The notes under the pieces are model-generated. The model saw nothing but the letters and a program-made list of their open reading frames with translations. It did not search any database and had not been told where the DNA came from. A DNA stretch of 64,000 nt, taken from positions 13,827-77,826 of the forward strand of contig JBOHNX010000001.1 of assembly GCA_050730875.1 (NCBI GenBank), written 5' to 3'. Shown here piece by piece: positions 1 to 64,000 of this stretch (positions are counted from its first letter, which is position 1; the number at the start of each line of letters is the position of its first letter). Position numbers and translations under genes: made by a program. This DNA comes from Candidatus Saccharimonadales bacterium. GTDB taxonomy: Bacteria > Patescibacteriota > Saccharimonadia > Saccharimonadales > EFPC-124.

Positions 1-26
1 GGGAAGCACATTTATTAGTCAAGAAG

Positions 27-1076
27 ATGATACGTAAACTTATGAAACGAGACAGTACCAAACGTCCGGAAACGGGCGGGCGGATTACCAACGAAACAGT
101 GGCGGAACATCGCGAACGTATTCTTGCGGGCGGACGTAAATTTAAATACCCTATGCAGTATACGAAGCGAAGAATCGTCATTATAAGTATTCTTATTGTG
201 CTTTTGTCTACAGCAGGTTTCTTTTTGTTTAGTGGTTGGCAGCTTTACAGCGTTCAAAACACAAGTAAATTCATGTTCGGGCTCACACAGATTCTCCCAG
301 CTCCCGTAGCAAAGGTAGAGGGTCAGTGGGTACGCTATAGCGATTACTTATTAGAGCTTCGAAGTTCGTTACACTATCTTGTGACAAAAGAGGCTATTAA
401 CTTTAATTCCGACGACGGCAAGCGCCAGCTTGAATACCAGAAGCGACTGGCTCTTAATAAGGCCATCGAGAATGCATATTTGACTAAAATTGCCCGTGAT
501 CAAAAGATTCGCGTAGACACTAAAGAAGTTGACGATTTTGTCCGCATTCAGATTAATTCCAATCGTCTGGGCGTGAATGAAGACCTATATAAGCAGGTCA
601 TCCGTGATTACTACGACTGGTCATTCGAGGAGTATAAGACGTCAATTAAAAAGCAGTTGCTGCGTAAAAAAGTCCAAGCCAAATTAGATACGGATGCACG
701 CCAAAAGATCACGGCTATTCGCGACCAATTACGTCAGGGGGCAGATTTTGCGGAAGTTGCCAAAACCCAATCTGAAGACGAAGCAACCAAGCAACAAGGG
801 GGTGACATCGGAATCGTGACAAAGGATGCCGATGATCCGCACGGTCTTATTGCCGCTGCCAATAACCTACAGCCAAGCCAGGTTTCAGATGCAATTGAAG
901 GCGTCGATGGCTTCTACATAGTGAAGCTTATTGAACGCCAGGGCGAGAACGAACTACGCCTTGCAAAGATATTTATCGCCTACAAATATCTCGATAAAAA
1001 GATATCCGAGCTTAAGCAAGCCGGGCAAATCCAAGAGTTTATTAAAGTCGATGACGCGGTTCGGCCCGCGACTTAA
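27..1076 (+). CDS. Membrane-anchored PpiC/parvulin-type peptidyl-prolyl isomerase (PrsA/SurA-like)
   Basis: 349-aa ORF. Has an N-terminal TM helix (IVIISILIVLLSTAGFFLF) and a C-terminal parvulin-like segment (GGDIGIVTKD...GFYIVKLIERQ). Assigned by motif recognition only. Confidence 0.7.
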   Translation: MIRKLMKRDSTKRPETGGRITNETVAEHRERILAGGRKFKYPMQYTKRRIVIISILIVLLSTAGFFLFSGWQLYSVQNTSKFMFGLTQILPAPVAKVEGQWVRYSDYLLELRSSLHYLVTKEAINFNSDDGKRQLEYQKRLALNKAIENAYLTKIARDQKIRVDTKEVDDFVRIQINSNRLGVNEDLYKQVIRDYYDWSFEEYKTSIKKQLLRKKVQAKLDTDARQKITAIRDQLRQGADFAEVAKTQSEDEATKQQGGDIGIVTKDADDPHGLIAAANNLQPSQVSDAIEGVDGFYIVKLIERQGENELRLAKIFIAYKYLDKKISELKQAGQIQEFIKVDDAVRPAT

Positions 1077-1139
1077 GTAAAACAGTTGATTTAAGGGGTC
1101 AAAATTGGTAGTATAGGGCAGTCTAAGTCAACGCTTTAT

Positions 1140-1217
1140 GGGCTCGTAGTGAAGTTGGCCTATCACGCCTCCCTGTCACGGAGGAGATCGCCGGTTCGAA
1201 TCCGGTCGGGCCCGCCA
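1140..1217 (+). tRNA. tRNA-Asp (GTC)
   Basis: Cloverleaf with encoded CCA. Anticodon stem CCTCC/GGAGG with loop CTGTCAC. Acceptor GGGCTCG pairs with CGGGCCC. Confidence 0.9.
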
Positions 1218-1224
1218 TGAAAAC

Positions 1225-1250
1225 GCCTCACCCTTGTGGTGGGGCTTTTT
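1225..1250. terminator. Hairpin plus T-run after tRNA-Asp, shared with the convergent minus-strand gene
   Basis: GCCTCACCC-TTGT-GGTGGGGC stem followed by TTTTT. It sits between convergent transcription units. Confidence 0.55.
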
Positions 1251-1591
1251 CATTTTTCCAGTACATGAATCGTCCAGGCGGTCGCAAACAAAAGTTCTGG
1301 AACCACGTCCAGAAGATATATCCGCGAGATACGATTCTTTATAATGCTGTAGTAAATGTCAGCACCGGCAGTAATGACTGCCGTTCCGACTCCTAAGATT
1401 ATGACCTGAGTGAGATTGGCAGCGAACCAGAGTTGCAATCCTGCAATTACAAAGAACCAACCTGCAAACTTCACGAGCCAGCGATCATATTTTTGGCCAG
1501 TTACAGCTTCGAAGCTTCCCATGTGCAAAATGGGCCACAGACCCATCACGACGTAGTAAATTCCCTGGAGTTTGATAATAATTTCGGTCAC
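1250..1591 (-). CDS. Small integral membrane protein (about 4 TM), unknown function
   Basis: 113-aa ORF that is almost entirely hydrophobic helices. I recognise no motif. Confidence 0.5.
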   Translation of the reverse strand: MTEIIIKLQGIYYVVMGLWPILHMGSFEAVTGQKYDRWLVKFAGWFFVIAGLQLWFAANLTQVIILGVGTAVITAGADIYYSIIKNRISRIYLLDVVPELLFATAWTIHVLEK

Positions 1592-1705
1592 TCTTTAGCT
1601 TTATCACAGGTGCTTGAAGTGGACTGTTAGATATTGGGCAAACCCAGATCTATATATTTAAACTGTTAATTTGCTATAATGTGCCTTGCATAAAGAGTGA
1701 AATGT

Positions 1706-1782
1706 GCCACCTTAGCTCAGTTGGCTAGAGCACCGCTTTCGTAAAGCGGGGGTCCGGGGTTCGAATCCCCGAGGTGGCTCCA
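1706..1782 (+). tRNA. tRNA-Thr (CGT)
   Basis: Cloverleaf. Anticodon stem CCGCT/AGCGG with loop TTCGTAA. Discriminator is U73 and CCA is encoded. Confidence 0.9.
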
Positions 1783-1785
1783 TGC

Positions 1786-1860
1786 GCGGGTATCGTATAG
1801 TGGTTAATATGCAGCCTTCCCAAGGCTGAGCGGAGAGTTCGATTCTCTCTACCCGCACCA
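1786..1860 (+). tRNA. tRNA-Gly (CCC)
   Basis: Acceptor GCGGGTA/TACCCGC. Anticodon stem CAGCC/GGCTG with loop TTCCCAA. Lies 3 nt after tRNA-Thr, with CCA encoded. Confidence 0.9.
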
Positions 1861-1908
1861 AATTGCCGTTATGCTGTATACTAACTCGTAAAGCGATTTA
1901 AAGAATTT

Positions 1909-2277
1909 ATGTTTAAAAAAGCTGATTGGCTCGCCATTGCTAAAGACCGCACTGCTATCATACTGCTGATTGTGCTTGGTATTGGCACTATTGCTATTCT
2001 TATAACAACAGCTGCAAGGCTCCACATTAGCGATGTGCAAGTGCCCGTACGCTACACGGGGTATGGTGTGACCAATTTGTACCGTGACAAGTGGTATTCG
2101 CTCTTAACGTTTAGCGGGTTTGCAGTATTAATTGCAACACTAAACACCCTTATTGCGCTTAAGGTTTACCAATTGCGCCGATTTATGGGGTTAGGTCTAC
2201 TTGCGCTTAGCATTTTTCTTGTCATTGTTGGTTTTATAGTTACCAATGCAATCTTTAACTTAGCACCCTCAGTATGA
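1909..2277 (+). CDS. Small membrane protein, ATGA-coupled to the downstream GT2 synthase
   Basis: 122-aa ORF with 3 predicted TM helices. Its stop overlaps the next ATG at 2274-2277. Confidence 0.55.
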   Translation: MFKKADWLAIAKDRTAIILLIVLGIGTIAILITTAARLHISDVQVPVRYTGYGVTNLYRDKWYSLLTFSGFAVLIATLNTLIALKVYQLRRFMGLGLLALSIFLVIVGFIVTNAIFNLAPSV

Positions 2278-3896
2278 CCGATATAGAAATTCCATTAGGC
2301 AAACGCACCTTCAGATACCGCTTTTTTGAGATTTTACCGGCACTGCTTAGTTACACTGTAGTGTTGTTGCCGATAGTATTAAGCATTGTAAGCCCCATTC
2401 TGGCGGCTATTTTTATAATCGGCTACATTATTATGTTTTTCGTAAAAGCTATTGGTATGGCCTACAGAACGGTTCAGGGCTACAATTCGCTGGGTCAAGC
2501 GCAAAAAATAGATTGGCGTAAACGTTTGCAAGATCTAAACGATGTCGACGTCGCGCTAAAAGAGTACCGCGAAAACCCCCATAAGACAGAGTGGCGCTTA
2601 GAAGAACATTATCAGAACCTCTTGCGCTTTGCAGCGCATCGCGAGCAATACTTCACGCCGGATGAGACATATAATGCTGTAATTATTGCAATGTATAACG
2701 AAAGCCGCGACATAGTTGAGCCAACTATTAAAGCCGTTTTGGCGAGCCACTACGATATGAAACGACTGATTCTGGTCATTGCATATGAAGAGCGCGGTGG
2801 GGAAGATGCCAAGAAAATAGCCGACGATCTCGTCAAAGAATACGGCCACGCCTGCTTTAAGGCTGTCGCTATCATGCATCCAAAAGACATGAAAAACGAA
2901 GTAATAGGGAAGGGTGGCAACATTGCTTACGCAGGACGTCGCTTAAAGAAAATTATCGAAGAGGAAGCAATTGACCCCGAGAGGGTTATTGTAACCACAC
3001 TAGACGCAGACAACCGACCTCATCCTTCATACTTCTCGTATGTTACTTACGAATACATTCTCGATCCTGAACGCGATAAGCGCGCTTATCAACCAATCGC
3101 TCTCTTCTTGAATAATATTTGGGACGTACCGGCTCCGATGCGTGTTTTAGCAACCGGTAACTCGTTCTGGACTATCATCAACTCAATGCGTCCCCATATG
3201 CTGCGCAACTTCGCCTCGCATTCGCAAGGCATGGCGTCGCTTATTAAGACCGACTTTTGGAGTGTGCGTTCCATCGTAGAAGACGGTCACCAGTATTGGC
3301 GCAGTTATTTTGCTTTCGATGGAGACTACGAGGTTACGCCAATTTATGTCCCAATTTATCAGGACGCCGTATTGGCCGAAACCTACCGCAAGACTATAAA
3401 AGCGCAGTTTGTGCAGCTTAGGCGTTGGGCATACGGTGCGTCAGATGTAGCTTACGTAGCCGACAAAGGTCTTAGCAAAGAAAGTAAAATACCGTTTTTA
3501 AAATTCTTCCCACGCTTCTTCCGGCTTCTTGAAAGCCACGTAAGCTGGGCGACTGCTCCGATTATTATTGCATTTGGAGCCTGGGCACCGCTACTCATCA
3601 ATCCAGAGGCAAGTCGTAGTATTGTTGCCCACGAGCTACCCCAAATTGCCAGTCAGCTGCAGTTTGTAGCCATGTTTGGTCTATTCATTACCGTGTACCT
3701 AACATTTAAGATGCTACCGCCGCGTCCAGAGCGCTACAAGCGCCACCGCAACGTCTGGATGCTCCTGCAGTGGTTGCTTATGCCGATTGTGAGTATTGGG
3801 TATGGTTCTACAGCTGCTTTTAACTCGCAAACGCGACTTCTACTTGGTAAGTATCTCGACAAGTTTGATGTTACGGTCAAAGCTGTTAAGAAGTAG
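2274..3896 (+). CDS. Family-2 glycosyltransferase, processive synthase-like, multi-TM
   Basis: 540-aa ORF. Carries TLDADNRP (D,D,D-type) and the QxxRW motif (QLRRWAYG), with flanking N- and C-terminal TM helices. Confidence 0.8.
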   Translation: MTDIEIPLGKRTFRYRFFEILPALLSYTVVLLPIVLSIVSPILAAIFIIGYIIMFFVKAIGMAYRTVQGYNSLGQAQKIDWRKRLQDLNDVDVALKEYRENPHKTEWRLEEHYQNLLRFAAHREQYFTPDETYNAVIIAMYNESRDIVEPTIKAVLASHYDMKRLILVIAYEERGGEDAKKIADDLVKEYGHACFKAVAIMHPKDMKNEVIGKGGNIAYAGRRLKKIIEEEAIDPERVIVTTLDADNRPHPSYFSYVTYEYILDPERDKRAYQPIALFLNNIWDVPAPMRVLATGNSFWTIINSMRPHMLRNFASHSQGMASLIKTDFWSVRSIVEDGHQYWRSYFAFDGDYEVTPIYVPIYQDAVLAETYRKTIKAQFVQLRRWAYGASDVAYVADKGLSKESKIPFLKFFPRFFRLLESHVSWATAPIIIAFGAWAPLLINPEASRSIVAHELPQIASQLQFVAMFGLFITVYLTFKMLPPRPERYKRHRNVWMLLQWLLMPIVSIGYGSTAAFNSQTRLLLGKYLDKFDVTVKAVKK

Positions 3897-4349
3897 TTAA
3901 TCTCGTTTCAGGAATCTCTTTAAGCTGCGTACGTCGAGCTGAGGCGAGTGATAGCTTAAGTATTTTACGTAAGCGGCCGTATCGAAGCGCTTTAAGACGC
4001 GCAGAACGGTTTCTACGATGAGTTGAGTGGTTATCTTCTGGCCATTTGCAGCCGCGGCCTTGTAAAGCAGTTGTTCGATTGTAACTGCAAGGTAGAAGAT
4101 AGCCTCGCCATGATCCTTCCGGTGATCACTCACTTTTAGGAGGCTCAGCAAGAGCTTTGCTTTAGAGAAGGGCTCACGATGGTCTTTGCGCTCGACTACA
4201 AAAATATCCTTAGGGTCGGCTGCTTCGCGAGTCGTAAATTCTTTCTTACAAGCGAGGCAACGCCGTCTACGCCACGTCTCATTCGTCTTTTTGGTGCGGC
4301 GAGAGTTGTAGACTTCTGTTTTCTCGTGAAGGCAAAATGGACATACCAT
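3897..4349 (-). CDS. Divergent NrdR-family regulator (Zn-ribbon plus degenerate ATP-cone)
   Basis: The 150-aa ORF starts MVCPFCLHEKTEVYNSRRTKKTNETWRRRRCLACKKEFTTRE, which is the CxxC...RRRRxCxxC...FTT pattern. This is followed by an ATP-cone-like VVERKDHREPFSKAKLLLSL. A second, canonical nrdR lies at 54131. Confidence 0.7.
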   Translation of the reverse strand: MVCPFCLHEKTEVYNSRRTKKTNETWRRRRCLACKKEFTTREAADPKDIFVVERKDHREPFSKAKLLLSLLKVSDHRKDHGEAIFYLAVTIEQLLYKAAAANGQKITTQLIVETVLRVLKRFDTAAYVKYLSYHSPQLDVRSLKRFLKRD

Positions 4350-4364
4350 GACTACATATTGTCA
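4349..4364. promoter_or_regulatory. NrdR-box-like site overlapping the start of the NrdR paralog
   Basis: TGACTACATATTGTCA matches 11/16 positions of the NrdR-box consensus as I recall it (acaCwAtATaTwGtgt). It shares ACTACATAT with the box at 54038. On the minus strand a TATAGT -10 lies just upstream. Confidence 0.4.
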
Positions 4365-4411
4365 TTTAACTATAAAAAAATCTAGTGGAAAACCAACTTT
4401 TTTTGTGGGAA

Positions 4412-4444
4412 AAGAAAAATCCCGACACTGTGGTGAGTGTCGGG
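4412..4444 (-). terminator. Intrinsic terminator for the small minus-strand ORF
   Basis: On the minus strand the stem is CCCGACACT/AGTGTCGGG, followed by ATTTTTC. Confidence 0.6.
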
Positions 4445-4486
4445 ATCAGCAAGGTTGCAAGCTAACTGAGAGAGAACTCGCAGGTT

Positions 4487-4612
4487 TTAACCGCGTGGCC
4501 GTTTAATACGAGTATGGGTGGCCGTACGGTTATCCAGTACGTGTTCGTAAAACAGTTTGAACTTTTCGAGTTCAGACTTGTCTTGCTTATGAGTAACTGC
4601 GTTGTTGCTCAT
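4487..4612 (-). CDS. Candidate 41-aa protein (MSNNAVTHKQDKSELEKFKLFYEHVLDNRTATHTRIKRPRG)
   Basis: ATG at 4612 and TAA at 4487-4489, translated by hand. It falls below the ORF-track cutoff. A clean terminator follows. No homology evidence. Confidence 0.3.
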   Translation of the reverse strand: MSNNAVTHKQDKSELEKFKLFYEHVLDNRTATHTRIKRPRG

Positions 4613-4751
4613 AACGGTTTTATATTAGCATAAGAGTTTATTTGTGTCAAGGTTCGGTGAGTAGACCTGTGATATCTCATGTGATATTTTTTGATTTATT
4701 TTTTATTGTTATGGCGCGTGGAAAAGTTTTGGGGAGTGGGGAAAAGGTAAA

Positions 4752-4768
4752 GGCTCTAGAGGACTCGA
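4752..4768. repeat. Direct repeat of the tRNA-Val 3' end (17 nt)
   Basis: GGCTCTAGAGGACTCGA at 4752-4768 is identical to 4929-4945, which lies inside tRNA-Val. Confidence 0.85.
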
Positions 4769-4886
4769 TTTTTTCTTGCTCGCTCCTGATAAAATTGCAA
4801 GCAATTTTATGTCGCTCGGCCAAGCAAGGATTCCGCAAACTGCCAGTGGCAGTTTGCGCCTACCGGTTCGAGTCCGGGTGTCTATC

Positions 4887-4924
4887 AAGAAAATAAGACC
4901 ACACTTTGGTGGTCTTATTTTCTT
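4887..4924. terminator. Bidirectional hairpin abutting the tRNA-Val 3' end
   Basis: AAGAAAATAAGACCAC-ACTT-TGGTGGTCTTATTTTCTT is a long perfect stem flanked by A and T runs. Confidence 0.6.
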
Positions 4925-5000
4925 GGTGGGCTCTAGAGGACTCGAACCTCTGACCTCTTCCACGTCAAGGAAGCGCTCTAGCCAACTGAGCTAAGAGCCC
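4924..5000 (-). tRNA. tRNA-Val (GAC)
   Basis: Minus-strand cloverleaf. Acceptor GGGCTCT/AGAGCCC. Anticodon stem CTTCC/GGAAG with loop TTGACGT. CCA is encoded. Confidence 0.9.
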
Positions 5001-5060
5001 GCAGCACATTGTTTAACACAGATACTATAGCTTAACAGAGGTAGTTTTGCAAACCTGATA

Positions 5061-5090
5061 TTGCAATAATCTGTTTTGAGGTGTTATTAT
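5061..5090 (+). promoter_or_regulatory. Putative sigma-70-type promoter of the thrS leader
   Basis: TTGCAA, 18-nt spacer, TATTAT. Confidence 0.45.
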
Positions 5091-5094
5091 TGCT

Positions 5095-5261
5095 GCAGAG
5101 AGCGTTGAAGCGGCCTAACCACCCGCCGAGCTCCGCGAGCTACCGCGCTATTGTAGCAAAACGAGTGCTCTAGTTTACCTAGACTAGAGAAGTCCGGTGG
5201 AACCGCCCGAGATTACTTGGGTCCGAGACGCGCTGAATGATCCAGCGTGTTTTTATTTTTT
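5095..5261 (+). promoter_or_regulatory. T-box leader (Thr) with intrinsic terminator
   Basis: The T-box core AGAAGTCCGGTGGAACCGCC (5188-5207) has a UGGA bulge complementary to the U73-CCA end of tRNA-Thr. The candidate specifier ACC-A sits in the loop GCGG-CCTAACCAC-CCGC. The terminator ACGCGCTG/CAGCGTGT plus a T-run lies at 5228-5261. Confidence 0.7.
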
Positions 5262-5276
5262 AAAAGGAGATGCAGC

Positions 5277-7100
5277 ATGAGCGAGCAACACCTACATGCG
5301 ATGCGCCACAGTCTTGCGCACATCATGGCTAGCGCAGTTAAACGCCTTCACAAAGAGGCGAAGTTTGGTGTGGGACCAGTCGTAGAAAACGGTTTTTATT
5401 ACGATATCGACTTGCCTGCAACCTTAAGCGAAGATGACTTTTCGGCCATTGAAGCCGAAATGAAGAAGATCATTGCCGAGGACCAACCCTTTGAGCGATT
5501 TGAAATGTCGATTGAAGAGGCGATTGAGTGGGCAAAAAAAGAAAAGCAGCCTTACAAATTAGAGCTTCTTAACGATTTAAAACGCGCGGGCACTACCAGC
5601 GCAAAAGATCTCGATGCGGCCGAGTTAGGCTTGCCAAGCGATGCTAAAGCTGTAGAGAACGTCTCATTTTATAAGAATGGTGATTTTGTTGATCTATGTC
5701 GCGGGCCACACGTCGAATCAACTGGGAAAGTCGGCGCTTTTAAAGTAATGCGTGTGTCTGGTGCTTACTGGCGCGCCAAAGAGACTAATCCACAAATGCA
5801 GCGCGTGTATGGTGTCGCCTTTGCCGGCCAAGAGGCACTCGATGTCCACCTGAAGGCTCTGGAAGAGGCTAAGGCGCGCGACCACAGGATCCTTGGTAAG
5901 CAGCTAGATTTGTTTGCCTTTTCAGATCTAGTAGGACCTGGCTTACCTCTATTTACTCCACGCGGCACAACCATGCGTAAGCTTTTGAAGCAGGCGCTGC
6001 TACAAACAGGTGCTAAGTACGGTGGTCAAGAAGTTGAAATTCCACATATTGCAAAGCGTGAATTGTATGAAATTTCTGGTCATGCACAAAAATTCGCCGG
6101 CGAACTTTTTGGAGTAACAAGTCATTACGACGTCGACTTTGTTATGAAGCCAGTAAATTGCCCACATCATACGCAAATTTACGCTTCACAACCTCGAAGT
6201 TACAAAGATCTGCCAATCAACTACATGGAAACGACAATGCAGTATCGCGACGAAAAGCCTGGCCAGATTGGTGGCTTGGGTCGTGTTCGCGCCATTACCG
6301 TTGATGATGGTCATCTGTTTTGCACGGTCGATCAGATTAAGCAGGAAGTGGTTAAACTCTGCGATTTTATTAAGGAGTTCCATACTGCGCTTGGTATGTA
6401 TGGCGACCACTGGGTTTCGCTGTCGGTACGCGATTACAGCGCACCTGATCAATACATTGGCGACCCTGATGATTGGGATAAGGCCGAAGCTATGCTCGAG
6501 GAGCTAGCGACTGAACTAAAAATAGGCGCGCGAAAGATGGAAGGTGAGGCAGCGTTATATGGGCCAAAACTCGACTTTATGTACAAGGATATACTCGGCA
6601 ATGAGCGCCAGTTGTCGACTGTACAACTAGACTTTTCGACTCCTAAGCGTTTTAAACTGACGTATACAGACGCCGATGGCGGTGAAAAAGCGCCAGTTAT
6701 TATCCATCGGGCTATACTAGGTTCGTACGAACGCTTTATGGCTATCCTCCTAGAAAAGACTGCTGGCTGGCTGCCACTTTGGTTGGCGCCAGAGCAGGTC
6801 CGCATTTTGACTATTAACGACACTATCTTGGATTATGTTGAAGACATAAAAACAACGCTTAACAACACTGTACTCCATGCACCAGTAAAGTATAACGAAC
6901 TTCGTTTTAGCGTAGATGCGCGAAATGAATCGTTGGGCCGGAAAATACGCGACGCTGTTGAGATGAAAATTCCAGTTGTTGTAATTGTTGGTCCTAAGGA
7001 TGTTGAAGCAAAACAAGTAAGCATACGCCTGAAAGATAGAGAAGAAAAGGTTAAGCTCGAAGATCTGAGTGATTTTTTACAACAACTAGCAACTCATTAA
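5277..7100 (+). CDS. thrS: Threonyl-tRNA synthetase lacking the N-terminal TGS domain
   Basis: The ATG at 5277 follows AAGGAG. The protein starts directly at the editing-domain HxxxH motif (HAMRHSLAHIMA). Class II core and anticodon-binding regions are recognisable. Confidence 0.93.
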   Translation: MSEQHLHAMRHSLAHIMASAVKRLHKEAKFGVGPVVENGFYYDIDLPATLSEDDFSAIEAEMKKIIAEDQPFERFEMSIEEAIEWAKKEKQPYKLELLNDLKRAGTTSAKDLDAAELGLPSDAKAVENVSFYKNGDFVDLCRGPHVESTGKVGAFKVMRVSGAYWRAKETNPQMQRVYGVAFAGQEALDVHLKALEEAKARDHRILGKQLDLFAFSDLVGPGLPLFTPRGTTMRKLLKQALLQTGAKYGGQEVEIPHIAKRELYEISGHAQKFAGELFGVTSHYDVDFVMKPVNCPHHTQIYASQPRSYKDLPINYMETTMQYRDEKPGQIGGLGRVRAITVDDGHLFCTVDQIKQEVVKLCDFIKEFHTALGMYGDHWVSLSVRDYSAPDQYIGDPDDWDKAEAMLEELATELKIGARKMEGEAALYGPKLDFMYKDILGNERQLSTVQLDFSTPKRFKLTYTDADGGEKAPVIIHRAILGSYERFMAILLEKTAGWLPLWLAPEQVRILTINDTILDYVEDIKTTLNNTVLHAPVKYNELRFSVDARNESLGRKIRDAVEMKIPVVVIVGPKDVEAKQVSIRLKDREEKVKLEDLSDFLQQLATH

Positions 7101-7111
7101 AAGGGGCAAGT

Positions 7112-7429
7112 ATGCCAGGATTTAATAAAGAGTTTGCCGAACGTGTGTACGCCCTCGTAGCCCAGATTCCTGAGGGTAGGGTGATGAGTTATGGTCAAAT
7201 TGCGGCGCTGTGCGGTAAACCTCGCGGTGCTTGGGAGGTTGGGCAGATCGCACACTTTGGACCGACGGAACTTCCATGGCATAGGGTGGTGAACAAGCAG
7301 GGAGGTCTGGCTGCCGGCTGGCCAGGAGGTGGGCGCGATGCGCACAAGGCGCTTCTGGAGGCCGAGGGAGTAGAGGTGACCGAAGACTATCTTATTGATA
7401 TCAATAAACTCCAATGGTGGCCAGAATGA
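7112..7429 (+). CDS. Alkyltransferase-like (ATL) / MGMT-family DNA-binding protein without the active-site Cys
   Basis: 105-aa ORF. Carries PWHRVV where methyltransferases have PCHRV. An HTH-like YGQIAALCG lies upstream of it. Confidence 0.75.
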   Translation: MPGFNKEFAERVYALVAQIPEGRVMSYGQIAALCGKPRGAWEVGQIAHFGPTELPWHRVVNKQGGLAAGWPGGGRDAHKALLEAEGVEVTEDYLIDINKLQWWPE

Positions 7430-8286
7430 ATAAACCCCTCGTTGTTATTGTAGGTCCTACCGCCAGTGGTAAATCAGATTTAGCCATGCAGATGGCTCTG
7501 AAACACAATGGCGAGATTATTTGTGCAGACTCTCGTACTGTATATAAAGGTATGGACATTGGAACTGCGAAGCCGAGCGCCGAAGATCAAGCAAAAGTGC
7601 GTCACCATCTTGTTGATCTAGTAGAACCGAACCAACATTTCTCAGCTGCTGAGTTTAAAAAGCGAGCAGAAGAAGCTATTCGTGACATCCACCGGAGAGG
7701 CAAGCTGCCAATTATGGTGGGAGGTACGGGGCTGTACGTAGATGCTGTAATTTTTAACTATCAATTTGGCCCACCTACAGACCCTGAACTGCGCGCAAAG
7801 CTCCAGGCACTAAGTATAGAAAAGCTACAGGAATTGTGTAGAGAAAAAAACATCAAATTGCCAGAAAATATCTCAAACAAACGCCACCTAATCCGCGCAA
7901 TTGAGCTTGGCGGTCTCATCAAGGCTGCCAGAGAAGTAAAGTCGAACACGTTTGTTGTGGGAATGGCTATAGAAAAGAAGAAACTACGTGATCGTATTAT
8001 AGAGCGTACGGCTGCAATGGTTCGCGAGGGAATTCTTGAAGAGGTGGAAAAACTTGGCGCTAAATATGGCTGGGAGAGTGAAGCAATGACCGGTAATATT
8101 TACCGCATTTTTAAAGGTGTCGTGTTACATAAAAAACCATTGCAAACTGCGATTGAAGAATTCATCCGGGCTGATATGAAGTTAGCTAAACGACAAATGA
8201 CCTGGTTTAAGCGCAACCCCTTTATAGTCTGGGGATCGCCAAGTGAGTTGGCGCATAAAATTGATCAATTTGTCGGGGCGAATTAA
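7426..8286 (+). CDS. miaA: tRNA dimethylallyltransferase
   Basis: Contains the P-loop GPTASGKS and the motif ADSRTVYKGMDIGTAKPS. The ATG at 7426 follows GGTGG and overlaps the upstream TGA. An alternative ATG lies at 7414. Confidence 0.88.
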   Translation: MNKPLVVIVGPTASGKSDLAMQMALKHNGEIICADSRTVYKGMDIGTAKPSAEDQAKVRHHLVDLVEPNQHFSAAEFKKRAEEAIRDIHRRGKLPIMVGGTGLYVDAVIFNYQFGPPTDPELRAKLQALSIEKLQELCREKNIKLPENISNKRHLIRAIELGGLIKAAREVKSNTFVVGMAIEKKKLRDRIIERTAAMVREGILEEVEKLGAKYGWESEAMTGNIYRIFKGVVLHKKPLQTAIEEFIRADMKLAKRQMTWFKRNPFIVWGSPSELAHKIDQFVGAN

Positions 8287-8352
8287 CAGGTCGACTATCG
8301 CCCAAGAACTATCTTTTGTTACAATAGGCATGAAATCGGGTATAGTGAGAAT

Positions 8353-8943
8353 ATGATTGACGCCTTATTTGGTTCAAAAACACGAGTAAAACTTTTACAC
8401 CTGTTCCTTAACAATCCGAACAGAGCTTTTTATGTTCGTGAAATTACCCGTAAAATTGACGAACAAATTAACTCGGTTCGTCGCGAGCTTGCCAACATGA
8501 TGAGCGTGGGCATTATAAAAAGTGACAGTTCGAACAACCGGTTATACTACGAGGTCAATCAAGACTATCAACATTACGAATCCCTTCGAGCAATCTTTGC
8601 GGATGGTTCGGTGGACGCAGAAGGCGCAGAAGCGGTTTCTAGCGACTGGACCAAACGTCTTAAAGTGCTTGGCGATGTGCGAGTTGCCTTATTAAGCGGT
8701 GGTTTGGTCCGCGGTAGCCAAAGTGATGTAGATGTACTGCTAGCGGGGAATATCAACAAAACGCAGGCTAAGAAGTTTATAAAAGAACTAGAGGAAGAAG
8801 AAGGCCGACAGCTAAATTACACAATCATGCCGTATGAAGATTTTTATTATCGATTAAGTATTAAAGATCGTTTCATTACCAGCGTTATTAATGGTAAGTT
8901 CACATTGCTGCAAGATACAGAGCATATACTATCAGAGGCTTAA
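8353..8943 (+). CDS. Winged-helix regulator fused to a minimal nucleotidyltransferase-like domain
   Basis: The N-terminus resembles ArsR/MarR wHTH (FYVREITRKIDEQINSVRRELANM). The C-terminus has GSQSDVDVLL, a GS...DxD NTase signature. Confidence 0.5.
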   Translation: MIDALFGSKTRVKLLHLFLNNPNRAFYVREITRKIDEQINSVRRELANMMSVGIIKSDSSNNRLYYEVNQDYQHYESLRAIFADGSVDAEGAEAVSSDWTKRLKVLGDVRVALLSGGLVRGSQSDVDVLLAGNINKTQAKKFIKELEEEEGRQLNYTIMPYEDFYYRLSIKDRFITSVINGKFTLLQDTEHILSEA

Positions 8944-8958
8944 AGGAAGGAAACTCAA

Positions 8959-9594
8959 ATGGATTTCGAATTTAAAGGCGGTAACTGTGTTGTCATCTCA
9001 CATAAAAAGGACACATTTGTAATAGACCCTAAGCTGAGCGACATTGGCCTGAAAGACCAAGGGGGTCATGCATCAGCGCATTTGTTGACACAGCCCCGTT
9101 TTGCGGCTGCTCATGACGAGGAAACACTGATTATAGATGGACCAGGGGAGTACGAGATAAATAACTGTTCTATAAAGGGTATAGCAGCGCAGGCTCATCT
9201 TGATACAGCTGAGGCGCCTAAAGCGGCTACCATTTATACACTAGACACAGCCGATATTACCGTAGCAATCCTAGGGCACATTTACCCTACATTGAACGAG
9301 GAACAACTTGAAGCAATTGGTGTTGTCGACATATTGGTTGTACCTGTTGGTGGCAACGGATATACGGTAGATGCTAAAGGTGCTGTAGAACTGGTGCGGA
9401 ACATCAACCCCAAGGCAGTTATTCCTACGCATTACGCCGAAGAAGGAGTGAAGTACGAAGTGCCCCAAGCGCCTCTCGAAGAGTTTTTGAAGGAACTAGG
9501 TGGAACACATACAGAGCCTACTGCTAAGCTCAAACTCAAGAGTGGCCAATTGCCCGAGATTCTCACCGTATTCCAGCTGCAGCACACAAAATAG
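8959..9594 (+). CDS. MBL-fold metal-dependent hydrolase (UPF0173-like)
   Basis: 211-aa ORF. Contains ILVVPVGGNGYTVDAKGAVELVRNINPKAVIPTHY, typical of this family. Confidence 0.65.
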   Translation: MDFEFKGGNCVVISHKKDTFVIDPKLSDIGLKDQGGHASAHLLTQPRFAAAHDEETLIIDGPGEYEINNCSIKGIAAQAHLDTAEAPKAATIYTLDTADITVAILGHIYPTLNEEQLEAIGVVDILVVPVGGNGYTVDAKGAVELVRNINPKAVIPTHYAEEGVKYEVPQAPLEEFLKELGGTHTEPTAKLKLKSGQLPEILTVFQLQHTK

Positions 9595-9596
9595 AA

Positions 9597-9626
9597 GAAA
9601 AGCCCCTTATTACAAGGGGCTTTTCT
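9597..9626. terminator. Bidirectional terminator between convergent genes
   Basis: GAAAAGCCCCTT-ATTAC-AAGGGGCTTTTC. Confidence 0.7.
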
Positions 9627-9644
9627 TAAGAGGTAGAAAAAGTC

Positions 9645-9836
9645 TTAAAGGACACCCTTTTTCTTAAGGGTACGAATTGCTTGGGTGCTGAGGTTCATAG
9701 TTACCTTTTGCCCATCAATCGTGAAGGTCTTTTTCTGCAGGTTTGGCTTCCATACACGCTTAACGTGACGTTGCGAAAAGCTAACGTGGTTGCCAAACTG
9801 TTTGCCTTTACCGGTGAGTTCGCATTGTGCAGCCAT
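9645..9836 (-). CDS. rpmB: 50S ribosomal protein L28
   Basis: 63-aa ORF reading MAAQCELTGKGKQFGNHVSFSQRHVKRVWKPNLQKK. Confidence 0.92.
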   Translation of the reverse strand: MAAQCELTGKGKQFGNHVSFSQRHVKRVWKPNLQKKTFTIDGQKVTMNLSTQAIRTLKKKGVL

Positions 9837-9920
9837 TAATTTGTCTCTGATTACAATGGAACATTCTACTTTGTTTCATCTGTTACGTCAAGATTGGTTA
9901 AATATTGGTATACTATGTGA

Positions 9921-10562
9921 ATGATGAATATAGATCTGACGTACTTATTGATCGTTTTAGGGTCAATTTTAATCTCGATGACCCTGCACGAGGCCATGCA
10001 TGCTTTTGCGAGTTACTGGCTAGGGGATGACACTGCAAAGGCGCTTGGTAGGCTAACGATTAACCCGATTGCGCATATTGACCCCTTCACGACTGTATTG
10101 TTGCCTCTGATGCTTGCAGCAATTGGAGCACCGCCGTTTGGTGCCGCTAAGCCCGTGCCTTTTAATCCGTACCGTTTACGATACGGCGAATATGGGTCAG
10201 CGATCGTGGGTGCCGCTGGACCACTGACTAACCTGGCATTAGCAATCCTCGCCGGGCTGGTAATTCGTCTTTTTGGTGCCGAACTTGATGGCGGTCTCTT
10301 AGTGGCACTTGGAACGTTTACACTTGTTAACTTGGCGTTCTTCATATTTAATATGATTCCTTTCCCGCCGCTAGATGGTTCGCGGGTGCTTTACGCATTT
10401 GCGCCTGACGGTGTACGGCGTGTTATGGAGCGCATAGAGTCTATGGGTTTTGCGGCAATAATCTTCTTTATGTTAATCTTCTTCGCCGTTCTTAGCGAGC
10501 CATTTGTTCGTGTGTTACAAGGCGCTTTAGCTCTCATTACGGGTGGCTACGTTACATTTTAG
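9921..10562 (+). CDS. Site-2 protease family (peptidase M50) membrane metalloprotease
   Basis: HEAMHAF (HExxH) lies within the first TM region. The protein has multiple TM helices and a PPLDG motif. Confidence 0.8.
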   Translation: MMNIDLTYLLIVLGSILISMTLHEAMHAFASYWLGDDTAKALGRLTINPIAHIDPFTTVLLPLMLAAIGAPPFGAAKPVPFNPYRLRYGEYGSAIVGAAGPLTNLALAILAGLVIRLFGAELDGGLLVALGTFTLVNLAFFIFNMIPFPPLDGSRVLYAFAPDGVRRVMERIESMGFAAIIFFMLIFFAVLSEPFVRVLQGALALITGGYVTF

Positions 10563-10580
10563 AGGTGTTATAATGAGGGT

Positions 10581-10736
10581 GTCCTGCTTACTAAGCATGC
10601 AGGTGATATGATTTTTCCTGAACAATCGAACCGCGCATAGGGAGTCCTAGATCAAAATTTCCGTGGAAATTTTGTGCGGACACCCACTTGTCTATACAAG
10701 CGGGGAATATCTATCGCCTGTACACGTAAGCAGGAC
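10581..10736 (+). ncRNA. Candidate rod-like structured RNA immediately upstream of tRNA-Pro (6S-like? unassigned)
   Basis: TATAAT at 10569-10574. The ends pair over 11 bp (GTCCTGCTTAC at 10581-91 with GTAAGCAGGAC at 10726-36). The rod continues with CAGGTGATA (10600-08) paired to TATCGCCTG (10712-20), plus further helices and internal hairpins. Confidence 0.3.
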
Positions 10737-10750
10737 TGTTTATTGCCAAT

Positions 10751-10826
10751 CGGGATGTGGCGCAGTTGGTAGCGCGTACGGCTGGGGGCCGTGAGGTCGC
10801 AGGTTCAAGTCCTGTCATCCCGACCA
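10751..10826 (+). tRNA. tRNA-Pro (GGG)
   Basis: C1:G72 acceptor (CGGGATG/CATCCCG). Anticodon stem TACGG/CCGTG with loop CTGGGGG. CCA is encoded. Confidence 0.9.
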
Positions 10827-11120
10827 TTTTGTAAATCACTTGCTTCAAGGAGCGTTGCAAACGGCTCCGACCAGAGGTAGTTTGTTAGTTTTTTATGTCC
10901 AACATGTATGTTTAAAAACAAGTTCTGACCAGGCACTCGACAGCATACACAGGGTACGCACCCAAGAAGAAGCGAGCCATACACGCTTATAGGCTACCTT
11001 GATGTGCGCGTGGATATGGAGGCAGTAGATGTTGTCGCATGGGAGTCGCCACAGCAAAGCGAATAACTTTATATCACGTAACAGTTTACTTTATTGGTCG
11101 GTCTGCTACTCTGTTAACAA

Positions 11121-11978
11121 ATGTCAGGCCAATTTGAGCGTTATACTACCCCGCCACCGCTTTGTCGTGAACCCGGCTTTATTAGAGATACACGCGAGTT
11201 GGTAGAAGAAAATGGCGGTATAGCGCAGGCTGTAGCCGAAACTTTTGAGCAAGCCAATATTACCGTTGAAGTGGACGGGGACGTATCACAGTGGTCAAAC
11301 GCAGGCCAAGGAGCGATACTCGTAGGCGACCACCGTAACGGCGTTGAATATGCGCCGCTTTTGGCCGTATTTGGTAATATGGGGCGCGAGGACATGCGTT
11401 TTGTGGCCAAGCCGTTCTCTATGCAAGCTCGTGTTATGGGTTCACTCGGCTTGGAGGGCGCAGGCTTAACCCTGCTCGTAATACCTGGTACACTGGCCAG
11501 CAACCGCAAAGATAAAATCAACAGGGACTTATGTTGGCGCATTGCTAATAGGGGTAATTTGCCCACTAAGGATGAGATTAAGACCTTAAACGCTGATACT
11601 TTACAAGGCTGCGCTGACCTAGCCGAGAGTGGACACGCAGTTACGCTTTACCCGACGGGAGGGGTTATGGATGCCACCAAGAAGCCTTGGCAGCGTGGGC
11701 TCGGTAGGGTTATTAAGCAGCTCCCAGCGGAGTCCCGCGATAGTGTTGCTATTGTACCGTTCCGTTTTGATGACTTCTCGAAATTAAGGCTTATTCGCTC
11801 GCTGACTATGGCGAGCAGAGGTGTAATATCGCGCCCACAGACCATTACGCTTCGCACCGGCAAGCAAGGCACCGTTAACGAAGTTTTAGCTGGCGCTACT
11901 GATGAGCTGACCGCCGATGAGATTACGGCCGTACTCAGGAAACAGTTTATAACTGCCTTTGGTGAGCTCGAGCACTGA
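11121..11978 (+). CDS. PlsC/LPLAT-superfamily acyltransferase-like protein
   Basis: 285-aa ORF. Carries an HX4D/E-like motif (GDHRNGVE) and YPTGG in place of FPEGT. Confidence 0.5.
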   Translation: MSGQFERYTTPPPLCREPGFIRDTRELVEENGGIAQAVAETFEQANITVEVDGDVSQWSNAGQGAILVGDHRNGVEYAPLLAVFGNMGREDMRFVAKPFSMQARVMGSLGLEGAGLTLLVIPGTLASNRKDKINRDLCWRIANRGNLPTKDEIKTLNADTLQGCADLAESGHAVTLYPTGGVMDATKKPWQRGLGRVIKQLPAESRDSVAIVPFRFDDFSKLRLIRSLTMASRGVISRPQTITLRTGKQGTVNEVLAGATDELTADEITAVLRKQFITAFGELEH

Positions 11979-12532
11979 TGGCCGTCAGGAGGCAGCTTGT
12001 AATAATTCCTGGCCTTGGTGATAGGGGATGGCTATACTGTTTTATAAAGCCGATTTGGGCATTGTTTGGCTATAAGGTGCACATATTTGTATTTGGGTGG
12101 AATGATGAGCGTGCGGCTTTTAAGGAAGCGCAAAATCGCCTCAACACCTCTATTAAAGGTCTGGGTGATGAGGTATACCTTATCGGTGTAAGTGCGGGCG
12201 GTACGGCCGCTGTGAACGCCCTTGCAGCTCATCCTACGTCTATCACTAAACTCGCCACTGTTTGTACGCCATACCAACAGGTACCTGGCCTTAAAAACGA
12301 GCTACTGGCTCAATCTATAAACCGTACAGCTCGCAATCTCGCGCATATGGATAGCAAAACGAAGGCCAAGATTTTATCCGTGCACGGCCTATACGACCAG
12401 GCCGTGCCTGTAAAATACAGCGAGCCGGACGGTATCCAGCGCAAGTCATTGCTTGCCATTGGTCATGGGTTGGCTGTAGCCTTGGCTCTATCTGTTTATA
12501 GCCGAAGTATCCGTTTGTTTTTGAAAGATTAA
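11978..12532 (+). CDS. Alpha/beta-hydrolase (lipase/esterase-like)
   Basis: Nucleophile elbow GVSAGG. Candidate Asp (LYDQAVP) and His (AIGHG) complete the triad. The start overlaps the upstream stop by 1 nt. Confidence 0.6.
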   Translation: MAVRRQLVIIPGLGDRGWLYCFIKPIWALFGYKVHIFVFGWNDERAAFKEAQNRLNTSIKGLGDEVYLIGVSAGGTAAVNALAAHPTSITKLATVCTPYQQVPGLKNELLAQSINRTARNLAHMDSKTKAKILSVHGLYDQAVPVKYSEPDGIQRKSLLAIGHGLAVALALSVYSRSIRLFLKD

Positions 12533-12613
12533 GGGCAGCATTTACCTGCGACCGTAGACATAAACGTCCACTGGACGTTTATGTTTTCCTTGCTTGGCTG
12601 AGCAAAACACGAA

Positions 12614-12633
12614 GCAGGTTCAAGTCCTGTCAT
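12614..12633. repeat. Direct repeat of the tRNA-Pro 3' portion (20 nt)
   Basis: GCAGGTTCAAGTCCTGTCAT is identical to 10799-10818, which covers the T-arm and the start of the acceptor 3' strand. Confidence 0.85.
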
Positions 12634-12700
12634 AAATAGTAATGGTGAATGTACCTAAATCCTACCATCTAAAGATCATTTGTTTTAAAGTAGTAATACC

Positions 12701-13570
12701 ATGAAACAAACAATCACCGTCCGAGCCATTATAAAAGAGGACCAAAAGATTCTCTTGTTGCGGCGTGCGACCGGAAATCCACTTTACCAAAACCTGTATG
12801 AATTACCCGGTGGCAAAGTTGATTTTGGCGAGGATCCAAAAGCGACTATCCATAGAGAAACATTCGAGGAGACGGGGAGTGAGATAGAAACACTTCAACT
12901 CTTCGACGTATATTCCCAAATAGATCCGCATGATACCGACCACCAATACTTATACGTTATATTTCTTGCAACGTTAACTCCTCATAGCAAGATCGTTCTA
13001 AGTTCTGAACATAATAAGTATGCATGGAAAAGATTGTCAGAAATACAGCTTTCAGAAATAACTGAATGGACGCGTATTGCGCTACAACTAGAAGGCGAAT
13101 CGCCTGAAGAACAGATTGAAAAAACAGAGATTCAAAAAGATATTGATGTTCTTCCTACATCAAAACATGCGCGCGTTGTTATTTATGCGGACGGCGGATC
13201 ACGTGGTAACCCAGGTCCTTCAGCCTCAGGTTTTGTGATTCAGGACGAAAAAGAGCAACTTGTGTTTGAAGGTGGCAATTATCTAGGTATAACAACAAAT
13301 AATCAGGCAGAGTATCAAGCAGTAAAGCTGGCTCTCGAAAAAGCGCTTGAACTCGGTGCGCGCGAGGTGAGCTTCCGTATAGATAGCCAGTTGGTCGCCA
13401 ACCAGTTAAATGGAATCTACCAAATTAAAAACCGTGATTTATGGCCAATTTACACGCGTATCAAGGAATTGGTAACCAAATTCGACAACGTAACTTTCAC
13501 CCATGTGCGACGCGAGTTTAATAAAGAAGCCGACGCAATGGTCAACAAAATACTCGACGAGCATAAGTAG
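12701..13570 (+). CDS. NUDIX hydrolase - RNase HI fusion protein
   Basis: The N-terminus has a Nudix box (GGKVDFGEDPKATIHRETFEETG). The C-terminus is RNase H type 1 (YADGGSRGNPGPSASG...NNQAEYQAV...RIDSQLV...NKEADAMVN). Confidence 0.8.
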   Translation: MKQTITVRAIIKEDQKILLLRRATGNPLYQNLYELPGGKVDFGEDPKATIHRETFEETGSEIETLQLFDVYSQIDPHDTDHQYLYVIFLATLTPHSKIVLSSEHNKYAWKRLSEIQLSEITEWTRIALQLEGESPEEQIEKTEIQKDIDVLPTSKHARVVIYADGGSRGNPGPSASGFVIQDEKEQLVFEGGNYLGITTNNQAEYQAVKLALEKALELGAREVSFRIDSQLVANQLNGIYQIKNRDLWPIYTRIKELVTKFDNVTFTHVRREFNKEADAMVNKILDEHK

Positions 13571-13576
13571 TATATA

Positions 13577-13605
13577 TTGCTTATCTTATAAATAACTTGT
13601 ATAAT
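13577..13605 (+). promoter_or_regulatory. rnpB promoter
   Basis: TTGCTT, 17-nt spacer, TATAAT, ending 6 nt before the RNA 5' pairing region. Confidence 0.6.
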
Positions 13606-13610
13606 AGTGA

Positions 13611-14020
13611 GGTTGTCAGACTACTAGACGATCGCTTAGCCTTAGGGCTAAGAGGAAAGTCCGGGCAGCATAGGACAAGGCAGTTGTTAACCGCAACCGG
13701 GGGCGACCCTAGGGAAAGTGTCACAGAAACGAAACCGCCTTCACTAGTGAGGGTAAGGATGAAACGAGTGGGCCCAGCTCGTCTGGGATAGGTCTCTTTC
13801 TGCGAGAGCTTAAGAGACTGAAGGTAAGAGCCCACAGCGTGTCATGGTGACATGACACGGAGGTAAACCCTGCCTGCTGCAAGGAGGTCTGTTTTCCACC
13901 CTAAAGGTGGTAGTGGTTCCACTAAATAGACCGCATGAACCGCTTGACTACGACGGGCAACCGTCTAGCTAGATAGATGATCGTCCTGGACAGAACCCGG
14001 CTTACCGGTAGTCTGACATC
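13611..14020 (+). ncRNA. rnpB: RNase P RNA, bacterial type A
   Basis: Conserved GAGGAAAGTCCGGGC and ACAGAACCCGGCTTAC are present. The terminal P1 pairs GTTGTCAGACTAC with GTAGTCTGACATC. Confidence 0.9.
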
Positions 14021-14021
14021 T

Positions 14022-14052
14022 AAAAAACACCGCTATTTTTGCGGTGTTTTTT
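14022..14052. terminator. Bidirectional terminator (rnpB / rplT)
   Basis: AAAAAACACCGC-TATTTT-TGCGGTGTTTTTT. Confidence 0.75.
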
Positions 14053-14067
14053 AGTGCATTTTGGCTT

Positions 14068-14409
14068 TTATTTAGCGCTTTTAACTACTTCTGCGAAAAC
14101 CTTAGGCTCGTTTGCTGCTAGCTCTGCTAGAATTTTGCGATCGAGTTCAATGTTAGCCTTCTTGAGGCCAGCGATTAGCTTGGCGTATGTAGTGCCGTTT
14201 TCGCGGGCAGCAGCGTTGATGCGGGTGATCCAGGTCTCACGGAAATCACGTTTCTTGTTGCGACGGTCACGGTATGCGTACTGCAAAGCACGAATAACAG
14301 CTTGTTTAGCTAAGCGGTACGAACGGCGACGAGCCGCTTGCATGCCTTTGGCAAGCTGTAAAATCTTCTTGTGTTTGCGTCGGGCGGCGACGCCTCGTTT
14401 GATTCTCAT
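14068..14409 (-). CDS. rplT: 50S ribosomal protein L20
   Basis: 113-aa ORF reading [22 protein letters not shown]. Confidence 0.95.
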
Positions 14410-14413
14410 TCTT

Positions 14414-14608
14414 CTAAACTCCTAGTGCACGCTTTAGATTTCGCGCAACAGATCCTTTAATACTAGCTTCGGTGGAAATAACGCGCTTGCGACTTGCGCT
14501 TTTCTTCTCGAGCAAGTGCGTGCCGTTACTACGACGGCGGATGAGCTTGCCGCCAGCGCTGATTTTAATGCGCTTCGCGGTGCCCTGATGTGTTTTGAGC
14601 TTTGGCAT
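14414..14608 (-). CDS. rpmI: 50S ribosomal protein L35
   Basis: 64-aa ORF reading [26 protein letters not shown]. Confidence 0.95.
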
Positions 14609-15116
14609 TTGCAGTACTCCTTAAAACGATACCTAAATTCTTACCAGCCATAATTGGCTTTTGTTCGACTACAGCGACATCTTGTAGCTTTTCGACGATT
14701 CTATCGAGCAGTTTGTAGCCAAGTTCTTGGTGAGCCATCTCGCGTCCTCGGAAGAAAGCCATGACTTTAACTCGGTGGCCAGCTTCGAGGAACTCGCGGA
14801 TTTTGCGCAACTTTATGTCTAAGTCGTGCGCGCCTATCTTGAGTCCCATGCGCATTTGCTTTATTTCGACGGCCTTGGCTTGTCGTCGGCTTCGCTGTTG
14901 CTCCTTAGTCTTCTGGTAGAGGAATTTACCCCAGTCAACAATCCGCGCAACTGGTGGATTGGCTTGTGGCGAAATTTCTACCAGATCGAGACCAGCTCGC
15001 TCTGCTTCTAAAAGTGCCTGCGCCCGTGACAGGATACCGATCTGATTCCCATCAGGACCAATGACGCGCAGTTCTGAAGCGTGAATCGCTTCATTAATCC
15101 GCACTGCTTTACTAAT
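14565..15116 (-). CDS. infC: Translation initiation factor IF-3, predicted ATT start
   Basis: IF-3 sequence (RINEAIHASELRVIGPDG...). AAAGGAG followed by 8 nt then an in-frame ATT at 15116, the classic infC AUU start. The 3' end overlaps rpmI by 44 nt. Confidence 0.88.
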   Translation of the reverse strand: MSKAVRINEAIHASELRVIGPDGNQIGILSRAQALLEAERAGLDLVEISPQANPPVARIVDWGKFLYQKTKEQQRSRRQAKAVEIKQMRMGLKIGAHDLDIKLRKIREFLEAGHRVKVMAFFRGREMAHQELGYKLLDRIVEKLQDVAVVEQKPIMAGKNLGIVLRSTANAKAQNTSGHREAH

Positions 15117-15193
15117 AGAACTTGCTCCTTTGTCGTTGTCGCATTTTAGCCTATGTTTTCGAAGAGCAATTGTAGCAGAGGTGAGCTCTGATT

Positions 15194-16711
15194 TCAACTG
15201 GTAAGTTGTATTCTCGGTCGGTATTGCAGTGCTTCTGAAATATGTTGAGTCTCCGTGGTGGTGGAACCTTCGAGATCTGCAATAGTCCGCGCGACCTTGA
15301 TCACCTTAAAATAACCCCTTGCTGACAGCTGTAGATTTGTTGCGGCACGGTCGAGAAGTTGTTTCGCAGCCGGCTCTAAATTAACCACTGCTTGTATATC
15401 TCTGTTTGTAAGATGCGCATTGGTTTTTTCTGATTTTCCAAACCGCGCTCTTTGTGTGTCGCGCGCGGTTAAAATATTGCGTTGGACATCTTGTGCCTGT
15501 GATGGGCCTTTATGTGAGCGAAGGAGCCTGTCTGCATCGACTCGAGACACTTCAACTATCATATCGATACGGTCCAATAGCGGACCTGATACTTTCTTTT
15601 GGTACTGCATAATTTGGTGGGCGCTGCAGGTGCATTCGCGGCTGGGGTCAGTCGCATAACCGCAAGGACAGGGATTTTGAGTGGCTATAAGCATAAAGTC
15701 GGCAGGGTAGGAGACGCGATCATTAGCTCGAACAATATGAACTCGCTTATCTTCAAGCGGTTGGCGCAGCGCTTCAAGCGCCTGGCGAGAGTATTCAGGT
15801 AGCTCATCCAAAAACAGGACACCTCTGTGCGCTAAGCTAACTTCGCCAGGGCGAGGCACCCGGCCACCTCCAATAAGGGCAATGTGGCTTGCGCTATGGT
15901 GGGGTGAGCGGAATGGTCTGCTCGCAAGTACCTCCTCGTAGCATTCACCCGCAAGGCTGTGTAGCTTGGTTACTTCAATAATTTCTTCCCGAGACAATGG
16001 CGGCAGTATAGAGGTCAATGCTTTCGCGAGCATAGTCTTACCAGCGCCAGGCGGGCCATTGAATAGAATATTATGGTGACCCGCCGCGGCGATAACGAGC
16101 GCGCGTTTCGCTTGCTCTTGGCCTTGAACGTCGTCCAAATCGATGCTGGACGCACTTGCGCGTACTGTAATGGTCGGTGCATTTTGCGGTTGGATGGGAG
16201 CAGCATTGTTGAGGTGTAAATATATATCACGTAGTGTGTGGGCAGTAAGCACTGTTACGCCCTCTACCAATTGGGCCTGAGCGAGATTGGCCTCAGGTAC
16301 AATAATGGTTGCTATGTTGTGCTGCCGGGCTGTTTGTGCGTGATTGATGACACCTTTTATCGGCCGAAGCGTGCCATCTAACGCGAGTTCACCTACAACA
16401 AGAACATCATCAAGTGATTTTTGCGGCAGTTGTCCACTCGTGACCAGAAGTGCCAGTGCAATAGGGAGGTCAAAATGGGCTCCATCTTTGGGAAGATTGG
16501 CCGGAGCGAGATTGACAGTGAGGCGCTTTCTGGGAAATTCCAAACCGCTATTCTTTATGGCGCTGCGCACACGTTCTTTTGCTTCGTCGATTGCTTTATT
16601 GCCAAGCCCAACTATTAGGAGTCCGGGCAAACCATTGCTAGCATCGCATTCTACCTCGATGAGCTCACCCTCAAACCCGATACTAGTCGCAGAAAATACA
16701 CACGCCGTCAT
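15194..16711 (-). CDS. comM: YifB/ComM-family Mg-chelatase-like ATPase
   Basis: 505-aa ORF. N-terminal Lon-like domain, Walker A GPPGAGKT, and a C-terminal ChlI-like region. Confidence 0.88.
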   Translation of the reverse strand: MTACVFSATSIGFEGELIEVECDASNGLPGLLIVGLGNKAIDEAKERVRSAIKNSGLEFPRKRLTVNLAPANLPKDGAHFDLPIALALLVTSGQLPQKSLDDVLVVGELALDGTLRPIKGVINHAQTARQHNIATIIVPEANLAQAQLVEGVTVLTAHTLRDIYLHLNNAAPIQPQNAPTITVRASASSIDLDDVQGQEQAKRALVIAAAGHHNILFNGPPGAGKTMLAKALTSILPPLSREEIIEVTKLHSLAGECYEEVLASRPFRSPHHSASHIALIGGGRVPRPGEVSLAHRGVLFLDELPEYSRQALEALRQPLEDKRVHIVRANDRVSYPADFMLIATQNPCPCGYATDPSRECTCSAHQIMQYQKKVSGPLLDRIDMIVEVSRVDADRLLRSHKGPSQAQDVQRNILTARDTQRARFGKSEKTNAHLTNRDIQAVVNLEPAAKQLLDRAATNLQLSARGYFKVIKVARTIADLEGSTTTETQHISEALQYRPRIQLTS

Positions 16712-16772
16712 AAACCTTGACTATTATGGCACCCTTACCCTATAAGCTCAAGCATGGTATAATAATCTGGCT

Positions 16773-17149
16773 GGGGCTGAAATAGCTTCGACGATGGACC
16801 TTTACATGTTATCTGGCAAGCCGGTCGCGCATATCGTTACAGTGCGCACCATTTAAGTGTAAAAACTTTTGTACAGCGAGTAGCTGACGCATTCCGCGTT
16901 CCTACTTTCGCACCAGCTGTAGCTTAATTGCGACAGCCGTCATCCATTTAGTGTCAGTCTAAATGGCGTGATGTTATTTACTGACTTGGATTTGTGTGCC
17001 CAGGCGAGCATGCACTTCGACATTTATCGCCAACCTCCCGCAACCTTTTGTGCATTTCGAGTCACGGGAGTTCTACTAAATGTACTAAGCTTGTAGAAGG
17101 ATAGTGTGTAACCCACCGGACCGGGGTGCGATACCCCGCAGCTCCACCA
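16773..17149 (+). ncRNA. ssrA: tmRNA
   Basis: The 5' end GGGGCTG pairs with the 3' end CAGCTCC-ACCA, including G3:U70. T-arm is GGACCGGGGTGCGATACCCCGC. The in-frame tag ends ...ADAFRVPTFAPAVA-TAA; the resume codon is uncertain. Confidence 0.9.
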
Positions 17150-17154
17150 AATTA

Positions 17155-17187
17155 AATACCCCAACTTCACGGTTGGGGTATTTTTTT
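17155..17187 (+). terminator. tmRNA terminator
   Basis: AATACCCCAAC-TTCAC-GGTTGGGGTATT followed by T7. A second hairpin plus T-run follows at about 17213-17260. Confidence 0.8.
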
Positions 17188-18193
17188 GGCAGTATTTGTC
17201 TCAGCAATCAAAAACAACGGCCTGCGAGAAGCCGTTGTTCGTTTTTTTGCGTTTTTTGTTTTTGAGCACTTTTTTTATTCAAGTGCTACCCCTATAATAG
17301 TGTCCTGCTCAGGCAGTGTCAACAACTATTTTAGCTATGTGCAAAAAGTGTGGAAAACTTAAGCAGTATGTGTAAACGGCGCTTAGTCGTGTATCGTAAA
17401 TATTTTTTTTGCGGAATAACAAAACTACGCGGCGAAACATACGTACTGCTGCGCGTTAATGGCGACGTGCTTACTGGTTTAACATACCTGGATCGCTGGT
17501 AATTGCACTTGCATAGACGGCCTGCGCTTTCGTTCTGTGTACAATGCTATTTGCAATTACGCGGTGGTGCAATCGAAACAAAATAATTTATAAATCCGCG
17601 ATAATTTTCTGATTAGCCAAGCCGTGCCCTCGTGGACCATAAAAGAAAGACAATTTTGAATGCGGATGCACACGCTACGTTTACGTGCGCCAGTCGCACG
17701 TGTAATTTTAGAAATCTTGCAAATTTACACAAAGCTGGTTGTAGCGCGGTCGAAATGTCATGTCCGAAATGTGGATTCTAATGAAATTTCCAGCTGCTTT
17801 TTGTGTTCGAAAAATCACACCTGGAATGAGTGACTTGGCAAAAGAATGGTGGGTTGTTCCAGACGCCGGCAAATAAAACGGACTATTTTTATTGAGCATG
17901 TTGTTATCGCAATCGCAGCTTTTAGTTTGCCGCTATGTTCGAAATACGTAGTTACGGGGGATAGGACCAGGAAAAGGAGGCGAAGAGAAGACACTTTGTT
18001 GTTACTATAATAACGATAAATATGACATTTATCGCTGTATATATGACATCTTTACAGATCATAGTAGTGTTTATAACTACGAATAATCAACAAAATCTAT
18101 TGACCTACGCGCTTATGTTTGCTAAGGTGAGGGCAAGCTTTTGAAACAAATACCCAAAACAAAAATCGAAGGCTTGCACCTTTCTGGCGCCGG

Positions 18194-18278
18194 GATTTGG
18201 CGAACAACTTGGCAACTAAACCCATTAGTTGTCGTGACTTCGCCAAATCGACGTGCGCTACGTACGTTGTTTGGCGAA
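18194..18278 (+). promoter_or_regulatory. Leader with mutually exclusive helices upstream of the 18431 operon
   Basis: TTCGCCAAATC (18239-49) can pair with GATTTGGCGAA (18194-204, 11 bp). Alternatively it can pair with TTTGGCGAA (18270-78, 9 bp). A 10-bp hairpin follows, pairing 18319-28 with 18361-70. Confidence 0.35.
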
Positions 18279-18430
18279 TGCTAAACGACAATTCGTTCCC
18301 CCTTATGGGGTCGCCACGAGAGCGAGAAGCGCTACTTAAGTCTTACAAAGTTGAGCGGATTTCTCGCTCTGTGGCATATTTCTTTTTACGGCTATATTCT
18401 TTGCCTAAATCTTAGTACAGTAGGTGGTGT

Positions 18431-18832
18431 ATGGAAGAGTCTAAGCGTTTTGTACAGCGGTTAAGAGTGCCGGCACTCTATTTGTTACCGCTGTTTCTTT
18501 TTTTAATTATCATGCTTGTTTTAAACCTGACGAGCCCTCTTCAGGCAGGCCCAGCCGGCATATTGCTGGTGTTCGGGCTTTTTTATTTGTTTGCATGTAG
18601 CTTGTTTTATATAGCAACGCACATAGTCTTTAAAGTGTGGCGACTGGTTAAGGGCGTATCGCCCGCTCTGGAGCGCCGCACGTACTATCTGGTGAGTGTT
18701 ATTGCGCTGGGACCGATTTTTCTCATAGCGCTTAATACGCTTGGCGAGCTAAATATTCGAGAAGTTATACTCGTTAGCCTCTTAGTTGCCATTGGCTGCT
18801 TCTATGTACTGAAGCGAACTCGCATAGAATGA
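18431..18832 (+). CDS. Integral membrane protein (4 TM), unknown function
   Basis: 133-aa hydrophobic ORF. AGGTGG lies upstream of the ATG. Confidence 0.6.
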   Translation: MEESKRFVQRLRVPALYLLPLFLFLIIMLVLNLTSPLQAGPAGILLVFGLFYLFACSLFYIATHIVFKVWRLVKGVSPALERRTYYLVSVIALGPIFLIALNTLGELNIREVILVSLLVAIGCFYVLKRTRIE

Positions 18833-18881
18833 CGTATATCCGTTTTTTGGCATAAGCCTTGTGGTACAATTTAGCTTAGTT

Positions 18882-19295
18882 ATGGAGCCTAAATTGCCAA
18901 CACCAAACCCTTCTCCCGAGATGGGTCACTACCATCGGCCGGAATTGCCCGCAGCGCCCGAGAAGCCTGTAAGTAATACCCCCGAGCAACAACCTCACGC
19001 AGAGACGCATGAGGGGGGTACTCAGGCTGCGCAAAGCGGACCAGCGTTACCCGCACCGCAAGCGCCCAGCGCACCGCAAGCGGCAAGTCCGGTAACGCAG
19101 CAGTCGACTACCGATAACACTCCGTTGAGTGCTGCCGACGACGAAGTAATAGAAAAAGAATGGGTCGAAAAAGCTAAGGATATAGTTAATCAAACAAAGT
19201 CGGATCCATACGCTCAGGAAAAAGAGGTTAGCAAACTCCAAGCCGACTATATTAAGAAGCGATACGGGAAAGAAATTAAGCTAGTTAGCGACTGA
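18882..19295 (+). CDS. Pro/Gln/Ala-rich protein with a conserved-looking charged C-terminal domain
   Basis: The ORF track gives 18861-19295; ATG at 18882 is the preferred start. The N-terminal half is low-complexity. The C-terminus reads EKEWVEKAKDIVNQTKSDPYAQEKEVSKLQADYIKKRYG. Confidence 0.5.
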   Translation: MEPKLPTPNPSPEMGHYHRPELPAAPEKPVSNTPEQQPHAETHEGGTQAAQSGPALPAPQAPSAPQAASPVTQQSTTDNTPLSAADDEVIEKEWVEKAKDIVNQTKSDPYAQEKEVSKLQADYIKKRYGKEIKLVSD

Positions 19296-19299
19296 CGAC

Positions 19300-22200
19300 A
19301 TGACAAATTTGCTGATAGGTTTCATCATTGGTACAACCTTTCTGCTCCTCTTTCTGTATGTTGGCTATTGGCAGTATCGTAAGGTATTGCGCGAAGCAAA
19401 GAACTACGAGCGTGGACTTAAAATGGTCCCGCTGCTTATTCATCTGCCTCCCTCGAGCGACGACATTGAGGCAGGGGGTCGGGATGCGCGAGATATTGCC
19501 GAGGAAGCTATTTCTCAGGCGCAGACCATGTATAACATTATCTCGAGTACGGCCACCAAGGGCTTTAAGAGCAAACTGTACGGCCAGCGTCACCTCGCGT
19601 TCGAGATTGTCGCAAGCAGAGGGCTTATCCATTATTACGTCGTCGTGCCACTGGTTCTGCTCGATGTTATTAGGCAGGCGGTTATAGCCGCGTACCCCAC
19701 TGCCAGATTAGAAGAGTGTGAAGAGCACAACATTTTTAGTCCAGTTGGAAAAATTAGTGGGACAATTGGTGGTGAGCTTACGTTGAGGAAAGAATTTAGC
19801 TTCCCGATCGCAACCTACCAAGAGACGAAACGCGATGCAATGCAGGCAATATTGAATGCTCTTTCGACCCTAACAAAAGAAGACGGGGCTGCAGTCCAGA
19901 TTTTGCTAAGGCCGGCCCACGAAAAATGGACAAAAACTTCGCTGGCTAGAGCAGGCAAGATACGAAAGGATAAAGGTGTTAAGTCGGGGGTGGCGAGTGT
20001 GCTTTCCATGAAAGACCTAGCGGAGGCGCTTTGGAAGCCGCCGGAGACGAAAGATGTCAAACCTGAAGATAAACAACTAAGTTCACTAGAGCAAGCAATT
20101 GTTGATGCTGTCGAAGATAAAACCAGGTATCCTGGTTACGAGATACTTATACGCATTATAGCCTCATCGAATACTGCGGTGCGTTCACAGGCTATCCTAA
20201 AGAACATCGTTGCAGCTTTTTCTCTCTTTGATTCACCAAGCAAAAATGGTTTTAAATTCTCGCTCGCAAAAAATGTTGAGCAATTCGCTACTTCATTTAT
20301 ATTTCGTTTCTTTCCCCAGGAAATATCACAGAGCGTTTTGAACAGTGTAGAACTTGCAACAATATTCCATTTTCCAGACCAACGCAACACGCCTACCTCA
20401 CAGGTTCAGCGACAAGCGTCCAAGCAGGTTGATGGGCCGTCGCAAATGCTCGATCAGGGCGTGTTGTTTGGATACAACCTGTTCCGGGGTGTAAAGAAAG
20501 AGATACGTCTAGGTGATACCGACCGACGCAGACATGTCTACATAATTGGTCAGACAGGAACTGGTAAATCAGGTCTTTTGGAGAACCTCGCCTTGCAAGA
20601 CATGCTGGATGGCAAAGGCTTTGCCTTTGTTGATCCGCATGGTGATTCCGCCGAACGCCTGTTGGGCATGGTGCCAAAAGAGCGGGTAGAGGATGTCATT
20701 TACTTTTCTCCTGGTGATATGGATCACCCCATGGGGCTGAACCTATTTGAGTACAAGACACCTGACCAGCGCGACTTTTTGGTTCAGGAAGCTATTGCGA
20801 TGCTGTATCGGCTTTACGACCCTGGCCATACGGGCATCATAGGGCCACGCTATGAAAACTGGTTTCGTAATGCCGCATTAACAATCATGAGTGACCCGGC
20901 TGGAACAAGCTTTATTGATGTACCACAAGTATTCAATGACAATGACTTTGCGAAAGAAAAGCTCAAACACGTCACCAACCAGGTCGTGCTCGATTTTTGG
21001 AACAAAGAAATGGCACAGACTAGCGACTATCATAAGTCAGAGGTACTTGGCTGGTTTGTGAGCAAGTTCGGTGCATTTTTGTCCAATGACATGATGCGCA
21101 ACATTATTGGGCAAACAAAATCTTCATTTGACCTCCGAGAGATAATGGATAACAAGAAGATACTGCTAGTGAATCTGTCCAAGGGTAAGACAGGCGAATT
21201 AAATAGCCAGCTTTTGGGTATGATTTTTGTAATGAAATTCCAAGTTGCTGCTATGAGCCGCTCTGATATTCCCGAAGAGGAGCGAGTTGACTTCAGCTTA
21301 TACGTTGATGAGTTCCAGAACTTTGCGACCGAATCATTCGAAACGATTCTATCTGAGGCACGAAAGTATCGTCTGAGCTTGATCTTGGCTAACCAGTTCA
21401 TGACGCAGCTTAGTGACAAGATCCGGGAAGCAGTTATCGGTAACGTCGGTACAGTTATTTCTGGGCGAATAGGCACGACAGACGCAGAGCTGATGGCAAA
21501 ACGTTTTACGCCTACATTTGACGCAGAAGATCTCACGAAACTGCCAAACTTTGAGACGGTTGCTACGGTTATGATCAACAATGTGCCCTCTGCGCCGTTT
21601 AGCATGTCCCTAATACCACCTTTGGGTAAACCTAACCCACAGCTCGCAACTGCCCTTAAACGCTTGTCGTACGCGAAGTACGGGCGTCCACGCGCAAATG
21701 TTGAGCGGGATATATTTAAACGTCTTCGCGCAGGTGATGATGCACGTTCAGCACGCCAGGGTGCATTAAAGCGCCCATCGGACACTCAAACATCTACGGG
21801 GTCATCTTTCCTAGATGAATGGCTGGCAAAGCGCAAACAGCAGACGGCTACGGCCGCACCACCAAAACAGGCGCCAAAACCGCGGACTACCAGTCCTCAA
21901 ACTCCATCAACAGATGCGCAGAAGCCACTCGTTATGCAATCTGAGCCCACCAAAGCTGATGAGACTCCTCAACCAACACAACCGCAAACGCCACCACCAC
22001 ACAAACCTCTGTATGCAGATCTTCGATTAAAACGGCTCCAGGAACAGGGGATAGGAGGCAACGTTGCTTTTAACCAGCCATCGCAGCACAAAGCACCGAG
22101 CGTGCATGATTCGACAATGCTTGAAGAGGCGCTTGCAAGCACGGCCTCTAGTGACGTCATGAAGGATGAGCAAACGAAGCGTCAGGCAGAACCAGGCGAG

Positions 22201-22338
22201 CTGCAAGTGACGAAGGATAGTACGTCACAGAATGGTTCAACGAACGGCGTAGATGAGATTTATATTGATGTGCGGGGCAAACTACATCATAAGGACGAGG
22301 CGGATGATCAAAATAAACCGCAAACGCCGGTAAGCTAA
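19300..22338 (+). CDS. TraD/TraG/VirD4-like (type IV coupling protein-like) membrane ATPase with a long disordered tail
   Basis: 1012-aa ORF with these elements:
- N-terminal TM helix
- roughly 350-aa unknown domain ending ELATIFHFP
- Walker A GQTGTGKSG and Walker B-like LYVDEFQNF
- ARKYRLSLILANQ
- C-terminal P/Q/T-rich region of about 230 aa. Confidence 0.65.
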   Translation: MTNLLIGFIIGTTFLLLFLYVGYWQYRKVLREAKNYERGLKMVPLLIHLPPSSDDIEAGGRDARDIAEEAISQAQTMYNIISSTATKGFKSKLYGQRHLAFEIVASRGLIHYYVVVPLVLLDVIRQAVIAAYPTARLEECEEHNIFSPVGKISGTIGGELTLRKEFSFPIATYQETKRDAMQAILNALSTLTKEDGAAVQILLRPAHEKWTKTSLARAGKIRKDKGVKSGVASVLSMKDLAEALWKPPETKDVKPEDKQLSSLEQAIVDAVEDKTRYPGYEILIRIIASSNTAVRSQAILKNIVAAFSLFDSPSKNGFKFSLAKNVEQFATSFIFRFFPQEISQSVLNSVELATIFHFPDQRNTPTSQVQRQASKQVDGPSQMLDQGVLFGYNLFRGVKKEIRLGDTDRRRHVYIIGQTGTGKSGLLENLALQDMLDGKGFAFVDPHGDSAERLLGMVPKERVEDVIYFSPGDMDHPMGLNLFEYKTPDQRDFLVQEAIAMLYRLYDPGHTGIIGPRYENWFRNAALTIMSDPAGTSFIDVPQVFNDNDFAKEKLKHVTNQVVLDFWNKEMAQTSDYHKSEVLGWFVSKFGAFLSNDMMRNIIGQTKSSFDLREIMDNKKILLVNLSKGKTGELNSQLLGMIFVMKFQVAAMSRSDIPEEERVDFSLYVDEFQNFATESFETILSEARKYRLSLILANQFMTQLSDKIREAVIGNVGTVISGRIGTTDAELMAKRFTPTFDAEDLTKLPNFETVATVMINNVPSAPFSMSLIPPLGKPNPQLATALKRLSYAKYGRPRANVERDIFKRLRAGDDARSARQGALKRPSDTQTSTGSSFLDEWLAKRKQQTATAAPPKQAPKPRTTSPQTPSTDAQKPLVMQSEPTKADETPQPTQPQTPPPHKPLYADLRLKRLQEQGIGGNVAFNQPSQHKAPSVHDSTMLEEALASTASSDVMKDEQTKRQAEPGELQVTKDSTSQNGSTNGVDEIYIDVRGKLHHKDEADDQNKPQTPVS

Positions 22339-22340
22339 CG

Positions 22341-22907
22341 TTACCGTTTGCCTCTAACCATCACACGCAGGAGATCGATTGCCACGCCAAGCACCCAACC
22401 GGCGACAAAGGCCGCAATTGTTTCGAAACCCGATAGGGCAAACCCTAGATGACGTGCAAGCAAATAGAGTGCCGTAACTATAATAAATGCGGAAATGCTG
22501 CCGCTTAAAATCGCATTAGGGCGAGCCACTGTGCTGCCCGCTACGTCGCTAACACGTTCTACTAGGGGTGCGTGTATAAATTTACTGAACGTACGCGCAC
22601 TTGGTGATAGCTCTTCTTGTACCCGGCGCATGGTTTGCTTGTAGGCGGTCTTGCGCTGAGATTTTGAAGCGGTGGGGGGCGCAGATTCGACTGGTGTTTG
22701 TTCTTGTTCGCCAGCGCCGCGTTCTTTGCCCGATCTTGCTTCTTTTGCAGCTTCTACTCGTGCGCGCTGGGCGAGGTCTTCCAGCTTTTCTGGTTGGCCT
22801 TCCTGGGCTTCGAGCCGCTCTTTTAACTCAGCTGTACGTTCACCAGCTGCCCGCTCTAGGGCTTCAGTGCCTCTTTCTGAGCCTGTAATCCGTTCTGGAT
22901 GCGCCAT
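22341..22907 (-). CDS. Membrane protein with a charged coiled-coil-like N-terminus and 2 C-terminal TM helices
   Basis: 188-aa ORF downstream of, and on the same strand as, the LPXTG protein gene. Its stop lies 2 nt from the convergent stop at 22338. Confidence 0.55.
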   Translation of the reverse strand: MAHPERITGSERGTEALERAAGERTAELKERLEAQEGQPEKLEDLAQRARVEAAKEARSGKERGAGEQEQTPVESAPPTASKSQRKTAYKQTMRRVQEELSPSARTFSKFIHAPLVERVSDVAGSTVARPNAILSGSISAFIIVTALYLLARHLGFALSGFETIAAFVAGWVLGVAIDLLRVMVRGKR

Positions 22908-22919
22908 ATGTTACCTCTT

Positions 22920-24827
22920 CTAGATCGTACCAGTGTTAAATTCTTTGCGTATAATTCGGACCTCTTTATTCATTTGCTTACTACGAGCAAAGAAATAGGT
23001 GACGGTCATCAACAGCGAACCAGCAAAAATCATGTTTGCTCCAGGACCAGTTGAGGGGAGTTGTTTCACGGCAGATTCGACAGCTTTCTCGGGGGGACAC
23101 TGTACATTAATATCGATGGTGTTACCGTACGAGTTTGTCATAACGCAGTTGTACGATGCCGGATCGTTAGCGGCGCGTGGCGTTGCGGGAATTACTTCCT
23201 TCAGCTGAACTACGAAGCGCCGTGTGTCTGTACCCTGAGCGCCCAATTTTACATCACCCCAGCTAATTATTTTCTTTTGTTCATCGAATGTTCCGCCGCC
23301 ACTATCTATAAGGTTGGCATATTCAAGTACGTCGCTAAGGTTTTCTTCGACTTTCGTAGTAGTATCGGCGCCACTTAGATTCGTAGTATAAATAGTAAAC
23401 TCGATCCTATCGGAAGCTTGAGCAGTAGTACCGTTGGCGTTGGCTAGTTTTTGCGAGAGATTCTTTGCTTCTTTTGACTGGCTAATTTTCGACACACAAT
23501 CTTCATCCTTTAGCCATAGAGTAGGCTCATAAGGGCATGGCTGACAGTCTGGGTGGCCGACTGGCAATGTTGGATTGTACTTACATTTATCGACGGATGC
23601 AATGCGCACGGGTTTTGTACAATCAGCACTTTCGCGATCACCAAGCGATGTTTTTACTACAACCCTCGCTGTATAATCGCCTGAACTCCTGAGGTCGATT
23701 ATTTCCGATGTATTGCTTAGGGAAGAGGATGTGACAAACTTTTCGTAGATCTTTTTACCACTTTTGTCAGTTACGATGTATGTATATCCTGTTATGCTTG
23801 CGCCTTGTTCGGCTCTTGCCGAAGCTGAGAGACTAATTCGAGTTCGGTCCACGAGATTAACTTTCAGAGCGCTACATTGAGCAAGTGGTGTCTGCGTTGG
23901 TACGCAATTGCCGGGAATAGACACTGTATTGTCGAACTGCACAGTAGGCTGGTCCCAACCAGGGAGTGGTTGCATGACGCCCCACACAGTAACTGGGCGA
24001 TTTAACTTCTGATACTCAGCCGGTACCGAAAAGTTAAAGCCATAGCCCCCACCAAGAGGGGAGTTAGGTGTGGCTTGGTCGGCGACGATAGGGCCGTATT
24101 GCTTGCCTTTACCGGGAGGACCGTCAAAGAATAGGTATACTTTTACGCGCAGATCTTTTTGTCGTTCATCGTAGGCGTAACCTTGTATGGTTTTGCAACT
24201 AGCGGTAATAAAATGAGCCTTTGGTATAGGAGTTACATTGTGTTTGATTTGTAGGTTGCCGCATTTGCGCATAATCGAAAACCAGCCCATCTTCGCAGAA
24301 TGACCGATGTACGAGTCGTAACAATTGACTCTATTATTAACGTCATCGAAACGGTACAGAGGAACTGAATAGAATGTAGAAAAGCCACCGGTTTGTCGAG
24401 GTACTTTGTGCGCCAGCTCGCCTTCAGCAGTGGAATAACGGTGCTGCCTACCAAAGCTTATTATCGAGTGATCGCTCGAACACACGTACACTACTTTCGT
24501 ATCGAGTTTTGCAAGTTCCGACCTCGTGATGCCAACATAATCCATAAGGTCTTTAAAGTCGTTTTGACCTTTAGCACCAGCATCGTAAACGTTCATTATT
24601 TCCTGTACGGAAGAAACACCGCCCTTAATGATGTCTGAGCCACTGCTGGCCACTGCTTGTTCGGGTGGGCTAAAGACAGCAAAAGATTGCACTACAATAG
24701 CTAGCGCCGTAAAGATAAGTCCCAATCGGCGTGTAGCCTGCTCCTTACGCAACCGTCTTGCGTAGAAACCAAGTTGTCCAACCAGTGCCGGGCTAAAGGG
24801 CAGGCTGGAAACAAGTTTCCGAAACAT
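22920..24827 (-). CDS. Large surface protein with an N-terminal signal-anchor and a C-terminal LPXTG sortase signal
   Basis: 635-aa ORF. The C-terminus is LPSTG, then a hydrophobic stretch (ANMIFAGSLLMTVTYFF), then ARSKQ. There is a Cys-rich central segment (CKYNPTLPVGHPDCQPCPYEPTLWLKDEDC). Confidence 0.7.
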   Translation of the reverse strand: MFRKLVSSLPFSPALVGQLGFYARRLRKEQATRRLGLIFTALAIVVQSFAVFSPPEQAVASSGSDIIKGGVSSVQEIMNVYDAGAKGQNDFKDLMDYVGITRSELAKLDTKVVYVCSSDHSIISFGRQHRYSTAEGELAHKVPRQTGGFSTFYSVPLYRFDDVNNRVNCYDSYIGHSAKMGWFSIMRKCGNLQIKHNVTPIPKAHFITASCKTIQGYAYDERQKDLRVKVYLFFDGPPGKGKQYGPIVADQATPNSPLGGGYGFNFSVPAEYQKLNRPVTVWGVMQPLPGWDQPTVQFDNTVSIPGNCVPTQTPLAQCSALKVNLVDRTRISLSASARAEQGASITGYTYIVTDKSGKKIYEKFVTSSSLSNTSEIIDLRSSGDYTARVVVKTSLGDRESADCTKPVRIASVDKCKYNPTLPVGHPDCQPCPYEPTLWLKDEDCVSKISQSKEAKNLSQKLANANGTTAQASDRIEFTIYTTNLSGADTTTKVEENLSDVLEYANLIDSGGGTFDEQKKIISWGDVKLGAQGTDTRRFVVQLKEVIPATPRAANDPASYNCVMTNSYGNTIDINVQCPPEKAVESAVKQLPSTGPGANMIFAGSLLMTVTYFFARSKQMNKEVRIIRKEFNTGTI

Positions 24828-24947
24828 TTTTGTTTTAAACTCCTTATCTAAAATTTAGCATAAGAAATATGTTCAAACAATAGTTGCTTTGAACATAAAT
24901 TGCCCGTTATAATGGAATAGTTGTAAATACTGAATCTTCAGATGTGA

Positions 24948-26930
<1,983 letters not shown>

Positions 26931-26933
26931 GCT

Positions 26934-29456
26934 ATGAACGACGAGAACAAGAATCCAATCGAAGGCGAAATTGTGGAGCGACCACAACACTCAAGAACAC
27001 TTGAGCTCGATACTGTTGAAGATGTAATGGAACGCAGCTACTTGCGTTACTCGATGAGTGTTATCGTTGCGCGTGCGCTTCCTGATGTGCGCGACGGCCT
27101 GAAACCTGTCCATCGTCGAATTCTTTATTCGATGAACCAAAACGGTATTCGCTCGAACTCCAAGTTTGTTAAGAGCGCACGTATTATTGGTGATGTTATG
27201 GGTAAGTACCACCCACACGGTGATATGGCTATCTATGACGCCATGGTACGTCTAGCCCAAGACTTCTCAACAAGGTATTTATTAGTAACCGGTCAGGGTA
27301 ACTTCGGTTCGATGGACGGAGACCCGCCAGCTGCTCACCGTTATACAGAAGCAAAGCTCAATCGTCATGCAGAAGAGCTGCTAGCCGATATCGATAAAGA
27401 TACGGTCGAGTTCCGCGATAACTTTGACGGCTCCGAACAGGAACCAAGCGTGCTGCCGGCCCGTTTGCCGAACCTTCTTTTGAACGGTCAAATGGGTATT
27501 GCTGTAGGTATGGCTACAAACATCCCGCCGCACAACTTGGGTGAGCTTGTAGATGCAGTAGTGCATTTAATAGATAATGAAGAAAATACAACGCTAGACG
27601 ACCTTCTTAAATATGTAAAAGGCCCCGACTTTCCAACTGGTGGTATTGTCTACGGTGGCGATTCTCTCCGTCAGGCGTATGCCACGGGCAAGGGTGGTGT
27701 TGTAATTCGTGCTGTAGCTAACATCGAAGAAACGGCAAAAGGTAAACACCAGATCGTAGTCACCGAGATTCCATATGCTGTAAACAAGGCAACACTTATT
27801 GAAAAAATTGCCGACCTTGTTAAAGAAAAGAAGATTGTTGGTATCTCGGACTTACGTGACGAAAGTGCTCGCGGTGTTGTTCGTGTTGTTATTGAGCTGA
27901 AGAAAGACTCTTATCCTAAAAAAGTTCTTAACCAGCTGTTTAAGCTTACGCCTTTGCAAATTAGCTTCCACTACAACATGCTGGCGCTAATCGATGGTAT
28001 CCAGCCTCGCATTTTGGGCTTGGAGGAAATTCTACGCGAATATATTAAACACCGTCAGGTCGTGGTGCGTCGCCGTACAGAATTCGAACTTCGCAAAGCC
28101 AAGGATCGCGCACACGTTCTGGAAGGCTTGAGCATTGCACTCGACCACATTGATGAAGTAATCAAGACTATCCGTGCTAGCCAGACAACAGATGAAGCCC
28201 AAGTGAACTTAATGAAGCAGTTCAAGCTTACTGAGATCCAAGCAAAGGCGATTCTGGCGATGCAACTGCGAACTCTCGCAGGCTTGGAGCGCAAGAGAAT
28301 TGAAGATGAGTTGGCTGAGCTGAAGAAGCTTATCGGCGAGTTAGAGTCTATCTTGGCCGATGAAAAGCGCATCTTGGGGATCGTCAAGGAAGAACTCCTA
28401 CAGATAAAGAAGTCTTATGGTGACGAACGACGCTCCCAGGTAATCTCACATGAGCTCGGCAAATTCAGCGATGAAGAATTGATACCTGACGAACAAGTTG
28501 TAGTAACCATAACCACAGAGAACTACATTAAACGCACACTTGTCAGTGATTACCGACGTCAGCACCGTGGCGGCAAAGGAAAACGCGCAATGACTACGAA
28601 AGAAGAGGATGTCATTGACCAGCTGGTAACTGCAAGCACGCACGATTGGCTCCTACTCTTCACTAATAAGGGTCGCGTCTTCCGCCTAAAGGCTTACGAA
28701 GTACCTGCGGCTGGGCTAAACGCTAAGGGTATTGCAGTAGTCAACTTGGTGCAGCTGCAACCTGAAGAGGTTGTGACTTCCATGATTCGTCTCGACAAAA
28801 AACACGATGAAAAGGGCTATCTCTTCATGACAACAACGCAAGGTGTTGTAAAGAAGACTCCGGTAACCGATTATGTGAACATCCGAACGTCCGGTCTGAT
28901 CACCATCCGGCTAGATGAAGGCGATGAACTTCGTTGGATTCACCTGGCAAATGGTAATAACGAGATAATCATCTCGACAGCCTTCGGACAAGCTATACGC
29001 TTTAGTGAAAAAGATGTTCGCGCAATGGGCCGTACGGCTCGCGGTGTTCGCGGCATTCGTCTCCGTAAAGGCGACCGAGTTGTCGGTGCAGATATAGTAG
29101 ACGAGAATCAGCAGTTGCTCGTATTGAGTCGAAACGGCTACGGTAAGTTAACAAAGGTGCCAAACTTCCCAGCTCATAAGCGTGGTGGAGTTGGTATTAA
29201 GGCAGGCGTTGTAAACACAAAGACAGGTGACCTAGTAACGGTTCGTTCGTTGAGTGCGGATGGCAAAGAGATTTTGATTATTTCTGCCAGGGGTCAGTCT
29301 ATCCGTATAGACATTAAAGATATTCCACTGCTTGGACGCACTACGCAGGGTGTGAGGATTATGCGCCTGCGTGATGGTGATACCGTGGCTTCTGTAGGGC
29401 TTGTAACTGGCACAACCACTGAGGAAATCGAGGAGGCAATAGAAAGTGGAGAATAA
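26934..29456 (+). CDS. gyrA: DNA gyrase subunit A
   Basis: 840-aa ORF containing [12 protein letters not shown], the QRDR-like [17 protein letters not shown], and C-terminal beta-pinwheel repeats. Confidence 0.97.
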
Positions 29457-29877
29457 CCTGCTCTCCGTATACCTCGCAGCGCCTTTTGCGGCTTGGCTTG
29501 TTGCACAGCTGCTAAAGGTTGCCATTGCGGCGGCGAGCGGCAGCAGAAGAAGTGATCTCTCCCTCTTCTTCAAGTCGGGTAGTATGCCAAGTTCGCATAG
29601 TGCCATGATGATCGCCCTCCTGGTAGCTATAGGAGCACGAGATGGCATAGATACGGCGCTATTCGGTGTTGTGGCCGTACTAAGCGTAATTGTTATGTAC
29701 GACGCCGTTAATGTACGGCGTGCAGTGGGTGAACAGGGTATAGTACTGAGAAAACTTGTAGCTTCTGCTGCCCAGAAGCCTGCATTCTACATGGCAAAAG
29801 GGCATCTTATATCAGAAGTAGTGGCCGGAGCGCTCGTTGGTTCGGCCGTCTCTGTACTAATGTTGCAATTTTTGTAA
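29446..29877 (+). CDS. Divergent PAP2 / DUF212-family membrane protein
   Basis: 143-aa ORF containing [14 protein letters not shown] and [14 protein letters not shown]. It overlaps the gyrA end by 11 nt. Confidence 0.7.
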
Positions 29878-29898
29878 CAATAATTGCCGCGACTTCCC

Positions 29899-29927
29899 TT
29901 GACATCAAGGTGTAGACAGGGTAGGAT
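29899..29927 (+). promoter_or_regulatory. rRNA promoter
   Basis: TTGACA, 17-nt spacer, TAGGAT, about 120 nt upstream of the 16S gene. Confidence 0.6.
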
Positions 29928-29973
29928 AACAAACAGTCTGCCGAAACTCTGTTAGGAGTGGGAGAGATCAGCA

Positions 29974-29986
29974 GCACTTTAACAAT
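29974..29986 (+). promoter_or_regulatory. boxA-like antitermination element
   Basis: GCACTTTAACAAT resembles rrn boxA (TGCTCTTTAACAA). A second, weaker copy, TGTAATTTAACAAC, lies at 32236-32249 ahead of the 23S gene. Confidence 0.5.
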
Positions 29987-30045
29987 ATGGTAGTGCAAGT
30001 CAACGTCAGTTTTAACTGAATGTGTCAATTTAGATAACATTCTTT

Positions 30046-31519
<1,474 letters not shown>

Positions 31520-31684
31520 AGGGAGTTCACGCCTATGCATCGAGCAATCATGCATAGTAGCGAGGTCGGTCGTATTGTTGTGTCGAGATCTCTACAACAA
31601 TTTTAGGCCATTTATGGTCACGACGAGATCGTCTTGTAACGCACGACTGCACGTTGACTGCACTACCATGTTGTTAAGTAAAAG

Positions 31685-31712
31685 CGCTTCTCTTAAGAGA
31701 GAGGCGTTTTTT
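31685..31712 (+). terminator. Terminator-like hairpin plus T6 directly after the 16S processing stem
   Basis: CGCTTCTCT-TAAG-AGAGAGGCG (9 bp with one G.U pair) followed by TTTTTT. Confidence 0.55.
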
Positions 31713-31732
31713 ATAAGGCAACTTAAACCATC

Positions 31733-31761
31733 TTGCTGGTGGCGCACTTTTCAGATAGAAT
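31733..31761 (+). promoter_or_regulatory. Internal promoter-like element upstream of tRNA-Ala
   Basis: TTGCTG, 17-nt spacer, TAGAAT. This has the same architecture as the rpsU and rnpB promoters. Confidence 0.5.
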
Positions 31762-31794
31762 ACAGGTTGTCCTGTACCACAAGGTGAAAAACGT

Positions 31795-31871
31795 GGGGCA
31801 TTAGCTCAGTTGGCTAGAGCACCTGCTTTGCAAGCAGGGGGTCGTCGGTTCGAGTCCGACATGCTCCACCA
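31795..31871 (+). tRNA. tRNA-Ala (TGC)
   Basis: Acceptor GGGGCAT/ATGCTCC with G3:U70. Anticodon loop TTTGCAA. CCA is encoded. Confidence 0.93.
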
Positions 31872-31887
31872 CGAGGGGCAAACCGGG

Positions 31888-31910
31888 CTTCGGTCCGGAA
31901 TGCTCCACCA
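31888..31910 (+). repeat. Degenerate duplicate of the tRNA-Ala 3' end
   Basis: CTTCGGTCCGGAATGCTCCACCA compares with the tRNA 3' end GTTCGAGTCCGACATGCTCCACCA. The last 11 nt are identical. It ends 3 nt before tRNA-Ile. Confidence 0.7.
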
Positions 31911-31913
31911 CGT

Positions 31914-31990
31914 GGGCGATTAGCTCAGCTGGTTAGAGCGCGTCACTGATAATGACGAGGTCGGAGGTTCGAGTCCCTCATCGCCCACCA
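31914..31990 (+). tRNA. tRNA-Ile (GAT)
   Basis: Acceptor GGGCGAT/ATCGCCC with discriminator A73. Anticodon loop CTGATAA. CCA is encoded. There is one A.C mismatch in the T-stem. Confidence 0.9.
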
Positions 31991-31994
31991 TGCC

Positions 31995-32023
31995 TTGTAA
32001 AACAACCACTGATCTGTTATTAT
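31995..32023 (+). promoter_or_regulatory. Promoter-like element after tRNA-Ile
   Basis: TTGTAA, 17-nt spacer, TATTAT. It resembles the element at 32140 through shared ACT-ATCTGTTA. Confidence 0.35.
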
Positions 32024-32060
32024 GATCAATGGGTTTGATAGCCACAGTTTTCTTTCGGAG

Positions 32061-32112
32061 AAAACCTCTGGCAACTAGCTGAAAGATTTCAGCTAGTTAC
32101 CAGAGGTTTTTT
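32061..32112 (+). terminator. Strong terminator-like hairpin inside the tRNA-23S spacer
   Basis: A stem of about 21 bp (AACCTCTGGCAACTAGCTGAA with TTCAGCTAGTTACCAGAGGTT, one mismatch) followed by TTTTTT. Confidence 0.5.
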
Positions 32113-32139
32113 GGTGTAAATACCGCAACGAAATAGTCC

Positions 32140-32169
32140 TTTACAAGATGAAGACTCATCTGTTACGAT
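32140..32169 (+). promoter_or_regulatory. Promoter-like element upstream of 23S
   Basis: TTTACA, 18-nt spacer, TACGAT. Confidence 0.35.
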
Positions 32170-32319
32170 GAGAGCGCTTGAGAGCAGACAGGATTGCCTG
32201 GTGAAGGCCTTGCTGCCTGAACTCAAGAATGAGTTTGTAATTTAACAACTAGGTTTTTAATGATGTAAAAGGATGACGGCAAGTTGGTTATTACCAACTA
32301 CTAGTCAAACCAATGCATA

Positions 32320-35366
<3,047 letters not shown>

Positions 35367-35546
35367 TCCTTTTCAGCAAACGTTTATGCTTGCATAAGCT
35401 AAGCTGATAAGGTAGGTTTGACTAGTAGTTGGTGTTTATCAACACCAGCCATCCTTTTACATTTGAAACTATGCGGCCCGCATGGACATCGAAATTTGTA
35501 TATGCTACGTTTACCTTATGGATAACTAATAAATCGCATACAAATT

Positions 35547-35655
<109 letters not shown>

Positions 35656-35664
35656 TTTATATAG

Positions 35665-35695
35665 AGCCCTCGGTTAACGCCGAGGGTTTTATCTT
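35665..35695 (+). terminator. rRNA operon terminator
   Basis: CCCTCGG-TTAACG-CCGAGGG followed by TTTTATCTTTT. Confidence 0.7.
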
Positions 35696-35788
35696 TTGTG
35701 ACACACAGATCTTCTCACTGAAGGTCTTTTTTCTTATTTCTAAGGAGTAGTTTGTATAAAATTTAACATTAAAATGCTCATGTAAATA

Positions 35789-35817
35789 TTGACAAAAAGC
35801 ATAAACATTGCTATAGT
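35789..35817 (+). promoter_or_regulatory. Promoter of the KGG stress-protein gene
   Basis: TTGACA, 17-nt spacer, TATAGT. Confidence 0.6.
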
Positions 35818-35850
35818 AATATCATTCACATAATGTGAGAGGAGAATAAT

Positions 35851-36045
35851 ATGGCAGGAACTAAAGCAGGCGGCCAAAAGGCTGCTCTGACAAACAAGTC
35901 GCGTCATGGTAAAGACTTTTATGCACGCATTGGTGCAAATGGTGGCCGCAAAGGTACAACTGGTGGCTTTGCCGCAAACCGCGAGCTTGCTCGCGCTGCT
36001 GGCCGCAAAGGTGGTATGATTAGCCGCCGCACCAAAAAAGCTTAA
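35851..36045 (+). CDS. KGG-repeat general stress protein (YciG/GsiB-like)
   Basis: 64-aa ORF with repeated GG-K/R-KG segments (GANGGRKGTTGGFAANRELARAAGRKGG). Confidence 0.65.
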   Translation: MAGTKAGGQKAALTNKSRHGKDFYARIGANGGRKGTTGGFAANRELARAAGRKGGMISRRTKKA

Positions 36046-36518
36046 AGACGAGTCCGTTTTAAGCGACAAAACAAGGCATCGTTTACATGCCACAAACACC
36101 TACAGTTAATACACCTGTAGGTGTTTGTTTTTGTTTGGAGCCCGTTCTGCTTACATTTGGGGCAGGTGCTGCGTTCGTGAAGCCAGCCACGGTATGTGTC
36201 GAGCTGGTCCTGGATGTAATTATCATCCATCGCAAGGTCGTAGCGTTTTGCGAGCGTCTTGGCTGCGTAGTGCCAGGCTTCGGTTTCGCACCTTAGAAGC
36301 TGTATATCGTGTTCGTAACCTTGGTGGTCCAATTCACCGTGAGCAATTTCGTGTAGTAAGGTCCAGATCTGTTTTTCATCGGTTAGCGGCAAGTGGGTTA
36401 TTGTGCGGTTTTGGGGTGACCAACGGAAAAGCTCACCTTCCTCAAAGACATAGGCTTCAAAGTCATTCTTAATGCGTTCAACTAGTTTGCTGATGTGTAG
36501 CATAGTAGTAGCAGCCAT
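36042..36518 (-). CDS. Putative HExxH zinc metallopeptidase-like protein with a C-terminal Zn-ribbon
   Basis: Contains LLHEIAHGELDH and CPKC...CINCRC. It shows a 4-nt convergent overlap with the KGG gene and overlaps the ROK gene end. Confidence 0.45.
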   Translation of the reverse strand: MAATTMLHISKLVERIKNDFEAYVFEEGELFRWSPQNRTITHLPLTDEKQIWTLLHEIAHGELDHQGYEHDIQLLRCETEAWHYAAKTLAKRYDLAMDDNYIQDQLDTYRGWLHERSTCPKCKQNGLQTKTNTYRCINCRCLWHVNDALFCRLKRTRL

Positions 36519-37281
36519 AAAGCACAGCCTCCTCGGGGTGTTTTGCTTTGCGAAGTTCTGGTTGAGATATGTAATGGGGGATACGACGTTTTAGCTGTTC
36601 TTGCAGGAGGTGCTGGAATTGTTCGAACTGAGTACTTACACCGCCTCCAAAAACGATCACAGATGGTTGCAACATAGGGATAATGGCGCCCAAACCTATA
36701 GCGAGGTGTTCGGCAACCCACTGCCATTCTTGGGGCTCGTGAAGCTCCTTGGCCATCTTATTAAAATGCTGCTTAATGGCTTTGCCAGATGCGAAATCTT
36801 CCCATTCCTGCCATTTATCTTCGTGCCAAAAGATCATATGGCCAGCTTCGCTTGGTGAGAGTGCCGGAAGCAAACGACCCTGCACATATATCCCACTTCC
36901 AATGCCCGTGCCGAGCGTTATGTATACGCCTAGGGGTGGTGTTTTAGGCAGTGCATTGATTTCCGCAAGGCCCGCGAGATTTGCATCGTTTTCGATATAA
37001 ATTGGACAGTTGTAATGCTCGGTCAGAAGCCGCTTTAGCGGAAGGTTGTGCCAAGGCAAGTTGCCGCAACGTACGATGGTTCCTTTATCATCAACCACAC
37101 CAGGCACACCAATAGAAAGAGCCGAAATTGAATTAAACTGTTCGAGTTGACGGGTAAGTTCCTGTAAAAACTCAGCCGGATCGGCAGACGTAGCGAAACG
37201 GAGCTCATTGACGGGCTGCAAGGCTTTGTCAAACTGAGCAATAAGGGTTTTTGTACCTCCAACGTCAACCGCCGTAATCAT
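36478..37281 (-). CDS. ROK-family sugar kinase (glucokinase-like)
   Basis: Contains the N-terminal MITAVDVGGTKT and the ROK signature region IENDANLAGLAE...GTGIGSG. Confidence 0.82.
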   Translation of the reverse strand: MITAVDVGGTKTLIAQFDKALQPVNELRFATSADPAEFLQELTRQLEQFNSISALSIGVPGVVDDKGTIVRCGNLPWHNLPLKRLLTEHYNCPIYIENDANLAGLAEINALPKTPPLGVYITLGTGIGSGIYVQGRLLPALSPSEAGHMIFWHEDKWQEWEDFASGKAIKQHFNKMAKELHEPQEWQWVAEHLAIGLGAIIPMLQPSVIVFGGGVSTQFEQFQHLLQEQLKRRIPHYISQPELRKAKHPEEAVLYGCYYYATHQQTS

Positions 37282-37331
37282 GAGCCGTTGGCTCCTGGCA
37301 GCAAGTTATTGTTACACAAAGGAAAAATCAT
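37278..37331 (-). CDS. Mini-ORF 3 (MIFPLCNNNLLPGANGS), ATGA-coupled to the ROK start
   Basis: Translated by hand. The ATG at 37331 is preceded by GAGGA. Its TGA (37278-80) overlaps the ROK ATG (37279-81). Confidence 0.3.
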   Translation of the reverse strand: MIFPLCNNNLLPGANGS

Positions 37332-37381
37332 AGGACTACGTCCTCTGGCAGCATTAAAATATTACATGGTTGAAAAATCAT
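37328..37381 (-). CDS. Mini-ORF 2 (MIFQPCNILMLPEDVVL)
   Basis: The ATG at 37381 is preceded by AGGAG plus 8 nt. Its TGA overlaps the ATG of mini-ORF 3. Confidence 0.3.
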   Translation of the reverse strand: MIFQPCNILMLPEDVVL

Positions 37382-37428
37382 GAGCTTCGCTCCTGGCAGC
37401 AAATCATCTTTAATAGCGGAAAAATCAT
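37378..37428 (-). CDS. Mini-ORF 1 (MIFPLLKMICCQERSS)
   Basis: ATG at 37428, and its TGA overlaps the ATG of mini-ORF 2. It matches the rpsU leader ORF at 12 of 16 residues. Confidence 0.3.
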   Translation of the reverse strand: MIFPLLKMICCQERSS

Positions 37429-37512
37429 GGTCCTAGTGTAGCATGCGTGGCTTTAGTTTGCGCTTTTCGATAAATGGTTTTATTATTTAATAAAGAAGAG
37501 AAGTGAGGGGAT

Positions 37513-37917
37513 ATGGAAGCATCTAAAACAGGGAATGTACGGTCACTCCTTTTATACGGAGCTCTTTTAGTAGGTTTACTCGTTGTAGTGGTCCTAGGTG
37601 TATTGTGGGCGAAGAATCGAGCCGACTATTATTACGCGAGTCAGCAAGCGCCTGCCGCTGAACAGCAGCAAGATCAGCCAGAAGGCGGAACACCAGCTGC
37701 CCCAAGCGAAGACAAGAACAAGGGTCAGCAACCAGCGCAGCAGCCTAGTACTCCACCGGCTCCCGATACAGCTCGAGCACCCTCTACAGGGGCAGAAACA
37801 CCGCGCGTACCGGCTACTGGTCCAGAAGACTTTGTACTCATGACGTTCGCCTTAGCTATAACAGCATTTATGTTAATGCGCTACTTGCAGGCGCGCCGCC
37901 GGCTTACGACTCTTTAG
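37513..37917 (+). CDS. Small Pro/Gln-rich surface protein with a sortase-like C-terminal signal
   Basis: 134-aa ORF. N-terminal TM helix, low-complexity middle, and a C-terminal VPATG followed by a hydrophobic helix and RRR. Confidence 0.55.
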   Translation: MEASKTGNVRSLLLYGALLVGLLVVVVLGVLWAKNRADYYYASQQAPAAEQQQDQPEGGTPAAPSEDKNKGQQPAQQPSTPPAPDTARAPSTGAETPRVPATGPEDFVLMTFALAITAFMLMRYLQARRRLTTL

Positions 37918-38033
37918 CCACCCCTTTACTTTTTCGTCTCTGTAAGGTTAAATAATACTAATCTTTTGGCGTGCGATTATATTTGCCGCGCCCTGAAGAA
38001 AATACTTTTTGAAAGGAGTGTTTTAATACACTT

Positions 38034-39092
38034 ATGGCTAAAGCCACAATAACAATGGACGACCTCCTTAATGAGGAGCAAGTCACACAAGTCGCACAAG
38101 GCGAGGTAATAGAAGGGAAGGTTCTCACGGTTCGCAAACACGAGCTGTGGGTTGATCTTGGACCTTACGGTGTCGGGCTTGTACCGCGCCGTGAAATTGG
38201 CGCAATGCGCAACCTGAAAGAAGGAGATGCTGTTACAGCAAGCGTTGTAGACCCCGAGATTGAGGATGGATACGCGCTGCTTAGCCTACGTAAGGCCGCT
38301 AAAGATCGTGGTTGGGACGAGCTCAAGCGAGTGTTCGATGATGGCGAAGTAATTGAAGTAACTGCGTACGATGCCAACCGAGGTGGTCTTTTGATCGAAC
38401 TTGAAGGTATCCGCGGCTTCTTGCCAGTTAGTCAGTTGAGTGCCGAGCACTATCCACGCGTTGCTGGTGCCGACAAAGATGAGATTTTGCAACGCCTGAA
38501 TGCGCTTATTAACAAGCCAATTCGCGTCCGTATTCTCGATGCTGACCGCAAAGCAAACAAGCTGATTTTCTCTGAAAAAGAAGCAGTTAAGGAAGGTTTG
38601 CAAGAGCGCTTCCAGAAGCTGACTGTCGGCGATATCGTTAAAGGTGTCGTAACTGGGGTCGTAGACTTTGGTGCGTTTGTGAACGTAGACGGCATCGAAG
38701 GCCTCATTCACATTAGCGAAATCAGCTGGGAACGTGTTAACAACCCTGCCGATTACGTAAAAGTGGGCGACACTGTCGAAGCTAAAATTATTGCCATCGA
38801 CAAAGACCGCCTGAGCCTCAGCCTCAAGCAACTCCAGGAAGACCCATGGGCAAAAGAAGTTGAAAGCTTCAAAAAGGACGATGAAGTCGAGGGCACTGTA
38901 ACTCGAATTACGCCATTCGGCGCGTTCATCCAACTTAGCCCAGCTGTCGAAGCATTGGTACACGTTACTGAACTCGGCGAAGGCGAAGGTGTTGACCCTG
39001 AAAAGATCTTCAAGCTCAACGAAAAGAAAACTTTCAAAATCCTGGAAATCGACAAAGAGAATCGCAAGATTTCACTAAGCCTCAAAAAATAA
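38034..39092 (+). CDS. rpsA: 30S ribosomal protein S1 (short, four S1 domains)
   Basis: 352-aa ORF with four repeated S1/OB motifs (G.V.G.V...G.FV.L...G..H.S). Confidence 0.85.
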   Translation: MAKATITMDDLLNEEQVTQVAQGEVIEGKVLTVRKHELWVDLGPYGVGLVPRREIGAMRNLKEGDAVTASVVDPEIEDGYALLSLRKAAKDRGWDELKRVFDDGEVIEVTAYDANRGGLLIELEGIRGFLPVSQLSAEHYPRVAGADKDEILQRLNALINKPIRVRILDADRKANKLIFSEKEAVKEGLQERFQKLTVGDIVKGVVTGVVDFGAFVNVDGIEGLIHISEISWERVNNPADYVKVGDTVEAKIIAIDKDRLSLSLKQLQEDPWAKEVESFKKDDEVEGTVTRITPFGAFIQLSPAVEALVHVTELGEGEGVDPEKIFKLNEKKTFKILEIDKENRKISLSLKK

Positions 39093-39140
39093 GCTATAAG
39101 AGCGCTGCATTGAAGTAGCCGCCAGAAAGGAGTAGTGATC

Positions 39141-40913
39141 ATGGCCAAGAAGACGATTATGGTCGGAAACATGATTACCGTCGGGGAACTGGCGGCGCAG
39201 CTTGATATACCTGCGCCAAAATTGATTGGCGAGCTGTTTAAAAACGGCATTGCCGCAACAGTAAACCAGCGTATCGATATAGAAACCGCACAAATCATCG
39301 TAGATGAGCTTGGTTTAGATATCGAACTGCAGGTGAAAGAACAAGAAGAGATTGCTGCGCCAGCGCGTAGTAACGAACGATCCAAGAGCGAAAAAGCTCA
39401 GACACGTCCGCCAATTGTAGCGGTCATGGGGCATGTCGACCACGGTAAAACGAGCCTTCTCGACGCCATCTTAGCTATGAAAGTGGCGACCGGCGAAGCG
39501 GGCGGTATCACCCAACACATTTCAGCTTACCAAACCGAATATAATGGCCGTAAAATCACACTGCTCGACACGCCTGGCCACGAGGCCTTTAGTGCCTTGC
39601 GCCAGCACGGCGCAGCTTTAACAGACGTAGTAATCATCGTGGTTGCTGCCGACGATGGCGTGAAACCGCAAACCGTCGAAGCTATTAAATTCGCGCAGCA
39701 AGCAAATGCGCGCATTATCGTGGCTATAAACAAGATCGATAAGCCAGAAGCCGATGTGAACCGCGTCAAACAGCAGCTGGCGACCGACCACAACCTTATG
39801 CCAGAAGAGTGGGGCGGCGATACAGTAATGGTTGAGGTTTCCGCCAAAACCAAGCAGGGTATCGAGAAGCTGCTCGAGTTAGTGCTGCTAGTATCCGATA
39901 TTGAAGAGCTAAAAGCCGAAGTAGAAGGGCCGGTAGAGGGCCTGGTTATTGAGGCGCACATGGTCCAAGGACGCGGCGCGGTTGTAAGACTACTTGTCGA
40001 GCACGGTATAGTGCGCCCAGGCAGCTTTATTGTTGCCGGCGGCACCTATGCTAAAGTGCGTACTCTGGAAGATTTTACAGGTAAGACGCTCAAAGAAGCC
40101 GGCCCATCTACACCAGCTACGACCACAGGCTTTAAAGCACTTCCTGAATTTGGCGATAGGTTCGTAGCTGTCGCGAATGAAAAAGACGCACGCCGAGCAG
40201 CTGAAGCAAATAAAGCAGGCGAGCAGCAGGATGTTAAAACGGCGACCGTATCGAGCGCCGACTTGCTCAATTTGATGAAGCGCCGCAAAGAAAAACAGTT
40301 TGTTAACGTGATCGTAAAAGCTGATGTGCAAGGTTCACTCACCTCTGTTTCGGACAGTTTACGCTTGCTCGAAAACGATGAGCTCGCCCTCCGCGTTATA
40401 AGTTCTGGCGTCGGTAATATTTCGGAAAACGACGTGCGCATGGCGGCTGGCTCTGACGCAATTATTTATGGTTTTAGCGTAGAGCTTTCTCAAGCAGTTA
40501 AGAAGCTTGCGCAACGAGAGAAAGTGAATGTGCGCATCTTCCGCATTATTTACGAACTTATCGACGATGCGAAGGCTACACTTGAAGCTCTCTTAACCCC
40601 AGATGTAGTTGAAACGGAAATCGGCAAACTTGTAGTTAAGGGCGTATTTCGCGTTACGAAAGAAGAAGTTATCTGTGGTGGCGAGGTAACTAAAGGCAAG
40701 ATCGAAGCTGGCCTTCTGGCGCGTGTAAAACGTGGCGACGAGCAAATAGCCGAAGTAGAAGTAACTACCGTACAACGCCAACAGCAAGAGGCTAAAGAAG
40801 TGTTCGAAGGCGAAATGTGCGGCCTCCAGCTTAAAACAAAAGGCCGCGTCAATGTAGAAGAAGGCGACCGCTTAGAATTCTTCCGTCGCGAACTCGTGAA
40901 GCGGACGCTATAG
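39141..40913 (+). CDS. infB: Translation initiation factor IF-2
   Basis: The ATG at 39141 lies 9 nt after AAGGAG; the ORF track starts at the GTG at 39135. G-domain motifs are [14 protein letters not shown] and NKID. Confidence 0.95.
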
Positions 40914-40931
40914 GCGTTTTGATTTGAATCT

Positions 40932-40965
40932 AAATAGTCCCTGATCAAGCAGGGACTATTTTATT
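40932..40965 (+). terminator. infB terminator
   Basis: AAATAGTCCCTG-ATCAAG-CAGGGACTATTT followed by TATTT. Confidence 0.7.
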
Positions 40966-41076
40966 TACAACAAAGCAATTAACGTTTGTAGTAATTGACT
41001 TAATTCATAAAATATGCTATATTTACCGAAGATAAATCAAAACATAAACACCAATTTTTAACCAACCACGATATTT

Positions 41077-42597
41077 ATGGAAAAAGCATCCAGTCCAAAA
41101 GAAGCGAAAGCAGTAGATCTACAAGAACTCTCGCAAGAGCAGTTGTCTGTAATTGTAGAAAAAGCCGACCAAATTGATACTTCCGAGAGCAAAACTCCTA
41201 CACTAGATAAGCGAAGCATGTTGGGTGAAGAGCTAGGGTTTCCAGCTGCTCACAATCTTTCGAATCAAGAGGTGGACGCCTTTGTTGATAGCGCTCGAAC
41301 CCGTAGCGAAGAGCTTATTCACGAGGCTAAACGATCTGAATTCTCGCACATTGTAGAGGCTGCCGAGAAAGCAAACTCAATAGCCGATTTACGTACGGCA
41401 CTGAGCGAAAAATACGGTTTCCGCAAAATCTACGAGATGAACAATCTAGAGCTCAAGGCGTTCGTAGCAGATGCTCGAAAGAAGCTTAAGGAGCTAGACC
41501 AGCCGGATAAAGCCGGTACTGAACCAAGTGCTGAAGCCCCCGTTACCACTACTGAACCGCAGCCGGTCGACGTGCCACACGAATCCCAATCAGCTGAAGT
41601 CCCAGCTCCAGAGGCGACACCAGCAGGTGAGTCGCGTACTTCTGGCGTTCATATCGGCGAAGAGGTTGTGCAACCCAAAGAACCAGTTGCTACTGAAGCT
41701 CCTACACAAGAGATTCCTACACCTAAGCCCGAGGAAGAGGAAAGTAAAAAACCAGAGGCAGAAACCACCCTTCTTGGTGGACGCGAAGCGGCCACATTCA
41801 CTGTGGATGAGGTTGAGGACCTTCTTGATCTGCGAGAAACCGTTGAGGCTAGGGTAGCGGCGCAAAAGGAAAGGCTAGCTTCCCAGCTTAGGGAATCGGG
41901 CGAATCAGGTGTCGACGAAGAGTACTTACGAGAACGAGCTGTAAGCAAAATTATTCGGAAGAGCTCCGGTGATAAAAAGGTGCTGTTGGAAGCGCTCAAA
42001 TTGAGTACAGATGCCTTCAACAAGCTATTCGAGAGTCAGCTAAAGAAACTTGGCCGTTTGCCACTTACACCTGAAGAGGCTAAGAAGCGCGAGCCAGCCG
42101 ACTACAACATTGAAGAGGTGTGGGATATTGTCGATTTTCGCAAGGAAGTGGAAGCAGAGTTGCAAAAAAAGAAGACAAGGGAAGAGCTAGGACGTAGGAT
42201 TGAAGCTGAGCGCCGGCAAACGTTCGCAAGGAACGTTCCGGGTCTTGGCCTTGAAGAACAAATTCGTCATGCTGCGCAACAGAAATTGCGCGAAGAAATA
42301 GTGAAGCGCCTGAAGGATAGCCTCGATCCAGCTGACGCTACGAATCTGAATTTGGACCACTGGGCAATGGCGAGCGACGAAGAGTTTAGCAAAGCTTTCA
42401 CTGATCAGCTGAAGATGATCAAAGAAACACGCGAAGAAATCGAAAAAGAGGCTCAACAAGCAGAAAAAGAAAAAGCCGAACGAAAAGAAGAGCGTAAGAA
42501 GCGATGGGCACGTCGTTTTGGTCTCTTTGCACTCAGTAACCTCAAGTGGGATAAAAAGTCTGGCACCTACCTTATGCGCGATAACCTGCTAAAATAG
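41077..42597 (+). CDS. Glu/Lys-rich repeat protein, unknown function
   Basis: 506-aa ORF. It has two pairs of internal repeats, a central P/E/T-rich linker and a basic-hydrophobic C-terminus (RKKRWARRFGLFALSNLKW). Confidence 0.6.
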   Translation: MEKASSPKEAKAVDLQELSQEQLSVIVEKADQIDTSESKTPTLDKRSMLGEELGFPAAHNLSNQEVDAFVDSARTRSEELIHEAKRSEFSHIVEAAEKANSIADLRTALSEKYGFRKIYEMNNLELKAFVADARKKLKELDQPDKAGTEPSAEAPVTTTEPQPVDVPHESQSAEVPAPEATPAGESRTSGVHIGEEVVQPKEPVATEAPTQEIPTPKPEEEESKKPEAETTLLGGREAATFTVDEVEDLLDLRETVEARVAAQKERLASQLRESGESGVDEEYLRERAVSKIIRKSSGDKKVLLEALKLSTDAFNKLFESQLKKLGRLPLTPEEAKKREPADYNIEEVWDIVDFRKEVEAELQKKKTREELGRRIEAERRQTFARNVPGLGLEEQIRHAAQQKLREEIVKRLKDSLDPADATNLNLDHWAMASDEEFSKAFTDQLKMIKETREEIEKEAQQAEKEKAERKEERKKRWARRFGLFALSNLKWDKKSGTYLMRDNLLK

Positions 42598-42618
42598 AAG
42601 AGTTAAAAGCGAGGTTGT

Positions 42619-42930
42619 ATGTTTCAGCTGAATGACGATTTTTTGAAAGATATTGGTTTGGGCAATTTACCAGAGGAAGAGAAAAAGGCTTTTTTGCAAC
42701 ACTTTTATGAGGAGCTTGAGCTGCGCGTTGGTACGCAGCTTTCCGAAGGTATGAGTGACGACCAGCTCAAGGAATTTGAAAAGCTCATTGATGCAAACGA
42801 TGAAGCCGGTGCGCTCAAATGGTTAGAGACGAACAGGCCAAACTACAAAGAAGTTGTGGCCCAAGAACTCGAAAAATTGAAGCAAGAAGTAATCAGCGGT
42901 CGCGAGAAAATTCTCGGCGAAGCTGCCTAA
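42619..42930 (+). CDS. Small acidic helical protein, unknown function
   Basis: 103-aa ORF with AGGT upstream. I recognise no motif. Confidence 0.55.
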   Translation: MFQLNDDFLKDIGLGNLPEEEKKAFLQHFYEELELRVGTQLSEGMSDDQLKEFEKLIDANDEAGALKWLETNRPNYKEVVAQELEKLKQEVISGREKILGEAA

Positions 42931-42944
42931 ATGGGAAACGGCTC

Positions 42945-43850
42945 CTAGCGAGCCGTTTTTTGGTATCCGCGTACAAAATCTGCACCTGTCATGGTACGAC
43001 CGCTCGGTGCAACGAGCTCAAGTATTTCTAAATAGCCTGGGGTGCAAGGTTTAACTAGCGTACCATCTGCTTCGCTGCTTGCTATGCGCGCTTTAGTGAC
43101 GATAACGTCGTGGCCGAATAGTGTCGTTCGACTCTTGGGCCACCCGTAATAGGCACGTATCTCCCGTTCTAGTTGAACGGCTGGTTTCTGCCAATCGATA
43201 ATGCCGTCTGCTTTACTAATCTGCGATGTGTACGTGGCGTCAGCCTCATTCTGAGCAACTGATTTTGCGCTGCCGTCTAGAACGTTCGGCAAGCATTCAA
43301 GTAGAAGCTTGCCGCCCAGTGCAAGTAAGCGCTCGGTGAGTTCGTATTTGCTTTCGTCGTCGTGTAAGGCAAGTTTTTCTTGAGCGTAAATTGGTCCGGC
43401 GTCCATTGCCCTTACTATCTTCATTATTGAAACACCAGTCTTCTGGGCGCCATCTAAAATGGCTTGTTCTATGGGGGTAGAGCCGCGGTAGGCGGGGAGT
43501 AACGAGGGGTGAATGTTGAGGATACCGCGCGGGAATAAATCGATTATAGATTGCGGAATAATTTTGCCATAAGCAACCAATACGCCGACGGTTGGGTTAT
43601 AGTTTGCAAGCTCGTCGTGGATATCTGAGAGCTTGGCGGGAAGGAGGACAGGGATGTTATGCTTTTTTGCAACTGCTTCTATTTCGAGTGTGCGTGCTTT
43701 GCGCGATGTGCCGACCTCGTAGTTAGCGACTACAGCGATGACATTATAGCCCTCGGCAATGAGAGCTTGAAGCGTCGGCGCACCTTGAGGCGTAAACCCT
43801 GTGCTAAGACGCTCGTTGCCAAAGAAGATGATTCTTGAGGATTTTGTCAT
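42945..43850 (-). CDS. fmt: Methionyl-tRNA formyltransferase
   Basis: Contains IIFFGNERLS...GILNIHPSLLPAYRGSTPIEQAI. Confidence 0.9.
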   Translation of the reverse strand: MTKSSRIIFFGNERLSTGFTPQGAPTLQALIAEGYNVIAVVANYEVGTSRKARTLEIEAVAKKHNIPVLLPAKLSDIHDELANYNPTVGVLVAYGKIIPQSIIDLFPRGILNIHPSLLPAYRGSTPIEQAILDGAQKTGVSIMKIVRAMDAGPIYAQEKLALHDDESKYELTERLLALGGKLLLECLPNVLDGSAKSVAQNEADATYTSQISKADGIIDWQKPAVQLEREIRAYYGWPKSRTTLFGHDVIVTKARIASSEADGTLVKPCTPGYLEILELVAPSGRTMTGADFVRGYQKTAR

Positions 43851-44385
43851 GAGAAACCTTTACGAGTTTACCGTCGTCTGTGAGTGTAAAGAATGCGTCA
43901 CTATCTTTAATGTGATCGATGAACACGACGCCGTTGGTGTGATCGATTTCGTGCTGAAGCACACGCGCCAAAAAACCTTCGGCTTTCATGCGAAGTTCAT
44001 GCCCATTTTCGTCTAGGGCTTTAATGCGTACTTTGCTGTGGCGGGGAACAAGGCCGTAGACGTCGGGCACACTCAGGCAGCCTTCGTGATCGTAGATGAT
44101 TTCGCCCTCTTTTTTTACAATTTCTGGGTTTATGAGGGTGGTAAAGGTGCGGTCATCCTTATTTTCGAAGTCGTTACGAATAATAACCACCCGCTCTAGG
44201 CGGTCAACCTGTACGGCGGCCAGCGCGACACCGAGCTCGTGTGGCCGATTATCTTCCCAATCAAGCGTTGCTGTCTCCATGTCGTGGATAAGCTTCTTAA
44301 CGTTGTCGGTCATAACGTGGACGCGCTGTGATTTTTGCCGCAAATGCGGATTTGGTAATGTAATAATATTTTTTCGGGTCATCAT
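43804..44385 (-). CDS. def: Peptide deformylase
   Basis: Motifs GVALAAVQV, EGCLSVP and HEIDH are present. The 3' end overlaps fmt by 47 nt. Confidence 0.9.
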   Translation of the reverse strand: MMTRKNIITLPNPHLRQKSQRVHVMTDNVKKLIHDMETATLDWEDNRPHELGVALAAVQVDRLERVVIIRNDFENKDDRTFTTLINPEIVKKEGEIIYDHEGCLSVPDVYGLVPRHSKVRIKALDENGHELRMKAEGFLARVLQHEIDHTNGVVFIDHIKDSDAFFTLTDDGKLVKVSHDKILKNHLLWQRAS

Positions 44386-44438
44386 TGGTATAAACTATAC
44401 GCGAAATTTCGTATGTTTAACAGATCAAAAATACGGTT

Positions 44439-46376
44439 TTACAGAAGACTCATGGGATCCAGGTCGGCTTGCCAGCCTTGGGGTGCATCTTTAGCAATAG
44501 CTAGTAAGTCGCTTCGTTGCCTGGACTTAAGAATAAGTTGCCATCGATATGCACCGCCAAGCCGTTCGTGAAAGGCGGGGGTAGGACCAAGCACTTCGAT
44601 GTGAGGGTGGCCTTTGCGTAGTTGCGTGGCAAGTTTTCGGCTAGCCTGCACTGCACCTTTTTCGGTTTTGTAGCTGCAGGTTAACTTAAGCAGGTATCGG
44701 AAGGGCGGAAACCGTTGGGTCTGGCGCTTTTTAAGTTCGGCCTCGTAGAAACGTTGGTAGTCGCGCGCCAGGGCTGCTTGGACAATAGCGTGGTCGGGGT
44801 GATATGTCTGAATGACGACTTGCCCGGCGTGTAATCCACGGCCTGCGCGACCCATAACCTGGTAAAGCAGCTGGAATACGCGCTCCTCGGCGAGGTAGTC
44901 GGGCAGAATTAACCCGCTGTCTGCCTGAATGACTCCCACAGTACTTAGATGAGGCAGGTCGAGTCCTTTGGCAAGCATTTGGGTGCCAATAAGGATATCG
45001 ATGTGCCCGTCGTAAAGTTCTTGGTAACGCGAATGAACAGCTTCGCTGCTATGGGTGTCGGCGTCAAAACGGGCTACATGCGCTTTTGGAAAAAGTTTGA
45101 CTATTTCGCCTTCGATCAGCTTGGTTCCGATACCTTTAAACGTGATTGTTGGTTCGTGGCATTCTGGGCAACTGGGTGGTATGTTTTGCGTTTGGCCACA
45201 TAGGTGGCAGCGGAGTTCGTGCTTGTCTGCATGTAACGTCATAGGTAGATAGCAACTGGAACAGAGAGCCACCCAGCCGCAATGGTCGCACATGGTGGAG
45301 GGAGCAGTACCGCGACGGTTGTGGAATAATAGCACCTGCTCTTTGTTGGCAAGAGCTTGCTCTATCTTTTTAAGTAGTGTGTCGGATAAAAAGCGATGCT
45401 TCTTAAAGTGCTCGCGCTGCTTAAGGTCGACAACTTCAGCCAGGACTTCGTGCGTACGGACAACAGGCTGGGCAAGCCGTAAAATAGGATTTTTGGTGCT
45501 TTTTGCTAGGTAGTAGTCGGCAACGCTTGGTGTGGCGCTGCCAAGGATGACTTTTACTTTGTTGTGCAGCTTCGCTAAGACACTTGCAACGCGCAGGGCA
45601 GAGTAGCGTGGCGCCTGATCTTGTTTATAGCTAGGCTCGTGGCATTCGTCGACAACAATGAGGCCTAAGTTACTGAGCGGCATGAAGAGTGCTGAGCGGG
45701 GGCCAATAACAACAATCGGCTCATCCTTGCTTTGCAGTGCCTTAAGCCATAGAGTGTGACGCTCGGCTTCGGTGAGTCCGGAGTGGGTCACAATAAGGTT
45801 TTGAAAGTGGTGGGCGAATTCAGCCACTAGTTGTGGCGTTAACGCGATTTCTGGTACTAAAATGATGCTCGAACGTCCTTGCCGTGCTTCGTGTTTTGCC
45901 GCTTCAATGTAGACTTGAGTTTTACCTGATCCAGTCGCGCCATGCAGTAAAAACGTACCGGCAGATGACTTATGAGCTATCATTAACGCGCGGCGTTGGT
46001 CTGGACTGAGTACAATTTTTGTTCGTTTTCGAAAGGGGTAATTGCGCTCTTCGGAACGATTTCGGCGCTGTTTGTGGAGGCCGGCAGGCAAAATAGTCTG
46101 CAGAACGGTCGCAAAATGCGTGGCGTAATATTCTGACATCCACTCAGCAAGCTTAATAAGTGGAGGAGGTAAGGGCTGCGGCGTCAAAATATCTTCGACC
46201 GCTTTCGTGGCAAACGTAGGTTTTTTGGTTACAGCAAGCACCACACCGTTTACCTGCTTTTTGCCAATGCTAATTCGCACAAGTGTGCCAATCGCTAATG
46301 GTACCTCGCTATGGTAGGTAAACGCCTGCTCCTTTGCCCTCACTACTGTCGCTGGTGCGATCAGATAAAAATACAT
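44439..46376 (-). CDS. priA: Primosomal protein N' (replication restart helicase)
   Basis: Contains GATGSGKT, DECHE and a Cys-rich Zn-binding insert (CDHCGW...CSSC...CHLCG...CPEC). Confidence 0.9.
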   Translation of the reverse strand: MYFYLIAPATVVRAKEQAFTYHSEVPLAIGTLVRISIGKKQVNGVVLAVTKKPTFATKAVEDILTPQPLPPPLIKLAEWMSEYYATHFATVLQTILPAGLHKQRRNRSEERNYPFRKRTKIVLSPDQRRALMIAHKSSAGTFLLHGATGSGKTQVYIEAAKHEARQGRSSIILVPEIALTPQLVAEFAHHFQNLIVTHSGLTEAERHTLWLKALQSKDEPIVVIGPRSALFMPLSNLGLIVVDECHEPSYKQDQAPRYSALRVASVLAKLHNKVKVILGSATPSVADYYLAKSTKNPILRLAQPVVRTHEVLAEVVDLKQREHFKKHRFLSDTLLKKIEQALANKEQVLLFHNRRGTAPSTMCDHCGWVALCSSCYLPMTLHADKHELRCHLCGQTQNIPPSCPECHEPTITFKGIGTKLIEGEIVKLFPKAHVARFDADTHSSEAVHSRYQELYDGHIDILIGTQMLAKGLDLPHLSTVGVIQADSGLILPDYLAEERVFQLLYQVMGRAGRGLHAGQVVIQTYHPDHAIVQAALARDYQRFYEAELKKRQTQRFPPFRYLLKLTCSYKTEKGAVQASRKLATQLRKGHPHIEVLGPTPAFHERLGGAYRWQLILKSRQRSDLLAIAKDAPQGWQADLDPMSLL

Positions 46377-46456
46377 GGTACGTCCACTATACCTGCTTTA
46401 CTGCATCGTAGCTATTGCTTCTCGCATGGTGCGAAAGTCGTGTAAACTGGAGGTAT

Positions 46457-47110
46457 ATGTACTTCCACTCCCGGACAGAAGCGGGCGAAAAGCTTGCTGA
46501 TCAGCTTGTGCAATATCGGTACGAGAATAGTGTCGTCGTGGCACTTAACGAGGGCTCACTTGCAGTTGGCGAGCCGATTGCTACCCGTCTGCACTGTGCG
46601 TTGTCTTTGTTTTTGACAGAGGAAGTGCAAATTCCCGGCGAGCAAACTGCATTGGGCACGGTGAACCAGGGCGGTGGATTTATATACAACCGGAGTCTTT
46701 CGCCAGGCGAAATTGACGATTATTACAGCGAGTTTCATACGTATATCGAAGACCAAAAACGCGAGAAGTTCGAGAAAATTAATCGGTTGCTCGGTGATGG
46801 AGGAATACTCGACATCAGTCTGTTGCGAGAGCATGTTGTAATATTGGTTGCCGATGGGTTAAAAACAGGTGCTGTGCTTGATGCGACAGCCGAATTTTTA
46901 AAGCCAATCAAAATAAAACGGCTAGTTATTGCTACCCCTGTGGCATCGGTGCAGGCTGTGGACCGTATGCATATTTTGGCCGATGAACTTCATTGTTTAA
47001 GCGTGACTGAAAACTATCTAGCAACAGACCATTATTACGACGCCAACGATGTGCCTACAAGGGAAGAGGCGGTTCAAAAAATCAACAATATCGTCCTGAA
47101 TTGGCAGTAG
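46457..47110 (+). CDS. Phosphoribosyltransferase-family protein
   Basis: The ATG at 46457 follows GGAGG. It has a PRPP-binding-like motif, VVILVADGLKTGAV. Confidence 0.65.
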   Translation: MYFHSRTEAGEKLADQLVQYRYENSVVVALNEGSLAVGEPIATRLHCALSLFLTEEVQIPGEQTALGTVNQGGGFIYNRSLSPGEIDDYYSEFHTYIEDQKREKFEKINRLLGDGGILDISLLREHVVILVADGLKTGAVLDATAEFLKPIKIKRLVIATPVASVQAVDRMHILADELHCLSVTENYLATDHYYDANDVPTREEAVQKINNIVLNWQ

Positions 47111-47189
47111 GCTGGGTTGTTTTTTACCCATGTTTTAGTGTAGAATTATTAGCAACGACCGAATAACGTAAACGAGGTGAACGAGTAGC

Positions 47190-47477
47190 ATGTTGGACGT
47201 CTTCATCACATCGAGGGTGCGCCGAAAAATCATTGTTGTCTATGCTAAGTATCCAGATTTTCGTACGCACGTACGAGGACTTGCGAAGCTCATTAAGGAA
47301 GATCCAGGTAACATTCAGCGCGAACTGAAGCGTCTCGAAAAAGTAGGTTTCCTACATTCGGAAAAGCAGGGTAACACCAAAATCTACTCGACCAATAAGA
47401 ACTTTGCAATCTTTAAAGAACTGCAAGGCATTGTTTTGAAATCGCAAAATGCGAACAAAGCAAAACGCGAAGCTTAG
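47190..47477 (+). CDS. Small winged-helix transcriptional regulator
   Basis: The 95-aa ORF is paralogous to the N-terminus of the protein at 8353 (RVRRKIIVVYAKYPD...GNIQRELKRLEKVGFL). Confidence 0.55.
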   Translation: MLDVFITSRVRRKIIVVYAKYPDFRTHVRGLAKLIKEDPGNIQRELKRLEKVGFLHSEKQGNTKIYSTNKNFAIFKELQGIVLKSQNANKAKREA

Positions 47478-47527
47478 ATTTCCTAGAAGACTCTCAATTC
47501 TACGCTTTTTAAAGTAGAATTGAATGT

Positions 47528-49174
47528 ATGTCAGGGCCCTTGGAACAAATCTTACGTGCACGCGGCTTTAATGATAAGGTTTTGCGTGAGGCATTTTTGG
47601 CGCCATCGTATGAAGCGTTGAATCATGACCCTTTTCTGCTGCCGGATATGGCAAAAGCAGTAGAGCGTTTGCAAAAAGCCCGTGCAGCTAGTGAATTAGT
47701 CTATATTTATGGCGATTACGACATCGATGGTTTAACGGCAACAACCTTGCTACTCGAGGCATTTGCCAGCTTTGGCATAAAGCGCGAAGCATTTATCCCT
47801 AATCGCTTCAAAGATGGCTACGGTTTGAGCAAGGCTGCGATAAAACAGCTTGCTGAGCGCGGCGCTAAGCTAATCGTGACGGTCGACTGTGGCAGTCTTT
47901 CGCACGCGGAAATTACGCTGGCCAATGAATTGGGCATGGATGTTATTGTGACCGACCACCACAGTGTTGCCGAAACTATGCCGTCTGCCGTCGCAACGAT
48001 TAACCCAAAACGGACTGATCACAAATATCCGTTTATCGACCTTGCTGGTGTTGGCGTGGCATTTAAGCTTGTGCAGGCCATGCAACAAAAAATGGAGGGG
48101 CTGGCCAAGGGCCAAGAAAAATGGCTACTCGATCTGGTAGCGCTTGGGACGGTTTGTGACGTAGTACAGCTGATCGATGAAAACCGGGCAAATGTTTTTT
48201 GGGGCCTGAAGGTACTCGCCAAGACCCGTCGACTTGGTATTAAAGCCTTGGCGCAAGTTGTTGGACTATCGATGGACAGACTTACAGCAAGGAGCCTCGG
48301 GTTTGTAGTCGGCCCGCACCTAAACGCCGCCGGTCGGTTAGAAACGGCCGAATTGAGCCTTGAGCTACTGACAACCGAAGATCCATTGCGAGCGGTTGAG
48401 ATTGCATACAAATTACGCGAGATGAATATGGCGCGGCGTACCGAGCAAGATCGTATTTTTAAGGAAGCGCTGCAGCAAGCGGAGACTTTTGCAGATGACC
48501 CAGTATTAGTCCTTTCCGGTGCCGGCTGGTCGCACGGCATTATTGGTATTGTGGCGGCCAAAGTTTTGGAGTCGCTCAAAAAGCCCACGTTTGTATTGGA
48601 GGAAATGGGTGATGAGAGCAAGGGATCAGCGCGCAGCTATGGGGATTTCAGCGCAGTGGAGGCGATTCGGTTTGCTGAGCAGTGGCTTACGAAAGGTGGT
48701 GGCCATAAACTCGCGGCTGGTGTGACGCTCAAAACCGAGCACATCGCGCATTTTCGTGCGGCAGTGAATGAGTTCTACAAATCACAAAAATTTACTGACC
48801 AACTGCGGCATTTAGAACCAATCGCTGACGCGATATTGGAAGACGTAAGCGAACTCGATCACGAATTATTTGCCGCTTTAAGACAATTTGAACCATTCGG
48901 GCACGGAAATCCGGAGCCTGTATTTCATTTGTCTCGTGGCGTGGTAGCAAAACGACAGCAACTGGGTAAGGATGGGTCTCATCTAAAACTAGAAGTACAC
49001 GATGCTAGGGGAAACAAATGGCCGATGATTGGATTTGGAATGGCTACGACCTACACGCATGAAGTTGGTGAAGAAATAGCGGCTTGGTTCAAGCTCATTG
49101 AAAATGAATGGCGGGGCAACGTGTCGCTCGAGGGTCAGCTTATCAAAATCGCTTCATCCCCGGAAACCGAGTAA
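47528..49174 (+). CDS. recJ: Single-stranded-DNA-specific exonuclease RecJ
   Basis: DHH motifs (GDYDIDG, TVDCG, VTDHH) and a DHHA1 region (GGGHKLAAG). The last 4 codons and the stop lie inside the left arm of the palindrome at 49163. Confidence 0.9.
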   Translation: MSGPLEQILRARGFNDKVLREAFLAPSYEALNHDPFLLPDMAKAVERLQKARAASELVYIYGDYDIDGLTATTLLLEAFASFGIKREAFIPNRFKDGYGLSKAAIKQLAERGAKLIVTVDCGSLSHAEITLANELGMDVIVTDHHSVAETMPSAVATINPKRTDHKYPFIDLAGVGVAFKLVQAMQQKMEGLAKGQEKWLLDLVALGTVCDVVQLIDENRANVFWGLKVLAKTRRLGIKALAQVVGLSMDRLTARSLGFVVGPHLNAAGRLETAELSLELLTTEDPLRAVEIAYKLREMNMARRTEQDRIFKEALQQAETFADDPVLVLSGAGWSHGIIGIVAAKVLESLKKPTFVLEEMGDESKGSARSYGDFSAVEAIRFAEQWLTKGGGHKLAAGVTLKTEHIAHFRAAVNEFYKSQKFTDQLRHLEPIADAILEDVSELDHELFAALRQFEPFGHGNPEPVFHLSRGVVAKRQQLGKDGSHLKLEVHDARGNKWPMIGFGMATTYTHEVGEEIAAWFKLIENEWRGNVSLEGQLIKIASSPETE

Positions 49175-49288
49175 GGACGATCTCGAAACCTGTGCCCGCC
49201 ACTCCACATAATTGGCAAGCCCTGAGTGTCGGGGTTTCCAATTATGTTCCGTGGCTACGGGGTTTCGAGATCGTCCTTACTCGGTTTC
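49163..49288. repeat. 126-nt palindromic element with 28-bp perfect arms
   Basis: GAAACCGAGTAAGGACGATCTCGAAACC (49163-90) is the exact reverse complement of 49261-88. The inner stems are GCCAC/GTGGC and ACATAATTGG/CCAATTATGT. Confidence 0.85.
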
Positions 49289-49313
49289 AATCTCGCAGAA
49301 TGTTCAAAAAAAT

Positions 49314-49342
49314 TTGCTTCCTCTCCTCTGTTCTGATAGAAT
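49314..49342 (+). promoter_or_regulatory. rpsU-leader promoter
   Basis: TTGCTT, 17-nt spacer, TAGAAT. The -10 element ends 10 nt before the mini-ORF ATG, so the transcript is nearly leaderless. Confidence 0.55.
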
Positions 49343-49352
49343 AACAACCGAT

Positions 49353-49403
49353 ATGATTTTTCCGTCGTTAAATATTAAGTGCTGCCAGGAGCGAAGCTCA
49401 TGA
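49353..49403 (+). CDS. Mini-ORF (MIFPSLNIKCCQERSS), ATGA-coupled to rpsU
   Basis: Translated by hand. The 3' 26 nt, TGCTGCCAGGAGCGAAGCTCATGATT, are identical to the junction at 37376-37401 on the minus strand. The TGA overlaps the rpsU ATG. Confidence 0.35.
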   Translation: MIFPSLNIKCCQERSS

Positions 49404-49615
49404 TTCAAGTTACCCGTAAAGACGAGAAAGAAGCAGTCGAGAACCTGATTCGCCGCTTTAACCGCAAGGTGCAGCAATCTGGCGTTCTTTCGCGCGTAAA
49501 GAGCCTGCAATATTTCGAGAAGCCAATCAGCAAGCGCGAGCGTCGTGAACGTGCGATTGTTCGCCGTGCCCGCAAAGCAGATAAACTCAAGCGAATTCGT
49601 TTGGGTCAGCGCTAA
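49400..49615 (+). CDS. rpsU: 30S ribosomal protein S21
   Basis: Reads MIQVTRKDEKEAVENLIRRFNRKVQQSGVL...RRERAIVRRARK. AGGAG lies 8 nt upstream of the ATG at 49400. Confidence 0.9.
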   Translation: MIQVTRKDEKEAVENLIRRFNRKVQQSGVLSRVKSLQYFEKPISKRERRERAIVRRARKADKLKRIRLGQR

Positions 49616-50070
49616 TGCTGAAAGAAAAGCTCGACCAAGACATTAAAGCAGCACTTCTGGCTGGGAATAAACCCGAAGCCGAAGTGCTGCGTTCGCTTAA
49701 AAGCGCAATTTTATACGAAGAAGTTGCCCAAAAAGTCCGCGAGACCGGCTTAGATGATGCGGCTATCCAGAAGGTATTCGCACGCGAGGCAAAAAAGCGT
49801 ACCGAGAGCGCTGAAATGTATCAAAAAGCCAATGAAAATGAGCGCGCGCAAAAAGAGCTCGACGAAAAAGCAATTATCGAACGCTATTTGCCACAGCAAC
49901 TAAGCGACGAAGAACTCGGCAAAATTGTTGAAACTGCCATTGGTGCTGCCGGCCCAAATGCGCAACTTGGCCAGGTAATCGGCATGGTGAAAGCTCAAGT
50001 CGGCCAGAGCGCTGACGGTGCGCGTATTGCCGCTGTTGTTAAAGCCAAACTCGAGGGCAAGGAAGGGTAA
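49615..50070 (+). CDS. GatB/YqeY-domain protein
   Basis: 151-aa ORF containing LKEKLDQDIKAALLAGNK...LRSLKSAI. The start overlaps the rpsU stop by 1 nt. Confidence 0.8.
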   Translation: MLKEKLDQDIKAALLAGNKPEAEVLRSLKSAILYEEVAQKVRETGLDDAAIQKVFAREAKKRTESAEMYQKANENERAQKELDEKAIIERYLPQQLSDEELGKIVETAIGAAGPNAQLGQVIGMVKAQVGQSADGARIAAVVKAKLEGKEG

Positions 50071-50079
50071 GTCACTTCG

Positions 50080-50625
50080 GTGATTATCTTTTTTGGTCCA
50101 GCTGGCGCAGGTAAGAGTGTACAGGGGCAGATTTTAGCCGCGCGCCATGGTTGGCGATGGCTTTCGGCCGGTCAGCTGTTACGCGATACGCACGATCCCG
50201 AACTCCTCAAACGCATGTCGACTGGCGAATTAGTTAGCTCCGATGATGCCATTAAGGTGATGGCGGACGCAATCGAGCGATCGAAAGATATCACACATGT
50301 GATATTAGATGGCTTCCCGCGCGAGCTTGGCCAGGCGAAGTGGCTGGTTGAATCGAGCCAGGAGCATGGGCGATCAATCGAACTTGTTGTTGTGCTTGAA
50401 GTGCCAAAGAGTGAGTTACTTAAACGTTTACAGCTGCGTGGCCGCGTGGACGACACGCCAGAAGTTATCGAAGATCGCCTGCAAATTTATCGCAAAGAAA
50501 TTTACCCGATTCTTTCGTATCTTACCGAACAAAAAGTGCCGATTGTGCACATTGATGGTACTGGTAGTGTTGGTCAAGTACACGACCGTATTGCAACGGA
50601 GTTAGAAGCATGTTCACTCGCATAA
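50080..50625 (+). CDS. adk: Adenylate kinase (short, no LID insert)
   Basis: GTG start. Contains GPAGAGKSVQ, DGFPRELGQA and RGRVDDTPEVIEDRLQIY. Confidence 0.8.
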   Translation: MIIFFGPAGAGKSVQGQILAARHGWRWLSAGQLLRDTHDPELLKRMSTGELVSSDDAIKVMADAIERSKDITHVILDGFPRELGQAKWLVESSQEHGRSIELVVVLEVPKSELLKRLQLRGRVDDTPEVIEDRLQIYRKEIYPILSYLTEQKVPIVHIDGTGSVGQVHDRIATELEACSLA

Positions 50626-51359
50626 AAAAACCACAAGAAATCGAGGCCATGCGCGAAAGCGGGCAAATGCTCGCCAGTGTGCTTAAGAAAGTCGAACAAA
50701 CCGTTCAGCCAGGCATGAGCGGCAAAGAAATTGCGGCAATGGCTGCACAGGAGCTCAAGGCGCTTGGTGGCAAGGCTGCATTTCTTGGTTATCACGGCTA
50801 CCCTGACGTTATTTGCATTTCGGTCAATGACGAGATTGTGCATGGTATACCAAACGCGAATCCATTTGCTGAAGGTGATATTCTTAGCTTCGACTTCGGT
50901 GTCGTATATAAAGGTATGATTACTGATAGCGCGTTTAGTATGTGCTTGGGCGAGCCAAGTACTGAGCAAAAACGCTTGCTAAGTGCGACCGAACGTTCGC
51001 TGTATGCTGGTATCAACCAGCTAAAAGATGGCGTGCGCATTGGCGATATCGCAAACGCAATCCAGCGCGTGCTTGATCAAGAAAAACTCGGCATCATCCG
51101 CGAACTAGTTGGTCATGGCGTGGGGCATCAGTTGCACGAAGACCCGAACATCCCAAATTATGGCACAGCCGGTACTGGTCCGATTTTGAAGGCCGGGATG
51201 ACTATCGCAATCGAACCAATGGCCTCGCTAAGCGGCTACCATGTCCGTATTGATGACGACGGTTGGACAGTGCGTACCTCTGACGGATCGCTGTCGGCGC
51301 ACTTCGAACACACGATCTTAGTCACCCAAGATGGCTATGAGATACTTACTGCTTGGTAG
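50610..51359 (+). CDS. map: Type I methionine aminopeptidase
   Basis: Metal-ligand context is recognisable: FDFGVVYKGMITDSAF, HGVGHQLHE, IEP and EHT. Confidence 0.92.
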   Translation: MFTRIKKPQEIEAMRESGQMLASVLKKVEQTVQPGMSGKEIAAMAAQELKALGGKAAFLGYHGYPDVICISVNDEIVHGIPNANPFAEGDILSFDFGVVYKGMITDSAFSMCLGEPSTEQKRLLSATERSLYAGINQLKDGVRIGDIANAIQRVLDQEKLGIIRELVGHGVGHQLHEDPNIPNYGTAGTGPILKAGMTIAIEPMASLSGYHVRIDDDGWTVRTSDGSLSAHFEHTILVTQDGYEILTAW

Positions 51360-51382
51360 TTTAGAACATAACCGCTATACTA

Positions 51383-52648
51383 ATGATCATGCAAGAACCT
51401 ATGCGAATCGCCGTGGGGCTTGATATCGGTACCACGACAGTTCGTTGCGTCGTCGGCCACTTAGACGGAACAAGCCCGAGCGCCACCATCGTTGGTGTGG
51501 GCAGTGCTCCTAATGGTGGTATGCGAAAAGGCATGGTGGTGAATATTGTTAACACCGCCCAAGCAATCGACCGCGCGTTAGACGAAGCCGAACGTATGTC
51601 GGGCCACCAAATCGAAGCAGCAACTGTTAATATTAACGGTGCTCATATTATGGCAATGAGCTCTAAAGGGGTCGTTGCCGTTAATTCGCCGAACCACGAA
51701 ATAGCTGAAGATGATTTAGCACGTGCCGAAGAAGCAGCAACTGTTGTGCAGCTGCCGGCAAACCGAGAAATTTTACAGGTAACACCGCGAAACTACAAGC
51801 TTGATGACCAAGACAATATTAAAGACCCACTTGGCATGAGCGGGATCCGCTTGGAGGTTGACGCACATGTTATTACCGCGCTTGGCCCACACGTAAAAAA
51901 TTTGCTCAAGAGTGTCGAAATGACGCACACTGTCGTAAAAAAGTTGCTTGTTTCCGGACTAGCCGCAGCTAAGGCAGTACTCACGCCACAGCAGATGGAA
52001 AATGGTGTCGCACTTGTCGATATTGGTGGTACAACAACTAGCGTCGTTGTATTTGAAGAAGGCGATTTGCAGCATGTCGCGGTGCTTCCAATGGGTAGTG
52101 TGAACATAACGAATGATTTAGCAATTGGCCTGCGTACTGATTTGGATGTTGCCGAGGCGATTAAGCTCAAGCACGCCAGTGCAGTAAGTGGTGGTAAGGA
52201 CGCGCCAAAGACTATTGAATACACGCACGCCAAAGAAAAGTTAGAGTTCAACACAAAAGATATCGAAATGGTGGTAAGCGCCCGACTCGATGAGATATTT
52301 GAACTTGTAGACAAAGAGCTGCACAGCATCGATAAGTCTGGGCGCCTGCCAGGCGGTGTTGTATTAACGGGCGGCGGCGCAAACCTGCAAGGCCTTAGTG
52401 AGTATGCAAAAGAGAAGTTGCGCCTGCCGGTGCGGCTTGCACAATTTGGCGGTTTCAGCGGCATGAGCGATAAAGCCGCGAAGCCGGAATTTGCGACAGC
52501 ACTTGGTTTGATGCTAGCCGACTTTGAAAATCCGGTTGCAAACCTGCAAGGCCACAAGCAAAAAGGCAAAACACTCCAAGCGGGTAGCGAGCAGGTAAAT
52601 AAATGGTTCAAGTCGGCTACCGATCTGTTTAGGAAGTTTAAGCCGTAG
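51383..52648 (+). CDS. ftsA: Cell division protein FtsA
   Basis: Actin-fold motifs are present: GLDIGTTTVRCVVG, VDIGGTTT and LTGGGANLQGL. Confidence 0.9.
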   Translation: MIMQEPMRIAVGLDIGTTTVRCVVGHLDGTSPSATIVGVGSAPNGGMRKGMVVNIVNTAQAIDRALDEAERMSGHQIEAATVNINGAHIMAMSSKGVVAVNSPNHEIAEDDLARAEEAATVVQLPANREILQVTPRNYKLDDQDNIKDPLGMSGIRLEVDAHVITALGPHVKNLLKSVEMTHTVVKKLLVSGLAAAKAVLTPQQMENGVALVDIGGTTTSVVVFEEGDLQHVAVLPMGSVNITNDLAIGLRTDLDVAEAIKLKHASAVSGGKDAPKTIEYTHAKEKLEFNTKDIEMVVSARLDEIFELVDKELHSIDKSGRLPGGVVLTGGGANLQGLSEYAKEKLRLPVRLAQFGGFSGMSDKAAKPEFATALGLMLADFENPVANLQGHKQKGKTLQAGSEQVNKWFKSATDLFRKFKP

Positions 52649-52738
52649 ATAAAAATTGTGTTCAGTGTAAAATACACGGCAGAACTGCGAACAAGCATTT
52701 GGTGCAGGGCCGTGGCCAGTGTATACTAAATGTGAACA

Positions 52739-53971
52739 ATGGGGGACAGGGACATGCCTGAAGTTAAACCAGCTGATATTCAAACATTCGCAACTATAAA
52801 GGTAGTTGGCGTTGGTGGTGCCGGTGGCGCTGCAGTAAACCGCATGGAAGAAGCGGGACTGCGCGGTGTCGAATTTATTGCCATTAATACAGACGCGCAG
52901 GCATTGCACAACTCGAAAGCTGACGTAAAAATCCACATTGGCCGCGAGACGACTCGTGGGCTTGGCGCTGGCGCCGACCCTGAGGTCGGAGAAAAAGCCG
53001 CACAAGAATCGCGCGAAGAAATTAAAAAGGCTATGCAAGGTGCCGATTTGGTCTTTATCACCATTGGTGCAGGTGGTGGTACTGGTAGCGGTGCCGGCCA
53101 TGTTGTAGCTGAAGTCGCTCGCGAGTTAGACGTTCTTACGGTTGGTGTTGCCACCAAACCATTTAGCTTCGAAGGCGAAAAGCGCCGCCAAAATGCCGAC
53201 TGGGCAATTACAAAGCTTGGCCGCCAGGTAGACACACTTATTACTATCCCTAACGATCGTCTGCTACAGACAATTGACCGCCGCACCCCTCTGCTTGAAA
53301 CTTTCAAGATTGCTGACGATGTACTGCGCCAGGGTGTACAAGGCATTTCAGAGCTAATTACCGAGCACGGCCTTATTAACCTCGACTTTGCAGACGTTAA
53401 AACAGTCATGCAGAATGCCGGCTCTGCCTTAATGGGTATTGGCCGCGCCAGTGGCGAGAACCGTGCCGTGCTTGCCGCACAACAAGCTATCGAATCACCA
53501 CTGCTTGAGGTATCGATCGACGGCGCTAAAGGTGTGCTGTTTAACATCACCGGTGGCTACGACATGTCGATGCACGAAATTAACGAAGCGGCTGAGGTTA
53601 TTACTAATGCGGTGGCCCCTGACGCCAACATTATCTTTGGTGCAACGCTCAAACCCGATCTTGAAGACGAACTGATTATTACGGTTATCGCAACCGGCTT
53701 TGATTCTGCCTACTTCCACGAACGTGCAGGTGAACTCGAGAGCTCTGCAGTAGGCGTACCTGCGCAAGCTGAGGTTGTTGGTTCGGCTGCCGTTAGCTCC
53801 GCGGCTGTCAAAGATGAAGACATGAACAAGATCGACATGGATCTTGATAAAAAACAAGAAGAATCGGACTTTGCCAAAGACGAAGAGCCAAAAAATATTT
53901 GGCATTACGATGACGAAGCTGACACTCCTGCATTCCTCCGCCGACGCAAAAAGAGCGAAGACGAAGCATAA
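52739..53971 (+). CDS. ftsZ: Cell division protein FtsZ
   Basis: Contains [13 protein letters not shown] and the tubulin signature GGGTGSGAG. The C-terminal tail ends [11 protein letters not shown]. An alternative ATG lies at 52754. Confidence 0.95.
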
Positions 53972-54004
53972 ACAGATTAGTTAGGTAATAAACGAAAGTT
54001 TACT

Positions 54005-54053
54005 ACGCTACATGTTGTATCAATTACGCTTTTCAAACAACTACATATAGCGT
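54005..54053. promoter_or_regulatory. Tandem NrdR-box-like sites upstream of nrdR-nrdJ
   Basis: ACGCTACATGTTGTAT (54005-20) and CAACTACATATAGCGT (54038-53) each match 12/16 positions of the recalled consensus. Their starts are 33 bp apart. Confidence 0.5.
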
Positions 54054-54130
54054 TATGCTTATAGCTAGCTACACTGCATCCAGGCAGTCGTAGAGCTCTA
54101 AACTTAAGAGAGTTTCAGGTAAAAATATCG

Positions 54131-54595
54131 ATGAAGTGCCCAAACTGCCAGCACTGTGAAAGTAAGGTTATCGAATCGCGAGATGTAGCGAGCGGCGAAA
54201 GTATTCGGCGTCGACGTGAATGCTTAAACTGCCACCATCGCTACACCACCTACGAACGCCTCGAACGTCCTGCAATCACAGTAGTCAAAAAAGACGGTTC
54301 ACGTCAGCTTTATGACCGAGACAAGCTAGTCGACGGTTTACAAAAGGCCTGCGAAAAAACCAGTGTTACTAGCGAGCAGTTTGACGAATTGGTTAGCCGA
54401 GTCGAAAAAGCCATCTATAACCAAGCCGACAGCGAGATTTCTTCTCGCAACATTGGAAACATCGTTATGGATGCACTGGCCGATACAAACCAGGTTGCCT
54501 ACGTACGCTTTGCTAGTGTCTATCGCAACTTCACGGACATCGAAAGCTTCGAACGAGAGCTCGAACGCATTAAAAGCCGTCTGAAACGTTCTTAA
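54131..54595 (+). CDS. nrdR: Transcriptional repressor NrdR
   Basis: Reads MKCPNCQHCESKVIESRDVASGESIRRRRECLNCHHRYTTYE, followed by an ATP-cone (VVKKDGSRQLYDRDKLVDGL). Confidence 0.9.
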   Translation: MKCPNCQHCESKVIESRDVASGESIRRRRECLNCHHRYTTYERLERPAITVVKKDGSRQLYDRDKLVDGLQKACEKTSVTSEQFDELVSRVEKAIYNQADSEISSRNIGNIVMDALADTNQVAYVRFASVYRNFTDIESFERELERIKSRLKRS

Positions 54596-54772
54596 TACCT
54601 AAATAAACATAAGCCGCTTGCAAGCATCAGAACTTGGTGGTACAACAGAGGGTAGCAAGTGCTGGTGAGGCAGAGGTGACTCACACAGGCGGCAAACAAA
54701 AAATCAAAACAACTTTATAAGGGGATCTCTAGCGAAAACTACTTTCTGCTAGAGCAAGGAGGGGATAAGGTC

Positions 54773-57535
54773 ATGGCGGATAGAACTGCCACATTGGCGC
54801 TCGGGCGTCATTTTACTGAAGAGGGGGTGCATCCCTACGAGATGCTCAAATGGGTCGAGCGCGACTCGAGCATTGTTAACCCGGGGACGGGCAAAACAGT
54901 TTTCGAACAAAAACAAGTTGAGTTTCCAGACACGTGGTCGCTCAACGCAATCAACATCGTCGCCCAGAAATACTTTTATGGTACGCCTGGCACAAAAGAG
55001 CGCGAACGTTCACTCCGCCAATTGATCGACCGCGTTGCCGACACGGTTACAAAATATGGCTACGAACAAGGCTACTTTGTTGACGAAGCCGAGGCAGATG
55101 TATTTAATGAAGAGCTCAAATACATCCTGGTCACCCAACGCGCGAGTTTTAACTCGCCGGTATGGTTTAACATTGGTGCGCCTGACCGCGCGCAGCAGGC
55201 AAGTGCGTGTTTCATCCTGAAGGTTGAAGACACCATGCCATCAATCCTTAACTGGTACCGCGAAGAAGGACTCATCTTTAAGGGCGGTTCTGGTGCTGGC
55301 CTTAACCTCAGCGCTATTCGTTCATCGTACGAACCGTTGAGTAGCAGTGGTGGCGTTGCTTCTGGCCCCGTTAGCTTCATGCGCGGCGCCGACTCGGTTG
55401 CTGGTGCAATTAAGAGTGGCGGTAAGACGCGCCGTGCTGCCAAGATGGTCATTTTGAACGTTGACCACCCAGATGTTGAAGAATTTATTTGGTGTAAGGC
55501 TAACGAAGAAAAGAAGGCTCACGCCCTGCAAGACCTCGGTTTCGATATGGGCTTGAATGGCAAAGACTCTATTAGTATTCAGTACCAAAACGCTAACAAC
55601 TCGGTCCGTGTGAACGATGACTTCATGCGTGCTGTAGAAAACGACGAAGACTGGGATCTGGTTGGTGTTAAGACCAAAAAAGTCTACAAAACGGTAAAAG
55701 CTCGCGAACTTTGGCGCCAAGTTGCCCAAGCCGCATGGGAGTGTGCTGACCCAGGTATTCAGTACGACACCACCATTAACGACTGGCACACCACGCCAAA
55801 AGCTGGCCGCATTAACGGTAGTAACCCATGTTCGGAATACATGCACCTTGATGACTCGGCATGTAACCTTGCCAGCCTCAACCTCCTGAAATTCCTCAAC
55901 GATGACGGTACCTTCGACATTCCTTCGTACAAACACACGGTAGAAGTTGTGTTCTTGGCACAAGAAATCTTAGTTGGTTACAGCGAATACCCAACCGAAA
56001 AGATCGACAAAAATGCCCGCGCTTACCGCGAACTTGGTATGGGTTACGCTAACCTCGGCGCACTGTTGATGGCAGAAGGTTTGCCATACGACAGCGACGA
56101 AGGTCGTGCTATGGCCGCTGCGGTAACCGCCTTGATGACTGGTCACGCATACGCTACCAGCGCCAAAATTGCCAAGCGAGTCGGTCCATTTGCTGGCTAC
56201 ACCAAGGACAAAGAGGGCATGAACCGCGTGCTGCGCAAACACCGCGATGCTGTACGCGACATCGACGCAAGCCTAGTGAGCGAAGAACTTCTCAGCGCTG
56301 CTGCCAGTGCTTGGGACGAAGCTGTCGAGCTTGGCGAACGCTACGGCGTACGTAATTCGCAAGCGTCAGTGCTTGCCCCAACTGGAACCATTGGCTTCAT
56401 GATGGATTGTGACACCACTGGTATCGAGCCCGACTTCAGCCTTACTAAATTCAAGAATTTGGTGGGCGGCGGCTCAATGGTTATTGTCAACCAAACCGTG
56501 CCGCGTGCACTTAAAAACCTAGGCTACAGCAAGCGGCAAGCTGAAGACATTGTTGACTACATTCACGAAAACAGTTCGGTTGTTGGTGCACCACACCTCA
56601 AGCCTGAACACCTCGATGTGTTTGCCTGTGCGGTAGGTGAGAATTCTATTCACTACCTTGGCCATGTTAAGATGATGGGCGCTGTGCAGCCATTCATTTC
56701 TGGCGCAATTAGCAAAACTGTAAACATGCCAGAAGAAGCTACGGTTGAAGAAGTCGAGCAACTCCACATGGATGCTTGGAAGCTTGACATCAAAGCCATC
56801 GCAATTTACCGCGACAACTGTAAAGCATGGCAGCCACTTAGCAACAAGAAGGATAAGAAAAAGGGAGAAGAAGCGCCTGCGGCTGCACCACAGGTTGTGG
56901 TTAAAGCCGGCGCCGTGCGACGCGAATTGCCACGTACTCGCAATGGCAAGACATTCGAATTCCACATTGCCGACCTAAAAGGCTTTGTAACCGTTGGCGA
57001 GTACGAAGATGGCACGCCAGGTGAATTGTTTGTACGCGTTGCCAAGCAGGGTTCAACCCTTGGTGGTTTGATGGACGCATTTGCTATTAGCGTTAGCCAT
57101 GGCTTGCAATACGGCGTGCCGCTTAAGAGCTACGTCAAGACGCTCAGTAACATGAGCTTTGCGCCTCACGGTATGACCGACGATCCAGAAATCAAAACAG
57201 CAAGTAGTGTGATTGATTACATCTCACGTCGCTTGGCTCGTGATTACCTGAGCATCGACGATCGACTCGAACTGGGTCTCGTTACTTTCGAGGAATTTGA
57301 GGCAGAAACTGCCGAGAACCAAGCTAGCCTATTGCCGGAGATCAAAGAAGAACCAGTGCAAGAAAGCCCAAAAGTTGAGGCAAAAACAGAAAGCGTCGAA
57401 CAACCAAAGCCAGTTGCTAAAAAAGATCTAAGCGACAGCAGCGCACCGCTCTGTACGGTCTGTGGCGGCCAAACAGTCCGCTCTGGCAGCTGTTACGCCT
57501 GCCGCGCTTGCGGCGCAACCACTGGTTGTAGTTAA
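54773..57535 (+). CDS. nrdJ: Class II (adenosylcobalamin-dependent) ribonucleotide reductase
   Basis: 920-aa single-chain RNR. Contains NPCSEY with the active-site Cys and the C-terminal Cys cluster CTVCGG...CYACRACG. Confidence 0.85.
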   Translation: MADRTATLALGRHFTEEGVHPYEMLKWVERDSSIVNPGTGKTVFEQKQVEFPDTWSLNAINIVAQKYFYGTPGTKERERSLRQLIDRVADTVTKYGYEQGYFVDEAEADVFNEELKYILVTQRASFNSPVWFNIGAPDRAQQASACFILKVEDTMPSILNWYREEGLIFKGGSGAGLNLSAIRSSYEPLSSSGGVASGPVSFMRGADSVAGAIKSGGKTRRAAKMVILNVDHPDVEEFIWCKANEEKKAHALQDLGFDMGLNGKDSISIQYQNANNSVRVNDDFMRAVENDEDWDLVGVKTKKVYKTVKARELWRQVAQAAWECADPGIQYDTTINDWHTTPKAGRINGSNPCSEYMHLDDSACNLASLNLLKFLNDDGTFDIPSYKHTVEVVFLAQEILVGYSEYPTEKIDKNARAYRELGMGYANLGALLMAEGLPYDSDEGRAMAAAVTALMTGHAYATSAKIAKRVGPFAGYTKDKEGMNRVLRKHRDAVRDIDASLVSEELLSAAASAWDEAVELGERYGVRNSQASVLAPTGTIGFMMDCDTTGIEPDFSLTKFKNLVGGGSMVIVNQTVPRALKNLGYSKRQAEDIVDYIHENSSVVGAPHLKPEHLDVFACAVGENSIHYLGHVKMMGAVQPFISGAISKTVNMPEEATVEEVEQLHMDAWKLDIKAIAIYRDNCKAWQPLSNKKDKKKGEEAPAAAPQVVVKAGAVRRELPRTRNGKTFEFHIADLKGFVTVGEYEDGTPGELFVRVAKQGSTLGGLMDAFAISVSHGLQYGVPLKSYVKTLSNMSFAPHGMTDDPEIKTASSVIDYISRRLARDYLSIDDRLELGLVTFEEFEAETAENQASLLPEIKEEPVQESPKVEAKTESVEQPKPVAKKDLSDSSAPLCTVCGGQTVRSGSCYACRACGATTGCS

Positions 57536-57540
57536 AGACA

Positions 57541-57570
57541 AAGAGAGGGGCCAAAGTGCCTCTCTCTTTC
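57541..57570 (+). terminator. nrdJ terminator-like hairpin
   Basis: AAGAGAGGGG-CCAAAGTG-CCTCTCTCTT, 10 bp with one G.U pair. The T-run is weak. Confidence 0.45.
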
Positions 57571-57710
57571 TATATAGACTAGTTGGCTATGGCACTGGTT
57601 CGGGTGTGATCGATTCTGTTTTCTGGCACGCTACGAAAAACATTGAGTTCCACCGGTGACATTAGTCAGAATATCGCTTAGTTGCTTTTGCGATATGCTA
57701 TGCTGAAACT

Positions 57711-57983
57711 ATGAAAACGGTTTTGCTTTACCGGCCCAATTCCGAACACGAGCGAGTAGTGCTAGATTATTTGCGCGATTTCGAGCGCGTAACTGGTAAA
57801 CAATTACCGACTATGGATGTGGATTCGCGCGAGGGGATAGAAAAAGTCCAGCTGTACGACATTATGCAATACCCGGCAATTTTGGCCACCGACAATGAAG
57901 GCCACGTGCAGCAATTATGGCAGGGCGAGCCGCTCCCACGCATTGGCGAGGTCAGTTACTACGTTGAAGACAAGCGCACTTGA
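57711..57983 (+). CDS. Small thioredoxin/glutaredoxin-fold-like protein lacking CxxC
   Basis: 90-aa ORF. It begins with a beta-alpha-beta-like MKTVLLYRPNSEHERVVLDYL, with PNSE where redoxins carry CxxC. Fold assignment is tentative. Confidence 0.4.
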   Translation: MKTVLLYRPNSEHERVVLDYLRDFERVTGKQLPTMDVDSREGIEKVQLYDIMQYPAILATDNEGHVQQLWQGEPLPRIGEVSYYVEDKRT

Positions 57984-57995
57984 GCCAAGCTAGGC

Positions 57996-58024
57996 TTGCA
58001 TTTTAAGGGGTAAATCGCTACACT
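57996..58024 (+). promoter_or_regulatory. ileS-leader promoter
   Basis: TTGCAT, 17-nt spacer, TACACT. Confidence 0.5.
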
Positions 58025-58030
58025 CTAAGT

Positions 58031-58252
58031 ACTGCGTTTTGGTGTAAATTACATCAAATGAGTGGCTATCACCCACGAAGGCAGCGGGAAGAAAGTGGTT
58101 TAACGAGTAGAACCCGCCGGTCCACGACCCGTTATCGATCGTAAAGAAGTGCTTTTGAGATCACTCAAAAGAAGTTGGATGGTACCGCCTTTCAGGGTTC
58201 CAACACCATCTCTTCTAGAGTGATTTTTCTATATAAATAATTGAGGTGGAGT
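58031..58252 (+). promoter_or_regulatory. T-box leader (Ile)
   Basis: The T-box core AGAAGTTGGATGGTACCGCC (58170-89) has a UGGU bulge complementary to the A73-CCA end of tRNA-Ile. The candidate specifier ATC-A sits in the loop GTGG-CTATCAC-CCAC. Stem III is CTTTTGAG/CTCAAAAG. Confidence 0.7.
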
Positions 58253-61117
58253 ATGAGCAAAGAGAGCAAAGAGACCACAAAGACCACAAAGACTACCCTT
58301 GCCCAAGCTGAAGAAGCAATGCTTGAACTCTGGGATAAAGAGCAGACTTTTGAATTGAGTGTAAAGCAGCGCAAAGGCCGACCGCTATTTAGCTTTTACG
58401 ATGGTCCGCCATTTGCCAACGGCAAGCCGCACTGGGGCGGCATGATGACATCGGTACTAAAGGATGCAGTAGCTCGCTACAAAACAATGCGCGGTTATTA
58501 TGTGCCGAGGCGATTTGGTTGGGACTGTCATGGCTTGCCGCCAGAAATGCTGGCTGAAAAAGAGCTTAACGTATCAGGCAAAAAAGCTATCCAGCAATAT
58601 GGCGTTGAGAAGTTTAATAATTATTGCCGAACTTCTGTCCTGCGATTTACAGGTATGTGGCATGAATACGTGCGCCGCATTGGGCGATGGGTTGATTTTG
58701 AAAACGACTACCGCACCATGGACCCCGAGTACATGGAAAGTGTCATTTGGGCGTTTAAGCAGCTATACAAAAAAGGTCTCGTTTATGAAGGCGAGCGAGT
58801 CGTGCCCTACAGCTACGGTGCGCAAACGTCGCTTTCCAACTTCGAAACGCGTCTGGACGATAGCTACCGTGATCGAGAAGATATTACTGCAACGATTAAA
58901 TTCAGTCTTTCAGATGGCCGCTATATCTTAGGTTGGACCACCACCCCATGGACGTTACCCGCAAATATGTTGCTAGCCATTGGCAGTGATATTGATTACG
59001 TACAGGTTGATAATGACGGCGAGCAACTGATTTTGGCAGAAGCAGCTCTAGAGCGCTACGACGAGCTCGACGACGCCGAAGTCGTACGCCGCATGAAAGG
59101 TCATCAGTTGGTTGGCCTGAGTTACGAACCGCCGTTCGATTACTTTAAGGACGTCAAAGGCGCCTTTCGCGTCGTTGCGGCAGAATTTGTTAACACCGAG
59201 GATGGTGTTGGTATTGTGCATGTTGCTCCAGGGCATGGTGAAGATGACTTTTGGCTTGGCAAGCGCGAAGGAGTGCCGATTATTAGTCCAGTAGACGACG
59301 ATGGCCGCTTTACTAACGATGTCAGTGATTACGCCGGCCGTTTGGTCTTTGATGCGAATAACGAAATTATCGCTGACCTTGAAAAAAGCAAAAAACTCTT
59401 CAAGTCGGAACTCTACACGCATAAATATCCGCATTGCTGGCGCACCGATGTGCCAATTATTTACCGTGCCATGAGCGCATGGTATGTTGATGTACCAAAA
59501 ATCAAGGACCAGCTGCTTAAGACCAACCAAGAGGTCAACTGGATCCCGGCTAACGTAAAGAATGGTGCGGTTGGCAAGTGGCTAGAAGGCGCTCGCGAGT
59601 GGAACATGAGCCGCAAACGTTTTTGGGGTGCACCGATCCCTGTTTGGAAAACCGACGATGGTGAAGTGATTGTCGTCGGCAGTATTAAAGAATTGAAAGA
59701 GCTGGCGGTTGATCCCAGCAGTGTAACTGATTTGCACCGGCCATATATTGACAAGGTGGTACTAAAAACCAAAGACGGCAAGTTGGCACACCGTGTCGAA
59801 GATGTCTTTGACTGTTGGTTCGAAAGCGGTTCAATGCCGTTTGCTCAAATGCACTATCCTTTTAAGAATAAAAAGCTATTTGAAGAGGGATTTCCTGCTG
59901 ACTTCATTACTGAATATATTGGTCAGACGCGCGGCTGGTTTTACACACTGCATGTGCTGGCGGTGGCTTTATTTGGCAAGCCTGCGTTCAAAAACGGTGT
60001 CGCTCATGGGATTATTCTGGGCGAAGATGGTCGCAAAATGAGTAAGCGGTTTGGCAACTATCCGGAGCTGAACGCAGTCTTTGCCGTGAATGGCGCTGAC
60101 GCTGTCCGCTTTTACCTTTTGTCGAGCTCGCTCTTTAGCGGTGACACCGCGGCGTTTGATACAAAGGCACTTGTCGAGGCTCAGCGTAATGTCATTCAGC
60201 GCCTTAAGAATGTGCATAGCTTCTTTACTATGTATGCGACAGTCGACAAGTGGCAACCGGCCAAGGAGCTCAAAGAGCCAAAGTCGGACAATGTTCTTGA
60301 TAAATGGATGCTCTCACGCCTCAACGAAACAATCGTGGCAGTGACAAAACATGCAGATGCCTACGATACGCCGCGACTTGGCAAGCTACTTGCTGAGCTA
60401 CTTGATGACACAAGTAACTGGTATGTGCGTCGCAGTCGCCGCCGTTTTTGGAAGAGCGAAGACGATGGCGATAAGCAGCAGGCCTACGAAACACTCCATT
60501 ACACATTGGTGCGACTCACACAGTTGCTTGCACCGTGGACGCCGTTTGTTAGTGACGAACTTTGGCGCGACCTCACCAAAGACATGAATTTGCCGCAATC
60601 GGTGCACTTAAGTGACTGGCCAGAGGCGGGCAGGGTAGTTAAGAAATCACTCGACGAAATGCAGAAGGCACGAGATGTCATTACCGAAGGCCTCAGCCAG
60701 CGCGCTGCTGCCAAAATTAAGGTGCGCCAGCCGCTTGCGAAGGTGACTGTGCCGAAGCTACCAGAAGTGTACCGGGATATCTTGGCTGAAGAGCTCAATG
60801 TAAAGGTTGTGAAGCTAGATGGCAAGAAGGTAGAACTTGATACGGAGCTGACGGATGAGCTGAAAGCCGAAGGCGTCATGCGCGACCTTGTGCGCCACGT
60901 GCAAAATTTGCGTAAGAACGCTGGTTTGAACGTCGACGACCGGATCGTGCTGCATATCGAGAGCAGCGATGCGCTTGTACAGCGAGCATTAAAGGATTTT
61001 GCTCATGTCATTAAACAAGAAACGCTCGCAAAAGAACTGACGGATGAGCCACAAGCTCACACTGCGGATGCAAAAATCGAGGGCGTAGAAGTGAAGCTCT
61101 CGCTCGACAAAGCGTAA
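58253..61117 (+). CDS. ileS: Isoleucyl-tRNA synthetase
   Basis: The ATG at 58253 follows GAGGTGGAG. Contains a HIGH-like PFANGKPHWGG, KMSKRFGN and a CP1 editing domain. The N-terminus has a KETTKTTKTT repeat. Confidence 0.95.
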   Translation: MSKESKETTKTTKTTLAQAEEAMLELWDKEQTFELSVKQRKGRPLFSFYDGPPFANGKPHWGGMMTSVLKDAVARYKTMRGYYVPRRFGWDCHGLPPEMLAEKELNVSGKKAIQQYGVEKFNNYCRTSVLRFTGMWHEYVRRIGRWVDFENDYRTMDPEYMESVIWAFKQLYKKGLVYEGERVVPYSYGAQTSLSNFETRLDDSYRDREDITATIKFSLSDGRYILGWTTTPWTLPANMLLAIGSDIDYVQVDNDGEQLILAEAALERYDELDDAEVVRRMKGHQLVGLSYEPPFDYFKDVKGAFRVVAAEFVNTEDGVGIVHVAPGHGEDDFWLGKREGVPIISPVDDDGRFTNDVSDYAGRLVFDANNEIIADLEKSKKLFKSELYTHKYPHCWRTDVPIIYRAMSAWYVDVPKIKDQLLKTNQEVNWIPANVKNGAVGKWLEGAREWNMSRKRFWGAPIPVWKTDDGEVIVVGSIKELKELAVDPSSVTDLHRPYIDKVVLKTKDGKLAHRVEDVFDCWFESGSMPFAQMHYPFKNKKLFEEGFPADFITEYIGQTRGWFYTLHVLAVALFGKPAFKNGVAHGIILGEDGRKMSKRFGNYPELNAVFAVNGADAVRFYLLSSSLFSGDTAAFDTKALVEAQRNVIQRLKNVHSFFTMYATVDKWQPAKELKEPKSDNVLDKWMLSRLNETIVAVTKHADAYDTPRLGKLLAELLDDTSNWYVRRSRRRFWKSEDDGDKQQAYETLHYTLVRLTQLLAPWTPFVSDELWRDLTKDMNLPQSVHLSDWPEAGRVVKKSLDEMQKARDVITEGLSQRAAAKIKVRQPLAKVTVPKLPEVYRDILAEELNVKVVKLDGKKVELDTELTDELKAEGVMRDLVRHVQNLRKNAGLNVDDRIVLHIESSDALVQRALKDFAHVIKQETLAKELTDEPQAHTADAKIEGVEVKLSLDKA

Positions 61118-61123
61118 GTACAA

Positions 61124-61152
61124 TTGACACAAAGCACTAAATATGCTAATGT
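61124..61152 (+). promoter_or_regulatory. Promoter giving a (near-)leaderless mRNA for the 61165 ORF
   Basis: TTGACA, 17-nt spacer, TAATGT. The -10 element ends 12 nt before the ATG and there is no SD. Confidence 0.45.
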
Positions 61153-61164
61153 TTATCTTAGCGT

Positions 61165-61452
61165 ATGTTAAAAATAAAAAAATCATTACTAGAGTTTGAT
61201 ACTGATAAGCTGAAAGACCTGTTGCCGCATCAACATATGCAGCTGTCGCCAGTTACCAACGATGATGTGGACGAGCTGGTTCAGGCGATTGCCAACGAAG
61301 CAGCGGTCCAGGATGACAAATGGGACCTAGCAGAAGTGCCAGATGCCCAGAAGATCGCCAATTTTTGGGACCAGGCTGTGCAAGATCTAAAAAATGACCC
61401 AGAGTGGGTTGATTTGAATGAGCAGAGCTATCCCTTTACAGACGGAATCTAA
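61165..61452 (+). CDS. Small acidic protein, unknown function
   Basis: 95-aa ORF. I recognise no motif. Confidence 0.45.
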   Translation: MLKIKKSLLEFDTDKLKDLLPHQHMQLSPVTNDDVDELVQAIANEAAVQDDKWDLAEVPDAQKIANFWDQAVQDLKNDPEWVDLNEQSYPFTDGI

Positions 61453-61492
61453 TCTGTTAGTATTGGTGAGATATTCAAAAAATAGGTAAGGC

Positions 61493-61804
61493 ATGATGAA
61501 AGCAGTTATTAAAGTTGGCGGCAAACAATATATTGTAGCCGAAAAGCAGACGCTTCTTGTTGATAAGCTTGCTAGCGATGCCAAAGAGCTGAGCTTTGAG
61601 CCTTTGATGGTTTTTGATGACAAGACCGCAAAGGTTGGTACTCCTGTTGTGAAGGGTGCGGCTGTTAAGGCTAAGGTTGCTGAGGCTGAGGTTAAGGGCG
61701 ACAAGATACGCGTTATGAAGTTTAAGGCTAAAAAGCGCGTGAAAAAAATGACTGGCCATCGCCAGAAGTACACGAAGATCGAAGTTACGAAGATCACCGC
61801 CTAA
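61493..61804 (+). CDS. rplU: 50S ribosomal protein L21
   Basis: Reads MKAVIKVGGKQYIVAEKQTLLVDKL...HRQKYTKIEVTKI. Confidence 0.9.
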   Translation: MMKAVIKVGGKQYIVAEKQTLLVDKLASDAKELSFEPLMVFDDKTAKVGTPVVKGAAVKAKVAEAEVKGDKIRVMKFKAKKRVKKMTGHRQKYTKIEVTKITA

Positions 61805-61805
61805 C

Positions 61806-61834
61806 AAAAAATCCGCCATGAGCGGATTTTTTTG
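61806..61834 (+). terminator. rplU terminator
   Basis: AAAAAATCCGC-CATGA-GCGGATTTTTTT. Confidence 0.8.
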
Positions 61835-61857
61835 ATTATCTCTTACAGCCCGCTTTT

Positions 61858-61973
61858 CGCCATGTTGGTTTGAATAAACCGTTCACGCGCGAGAAGACGA
61901 CTTTTGAGCCTCGGTCTCAAAAGATCGCCTTTTCGGCTCCACTTCGGTTGAGTTTATTCAAACCAACATGGCG
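61858..61973. repeat. 116-nt palindromic element with 22-bp perfect arms
   Basis: CGCCATGTTGGTTTGAATAAAC (61858-79) is the exact reverse complement of 61952-73. An inner hairpin is CTTTTGAG-CCTCGGT-CTCAAAAG. Confidence 0.85.
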
Positions 61974-62062
61974 AGCGCTACCTCCTTCTATTCCTGAAAG
62001 CATAAAACTGTTACAATGGGCATAGTTTTCATAGATTAGCGAGGGTAGTTTAAGACGCAAAA

Positions 62063-62824
62063 ATGACAGGCAAAATTATTGCAGTCACAAACCAAAAGGG
62101 TGGTGTTGGCAAGACGACGACGGCGATAAACTTGGCTTATAACTTGGCTAAGAGCGGTCAGACTGTTTTGCTGGTTGACTTTGACCCGCAGGGTAATGCT
62201 ACTAGCGGGCTTGGCATCGATAAGCGCGAGCTAAAGTGTACGGTTATCGATGCGCTTGAAGGACGCAAGAAGCTCGTTGAATGCATTCAACAGACGCGGC
62301 ACAAAAATTTGCACGTACTCCCTTCAACCCCGCAGCTAGCGAATGCCGAAGTTGAGCTTGCTAAGGCGCAGCATCGTTTTACGAGACTCAAAAATGCTCT
62401 AACCGACCACTCGTACGATGTGGTGATAATTGACTGCCCGCCGAGTTTGAGTTTGCTAACTGTGAATGGCTTGATTGCCGCTAATTACACGCTTTTGCCG
62501 GTGCAGGCGGAGTTCTATGCGCTGGAGGGGTTAGGCCAGCTACTCGAGACTATGCAGCTTGTTCGCAAGGGCCTTAATCCTAAACTGGAGTTACTTGGCG
62601 TGGTGCTGACGATGGTAGATAGCCGCACAACGTTGTCGGCGCAGGTGCACGAGGAAGTAAAAAAACACTTCCCAGGTAAAGTTTTTGAAACAATTATTCC
62701 GCGCAATGTTCGCCTTGCTGAAGCGCCAAGCCATGGTTTGCCGGTGGGGGCATACGACCGATGGAGCAAGGGTGCACGTGCTTATAAAATGCTTACAAAA
62801 GAAGTATTAAGCCGGGTAGTATAG
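62063..62824 (+). CDS. parA: Chromosome partitioning ATPase ParA/Soj
   Basis: Contains the deviant Walker A NQKGGVGKTTT and DCPPSL. Confidence 0.93.
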   Translation: MTGKIIAVTNQKGGVGKTTTAINLAYNLAKSGQTVLLVDFDPQGNATSGLGIDKRELKCTVIDALEGRKKLVECIQQTRHKNLHVLPSTPQLANAEVELAKAQHRFTRLKNALTDHSYDVVIIDCPPSLSLLTVNGLIAANYTLLPVQAEFYALEGLGQLLETMQLVRKGLNPKLELLGVVLTMVDSRTTLSAQVHEEVKKHFPGKVFETIIPRNVRLAEAPSHGLPVGAYDRWSKGARAYKMLTKEVLSRVV

Positions 62825-62839
62825 AATGGAGGTGAAAGT

Positions 62840-63724
62840 ATGAGTGCTGCGAAAAAACGCGGGCTTGGACGGGGTTTTGACTCACTTATTCCAACCCAGC
62901 TACTAGAGGAAGAATTCGACCCAACGCTTGAGCAAGACGAGCGTTTAAGTGAACTACGCACTATTAAGATCGACGTCATTGTGCCGAATCCACACCAGCC
63001 ACGTCATAATTTTGACGAGGTTGCTTTAAAGGAGCTGGCGGATTCGATTAAAGAGCACGGTATATTGCAACCAATTGTCGTCACGCCGCGCGATAAGGGG
63101 TTTGAATTGGTTGCTGGCGAGCGTCGTTGGCGAGCGTCGCAGATTGTGGGGCTTAAGGAGATTCCAGCGCTCGTACGAACGTACACCGACCAACACAAAT
63201 TAGAATTAGCGTTAATAGAGAACTTGCAGCGCGAAGATCTCAACCCGCTCGAAACCGCGACGGCATATTTAAAATTGCACCAACAATTTAACCTGACATA
63301 TGAAGAAATCGGCAAACGAGTGGGCGGTAAGGCGGTCAGTACTATTAGCAACGCCTTGCGTTTGCTCGGCTTACCAAAAGAGGCGAAAGAAGCGTTAATT
63401 AACGGCAAAATTAGCGAAGGTCACGCCAGGCAGATTTTGGCAATTCACGAACCAGATGTGCAAAAAGAACTGTTAGATCTTATCATCACCCATGGTTGGT
63501 CGGTGCGTAAAGCCGAGCAGTTTGTTATTGGCTATAAAGAAGGTTCTAAAAACAAGAAAACCGCCGTTGCCAAAGTGCGCACCGAGACACCGCAGACCAA
63601 AGCGCTTTCCAAGCGGCTAAAAACAGACGTTTCGGTGAAGCATATGGCAAAAGGTGGTCGCTTGATTATTCAATTTAAAGACGATCAGGATCTTGAAAGA
63701 ATTACGTCACAGCTAGTTGATTAG
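62840..63724 (+). CDS. parB: Chromosome partitioning protein ParB/Spo0J
   Basis: Contains KRGLGRGFDSLI, GERRWRAS and an HTH segment, TYEEIGKRVGGKAVSTISNALRLL. Confidence 0.93.
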   Translation: MSAAKKRGLGRGFDSLIPTQLLEEEFDPTLEQDERLSELRTIKIDVIVPNPHQPRHNFDEVALKELADSIKEHGILQPIVVTPRDKGFELVAGERRWRASQIVGLKEIPALVRTYTDQHKLELALIENLQREDLNPLETATAYLKLHQQFNLTYEEIGKRVGGKAVSTISNALRLLGLPKEAKEALINGKISEGHARQILAIHEPDVQKELLDLIITHGWSVRKAEQFVIGYKEGSKNKKTAVAKVRTETPQTKALSKRLKTDVSVKHMAKGGRLIIQFKDDQDLERITSQLVD

Positions 63725-63727
63725 TCG

Positions 63728-64000
63728 TTAATCGAAGAGCCGAGCTTTGTTAAGCGGTAAAATACGCGCCCAAAGCCGGCCTTCAATTTTGCTAGTATCG
63801 ACTGGGCCAAAAGCGCGGGAATCGTACGAGCCGTTTTCGGCACGGTTATCGCCCATGACAAACAATTGGTTGTCGCCCACGGTTACTTCGAGCGGCTCGC
63901 TAACGTAGGTGGGATCAACGTCTAAGCCAAGTAGCTTGTCTACATCGAATCCATCTGGATTTTCTTGGTTTCGGATAGTTACTGTGCCTTCGCTAATAGC
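63728..64000 (-). CDS. lepB: Signal peptidase I (C-terminal part; the gene continues beyond the window)
   Basis: Hand translation of the minus strand gives ...GDNQLFVMGDNRAENGSYDSRAFGPVDTSKIEGRLWARILPLNKARLFD, with the stop at 63728-63730. This ORF is not in the supplied track. Confidence 0.75.
   Translation of the reverse strand, partial: AISEGTVTIRNQENPDGFDVDKLLGLDVDPTYVSEPLEVTVGDNQLFVMGDNRAENGSYDSRAFGPVDTSKIEGRLWARILPLNKARLFD

What the first reader, a model, noticed from the sequence alone, without database searches (positions are those of the whole stretch)
31685..32170. rRNA locus punctuated by internal terminator-like and promoter-like elements; possible spacer sRNA
**After 16S.** Directly after the 16S processing stem sits a canonical-looking intrinsic terminator: a 9-bp stem, tetraloop and T6 at 31685-31712. 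It is followed by TTGCTG-17-TAGAAT (31733-61), which has the same architecture as the rnpB and rpsU promoters. This lies 34 nt ahead of tRNA-Ala.

**After tRNA-Ile.** Three elements follow in order:
- TTGTAA-17-TATTAT (31995-32023)
- a hairpin of about 21 bp plus T6 (32061-32112)
- TTTACA-18-TACGAT (32140-69), ahead of the 23S gene

**Interpretation.** The locus may be transcribed as three units (16S; tRNA-Ala-Ile; 23S-5S). In addition, the 31995 promoter together with the 32112 terminator would define an RNA of about 80 nt made of two hairpins.

**Alternative.** BoxA-like elements at 29974 and 32236 could allow an antiterminated polymerase to read through. That would make the hairpins conditional barriers. 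In either case the arrangement would be intermediate between linked and unlinked rRNA genes.
Basis: partly seen in the sequence, partly recalled or inferred. Interest (0 to 1): 0.55.

Follow-up and report, generated by a model that had tools for sequence, protein, structure and literature searches.

The report
Saccharibacterial rRNA locus split into units
This compact 16S-tRNA-23S-5S locus of a Saccharibacterium carries terminators and promoters between its genes that are conserved across the phylum, so it probably runs as three separate transcription units, plus a conserved ~80-nt leader RNA in front of 23S, rather than as one classical rRNA operon.

Summary

Taken alone, the promoter-like matches are at chance level: 9 found against 7.9 expected. 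Comparison with 125 related loci is what makes them significant.

- **16S terminator.** A compact GC hairpin plus T-run starts 130-260 nt after the 16S 3' end in 76 of 91 Saccharibacteria loci. The stem sequences all differ. Background in the same loci is 0.08 per 130 nt, and 1 of 12 non-Saccharibacteria controls has one.
- **tRNA promoter.** TTGnnn-17-TAnAAT motifs lie 9-46 nt ahead of the spacer tRNA clusters: 58% of clusters score 9.3 or more, against 8.6% of shuffles.
- **23S module.** A conserved module lies upstream of 23S. Its order is promoter P1, a structured leader (hairpin 1, the AACCUCUGGC motif, hairpin 2), a T-run, promoter P2, then boxA.

In relatives these modules are separated by ordinary genes, or the tRNAs are inverted. 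Only 13 of 72 informative loci have a 16S-23S spacer under 1500 nt.

The window is therefore a compact locus that keeps the signals of unlinked units.

No transcript data exist, so partial read-through is not excluded. I found no published description of this arrangement. I rate it a new variant of a known kind (unlinked rRNA genes), together with an undescribed conserved leader RNA.

The parts
29899..29927 (+). 16S promoter, TTGACA-17-TAGGAT
   Evidence: Found by the consensus scan at 10/12. TTGACA-17-(G/T)A(A/G)GAT is conserved in L055, L121, L123-L125, L025 and others.
29974..29986 (+). boxA-like element of the 16S leader, GCACTTTAACAAT. It also forms part of the 5' strand of the 16S processing stem.
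   Evidence: Sequence read. (A/C)(A/T)TTAACAAT is conserved in relatives. It pairs with ATGTTGTTAAG at 31668-31678.
29989..30009 (+). 16S processing stem, 5' strand (GGTAGTGCAAGTCAACGTCAG)
   Evidence: Complementary to 31647-31667. Conserved in relatives.
30045..31517 (+). 16S rRNA gene
   Evidence: Rfam SSU_rRNA_bacteria, 1515 bits.
31647..31678 (+). 16S processing stem, 3' strand
   Evidence: Complementary to 29977-30009. The GTTGTTAA motif precedes the hairpin in many relatives.
31685..31712 (+). Intrinsic-terminator-like hairpin (9 bp, loop TAAG) plus T6, 6 nt after the processing stem
   Evidence: An equivalent hairpin plus T-run is present in 76/91 Saccharibacteria loci. The stem shows compensatory changes in L055 and L121-L125.
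31733..31761 (+). tRNA-unit promoter, TTGCTG-17-TAGAAT
   Evidence: Sequence read. TTGCnn-17-TA(A/G/T)AAT aligns in L055 and L121-L125. Such motifs are enriched upstream of spacer tRNA clusters across the phylum.
31795..31871 (+). tRNA-Ala (UGC)
   Evidence: ARAGORN and Rfam.
31914..31990 (+). tRNA-Ile (GAU)
   Evidence: ARAGORN and Rfam.
31995..32023 (+). P1, TTGTAA-17-TATTAT with TG before the -10. It is the promoter of the conserved 23S leader RNA.
   Evidence: Found by the scan. TTGCAA-17-TAtAGT, preceded by an A-rich stretch, is conserved in 17 distant loci and in L055 and L121-L125.
32047..32065 (+). Leader hairpin 1 (GUUUUCU-UUCGG-AGAAAAC)
   Evidence: Fold. The two arms change length together in relatives: GTTC/GAAC, GTTTC/GAAAC, GTTTTC/GAAAAC, with added pairs CG/CG, CT/AG and AA/TT.
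32065..32112 (+). Leader hairpin 2 (CCUCUGGCAA.../...UUACCAGAGG) plus T6 (32107-32112). Terminator-like; it contains the conserved motif AACCUCUGGC.
   Evidence: The motif lies 200-320 nt upstream of 23S in 18 of 34 Saccharibacteria loci that include a 23S start. The middle pairs covary: AU:8/GC:6 and UA:7/CG:6/AU:2. T6 is invariant in L055 and L121-L125.
32140..32169 (+). P2, TTTACA-18-TACGAT with TG before the -10. It is the proximal 23S promoter.
   Evidence: Found by the scan. GTCCTTTACAAG and CTGnTAC(G/C)AT are invariant across a variable spacer in 7 family-level sequences. P2 is present in 12 of 17 distant loci.
32177..32227 (+). BoxB-like hairpin of the 23S leader (CTTGAGAGCAGAC...CTGAACTCAAG)
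   Evidence: Fold (sixth sequence). CTTGAG.GCAGA is conserved in relatives.
32236..32249 (+). boxA-like element of the 23S leader
   Evidence: Sequence read. TTTAACAATT is conserved in all aligned relatives.
32293..32311 (+). 23S processing stem, 5' strand. It pairs with 35415-35433.
   Evidence: Complementarity read. Conserved in relatives.
32318..35366 (+). 23S rRNA gene
   Evidence: Rfam LSU_rRNA_bacteria, 2619 bits.
35546..35657 (+). 5S rRNA gene
   Evidence: Rfam 5S_rRNA, 81.5 bits.
35661..35733 (+). Two terminator-like hairpins with T-runs at the end of the 23S-5S unit

Best explanation
The locus is a compact copy of an arrangement common across Saccharibacteria, in which the rRNA 'operon' is cut into independent transcription units.

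**Unit 1 (16S).** The promoter at 29899 drives a pre-16S RNA. The leader, which includes boxA, pairs with the trailer to form the processing stem. Polymerase then stops at the intrinsic terminator at 31685-31712, 6 nt beyond that stem.

**Unit 2 (tRNAs).** TTGCTG-17-TAGAAT (31733-61) drives tRNA-Ala and tRNA-Ile. There is no terminator of its own, so transcription ends at the next hairpin plus T6, at 32112.

**Unit 3 (23S-5S).** It has two tandem promoters.
- P1 (31995-32023) makes a conserved structured leader: hairpin 1, the AACCUCUGGC motif and hairpin 2. In this lineage the leader ends in a U-tract. Most P1 transcripts therefore stop at about 32110 as an ~80-nt RNA, and the element also shields P2 from upstream transcription.
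- P2 (32140-32169) then drives the boxB-like hairpin, boxA, the processing stem, 23S and 5S, up to the terminators at 35661-35733.

**Shown versus inferred.**
- Shown: the sequence elements exist, they are conserved, and the stems covary.
- Inferred: that they act as promoters and terminators in vivo, and how efficiently.

**My probabilities.**
- About 0.7 that 16S and 23S are mainly made from separate promoters.
- About 0.5 that a discrete ~80-nt RNA accumulates.
- The leader's role is more likely cis (an attenuator or insulator tied to 23S) than that of a trans-acting sRNA.
For: **16S terminator**
- A compact hairpin (-7.5 kcal/mol or better) plus T-run starts 130-260 nt after the 16S end in 76/91 Saccharibacteria loci. 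Median start is +171, interquartile range 161-178.
- The same detector gives 0.08 hits per 130 nt elsewhere in those loci, and 1/12 in Chloroflexota and Bacteroidota controls.
- Stem sequences differ throughout. Within the family they change by compensation while T5-6 stays: CGCTTCTC/GAGAAGCG, CGCACCC/GGGTGCG, GAGACACCC/GGGTGTCTC.
- Terminators after rnpB and tmRNA in the same window have the same form.

**tRNA promoter**
- The best -35/-10 match in the 110 nt upstream of 72 spacer tRNA clusters scores 9.3 or more in 58%, against 8.6% of shuffles. Spacing is almost always 17 nt, and the match lies 9-46 nt before the tRNA.
- It aligns in L055 and L121-L125.

**23S module**
- P1, the leader motif, hairpin 2, the T-run, P2, the boxB-like hairpin and boxA can be aligned across 17 distant loci and 6 close ones.
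- The hexamers are conserved while the spacers vary at fixed length.
- Hairpin 1 arms lengthen together. Hairpin 2 covaries.
- The 5 loci that lack P2 also lack the T-run. Of the 12 loci with P2, 9 have the T-run.

**Independence of the modules**
- tRNA clusters lie on the opposite strand in L013, L040, L042, L085, L094 and L110.
- pyrD, an FAD oxidoreductase, a glycosyltransferase and an AAA ATPase gene lie between 16S and 23S in relatives.
- Only 13 of 72 informative loci have a spacer under 1500 nt.
- L055 and L124 have a terminator directly after tRNA-Ala, and L123 has one directly after tRNA-Ile.
- Other compact loci (L025, L073, L076, L078, L090, L114) show the same punctuation.
Against: - No transcript 5' or 3' ends are available for this or any Saccharibacterium (one search found none).
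- BoxA elements are conserved in both leaders. A review reports that the rrn antitermination complex repositions NusA and so removes NusA's support for hairpin pausing and intrinsic termination (PMC8632103). Some read-through is therefore plausible.
- In this window the tRNA unit has no terminator of its own, and P1 starts 5 nt after tRNA-Ile. Units 2 and 3 may therefore overlap.
- In the L014, L056, L074, L109 and L116 clade the P1 leader continues into the 23S leader. The leader is thus not inherently a separate RNA.
- The co-occurrence of T-run and P2 rests on essentially one clade, so it is weak as statistics.
- The tRNA promoter in this window matches only 8/12 consensus positions.
Confidence: 0.65

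Rival explanations
1. There is one operon with conditional barriers. Polymerase starting at 29899 is modified at boxA and reads through both hairpins. The hairpins only pause polymerase, protect processed 3' ends or serve as RNase sites. The internal promoters are minor or back-up promoters.
For: - BoxA-like elements are conserved in both the 16S and 23S leaders.
- The locus is compact (800-nt spacer) and all genes lie on one strand.
- The rrn antitermination complex is reported to remove NusA's stimulation of intrinsic termination (PMC8632103).
- Lui et al. counted Saccharimonadia as operonic (PMC8172020).
Against: - The T-run, not just the hairpin, is conserved immediately after the stem in 84% of loci. 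A T-run is what termination needs; a processing site or a 3'-end-protecting hairpin does not need one.
- The same signals occur where co-transcription is impossible or implausible, such as inverted tRNAs or protein genes in between.
- The second boxA lies downstream of P2, as expected if antitermination factors load afresh on a new transcript.
- By a classical terminator score the internal hairpins score at least as well as the terminators that end rnpB, tmRNA and 5S (formula recalled from memory).
Confidence: 0.2
2. The P1-to-T6 unit is a free-standing, trans-acting small RNA gene that merely sits next to 23S.
For: - It has its own conserved promoter, two conserved hairpins and, in this lineage, an invariant T6.
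- The 5' arm AACCUCUGGC is more conserved than pairing alone requires.
Against: - In every locus where the motif was found and the 23S start is in the fetched block, it lies 200-320 nt upstream of 23S. The rest of the locus is heavily rearranged.
- In 5 relatives it has no T-run and continues into the 23S leader.
- No second copy or target-like complement was found in the window or in the loci.
- It matches no Rfam family.
Confidence: 0.1
3. The elements are chance matches in an AT-rich spacer and have no function.
For: Promoter-like hits in the region are at shuffle level (9 vs 7.9). The tool's terminator scan did not list the two hairpins.
Against: - Each element is conserved in position across dozens of species while the flanking spacer cannot be aligned.
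- Fold z-scores are -4.2 and -6.6, with 0 of 200 shuffles folding as well.
Confidence: 0.02

Closest known systems
Unlinked rRNA genes (Brewer et al., bioRxiv 10.1101/705046, later ISME J 2020; Lui et al. 2021, PMC8172020)
   Same: 16S and 23S are expressed as separate units in many reduced or symbiotic lineages, including Patescibacteria/CPR. Most Saccharibacteria loci sampled here are unlinked by distance.
   Different: - Those studies classify loci by distance (over 1500-2000 bp), strand or intervening genes. They do not look at promoters or terminators (one search found no mention of terminators).
- Lui et al. counted their two Saccharimonadia genomes as operonic.
- This window has an 800-nt spacer, which those criteria call linked, yet it carries the same punctuation as the unlinked relatives.
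Classical bacterial rrn operon with tandem P1/P2 promoters and boxB-boxA-boxC antitermination (E. coli rrnB; from my own knowledge)
   Same: - Leader boxA is followed by a processing stem, and a second boxA lies in the spacer ahead of 23S.
- Two tandem promoters lie about 145 bp apart.
- tRNA-Ala and tRNA-Ile sit in the spacer.
- Intrinsic terminators follow 5S.
   Different: - Here the tandem promoters sit in front of 23S, not 16S, and a hairpin plus U-tract lies between them.
- A canonical intrinsic terminator follows 16S.
- The tRNAs have their own promoter and are in the order Ala-Ile.
Leader-terminator attenuators such as the E. coli S10 operon leader (L4 and NusA-dependent termination; mentioned in PMC8632103)
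   Same: A promoter-proximal structured leader with conserved hairpins ends in a hairpin plus U-tract, upstream of ribosome-component genes.
   Different: - No ligand, protein partner or convincing antiterminator alternative was identified. The only alternative pairing seen is the GAAAA tract switching between hairpin 1 and the U-tract.
- The downstream gene has its own promoter P2, so it does not depend on read-through.

Membership tests
Intrinsic (Rho-independent) terminator | Stable G+C-containing stem-loop | tested here: met
   31685-31706: 9 bp, -12.1 kcal/mol. 32065-32106: -28.5 kcal/mol. z-scores -4.2 and -6.6.
Intrinsic (Rho-independent) terminator | Run of U directly 3' of the stem | tested here: met
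   T6 at 31707-31712 and at 32107-32112. The T-run is kept in 76/91 relatives after 16S and in all 6 family-level relatives after hairpin 2.
Intrinsic (Rho-independent) terminator | Stem kept by compensatory change rather than by sequence | tested here: met
   16S hairpin. Hairpin 2 middle pairs: AU:8/GC:6 and UA:7/CG:6/AU:2.
Intrinsic (Rho-independent) terminator | RNA 3' ends at the U-tract in vivo or in vitro | not testable with these tools
   No transcript data are available. The literature search found none.
Sigma-70-type promoter | -35 and -10 hexamers 16-18 nt apart | tested here: met
   P16S 10/12, P1 9/12 and P2 9/12. P-tRNA 8/12, below the scan threshold.
Sigma-70-type promoter | Hexamers conserved while a fixed-length spacer varies in relatives | tested here: met
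   tRNA promoters are enriched, 58% against 8.6% of shuffles.
Sigma-70-type promoter | Primary (triphosphate) 5' ends about 7 nt downstream of the -10 | not testable with these tools
   Needs dRNA-seq or Cappable-seq.
Canonical single-transcript rrn operon | No terminator between the 16S promoter and the end of 5S; one promoter region upstream of 16S | tested here: not met
   There are two conserved terminator-like elements and three conserved internal promoter-like elements. The test is at sequence level only.
Unlinked rRNA genes (distance definition of Brewer et al.) | 16S and 23S more than 1500 bp apart | tested here: not met
   The spacer is 800 nt in the window. The criterion is met or likely met in 59 of 72 informative relatives.
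rrn antitermination (boxA/Nus) system | BoxA sequence close to GCTCTTTAACAA, downstream of a promoter | tested here: met
   GCACTTTAACAAT at 29974 and TAATTTAACAAC at 32238. Both are conserved. The consensus is recalled from memory.
rrn antitermination (boxA/Nus) system | NusA, NusB, NusE and NusG encoded in the genome and acting on these sites | not tested
   Only a 64-kb window is available.
Any described RNA family (Rfam 15), for the P1 leader | Match at or above a family's gathering score | tested here: not met
   Only sub-threshold hits to miRNA-precursor hairpin models. Weinberg et al. 2017 list no rRNA-associated TM7 motif.
Leader-terminator attenuator | Mutually exclusive terminator and antiterminator structures, or a bound effector | tested here: inconclusive
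   The only alternative found is GAAAA pairing either in hairpin 1 or with the U-tract. No effector was identified.

The most novel reading that the evidence does not exclude
The P1 leader (hairpin 1, AACCUCUGGC, hairpin 2, U-tract) is a new class of cis-regulatory RNA. It would set how much transcription enters the 23S-5S genes. It might do so by binding a ribosomal protein or assembly factor whose 23S site it imitates; there is a weak resemblance to ACCUCUGGUG just 3' of the sarcin-ricin loop. Such an element would balance 23S against 16S output in a phylum that has given up co-transcription of its single rRNA gene set.
Probability: 0.15. Interest if true: 0.75.

Novelty: new variant of a known kind. 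Interest (0 to 1): 0.6.

Why it matters
Equal amounts of 16S and 23S rRNA are usually explained by co-transcription. Surveys of 'unlinked' rRNA genes judge linkage by distance alone.

If a terminator after 16S and separate promoters are standard across Saccharibacteria, even in compact loci, two things follow:
- Distance-based counts underestimate how often rRNA transcription is uncoupled.
- These ultra-small, single-rRNA-copy symbionts must balance the two subunits in some other way.

The conserved leader in front of 23S is a concrete candidate for that control. It can be tested in the cultivable TM7x system.

The result also matters for 16S-ITS-23S long-amplicon methods, which miss most of this phylum.

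Tried and rejected
- **Tool terminator scan.** It missed both hairpins, probably because A-tract/T-tract pairing absorbs the T-run. I replaced it with my own scans.
- **Rfam.** Searches at gathering and at E-value thresholds gave nothing for the hairpins or the leader, apart from meaningless sub-threshold miRNA-hairpin hits.
- **Long-range partner for the motif.** I looked for GCCAGAGG or GAACATTCGC in 3' trailers and elsewhere. No conserved partner was found, although few fetched blocks reach the 23S/5S trailer.
- **Mimicry of, or complementarity to, the window's own rRNAs.** Only 8-11-nt matches with E between 0.05 and 4, which is not significant.
- **Repeat or mobile-element origin of the hairpins.** They are unique in the window.
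- **Identifying the source genome.** The exact-protein look-up returned only a 2.3-kb Logan contig. An earlier attempt failed on coordinates.
- **Closer relatives.** The metagenome scan with a lineage-specific 16S 24-mer gave only 5 loci, all at family level. No near-identical strain was found.
- **Covariance model of the leader.** I did not build one. MAFFT could not align hairpin 1 in register, so I read its arms directly.
- **Literature.** I found no paper on promoters or terminators inside Saccharibacteria rRNA loci, and none with transcription start site data.
Full report
**What is in the window.**

Rfam and ARAGORN place these genes on the + strand:
- 16S at 30045-31517
- tRNA-Ala (UGC) at 31795-31871
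- tRNA-Ile (GAU) at 31914-31990
- 23S at 32318-35366
- 5S at 35546-35657

The 16S gene carries the TM7-specific primer site GGAAGGAGGGGATGATGTCAGGTC (primer identity recalled from memory). Its nearest relatives in the loci I fetched are Saccharimonadales. The 16S-23S spacer is 800 nt.

**Checking the observation.**

*The hairpin after 16S.*
- It has a 9-bp stem (31685-31693/31698-31706) and a TAAG loop, followed directly by T6 (31707-31712).
- It folds at -17.9 kcal/mol with its A/U extension. z = -4.2, and no shuffle of 200 folds as well.
- It begins 6 nt after the 3' strand of the 16S processing stem (31647-31678, pairing with 29977-30009).

*The large hairpin.*
- Its core (32065-32106) folds at -28.5 kcal/mol and is followed by T6 (32107-32112).
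- Directly upstream is a second hairpin, GUUUUCU/AGAAAAC (32047-32065). It appears in the fold once the U-tract is left out.

*The promoter-like strings.*
- The consensus scan lists TTGACA-17-TAGGAT (29899), TTGTAA-17-TATTAT (31995) and TTTACA-18-TACGAT (32140).
- It does not list TTGCTG-17-TAGAAT (31733), which matches only 8 of 12 positions.
- It finds no more promoter-like sites than in shuffles: 9 against 7.9. On this sequence alone the promoters are therefore unproven.

*The missed hairpins.*
- The scan also missed both hairpins. Probably its stem extension pairs the upstream A-tract with the T-run. My own scans find them.
- The terminators after rnpB and tmRNA in the same window have the same shape.
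- Neither hairpin is repeated elsewhere in the window.

**Relatives.**
- A scan of species-representative genomes with the TM7 16S site gave 120 8-kb blocks. Of these, 106 are Saccharibacteria and 14 are Chloroflexota or Bacteroidota that share the site by chance. I used the 14 as controls.
- The closest relative, L055, has 93.5% 16S identity.
- A metagenome scan with a 24-mer shared only with L055 added five family-level relatives, L121-L125.

**The hairpin after 16S is a phylum-wide feature.**
- With one fixed detector (single hairpin of 40 nt or less, -7.5 kcal/mol or better, then a T-run), 76 of 91 Saccharibacteria loci have a hit starting 130-260 nt after the 16S 3' end. The median start is +171 and the interquartile range 161-178.
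- The same detector gives 0.08 hits per 130 nt in the rest of those loci, and a hit in 1 of 12 controls.
- The stems share no sequence.
- Within the family group the stem changes by compensation while the T-run stays: CGCTTCTC/GAGAAGCG, CGCACCC/GGGTGCG, GAGACACCC/GGGTGTCTC.
- Conservation of a T-run directly after a covarying stem is what a terminator needs. A processing site or a 3'-end-protecting hairpin would not require it.

**The tRNAs have their own promoter.**
- I examined the 110 nt upstream of 72 spacer tRNA clusters. The best -35/-10 match scores 9.3 or more in 58%, against 8.6% of shuffles. Spacing is almost always 17 nt, and the match lies 9-46 nt before the tRNA.
- The window's TTGCTG-17-TAGAAT aligns with TTGCTA/TTGCCA/TTGCGA/TTGCCT-17-TAAAAT/TAGAAT/TATAAT in L055 and L121-L125.
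- The clusters occur as Ala-Ile, Ile-Ala, or with tRNA-Val added. In six loci they lie on the opposite strand.
- L055 and L124 have lost tRNA-Ile and carry a terminator directly after tRNA-Ala. L123 has one after tRNA-Ile.
- In the window and in L121, L122 and L125, no terminator separates the tRNAs from the next element.

**A conserved module sits in front of 23S.**

Alignment of the 23S-upstream region from 17 distant loci and 6 close ones shows this order:
1. An A-rich stretch.
2. P1: TTGCAA-17-TAtAGT in relatives; TTGTAA-17-TATTAT in the window.
3. A leader beginning AGTTAAGCGAATG.
4. Hairpin 1.
5. The motif AACCTCTGGC(G/A)A.
6. The rest of hairpin 2.
7. A T-rich run.
8. P2: GTCCTTTACAAG, a variable 18-nt spacer ending in TGn, then TAC(G/C)AT.
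9. A boxB-like hairpin: CTTGAGAGCAGAC...
10. BoxA: TTTAACAATT.
11. The processing stem, then 23S.

Further points:
- Hairpin 1 arms lengthen together (GTTC/GAAC, GTTTC/GAAAC, GTTTTC/GAAAAC) and gain matching extra pairs.
- The middle pairs of hairpin 2 covary: AU:8/GC:6 and UA:7/CG:6/AU:2.
- The exact motif lies 200-320 nt upstream of 23S in 18 of 34 Saccharibacteria loci that contain a 23S start. Variants occur in others.
- It was not found at any other recurring position. The other hits are single cases, such as the 16S terminator of L031, one spacer site in L056 and a few sites that look protein-coding.
- Five loci forming one clade (L014, L056, L074, L109, L116) lack both the T-run and P2, and there the P1 leader continues into the boxB/boxA leader. 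Of the 12 loci with P2, 9 have a T-rich run after hairpin 2. This pairing is what one expects if the T-run really stops polymerase. It amounts to about one evolutionary event, so it is suggestive only.
- A different clade with compact loci (L078, L090, L114) has a P2-like CTTTACA-17-TATCAT at about -240.

**The modules behave as separate units.**
- Of 72 informative Saccharibacteria loci, 13 have a 16S-23S distance below 1500 nt. In 20 the distance is 1500 nt or more on the same strand. In 39 there is no 23S within 1500 to over 3000 nt downstream.
- The intervening DNA holds ordinary genes: dihydroorotate dehydrogenase, an FAD oxidoreductase, a glycosyltransferase and an AAA ATPase.
- The P1 leader module stays attached to 23S in these expanded loci, for example L018, L031 and L083.
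- The 16S promoter, boxA and processing stem are conserved in front of 16S and contain no copy of the leader motif.

**How it most likely works.**
- *Shown:* the elements, their conservation and their covariation.
- *Inferred:*
  - 16S is transcribed from 29899 and terminated at about 31710.
  - The tRNAs are transcribed from about 31768 and run to the T6 at 32112.
  - P1 transcripts (from about 32030) mostly end at the same T6 as an ~80-nt RNA.
  - P2 (from about 32176) makes the 23S-5S precursor, which ends at 35661-35733.
- By a classical terminator score (formula recalled from memory), the two internal hairpins score 18 and 30. The terminators after rnpB, tmRNA and 5S score between -8 and 13.
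- Because the leader is always tied to 23S and is continuous with the 23S precursor in one clade, I favour a cis role (attenuator or insulator) over a trans-acting sRNA.

**What argues against, and the main rival.**
- No transcript ends are known for any Saccharibacterium.
- BoxA is conserved in both leaders. A review reports that the rrn antitermination complex leaves room for hairpins in the RNA exit channel but repositions NusA, removing NusA's support for intrinsic termination (PMC8632103). Partial read-through is therefore plausible, and I give that rival 0.2.
- Chance is excluded by the comparative data.

**Comparison with what is known.**
- Unlinked rRNA genes are known to be common in Patescibacteria, judged by distance (10.1101/705046). 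Lui et al. described clade-specific unlinking in CPR but counted their two Saccharimonadia genomes as operonic (PMC8172020).
- I found no report of a conserved terminator after 16S, of internal promoters, or of a 23S leader motif in this phylum. Rfam holds no matching family.
- By the distance criterion the window is 'linked'. By its signals it looks transcriptionally unlinked.
- I therefore rate it a new variant of a known kind, with an undescribed conserved leader RNA as a by-product.

**Limits.**
- Controls come from only two other phyla.
- Other CPR lineages were not examined.
- The source genome was not identified.
- All functional statements rest on sequence comparison.

Noticed in passing
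window 31874-31911: The spacer between tRNA-Ala and tRNA-Ile holds a 38-nt 'minihelix'. It consists of a tRNA-Ala-like acceptor stem (GGGGCA/UGCUCC, keeping the G3:U70 pair), a UUCG hairpin and an ACCA tail. MFE is -21.1 kcal/mol and z = -4.5. It is absent from L055 and L121-L125, so it looks like a recent partial duplication of tRNA-Ala.
   Followed up: partly
window 31795-31990; loci L001-L120: The spacer tRNAs are in the order Ala then Ile, the reverse of the usual Ile-Ala. Among Saccharibacteria both orders occur. Some clusters add tRNA-Val, and six are inverted relative to 16S.
   Followed up: partly
window 32113-32139; L055 and L121-L125, same alignment columns: Between the T6 and the P2 -35 there is a conserved GCAACGA. 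In the relatives there is also a palindrome, TGCAA-N3-TTGCA. It could be a small hairpin or a protein-binding site upstream of P2.
   Followed up: no
window 35156-35171 (23S, just 3' of the sarcin-ricin loop): ACCTCTGGTGTATCGG resembles the leader motif AACCTCTGGCGATACG of relatives. The exact match is 8 nt and E is about 3, which is not significant.
   Followed up: partly
L121, L122, L123, L125 at the position matching window ~31030: These four relatives carry an insertion of about 110 nt in the 16S gene compared with the window and L124 (break in the BLAST alignments).
   Followed up: no
L014, L056, L074, L109, L116 (between the tRNAs and 23S): A 379-398-aa dihydroorotate dehydrogenase gene (Pfam DHO_dh, E = 1e-55 for the L014 protein) lies between the spacer tRNAs and 23S. 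Other relatives hold an FAD oxidoreductase, a glycosyltransferase or an AAA ATPase there.
   Followed up: partly
L031, 173-204 nt after its 16S end: The 16S terminator of L031 (AGAGAACCTCTGGCGAAAGCCGGGGGTTCTTT) carries the same GAACCTCTGGCGA string as the 23S leader motif. Several other 16S terminators start with (G/A)AACC(C)TC.
   Followed up: no
window 32318-35366: The 23S gene spans 3049 nt against a 2925-position Rfam model, so it holds about 120 nt of extra sequence. I did not locate it.
   Followed up: no
window 13616-14054 and 16773-17187: RNase P RNA and tmRNA genes are each followed by a hairpin plus T6-7 terminator of the same form as the internal rRNA-locus hairpins.
   Followed up: partly

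Follow-up and report, generated by a model that had tools for sequence, protein, structure and literature searches.

What are the three short, overlapping reading frames that stand directly on the start codon of a ROK-family sugar kinase gene in Saccharimonadales, and what would they do to the gene that follows? The locus lies in a window of 64,000 nucleotides (the whole stretch of DNA that was analyzed). On the minus strand, ATGATT starts at 37428, 37381, 37331, and 37281, spaced 47, 50, and 50 nt apart, open three mini-ORFs of 16–17 codons and then ROK itself, and every TGA overlaps the following ATG as ATGA. The features of the locus are as follows.

36478..37281, minus strand: ROK-family sugar kinase gene (Pfam ROK match, E = 1.8e-37), whose ATG overlaps the TGA of mini-ORF 3
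37282..37331, minus strand: unit 3 (50 nt), with mini-ORF 37331-37278 encoding MIFPLCNNNLLPGANGS then stop, Shine–Dalgarno AGGAG at 37296-37292, and hairpin GAGCC-AAC-GGCTC at 37294-37282
37332..37381, minus strand: unit 2 (50 nt, 'B-type'), with mini-ORF 37381-37328 encoding MIFQPCNILMLPEDVVL then stop, and hairpin AGGAC-GTA-GTCCT at 37344-37332
37382..37428, minus strand: unit 1 (47 nt), with mini-ORF 37428-37378 encoding MIFPLLKMICCQERSS then stop, Shine–Dalgarno AGGAG at 37394-37390, and hairpin GAGC-GAA-GCTC at 37392-37382
37401-37393, 37353-37345, and 37303-37295, minus strand: the TGCTGCCAG block of units 1, 2, and 3
37435..37443, minus strand: predicted extended −10 element TGCTACACT, 6 nt upstream of the first ATG and conserved in cassette-free orthologues
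37513..37917, plus strand: divergent membrane-protein gene, which bounds the intergenic region and lies outside the element

This layout had been described in an earlier sequence-only reading and was confirmed from the sequence. Each unit consists of a start codon, a stop-free, A+T-rich run of 15–17 codons, the block TGCTGCCAG, a Shine–Dalgarno sequence partly buried in a hairpin with a 4–5 bp stem and a three-base loop, and a TGA laid over the next ATG. The same reading had pointed to a shared junction motif with a Shine–Dalgarno sequence and three-base-loop hairpins, and these are present at all three junctions; RNA folding gave −4.9, −6.3, and −6.8 kcal/mol for the hairpins of units 1, 2, and 3, respectively. 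It had also remarked that TGCTGCCAG encodes Cys-Cys-Gln in the first unit but Leu-Pro in the other two. This is correct, and the constraint lies mainly at the level of nucleotide and structure rather than of the peptide.

Three adjacent units could have arisen by neutral tandem duplication at the ROK locus alone, or be an artefact of assembly there. An independent Logan assembly (SRR27067773) is indeed broken within the array, at the unit 2/unit 3 junction: one contig (L058) carries the promoter and units 1 and 2, the other (L001) carries unit 3 and ROK, and the two overlap by just 9 nt. Together, however, the two contigs reproduce all three units, which speaks against the artefact that the sequence-only reading had considered; this comparison covers the ROK array. 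The units are mutually only about 60–70% alike, less than each is to copies elsewhere. Unit 1 shares 87% identity with the copy at the S21 locus, with the 3′ 26 nt identical; the three nearest relatives of unit 2 include the middle units of two other three-unit arrays (L029 and L037); and the nearest relative of unit 3 (82% identity) is the first unit of array L045, from another metagenome, ahead of a pilN-like gene. Recent local duplication is therefore ruled out, and Tandem Repeats Finder reported nothing on the ROK array because the units are too divergent. With a copy at a second locus 12 kb away, and related arrays in many other assemblies, an event restricted to ROK is highly improbable. 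The second locus comprises two features.

49353..49399, plus strand: single cassette (47 nt, encoding MIFPSLNIKCCQERSS then stop; E = 5e-15), directly 5′ of the S21 gene
49400..49615, plus strand: ribosomal protein S21 gene (Pfam Ribosomal_S21, E = 6.9e-11), which starts ATGATT and whose ATG overlaps the cassette TGA

The three ROK-locus units are members of a dispersed repeat family of Saccharibacteria with units of 47–53 nt. The 64-kb window holds four copies at two loci (ROK and S21), and further copies were gathered by scanning public genomes and metagenomes with the cassette pattern and then searching with a profile. The analysis took in 24 full units in 16 arrays, spread over the window and 14 further contigs of Saccharibacteria type. 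Another copy, the 25th, came to light later at an ftsE locus (L047) and lies outside the 24. The sequence-only reading had named absence from related genomes as a sign of a neutral local duplication; copies were found on these 14 contigs. The search pattern was derived from the window, so the diversity of the family is under-sampled. The composite cassette pattern has an expectation of 0.00 (100 shuffles), and the profile search of the window and the loci fetched by then returned each unit at E = 1e-10 to 2e-13. The window's own genome was not among the matches of the genome-collection scan; all remaining exact genome matches to the pattern were without the hairpin and without a downstream ATGAT, a scan of viral contigs for the cassette gave no match, and an exact-protein look-up with S21 gave none. 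Two further candidates within the window, an isolated ATGATTTTTCC 11-mer that precedes tRNA-Pro at 10608 and a weak match to the profile at 21220, are devoid of the rest of the unit and were treated as chance.

Arrays of three units occur at the ROK locus of the window and in L029 and L037; L043 and L045 have two units each and the other arrays one, so that the suspected variability of tandem number is seen between loci. The genes 3′ of the cassettes encode ROK, S21, RmuC, PilN, FtsE, an ABC-F protein, and a membrane protein. All 17 arrays (the 16 analyzed and L047) are located at a gene start or intercistronic junction in the same orientation as the gene, and all 17 downstream genes begin (A/G)TGAT. 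The first ATG of each array falls in a pre-existing start context, marked by a −10 element 6–7 nt upstream, which gives a leaderless start, by the gene's own Shine–Dalgarno sequence, or by an overlapping pilM TGA, the last of these being the case at six pilM–pilN loci.

Two properties are constrained across the family. The first is the reading frame: the three frames contain 1, 39, and 27 stop codons over the family, and 23 of 24 units keep the mini-ORF frame open, against a mean of 13.2 when the variable middle was shuffled (0 of 5000 shuffles reached 23). A length of 47, 50, or 53 nt (2 mod 3) with TGA over the next ATG is found in 22 of 24 units, the exact overlap being broken in L010 and L022. 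The second is the hairpin, in which 97.4% of cells are paired and compensatory changes occur at four of the five pairs, extending to the whole family the covariation proposed for the ROK array. None of 500 shuffles matched this pairing, and slid positions gave 24–53%. The stems are 4–5 bp (−4.9 to −8.2 kcal/mol), and in the consensus fold CA is paired with the UG of AUG and the Shine–Dalgarno sequence is hidden.

Since 23 of the 24 units keep the frame open and their N- and C-terminal residues recur, the mini-ORFs could also encode functional small peptides of the form MIFPxxxxx(M/V)LPGGEAS. This is very unlikely, given that the conserved block falls in another frame (CCQERSS or CCQEA) in L010/L022 and in all 47-nt units, that variation in this block is without synonymous bias, that hairpin changes compensate in RNA yet alter the peptide (GGEAS becoming EDVVL or AGEAR, for instance), and that the middle five residues are unconstrained. 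Units of about 50 nt with matched ATG ATT at both ends, and with a hairpin and Shine–Dalgarno-like element before a potential landing site, likewise recall programmed translational bypass, as in T4 gene 60 and mitochondrial byps, in which the ribosome would leave the first ATT and land some 50 nt further on, at the matching one. Such a hop is scarcely credible here: the codon after the take-off ATT is TTT rather than a stop, the nascent peptide would be just two residues long at take-off, and the gap is a frame open in the same 23 units that ends in ATGA and has a full Shine–Dalgarno sequence and ATG, none of which a bypassed gap needs.

The end blocks ATGATTTTTCC and TGCTGCCAG are about 93–100% conserved, compared with 70–81% identity in adjacent ftsE coding DNA. 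This conservation is not explained by the Shine–Dalgarno sequence, the hairpin, or ATGA; something else recognizes the blocks, candidates being a mobilizing enzyme, a binding factor, or a promoter function. A one-mismatch search of TGCTGCCAG against 16S and 23S rRNA gave no match in complementary orientation, and its pairing with the 16S 3′ tail (...GGATTACCTCCTTTCT) past AGGAGG was not convincing.

Promoter function would apply if each unit were a portable promoter and ribosome-binding site, that is, a sigma-70-type promoter making a short-leader mRNA. ATGATT would then serve as a weak −35, separated by 17 nt from a TAnnnT −10, with GCTGCC forming a G+C-rich discriminator and transcription beginning near AGGAGG. 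The −10-like TAnnnT occurs in 19 of 24 variable regions, compared with 12.0 expected (2 of 2000 shuffles reached 19), and in 13 units it ends precisely at the T of TGCTGCC. A comparable layout (TTGATT, 17–18 nt spacer, TAGTAT) is seen in this genome's tRNA-Asp promoter, and a promoter within the unit would account for the conservation of GCTGCC. However, the supposed −10 is the least conserved part of the unit, with A at position 2 in about 64% of units, and TAnnnT is absent from unit 1 and the S21 copy of the window. A promoter would also leave the stop-free frame, the 2 mod 3 lengths, and the ATGA overlaps unexplained, would be superfluous within the pilM–pilN operon junction, and fits poorly with the negative consensus promoter scan of the ROK leader region. 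We regard this arrangement as unlikely, while the TAnnnT enrichment makes independent transcription starting within a unit possible.

Turning to transcription of the array as a whole, the segment preceding unit 1 had been taken for a fourth, degenerate junction. Rather than a leftover cassette, this segment is the ancestral extended −10 element TGCTACACT, which is kept at the same distance from ATGATTAC in the cassette-free ROK loci L002/L003, L005, and L006, and which matches the TGnTAnnnT form of RNA-gene promoters in the window. This promoter call rests on conservation among orthologues, the consensus scan having found no site in the ROK leader region. The element predicts a leaderless transcript beginning at or near A37428 and, as it lies only 6 nt before the ATG, ROK was probably leaderless prior to insertion.

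Comparison with these orthologues separates filled from empty sites. Cassette-free ROK loci read TGCTACACT-N6-ATGATTAC and have an intergenic region of 80–89 nt; that of the window is 231 nt, corresponding to about 84 nt plus 147 nt of cassettes. The ROK N-terminus MITAVDVGG is kept in orthologues, and the synteny of the divergent membrane-protein gene is retained in relatives. At ftsE, filled loci (L046, L047, L024, and L033) and empty loci (L048, L050, and L056) are interspersed on the FtsE tree. One pilM–pilN locus (L059) is empty, with the sequence agaATGATTCAG, and in the L060 group, where pilN starts ATGGTC and thus offers no ATGAT target, the cassette is absent. Filled sites carry ATGAT(T) at either end, and empty orthologous sites read ...ATGATT-gene. 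Each unit directly follows one ATGAT(T) start and closes with another, which leaves the host gene start duplicated. The cassette is polymorphic for insertion at these loci, and from this pattern we infer that it is mobile; precise loss between ATGATT direct repeats, rather than gain, could also produce filled and empty sites. No transposase or recombinase linked to the cassettes was identified. A census of 28 non-cassette ATGATT sites in the window placed 22 in genes, 3 in the rRNA operon, and 1 in truly intergenic DNA. As these sites are mostly genic, an ATGAT target combined with purifying selection can yield the start-codon association, and we therefore do not take its exclusiveness as strong proof of function.

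The sequence-only reading had proposed that a relay of coupled mini-ORFs tunes or gates translation of ROK. The relay fits an open frame ending in ATGA that is kept family-wide; a leader specific to ROK is contradicted by the unrelated host genes and the cassette-free orthologues. A broader version would make the cassettes a host-evolved regulatory leader, acting as a signal-responsive translational or transcriptional attenuator in which unit number gates or tunes expression. The hidden Shine–Dalgarno sequence and the pairing of CA with the start codon are consistent with such a role, as are the conserved MIF(P) start and end blocks, which suggest that the ribosome or some factor reads them. 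Where units adjoin within an array, the terminator-like AUGAUUUUU comes after the hairpin, and a terminator-type signal was flagged at one of the three ROK-array junctions (the unit 2 hairpin then ATGATTTTTC); the U-run 3′ of the hairpin is limited to internal array junctions and never occurs ahead of a gene. One array precedes an ABC-F gene, and ABC-F genes are often under leader-peptide control. However, the identical cassette type stands before the unrelated S21, pilN, ftsE, rmuC, and ROK genes, close orthologues do without it, and the middle codons vary freely. The need for ATGAT in the host, beyond ATGA, resembles a target-site signature rather than a functional need. The stems are merely 4–5 bp, and the whole ROK leader folds no better than shuffles (z = 0.07), which argues that there is no long-range structured leader; Rfam gave no match at E up to 10 in 37200-37560 and none at gathering score at either cassette locus. 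A host-evolved leader is therefore rather unlikely, and the occurrence of the cassette ahead of unrelated genes, together with its absence from ROK orthologues, favors a tolerated insertion over a dedicated ROK gate.

No described leader had been thought to share this architecture, yet the mycobacterial MIRUs provide a precedent: these have been described as mobile repeats that insert at start codons and carry an internal ORF coupled to the gene by a 4-nt overlap (PMC12548453; PMC3184786). The original work is that of Supply et al. 1997, which is taken here from the accounts in PMC12548453, PMC3184786, and PMC2734929. Like MIRUs (40–100 bp), the Saccharibacteria units are short (47–53 nt), dispersed at several loci, and found in tandem arrays. 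They lie at gene starts or intercistronic junctions in the orientation of the flanking genes, contain one small ORF per unit whose ends overlap adjacent stop and start codons by 4 nt, occupy some sites and not others (here ROK, ftsE, and pilM–pilN) with short direct repeats at their ends, and include a G+C-rich internal inverted repeat. MIRUs have also been read as mobile insertions that spare host-gene expression via translational coupling. The differences are that the host belongs to Saccharibacteria (Patescibacteria) rather than Actinomycetota, that the direct repeat is ATGAT(T), of 5–6 nt, rather than 4 nt, and that the element has an explicit covarying hairpin hiding the Shine–Dalgarno sequence and frequent leaderless promoters. 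The hallmark use of MIRUs is copy-number variation between strains, whereas our array sizes were compared between loci. With a Saccharimonadales MAG as host and a unit core of 74% A+T, the cassette is not filed as a MIRU proper; the likeness is one of description rather than of alignment, and no sequence relationship is expected given the A+T-rich core.

Other known systems share individual features. Mini-ORFs with a 5′-terminal uAUG, and termination–reinitiation coupling at ATGA overlaps, have been described (PMC4965119, PMC6728339). They resemble the cassettes in having a 5′-terminal AUG short ORF before a Shine–Dalgarno-led gene and a 4-nt overlap with the Shine–Dalgarno sequence upstream of it; they are single and locus-specific, whereas the cassette is repeated, dispersed, and tandem. 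REP/BIME, MITEs, and palindromic elements derived from IS200/IS605 are likewise small non-coding repeats with a G+C-rich hairpin, target-specific insertion, and presence/absence polymorphism, and IS200/IS605 elements insert beside a 4–5 nt sequence. Unlike these, the cassettes are always at start codons in strict orientation, with one 13-nt hairpin, an open frame, and no transposase seen. Assignment as a MITE was rejected since terminal inverted repeats were not found: three inverted pairs occur over the region, none from opposite unit ends, the ends ATGATTTTTCC and GCCTCATGATT are not complementary, and the internal hairpin is the sole conserved covarying pairing. REP/BIME was likewise rejected, these being extragenic palindromes of 21–65 bp, mostly stem, in either orientation, and typically downstream of genes; here the hairpin takes 11–13 nt of 47–53 nt, and all copies are at start codons and gene-oriented. 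Rickettsia palindromic elements are selfish repeats tolerated in expressed genes by preserving the reading of the host gene. The cassette would be tolerated on the same grounds, but whereas the Rickettsia elements become an in-frame part of the host protein, it forms a separate mini-ORF that would pass the ribosome on.

We propose that the cassettes are MIRU-kind repeats that relay ribosomes to the host gene by stop–start overlap, a reading to which we assign a probability of roughly two in three. Transcription from the ancestral TGCTACACT would yield an mRNA beginning at or near the first AUG (37428), where ribosomes would initiate as on the original leaderless ROK mRNA. Reading of mini-ORF 1 would melt the hairpin, and termination at UGA would be followed by restart on the overlapping AUG, aided by the exposed Shine–Dalgarno sequence. 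The same cycle over units 2 and 3 would hand the ribosome to ROK, and a relay of this kind would make the cassettes insertions that spare host-gene expression. The transcription start, translation, and re-initiation are all predicted from sequence features. The cassettes are most likely near-neutral passengers, possibly with ROK output somewhat damped.

Tentatively, and with considerably lower probability, the cassettes may be an active, or recently active, ATGAT-targeting mini-element that homes to start codons, with unit stacking serving as a heritable, copy-number-dependent translation dial for leaderless and coupled genes in the reduced genomes of Patescibacteria. Here, TGCTGCCAG, the hairpin with its GNA three-base loop, and ATGATTTTTCC would together form the recognition site of a putative recombinase, which possibly acts on a single-stranded DNA hairpin. 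If so, MIRU-type elements would be no peculiarity of mycobacteria but a convergent, general strategy, and one whose recognition site is tractable.

MIRUs are long-standing typing markers whose movement and role are still debated. Read as a MIRU-kind relay, the Saccharibacteria cassettes would be a second, independent case of this kind in a different phylum, and start-codon insertion with a 4-nt stop–start overlap in two phyla suggests a general strategy. With a short, defined consensus, a covarying hairpin, an explicit ATGAT target, and leaderless hosts, they may offer a cleaner system for study. For annotation of Patescibacteria, the units lengthen apparent "intergenic" regions and can break short-read assemblies. 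The family as a whole may be regarded as a set of natural experiments on leaderless initiation and re-initiation.

The array preceding the ROK sugar kinase gene (36478–37281, minus strand) and a related copy comprise the following features:

37428–37276, minus strand: whole array; ATGATT, 47 nt, ATGATT, 50 nt, ATGATT, 50 nt, ATGATTACGGCG
37428–37382, 37381–37332 and 37331–37282, minus strand: units 1, 2 and 3
49353–49399, plus strand: S21-locus cassette; 47 nt, 87% identity to unit 1, 3' 26 nt identical

The three ATGA-coupled mini-ORFs described in the sequence-only reading are present with the translations given there, every TGA sharing bases with the following ATG, as are the three short junction hairpins (folding energies −4.9 to −6.8 kcal/mol). 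The final ATG is the genuine ROK start, the protein being a Pfam ROK match whose N-terminus aligns with orthologues. TGCTGCCAG occurs in three copies in the array against ~1 chance 12-mer match expected in the window, and the shuffle expectation for the composite cassette pattern is zero. The array is not an assembly artefact, because an independent Logan assembly of SRR27067773 contains the same sequence, one of its contigs carrying the promoter with units 1 and 2, and a second carrying unit 3 with ROK. That assembly is broken exactly where unit 2 meets unit 3, positions 1–9 of contig L001 and the end of contig L058 having just TCCTATGAT in common; no repeat of assembler-word length accounts for the break, which could reflect low coverage or heterogeneity of unit number in the population.

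The array is no local peculiarity but belongs to a dispersed family. A junction-motif search identified the fourth copy 12 kb away (49353–49399), directly upstream of a gene starting ATGATTCAAG, which encodes ribosomal protein S21. Exact-pattern scans, one of the genome and one of the metagenome collection, and a subsequent profile search yielded 24 full units in 16 arrays, and a 25th (L047) came from a later fetch. Three genome matches contain a complete unit, all of them Saccharibacteria MAGs (L010, L015 and L019); the remaining genome matches comprised the searched words alone and appeared chance-like. The downstream genes encode PilN-like proteins at eight loci and FtsE at four (L047 included), the others being RmuC, an ABC-F ATPase, a membrane protein, S21 and ROK. 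The ftsE cassette of L047 (1660–1709, plus strand), a MAG locus whose FtsE is 96–97% identical to that of L046, combines the usual 3' block with a divergent 5' part (ATGATTGTGACG..., MIVTKSNTK...), and exact-pattern scans therefore miss some family members. Two cassette-like sequences (L021 1485–1560 and L023 463–540, both plus strand) carry the usual 5' block and a TGCTGCCAGGAGCG(A/C)AGC block; downstream come GTGATTTTTGTTCCAAA(A/T)... and, in place of a recognisable gene, a very short ORF. They could represent decayed members of the family or a related subfamily. A lone exact ATGATTTTTCC at 10608–10618 (plus strand), preceded by a TGTTATAAT promoter-like site and followed ~140 nt later by tRNA-Pro, is probably a chance match because the rest of the cassette is absent there.

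Alignment of the 24 units defined a common anatomy:

5' block: ATGATTTTTCC, near-invariant
Middle: ~17 nt, 74% A+T, free to vary
3' block: TGCTGCCAG-GAGG, then hairpin and ATGAT, near-invariant

Unit lengths are 50 (19 units), 47 (two), 53 (one) and 49 nt (two), so that 22 of the 24 keep the ATGA overlap; the 47-nt form retains it with a middle shorter by 1 nt and a hairpin shorter by 2 nt. Stop codons in the three frames number 1, 39 and 27, and 23 of 24 frames are open, compared with a mean of 13.2 in middle-only shuffles, none of which (0/5000) reached 23. The hairpin covaries as first described, with compensatory changes at four of five pairs and 97.4% of cells paired (0/500 shuffles matched; slid controls, 24–53%), its stem variants including GAGGC/GCCTC, GAGGT/ACCTC, AAGGT/GCCTT, AGGAC/GTCCT, CGGGC/GCCCG and GAGCC/GGCTC; the consensus fold additionally predicts pairing of CA with the start-codon UG, bases invariant across units. 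Together, the length rule, stop avoidance and hairpin covariation show that the passage of ribosomes through the unit would matter. The peptide is not the target of selection, in agreement with the earlier reading, since the conserved block is used in two frames and compensatory stem changes alter residues.

Orthologous loci give the cassette-free state. The nearest ROK orthologues (57–61% identity) share the same synteny, with intergenic regions of 80–89 nt that end in ...(c)aTGCTACACT, 6 nt and ATGATTAC, with no Shine–Dalgarno site. The window carries the matching TGCTACACTaggacc-ATGATT, then the cassettes (147 nt), then ATGATTACGG. The element previously read as a fourth, degenerate junction is instead an ancestral extended −10, because orthologues without a cassette carry it before ATGATT. 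The fixed 6–7 nt from −10 to ATG implies, from promoter geometry, that the ROK mRNA would be leaderless, and the ROK cassettes are most simply an insertion into such a gene. RNA-gene promoters of the window have the same TGnTAnnnT form, and leaderless-looking starts are common within it. One such gene, at 8353 (plus strand), has an ATGATT start six bases past TATAGT and no cassette, and is apparently an available yet unoccupied target in the same genome. Around ROK, the divergent membrane-protein gene (37513, plus strand) is apparently served by a separate promoter within 37445–37512 (TTGCGC, 17-nt spacer, TATTAT, then a GAGGGG Shine–Dalgarno), whose GCGCAAA block is kept in cassette-free orthologous loci; the ROK 3' end overlaps the next gene (158 aa, 36042–36518) by 41 nt (36478–36518, minus strand), as in orthologous loci L002 and L005.

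Filled and empty sites also occur elsewhere. At ftsE, the unit in L046, L047, L024 and L033 sits between TGCTAyAAT + 7 nt + ATGATT and ATGATTCT, whereas L048, L050 and L056 have the −10, 7 nt and ATGATTCT directly; the FtsE proteins of these empty loci are 88–93% identical, and in the FtsE tree the two kinds of locus are intermixed. At pilM–pilN, the first cassette ATG shares bases with the pilM TGA in six filled loci, while in L059, whose PilM is 86% identical to that of a filled locus, the two genes simply overlap as agaATGATTCAG, and a group with the pilN start ATGGTC has no unit. All downstream genes have an (A/G)TGAT start, and ATGAT(T) flanks every insert on both sides. Because coupling requires ATGA alone, the fifth base of ATGAT looks like a putative target-site or microhomology signature.

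The make-up of the ROK array bears on its origin. The nearest relative of unit 1 is the S21-locus copy and that of unit 3 is a unit upstream of pilN in another metagenome; recent local duplication is therefore excluded, and the array is best read as a stack of different family members, which fits repeated insertion at an ATGATT regenerated by each unit. Unit 2 is a distinct "B-type" (CCAGAGGAC...; CCAGAGGACGnAG(T/C)CC), which forms the middle unit in all three three-unit arrays found (the window, L029 3524–3678, plus strand, and L037 1399–1245, minus strand), from different assemblies and with unrelated downstream genes. In none of the arrays found did it occur alone or next to the gene; the composition of arrays may be governed by a rule, such as neighbouring hairpins having to differ.

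The unit end blocks are far better conserved than adjacent coding DNA (ftsE genes, 70–81% nucleotide identity), and neither TGCTGCCAG nor TTTTTCC is needed for the Shine–Dalgarno site, stem and ATGA. Within tandem arrays the end blocks join into a single 33-nt junction with ATGATT at its centre, and the hairpin loop is GNA in nearly all units; such a junction has the appearance expected of a recombination site, although no enzyme acting on it was found. Conceivably, the units instead have a promoter role with ATGATT in the −35 position, as 13 of 24 units contain a −10-like TAnnnT that is separated from ATGATT by a 17-nt spacer and has the T of TGCTGCC as its last base.

As to expression, the sequence constraints suggest that a stop–start relay is most likely. 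Ribosomes would initiate at the ancestral start (at ROK, the 5'-terminal AUG), translate the mini-ORF and melt its hairpin, then stop at UGA and re-initiate at the AUG that overlaps it, next to the Shine–Dalgarno site now exposed, completing three such rounds before ROK. By hindering ribosomes from entering separately at internal starts, the hairpin would leave the gene dependent on its original initiation signal, and the insert would be nearly silent, perhaps with some loss per step.

Searches of the literature on Saccharibacteria with leaderless, repeat or coupling topics found nothing relevant. Mycobacterial interspersed repetitive units (MIRUs) are 40–100 bp units at ~41 loci with G+C-rich internal inverted repeats, occurring in tandem copies whose number is polymorphic in some cases, with empty and filled sites and short direct repeats (PMC3184786; PMC2734929). 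Compared by description, the Saccharibacteria cassettes share each of these structural features; they occur in another phylum and differ in sequence, and we therefore term them MIRU-like rather than MIRUs. The cassettes are thus real and more general than first thought, but not unprecedented, their kind being known from MIRUs. They form a second MIRU-type system, this one in Patescibacteria, and a cleaner one: the target is explicit, and the conserved junction could offer a route to the mobilising activity.

Follow-up and report, generated by a model that had tools for sequence, protein, structure and literature searches.

Immediately ahead of rpsU, the gene for ribosomal protein S21, a 64,000-nucleotide stretch of a Candidatus Saccharimonadales genome (the window) carries a 16-codon open reading frame whose stop codon overlaps the rpsU start. 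What is this leader, and why does a closely similar one precede the gene for a ROK-family sugar kinase elsewhere in the window? The first-pass annotation had described the leader as a dispersed, portable module supplying a promoter, a Shine-Dalgarno (SD) sequence and a start codon, and had proposed either co-regulation of the genes behind it or a small selfish element, with S21-linked autoregulation as a speculative possibility. The features on which it relied were re-read in the sequence and hold: the mini-ORF and its TGA/ATG overlap are located as described, the last 26 nt of the rpsU unit (TGCTGCCAGGAGCGAAGCTCATGATT) are identical to positions 37376-37401 on the minus strand, and the peptides of the rpsU mini-ORF and of ROK cassette 1 agree at 12 of 16 positions. 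TTGCTT-17-TAGAAT does end 10 nt ahead of the mini-ORF ATG, and the box is also present in four relatives.

Each unit is composed, in order, of ATGATTTTTCC, 16-18 variable AT-rich nucleotides, (A/G)TGCTGCCAG, a stem-triloop, and the ATGAT(T) of the next unit or gene (Table 1). The stem is 4-5 bp long and carries an SD-like GGAG(G) in its 5' arm. In the 64-kb window the rpsU copy was recovered by the covariance model CM R1 with 59.2 bits (E = 1.5e-11), and a local fold of its hairpin gave -3.5 kcal/mol with DNA parameters. Across 24 copies, 97.4% of the stem cells are paired and compensatory changes occur at four of the five pairs, as in stems altered on both sides (GAGGC/GCCTC, CGGGC/GCCCG, AAGGT/GCCTT and GGAC/GTCC); controls with slid partners were all paired at 50% or less. 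RNAalifold added two invariant pairs, CA with UG, which extend the hairpin into the start codon. The triloop is GNA with a C-G closing pair in 23 of the 24 copies. We take this C-GNA-G loop, as a lead only, to be the mini-hairpin motif of the d(GCGAAGC) type, whose stability in DNA is unusually high.

Table 1. Coordinates of the cassettes and associated features in the window, sites with and without a cassette, and genes downstream of cassettes.
Feature	Position or source	Strand	Details
rpsU cassette mini-ORF MIFPSLNIKCCQERSS	49353-49403	+	16 codons + TGA; TGA/rpsU ATG overlap = ATGA at 49400
rpsU cassette, conserved 5' block ATGATTTTTCC	49353-49363	+	near-invariant in 24 copies
rpsU cassette, variable AT-rich segment	49364-49379	+	no in-frame stop codons
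rpsU cassette, conserved block TGCTGCCAG	49380-49388	+	
rpsU cassette, hairpin GAGC-GAA-GCTC	49389-49399	+	adjoins rpsU ATG
rpsU cassette, SD-like GGAG	49388-49391	+	5' arm of hairpin
rpsU (S21), host gene	49400-49615	+	71 aa; native start ATGATT; PF01165 match
Predicted rpsU promoter TTGCTT-17-TAGAAT	49314-49342	+	ancestral, outside cassette; read directly; box conserved in relatives
ROK cassette 1, 47-nt form	37382-37428	-	nearest relative of rpsU copy
ROK cassette 2, 50 nt	37332-37381	-	hairpin GGAC-GTA-GTCC
ROK cassette 3, 50 nt	37282-37331	-	hairpin GAGCC-AAC-GGCTC; TGA overlaps ROK ATG at 37281
Putative -10 box TACACT	37435-37440	-	6 nt ahead of first ROK cassette ATG; same box in L135-L137
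ROK-family sugar kinase, host gene	36478-37281	-	start ATGATT; PF00480 match
Possible decayed cassette	10608-10652	+	5' block + AGTCCTA only; 13.3 bits, E = 0.47
rpsU empty site	L131-L134		TTGCA(T/C)-17-TAGAGT, 8 nt, ATGATTCAAG
rpsU filled site	window		same promoter, 10 nt, ATGATT, 41 further cassette nt, ATGATTCAAG
ROK empty site	L135-L137		TACACT, 6 nt, ATGATTAC
ROK filled site	window		same TACACT + 6 nt, 147 nt (47+50+50), ATGATTAC
ftsE empty site	L139/L140, L141, L142		TATAAT/TAAAAT, ag(c/t)gcta, ATGATT
ftsE filled site	L120, L129		one cassette between same promoter and ATGATT
S21 (rpsU) downstream	window		
ROK kinase downstream	window		
RmuC downstream	L024		
PilN downstream	L085, L119, L121		Pfam
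PilN-like downstream	L125-L128		N-termini alike by eye, no Pfam assignment
RuvA downstream	L091		
FtsE-like ABC ATPase downstream	L120, L129		L120 by Pfam; L129 by 183/200 identity to L120
RecF-like downstream	L122		
ABC-F downstream	L123		
Membrane protein downstream	L124		no Pfam match

With at most one mismatch allowed, the window contains 8 occurrences of ATGATTTTTCC where 1.4 would be expected, and none of 100 shuffles reached 8; for the two-block pattern ATGATTTTTC-N-TGCTGCCAG the count is 4 where 0 would be expected. These counts bear out the earlier claim that the repeats are not due to chance. Of full copies, the covariance model gives only four in the 64 kb, which begin at 49353 on the plus strand and at 37428, 37381 and 37331 on the minus strand. 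The last three form a tandem array ahead of the ROK kinase gene. Over 53 nt, the first unit of this array (37376-37428, minus strand) matches the rpsU leader (49353-49405) at 87% identity, and the third unit scored 68.9 bits with CM R1. The 47-nt form with a 4-bp stem is common to the rpsU copy and ROK copy 1 and was seen in no other genome, which points to copying inside this genome. A sigma-70-like promoter scan across the ROK array found no site inside the cassettes; its internal junctions, at which the hairpin is followed by AUGAUUUUU, were flagged as terminator-like.

Other near-matches in the window fared less well. A relic had been placed at 10605-10650, and the 5' block and AGTCCTA are indeed present there; its status as a relic is uncertain, given the E value of 0.47 and a TAG in frame after 10 codons. 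This sequence lies in the spacer ahead of a tRNA and has neither hairpin nor ATGA junction, and it may be a decayed cassette copy. The weaker echo described at 58221 in the ileS leader is confined to the T-rich 5' block, with the rest of the unit missing and the covariance model silent, and is most readily put down to chance. Three further near-matches, at 47223, 23023 and 21220, lie inside coding sequence and were likewise treated as chance.

The cassette extends well beyond this genome. In all, 24 copies were collected at 16 loci, in arrays of one to three units, from the window, three named Saccharibacteria genomes (L024, L085 and L091) and 11 metagenome contigs (L119-L129, putative Saccharibacteria). 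The pattern first applied to the genome collection was too loose, its 118 hits being mostly chance and those in L024, L085 and L091 the only real ones. The metagenome pattern demanded ATGAT at both ends, and the target specificity therefore rests on the five loci found without this requirement: all five host genes start with ATGAT, as compared with 9 of 58 background gene starts. Every one of the 24 copies is oriented in the direction of its downstream gene. Cassettes that open a transcription unit have a -10-like hexamer whose end lies 6-10 nt ahead of their ATG; in pilM-pilN operons, the pilM TGA overlaps the cassette ATG in five of seven cases, and one more has TAATG. The description of the leader as a dispersed, portable module is thus upheld by the pattern search, which places it before other genes in other Saccharibacteria, and an SD-like GGAG(G), an ATG and a stop/start overlap are indeed brought ahead of unrelated genes. 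The host genes share no functional theme, and no positive evidence for their co-regulation was obtained. Two patterns run against viral contigs returned no cassette copies, and our literature search found no account of such an element in Saccharibacteria. Sub-lineages of the cassette spanning several genomes were considered and set aside, since the identity between variable regions (0.74 at best, the median being 0.47, and the sequence AT-rich) is only suggestive.

Relatives that lack the cassette at the same loci provide the most direct evidence on its nature. Presence and absence were compared at rpsU, ROK and ftsE, with genomes other than the window viewed as 8-20 kb stretches. In four relatives (L131-L134), the S21 protein is 89-92% identical to that of the window and the recJ-rpsU-yqeY-adk synteny is the same, and the rpsU promoter is followed directly by the gene. 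The ROK gene of three further relatives is similarly free of cassettes. At ftsE, the FtsE protein of L139/L140, which lack the cassette, is 97% identical to that of L120, which carries it. A scan with CM R1 over 143 kb of these cassette-free relatives found no copy. No homologues of ruvA, recF, ftsE, pilN, rmuC or ABC-F were found in the window by tblastn, hence it offers no further empty sites. At the rpsU, ROK and ftsE sites an ATGAT(T) direct repeat flanks the cassette on both sides. The comparison indicates that the cassette has been inserted, or a unit lost, precisely at ATGAT(T) boundaries, and that it is polymorphic among close relatives; at any one locus, gain and loss (the latter through recombination between the flanking ATGATT repeats) are inseparable. 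Between the two options offered by the first-pass annotation, the small selfish element is the better one, given the precise empty sites at all three genes.

The empty sites also identify the native starts. By homology search, the S21 protein of the window is 100% identical to one Candidatus Saccharimonadales S21, and among the S21 homologues listed every N-terminus is MIQVT or MIIVT, MIQVT being the native S21 start of the clade. Where S21 homologues had been over-called at the N-terminus, the extra residues are translated promoter, free of cassette sequence. Because the same promoters are present at the empty sites, they belong to the loci and not to the cassette, and copies also occur within pilM-pilN operons; the idea that the module brings its own promoter is therefore not sustained. 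At rpsU, TTGCTT (49314-49319) and TAGAAT (49337-49342) are separated by a 17-nt spacer, and 10 nt separate the end of the -10 box from the cassette ATG. A consensus promoter scan did not flag this site, TTGCTT agreeing with the consensus at 3 of 6 positions; the box is nonetheless kept at the rpsU loci of the four relatives, and from this conservation TTGCTT-17-TAGAAT is predicted to function as the promoter. The TACACT box ahead of the ROK array likewise appears to be part of the ancestral leaderless ROK promoter. With -10 boxes located 6-8 nt before the ATG, sigma-70 geometry implies that rpsU, ROK and ftsE were probably leaderless in the ancestral state, and the 5' block of the rpsU cassette occupies the former near-leaderless start position. 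A -10 box close to the ATG is also found at many other genes of these genomes.

The absence of the cassette from the apparently leaderless rpsU genes of four close relatives also speaks against an S21 leader; an S21-linked autoregulatory leader would be expected to persist there, and most copies precede non-ribosomal genes. A broader version of this idea would make the cassette a host-encoded cis-regulatory tag, in which the hairpin and TGCTGCCAG are bound by a trans-acting protein or RNA that gates the translation of housekeeping genes, S21 included, with the mini-ORF and its coupling as the read-out. The conservation of the ends lends this some weight. Between loci whose PilN proteins share only 30-42% identity, and whose pilN third-codon positions are identical at about 0.3, TGCTGCCAG and the end blocks are 86-100% identical. 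This degree of conservation exceeds simple neutrality and suggests a constraint, which might be a trans-acting partner, ongoing copying or gene conversion. In addition, the SD and part of the start codon are sequestered in the hairpin, and TGCTGCCAG is invariant with neither a coding nor an rRNA-pairing reason: no complement of ATGATTTTTCC or TGCTGCCAG was found in 16S, 23S or 5S rRNA, the only pairing being that of SD with anti-SD. A regulatory tag is difficult to reconcile, however, with orthologous rpsU, ROK and ftsE genes that do without it in close relatives, with a variation from 0 to 3 copies per site, or with the diversity of host genes. Outside the hairpin, the leaders show no excess of structure over shuffled sequence (z = -0.48 and +0.67), and no candidate factor was identified. 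We regard regulation of this kind as unlikely.

A structured non-coding RNA in the 5' untranslated region, be it a riboswitch, a ribosomal protein leader or an attenuator, is much less probable still. One small hairpin does have covariation support, and the junctions inside the array were flagged as terminator-like. Against this, the conserved pairs number only 5-7, the middle of the unit is free apart from stop avoidance, folding energies are ordinary, and copies lie between coupled genes within operons. No Rfam 15 family matched the whole window at the gathering threshold or either of the two leaders in a permissive search (E up to 10). The lone match of the Rfam scan was a spurious snoRNA at 14 bits.

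The reading frame of the unit is maintained. From ATG to ATG the units measure 47 nt (2 copies), 50 nt (19), 53 nt (1) or 49 nt (2), and 22 of the 24 finish with the stop and the next start overlapping as ATGA; in the pair of 49-nt units, no more than 8 nt separate stop from start. Insertions and deletions offset each other and tend to hold departures from 50 nt to multiples of three: units with four T residues in place of the usual five are still 50 nt long, and the 47-nt form is shorter by 1 nt in its variable part and by 2 nt in its stem. No copy has a stop in frame 1 of the variable segment (0/24), as compared with 15 and 28 stops in the other two frames (43 in total). When the variable segment was shuffled, 9.5 copies with an in-frame stop were expected, and none of 2000 shuffles was free of stops. 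Since an open frame was no part of the search patterns, the way in which the copies were collected does not bias this test. The peptide itself is not conserved, although most 50-nt copies encode MIFP...LPGGEAS, and in the 47- and 49-nt forms TGCTGCCAG falls in a different frame. An open frame that is kept while its peptide is not argues for a constraint on being translated rather than on the product. Together with the stop/start geometry, the open-frame statistic lends indirect support to a predicted dependence of downstream translation on that of the mini-ORF.

These data also bear on the proposal of a functional micropeptide family, MIFPxxxxxxMLPGGEAS, which would account for the open frame and for the residues shared by most 50-nt copies. 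The frame shift over TGCTGCCAG in the shorter forms yields CCQ, the compensatory changes in the hairpin alter residues (GGEAS, AGEAR, EDVVL, GANGS), and the six residues in the middle are unconstrained; we give a selected peptide very little credence. Slippage between ATGATT repeats could extend tandem arrays, but local duplication of each gene's 5' end, or convergence, without common origin is already contradicted by at least 33 near-invariant nucleotides that are common to units before unrelated genes in different genomes and missing from the empty sites, and we attach next to no probability to it.

We conclude that the rpsU leader probably belongs to a family of Saccharibacteria (Saccharimonadales) insertion cassettes, 47-53 nt long, that reside at ATGAT(T) starts and are kept translatable by coupling. 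From its sequence, such a cassette would supply a start codon, an SD and coupling; it brings no promoter, and a role as an S21 autoregulatory leader is not supported. That the mini-ORF is translated, that ribosomes re-initiate behind it and that the cassette is mobile are inferred from the pattern of conservation and of filled and empty sites, and the following course of events is envisaged. At a leaderless gene such as rpsU, ROK or ftsE, the cassette ATG would take the place of the gene's ATG directly behind the -10 box. Inside an operon, it would enter the ATGA overlap of two genes and preserve coupling at both ends, inheriting the terminating ribosome of the upstream gene. Ribosomes would begin at the cassette ATG, translate the mini-ORF of 16-18 codons and open the hairpin, then stop at UGA and begin again on the overlapping AUG with the help of the GGAGG located 9 nt upstream. 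The host gene would thereby stay expressed, so that an insertion would be nearly neutral and hence tolerated. Once in place, the cassette would constitute the translation-initiation region of its gene and would afterwards be held intact by selection. The hairpin may tie the gene to upstream translation, or it may serve copying.

A bolder and tentative form of this reading, which we hold to be possible though rather doubtful, would make the cassette an actively mobile element directed at start codons, among the smallest of its kind known. Its C-GNA-G mini-hairpin and the ATGAT would be recognised by a dedicated Saccharibacteria enzyme, possibly on single-stranded DNA, or by a conserved trans-acting factor. 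If true, such an enzyme or factor would account for near-identical end blocks where the flanking proteins have diverged to 30-40% identity, and an active element would have shaped translation initiation in a reduced genome by turning leaderless genes into SD-assisted, coupled ones. A transposase or other mobilising enzyme was not identified in the window or in the 8-20 kb stretches of the other genomes, and we know of no transposase associated with the cassette.

Among known systems, the closest analogue of the cassette appears to be the mycobacterial MIRU. MIRUs are described as short dispersed repeats, often in tandem and oriented like their neighbours (Supply et al., 1997, via PMC12548453 and PMC4473831), with small ORFs that overlap adjacent ORFs at their ends (PMC12548453; PMC4473831). 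They are described as lacking dyad symmetry (PMC4473831) and as inserting at start codons, with the internal ORF coupled at -4 (ATGA) and minimal effect on the host gene (PMC12548453). The two are alike in being short (about 40-100 bp), dispersed, often tandem and co-oriented with genes, and in a small ORF that overlaps neighbouring ORFs; start-codon insertion is common to the class, the cassette being polymorphic between relatives at three loci in arrays of 1-3. The cassette departs from the MIRU, which has no dyad, in its conserved 5-bp hairpin with compensatory changes, which contains the SD. MIRUs are GC-rich, whereas the cassette is AT-rich and has no evident sequence relation to them; its composition and host make homology improbable. 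Its host phylum is Saccharibacteria/CPR, and three of its targets are leaderless genes, at which the cassette ATG would inherit a leaderless start.

Other systems share parts of this organisation. Synthetic bicistronic design (BCD) makes general use of a leader cistron, as described in PMC5995908. Like BCD, the cassette has a leader cistron of only some 16 codons with an SD inside it and a stop/start overlap, and its coupling is predicted. In BCD, a leader cistron of about 16 codons contains the internal SD for the second cistron and overlaps it at stop and start, and the ribosome clears local structure. BCD differs in being engineered and immobile and in having no conserved hairpin, and its leader cistron is provided with an SD of its own in place of a leaderless start. 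REP/BIME, MITE-like and Rickettsia palindromic elements are, like the cassette, small non-autonomous dispersed repeats with a hairpin, and Rickettsia palindromic elements tolerate translation. The ATGAT direct repeat flanking the cassette resembles the target-site duplication of the REP/BIME/MITE-like class, from which the cassette differs in having no terminal inverted repeats, about 45 nt of unique sequence and a strict bond to start codons and frame. By inspection, no terminal inverted repeats are present, the left end being ATGATTTTTCC and the right end, when reverse-complemented, GAGGCTTCGCC; the cassette is probably not a typical MITE. We know of no dispersed repeat family other than the MIRUs whose insertion at start codons is made harmless by translational coupling. 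Leaderless short upstream ORFs of actinobacteria, potentially coupled and delivering ribosomes to the annotated gene, are described by Shell et al. (2015, via PMC12548453); there too a leaderless mini-ORF precedes a gene, but those ORFs are locus-specific and are not copies of a dispersed repeat family.

The principle of a repeat made harmless by coupling is thus already known, and the cassette would be a second, independent MIRU-like case, in a distant phylum with tiny genomes. Its clean empty and filled sites, defined ATGAT target and conserved hairpin may help to explain the spread of MIRU-type repeats, and a single insertion could convert a leaderless gene into an SD-assisted, coupled one. 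Cassettes could also mislead the annotation of start codons and could serve as strain-typing markers. The Logan contig L130 stops within the ROK array, a case in which a cassette array may have broken a short-read assembly.

The spacer between recJ and rpsU holds a 126-nt palindromic element, whose 70-nt loop is in part self-complementary (see the table below). The element overlaps the final codons and stop of recJ, and the rpsU promoter begins 25 nt beyond its end. In two cassette-free rpsU loci of relatives, L133 and L134, the recJ-rpsU spacer measures 72 and 43 nt, respectively, leaving no room for a palindrome of this length. Judged by these spacers, the palindrome is a second insertion near rpsU, unrelated to the cassette. 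Its arm found no match in any of the loci retrieved for comparison. The long hairpin at 61857-61974 resembles this element in geometry but differs in sequence, and may be a member of a class of palindromic intergenic insertions.

Coordinates of palindromic elements and other features in the window
Feature	Position	Description
126-nt palindromic element	49163-49288	perfect 28-bp arms, 70-nt loop
Long hairpin	61857-61974	perfect 23-bp arms, 72-nt loop
1012-aa ORF	19300-22338	holds weak match to cassette model at 21220-21268
Spacer, membrane-protein ORF (end 10562) to tRNA (10751)	10560-10750	TATAAT box, CCTGC...GCAGG hairpin, solitary ATGATTTTTCC block

Within cassette arrays, AUGAUUUUUCC lies directly 3' of the hairpin, for example at window positions 37332-37344 (minus strand) and at other array junctions. 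A scan marked this arrangement of hairpin and AUGAUUUUUCC as terminator-like, and weak pausing or termination between array units is conceivable. A short-read contig (L130; Logan contig SRR27067773_334360) encodes a ROK protein identical to that of the window and ends inside cassette 3. The tandem array probably breaks assemblies, and cassette copy numbers in MAGs may consequently be underestimated.

The match inside the 1012-aa ORF was rejected as a cassette, being a weak chance match to the cassette covariance model. The contents of the spacer preceding the tRNA could represent a cassette that has decayed, or a small transcript with no relation to the cassettes.

At gene starts in three cassette-free rpsU loci (L131, L133, L134) and one cassette-free ROK locus (L136) of relatives, many genes lack an SD and carry a -10-like hexamer (TACACT, TATAGT or TACAAT) at a distance of 6-8 nt from the ATG, and a clear GGAGG precedes other genes. 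From this arrangement, leaderless mRNAs seem to be common in this Saccharimonadales lineage. The N-terminal 'extensions' of seven database S21 and FtsE homologues (P0032, P0055, P0077, P0090, P0116, P0316 and P0351) consist of the translated conserved leaderless promoter, as in ...IIVL-MILLDR, from TATAATAGTGCTA-ATG; these extended N-termini are start-codon over-calls.
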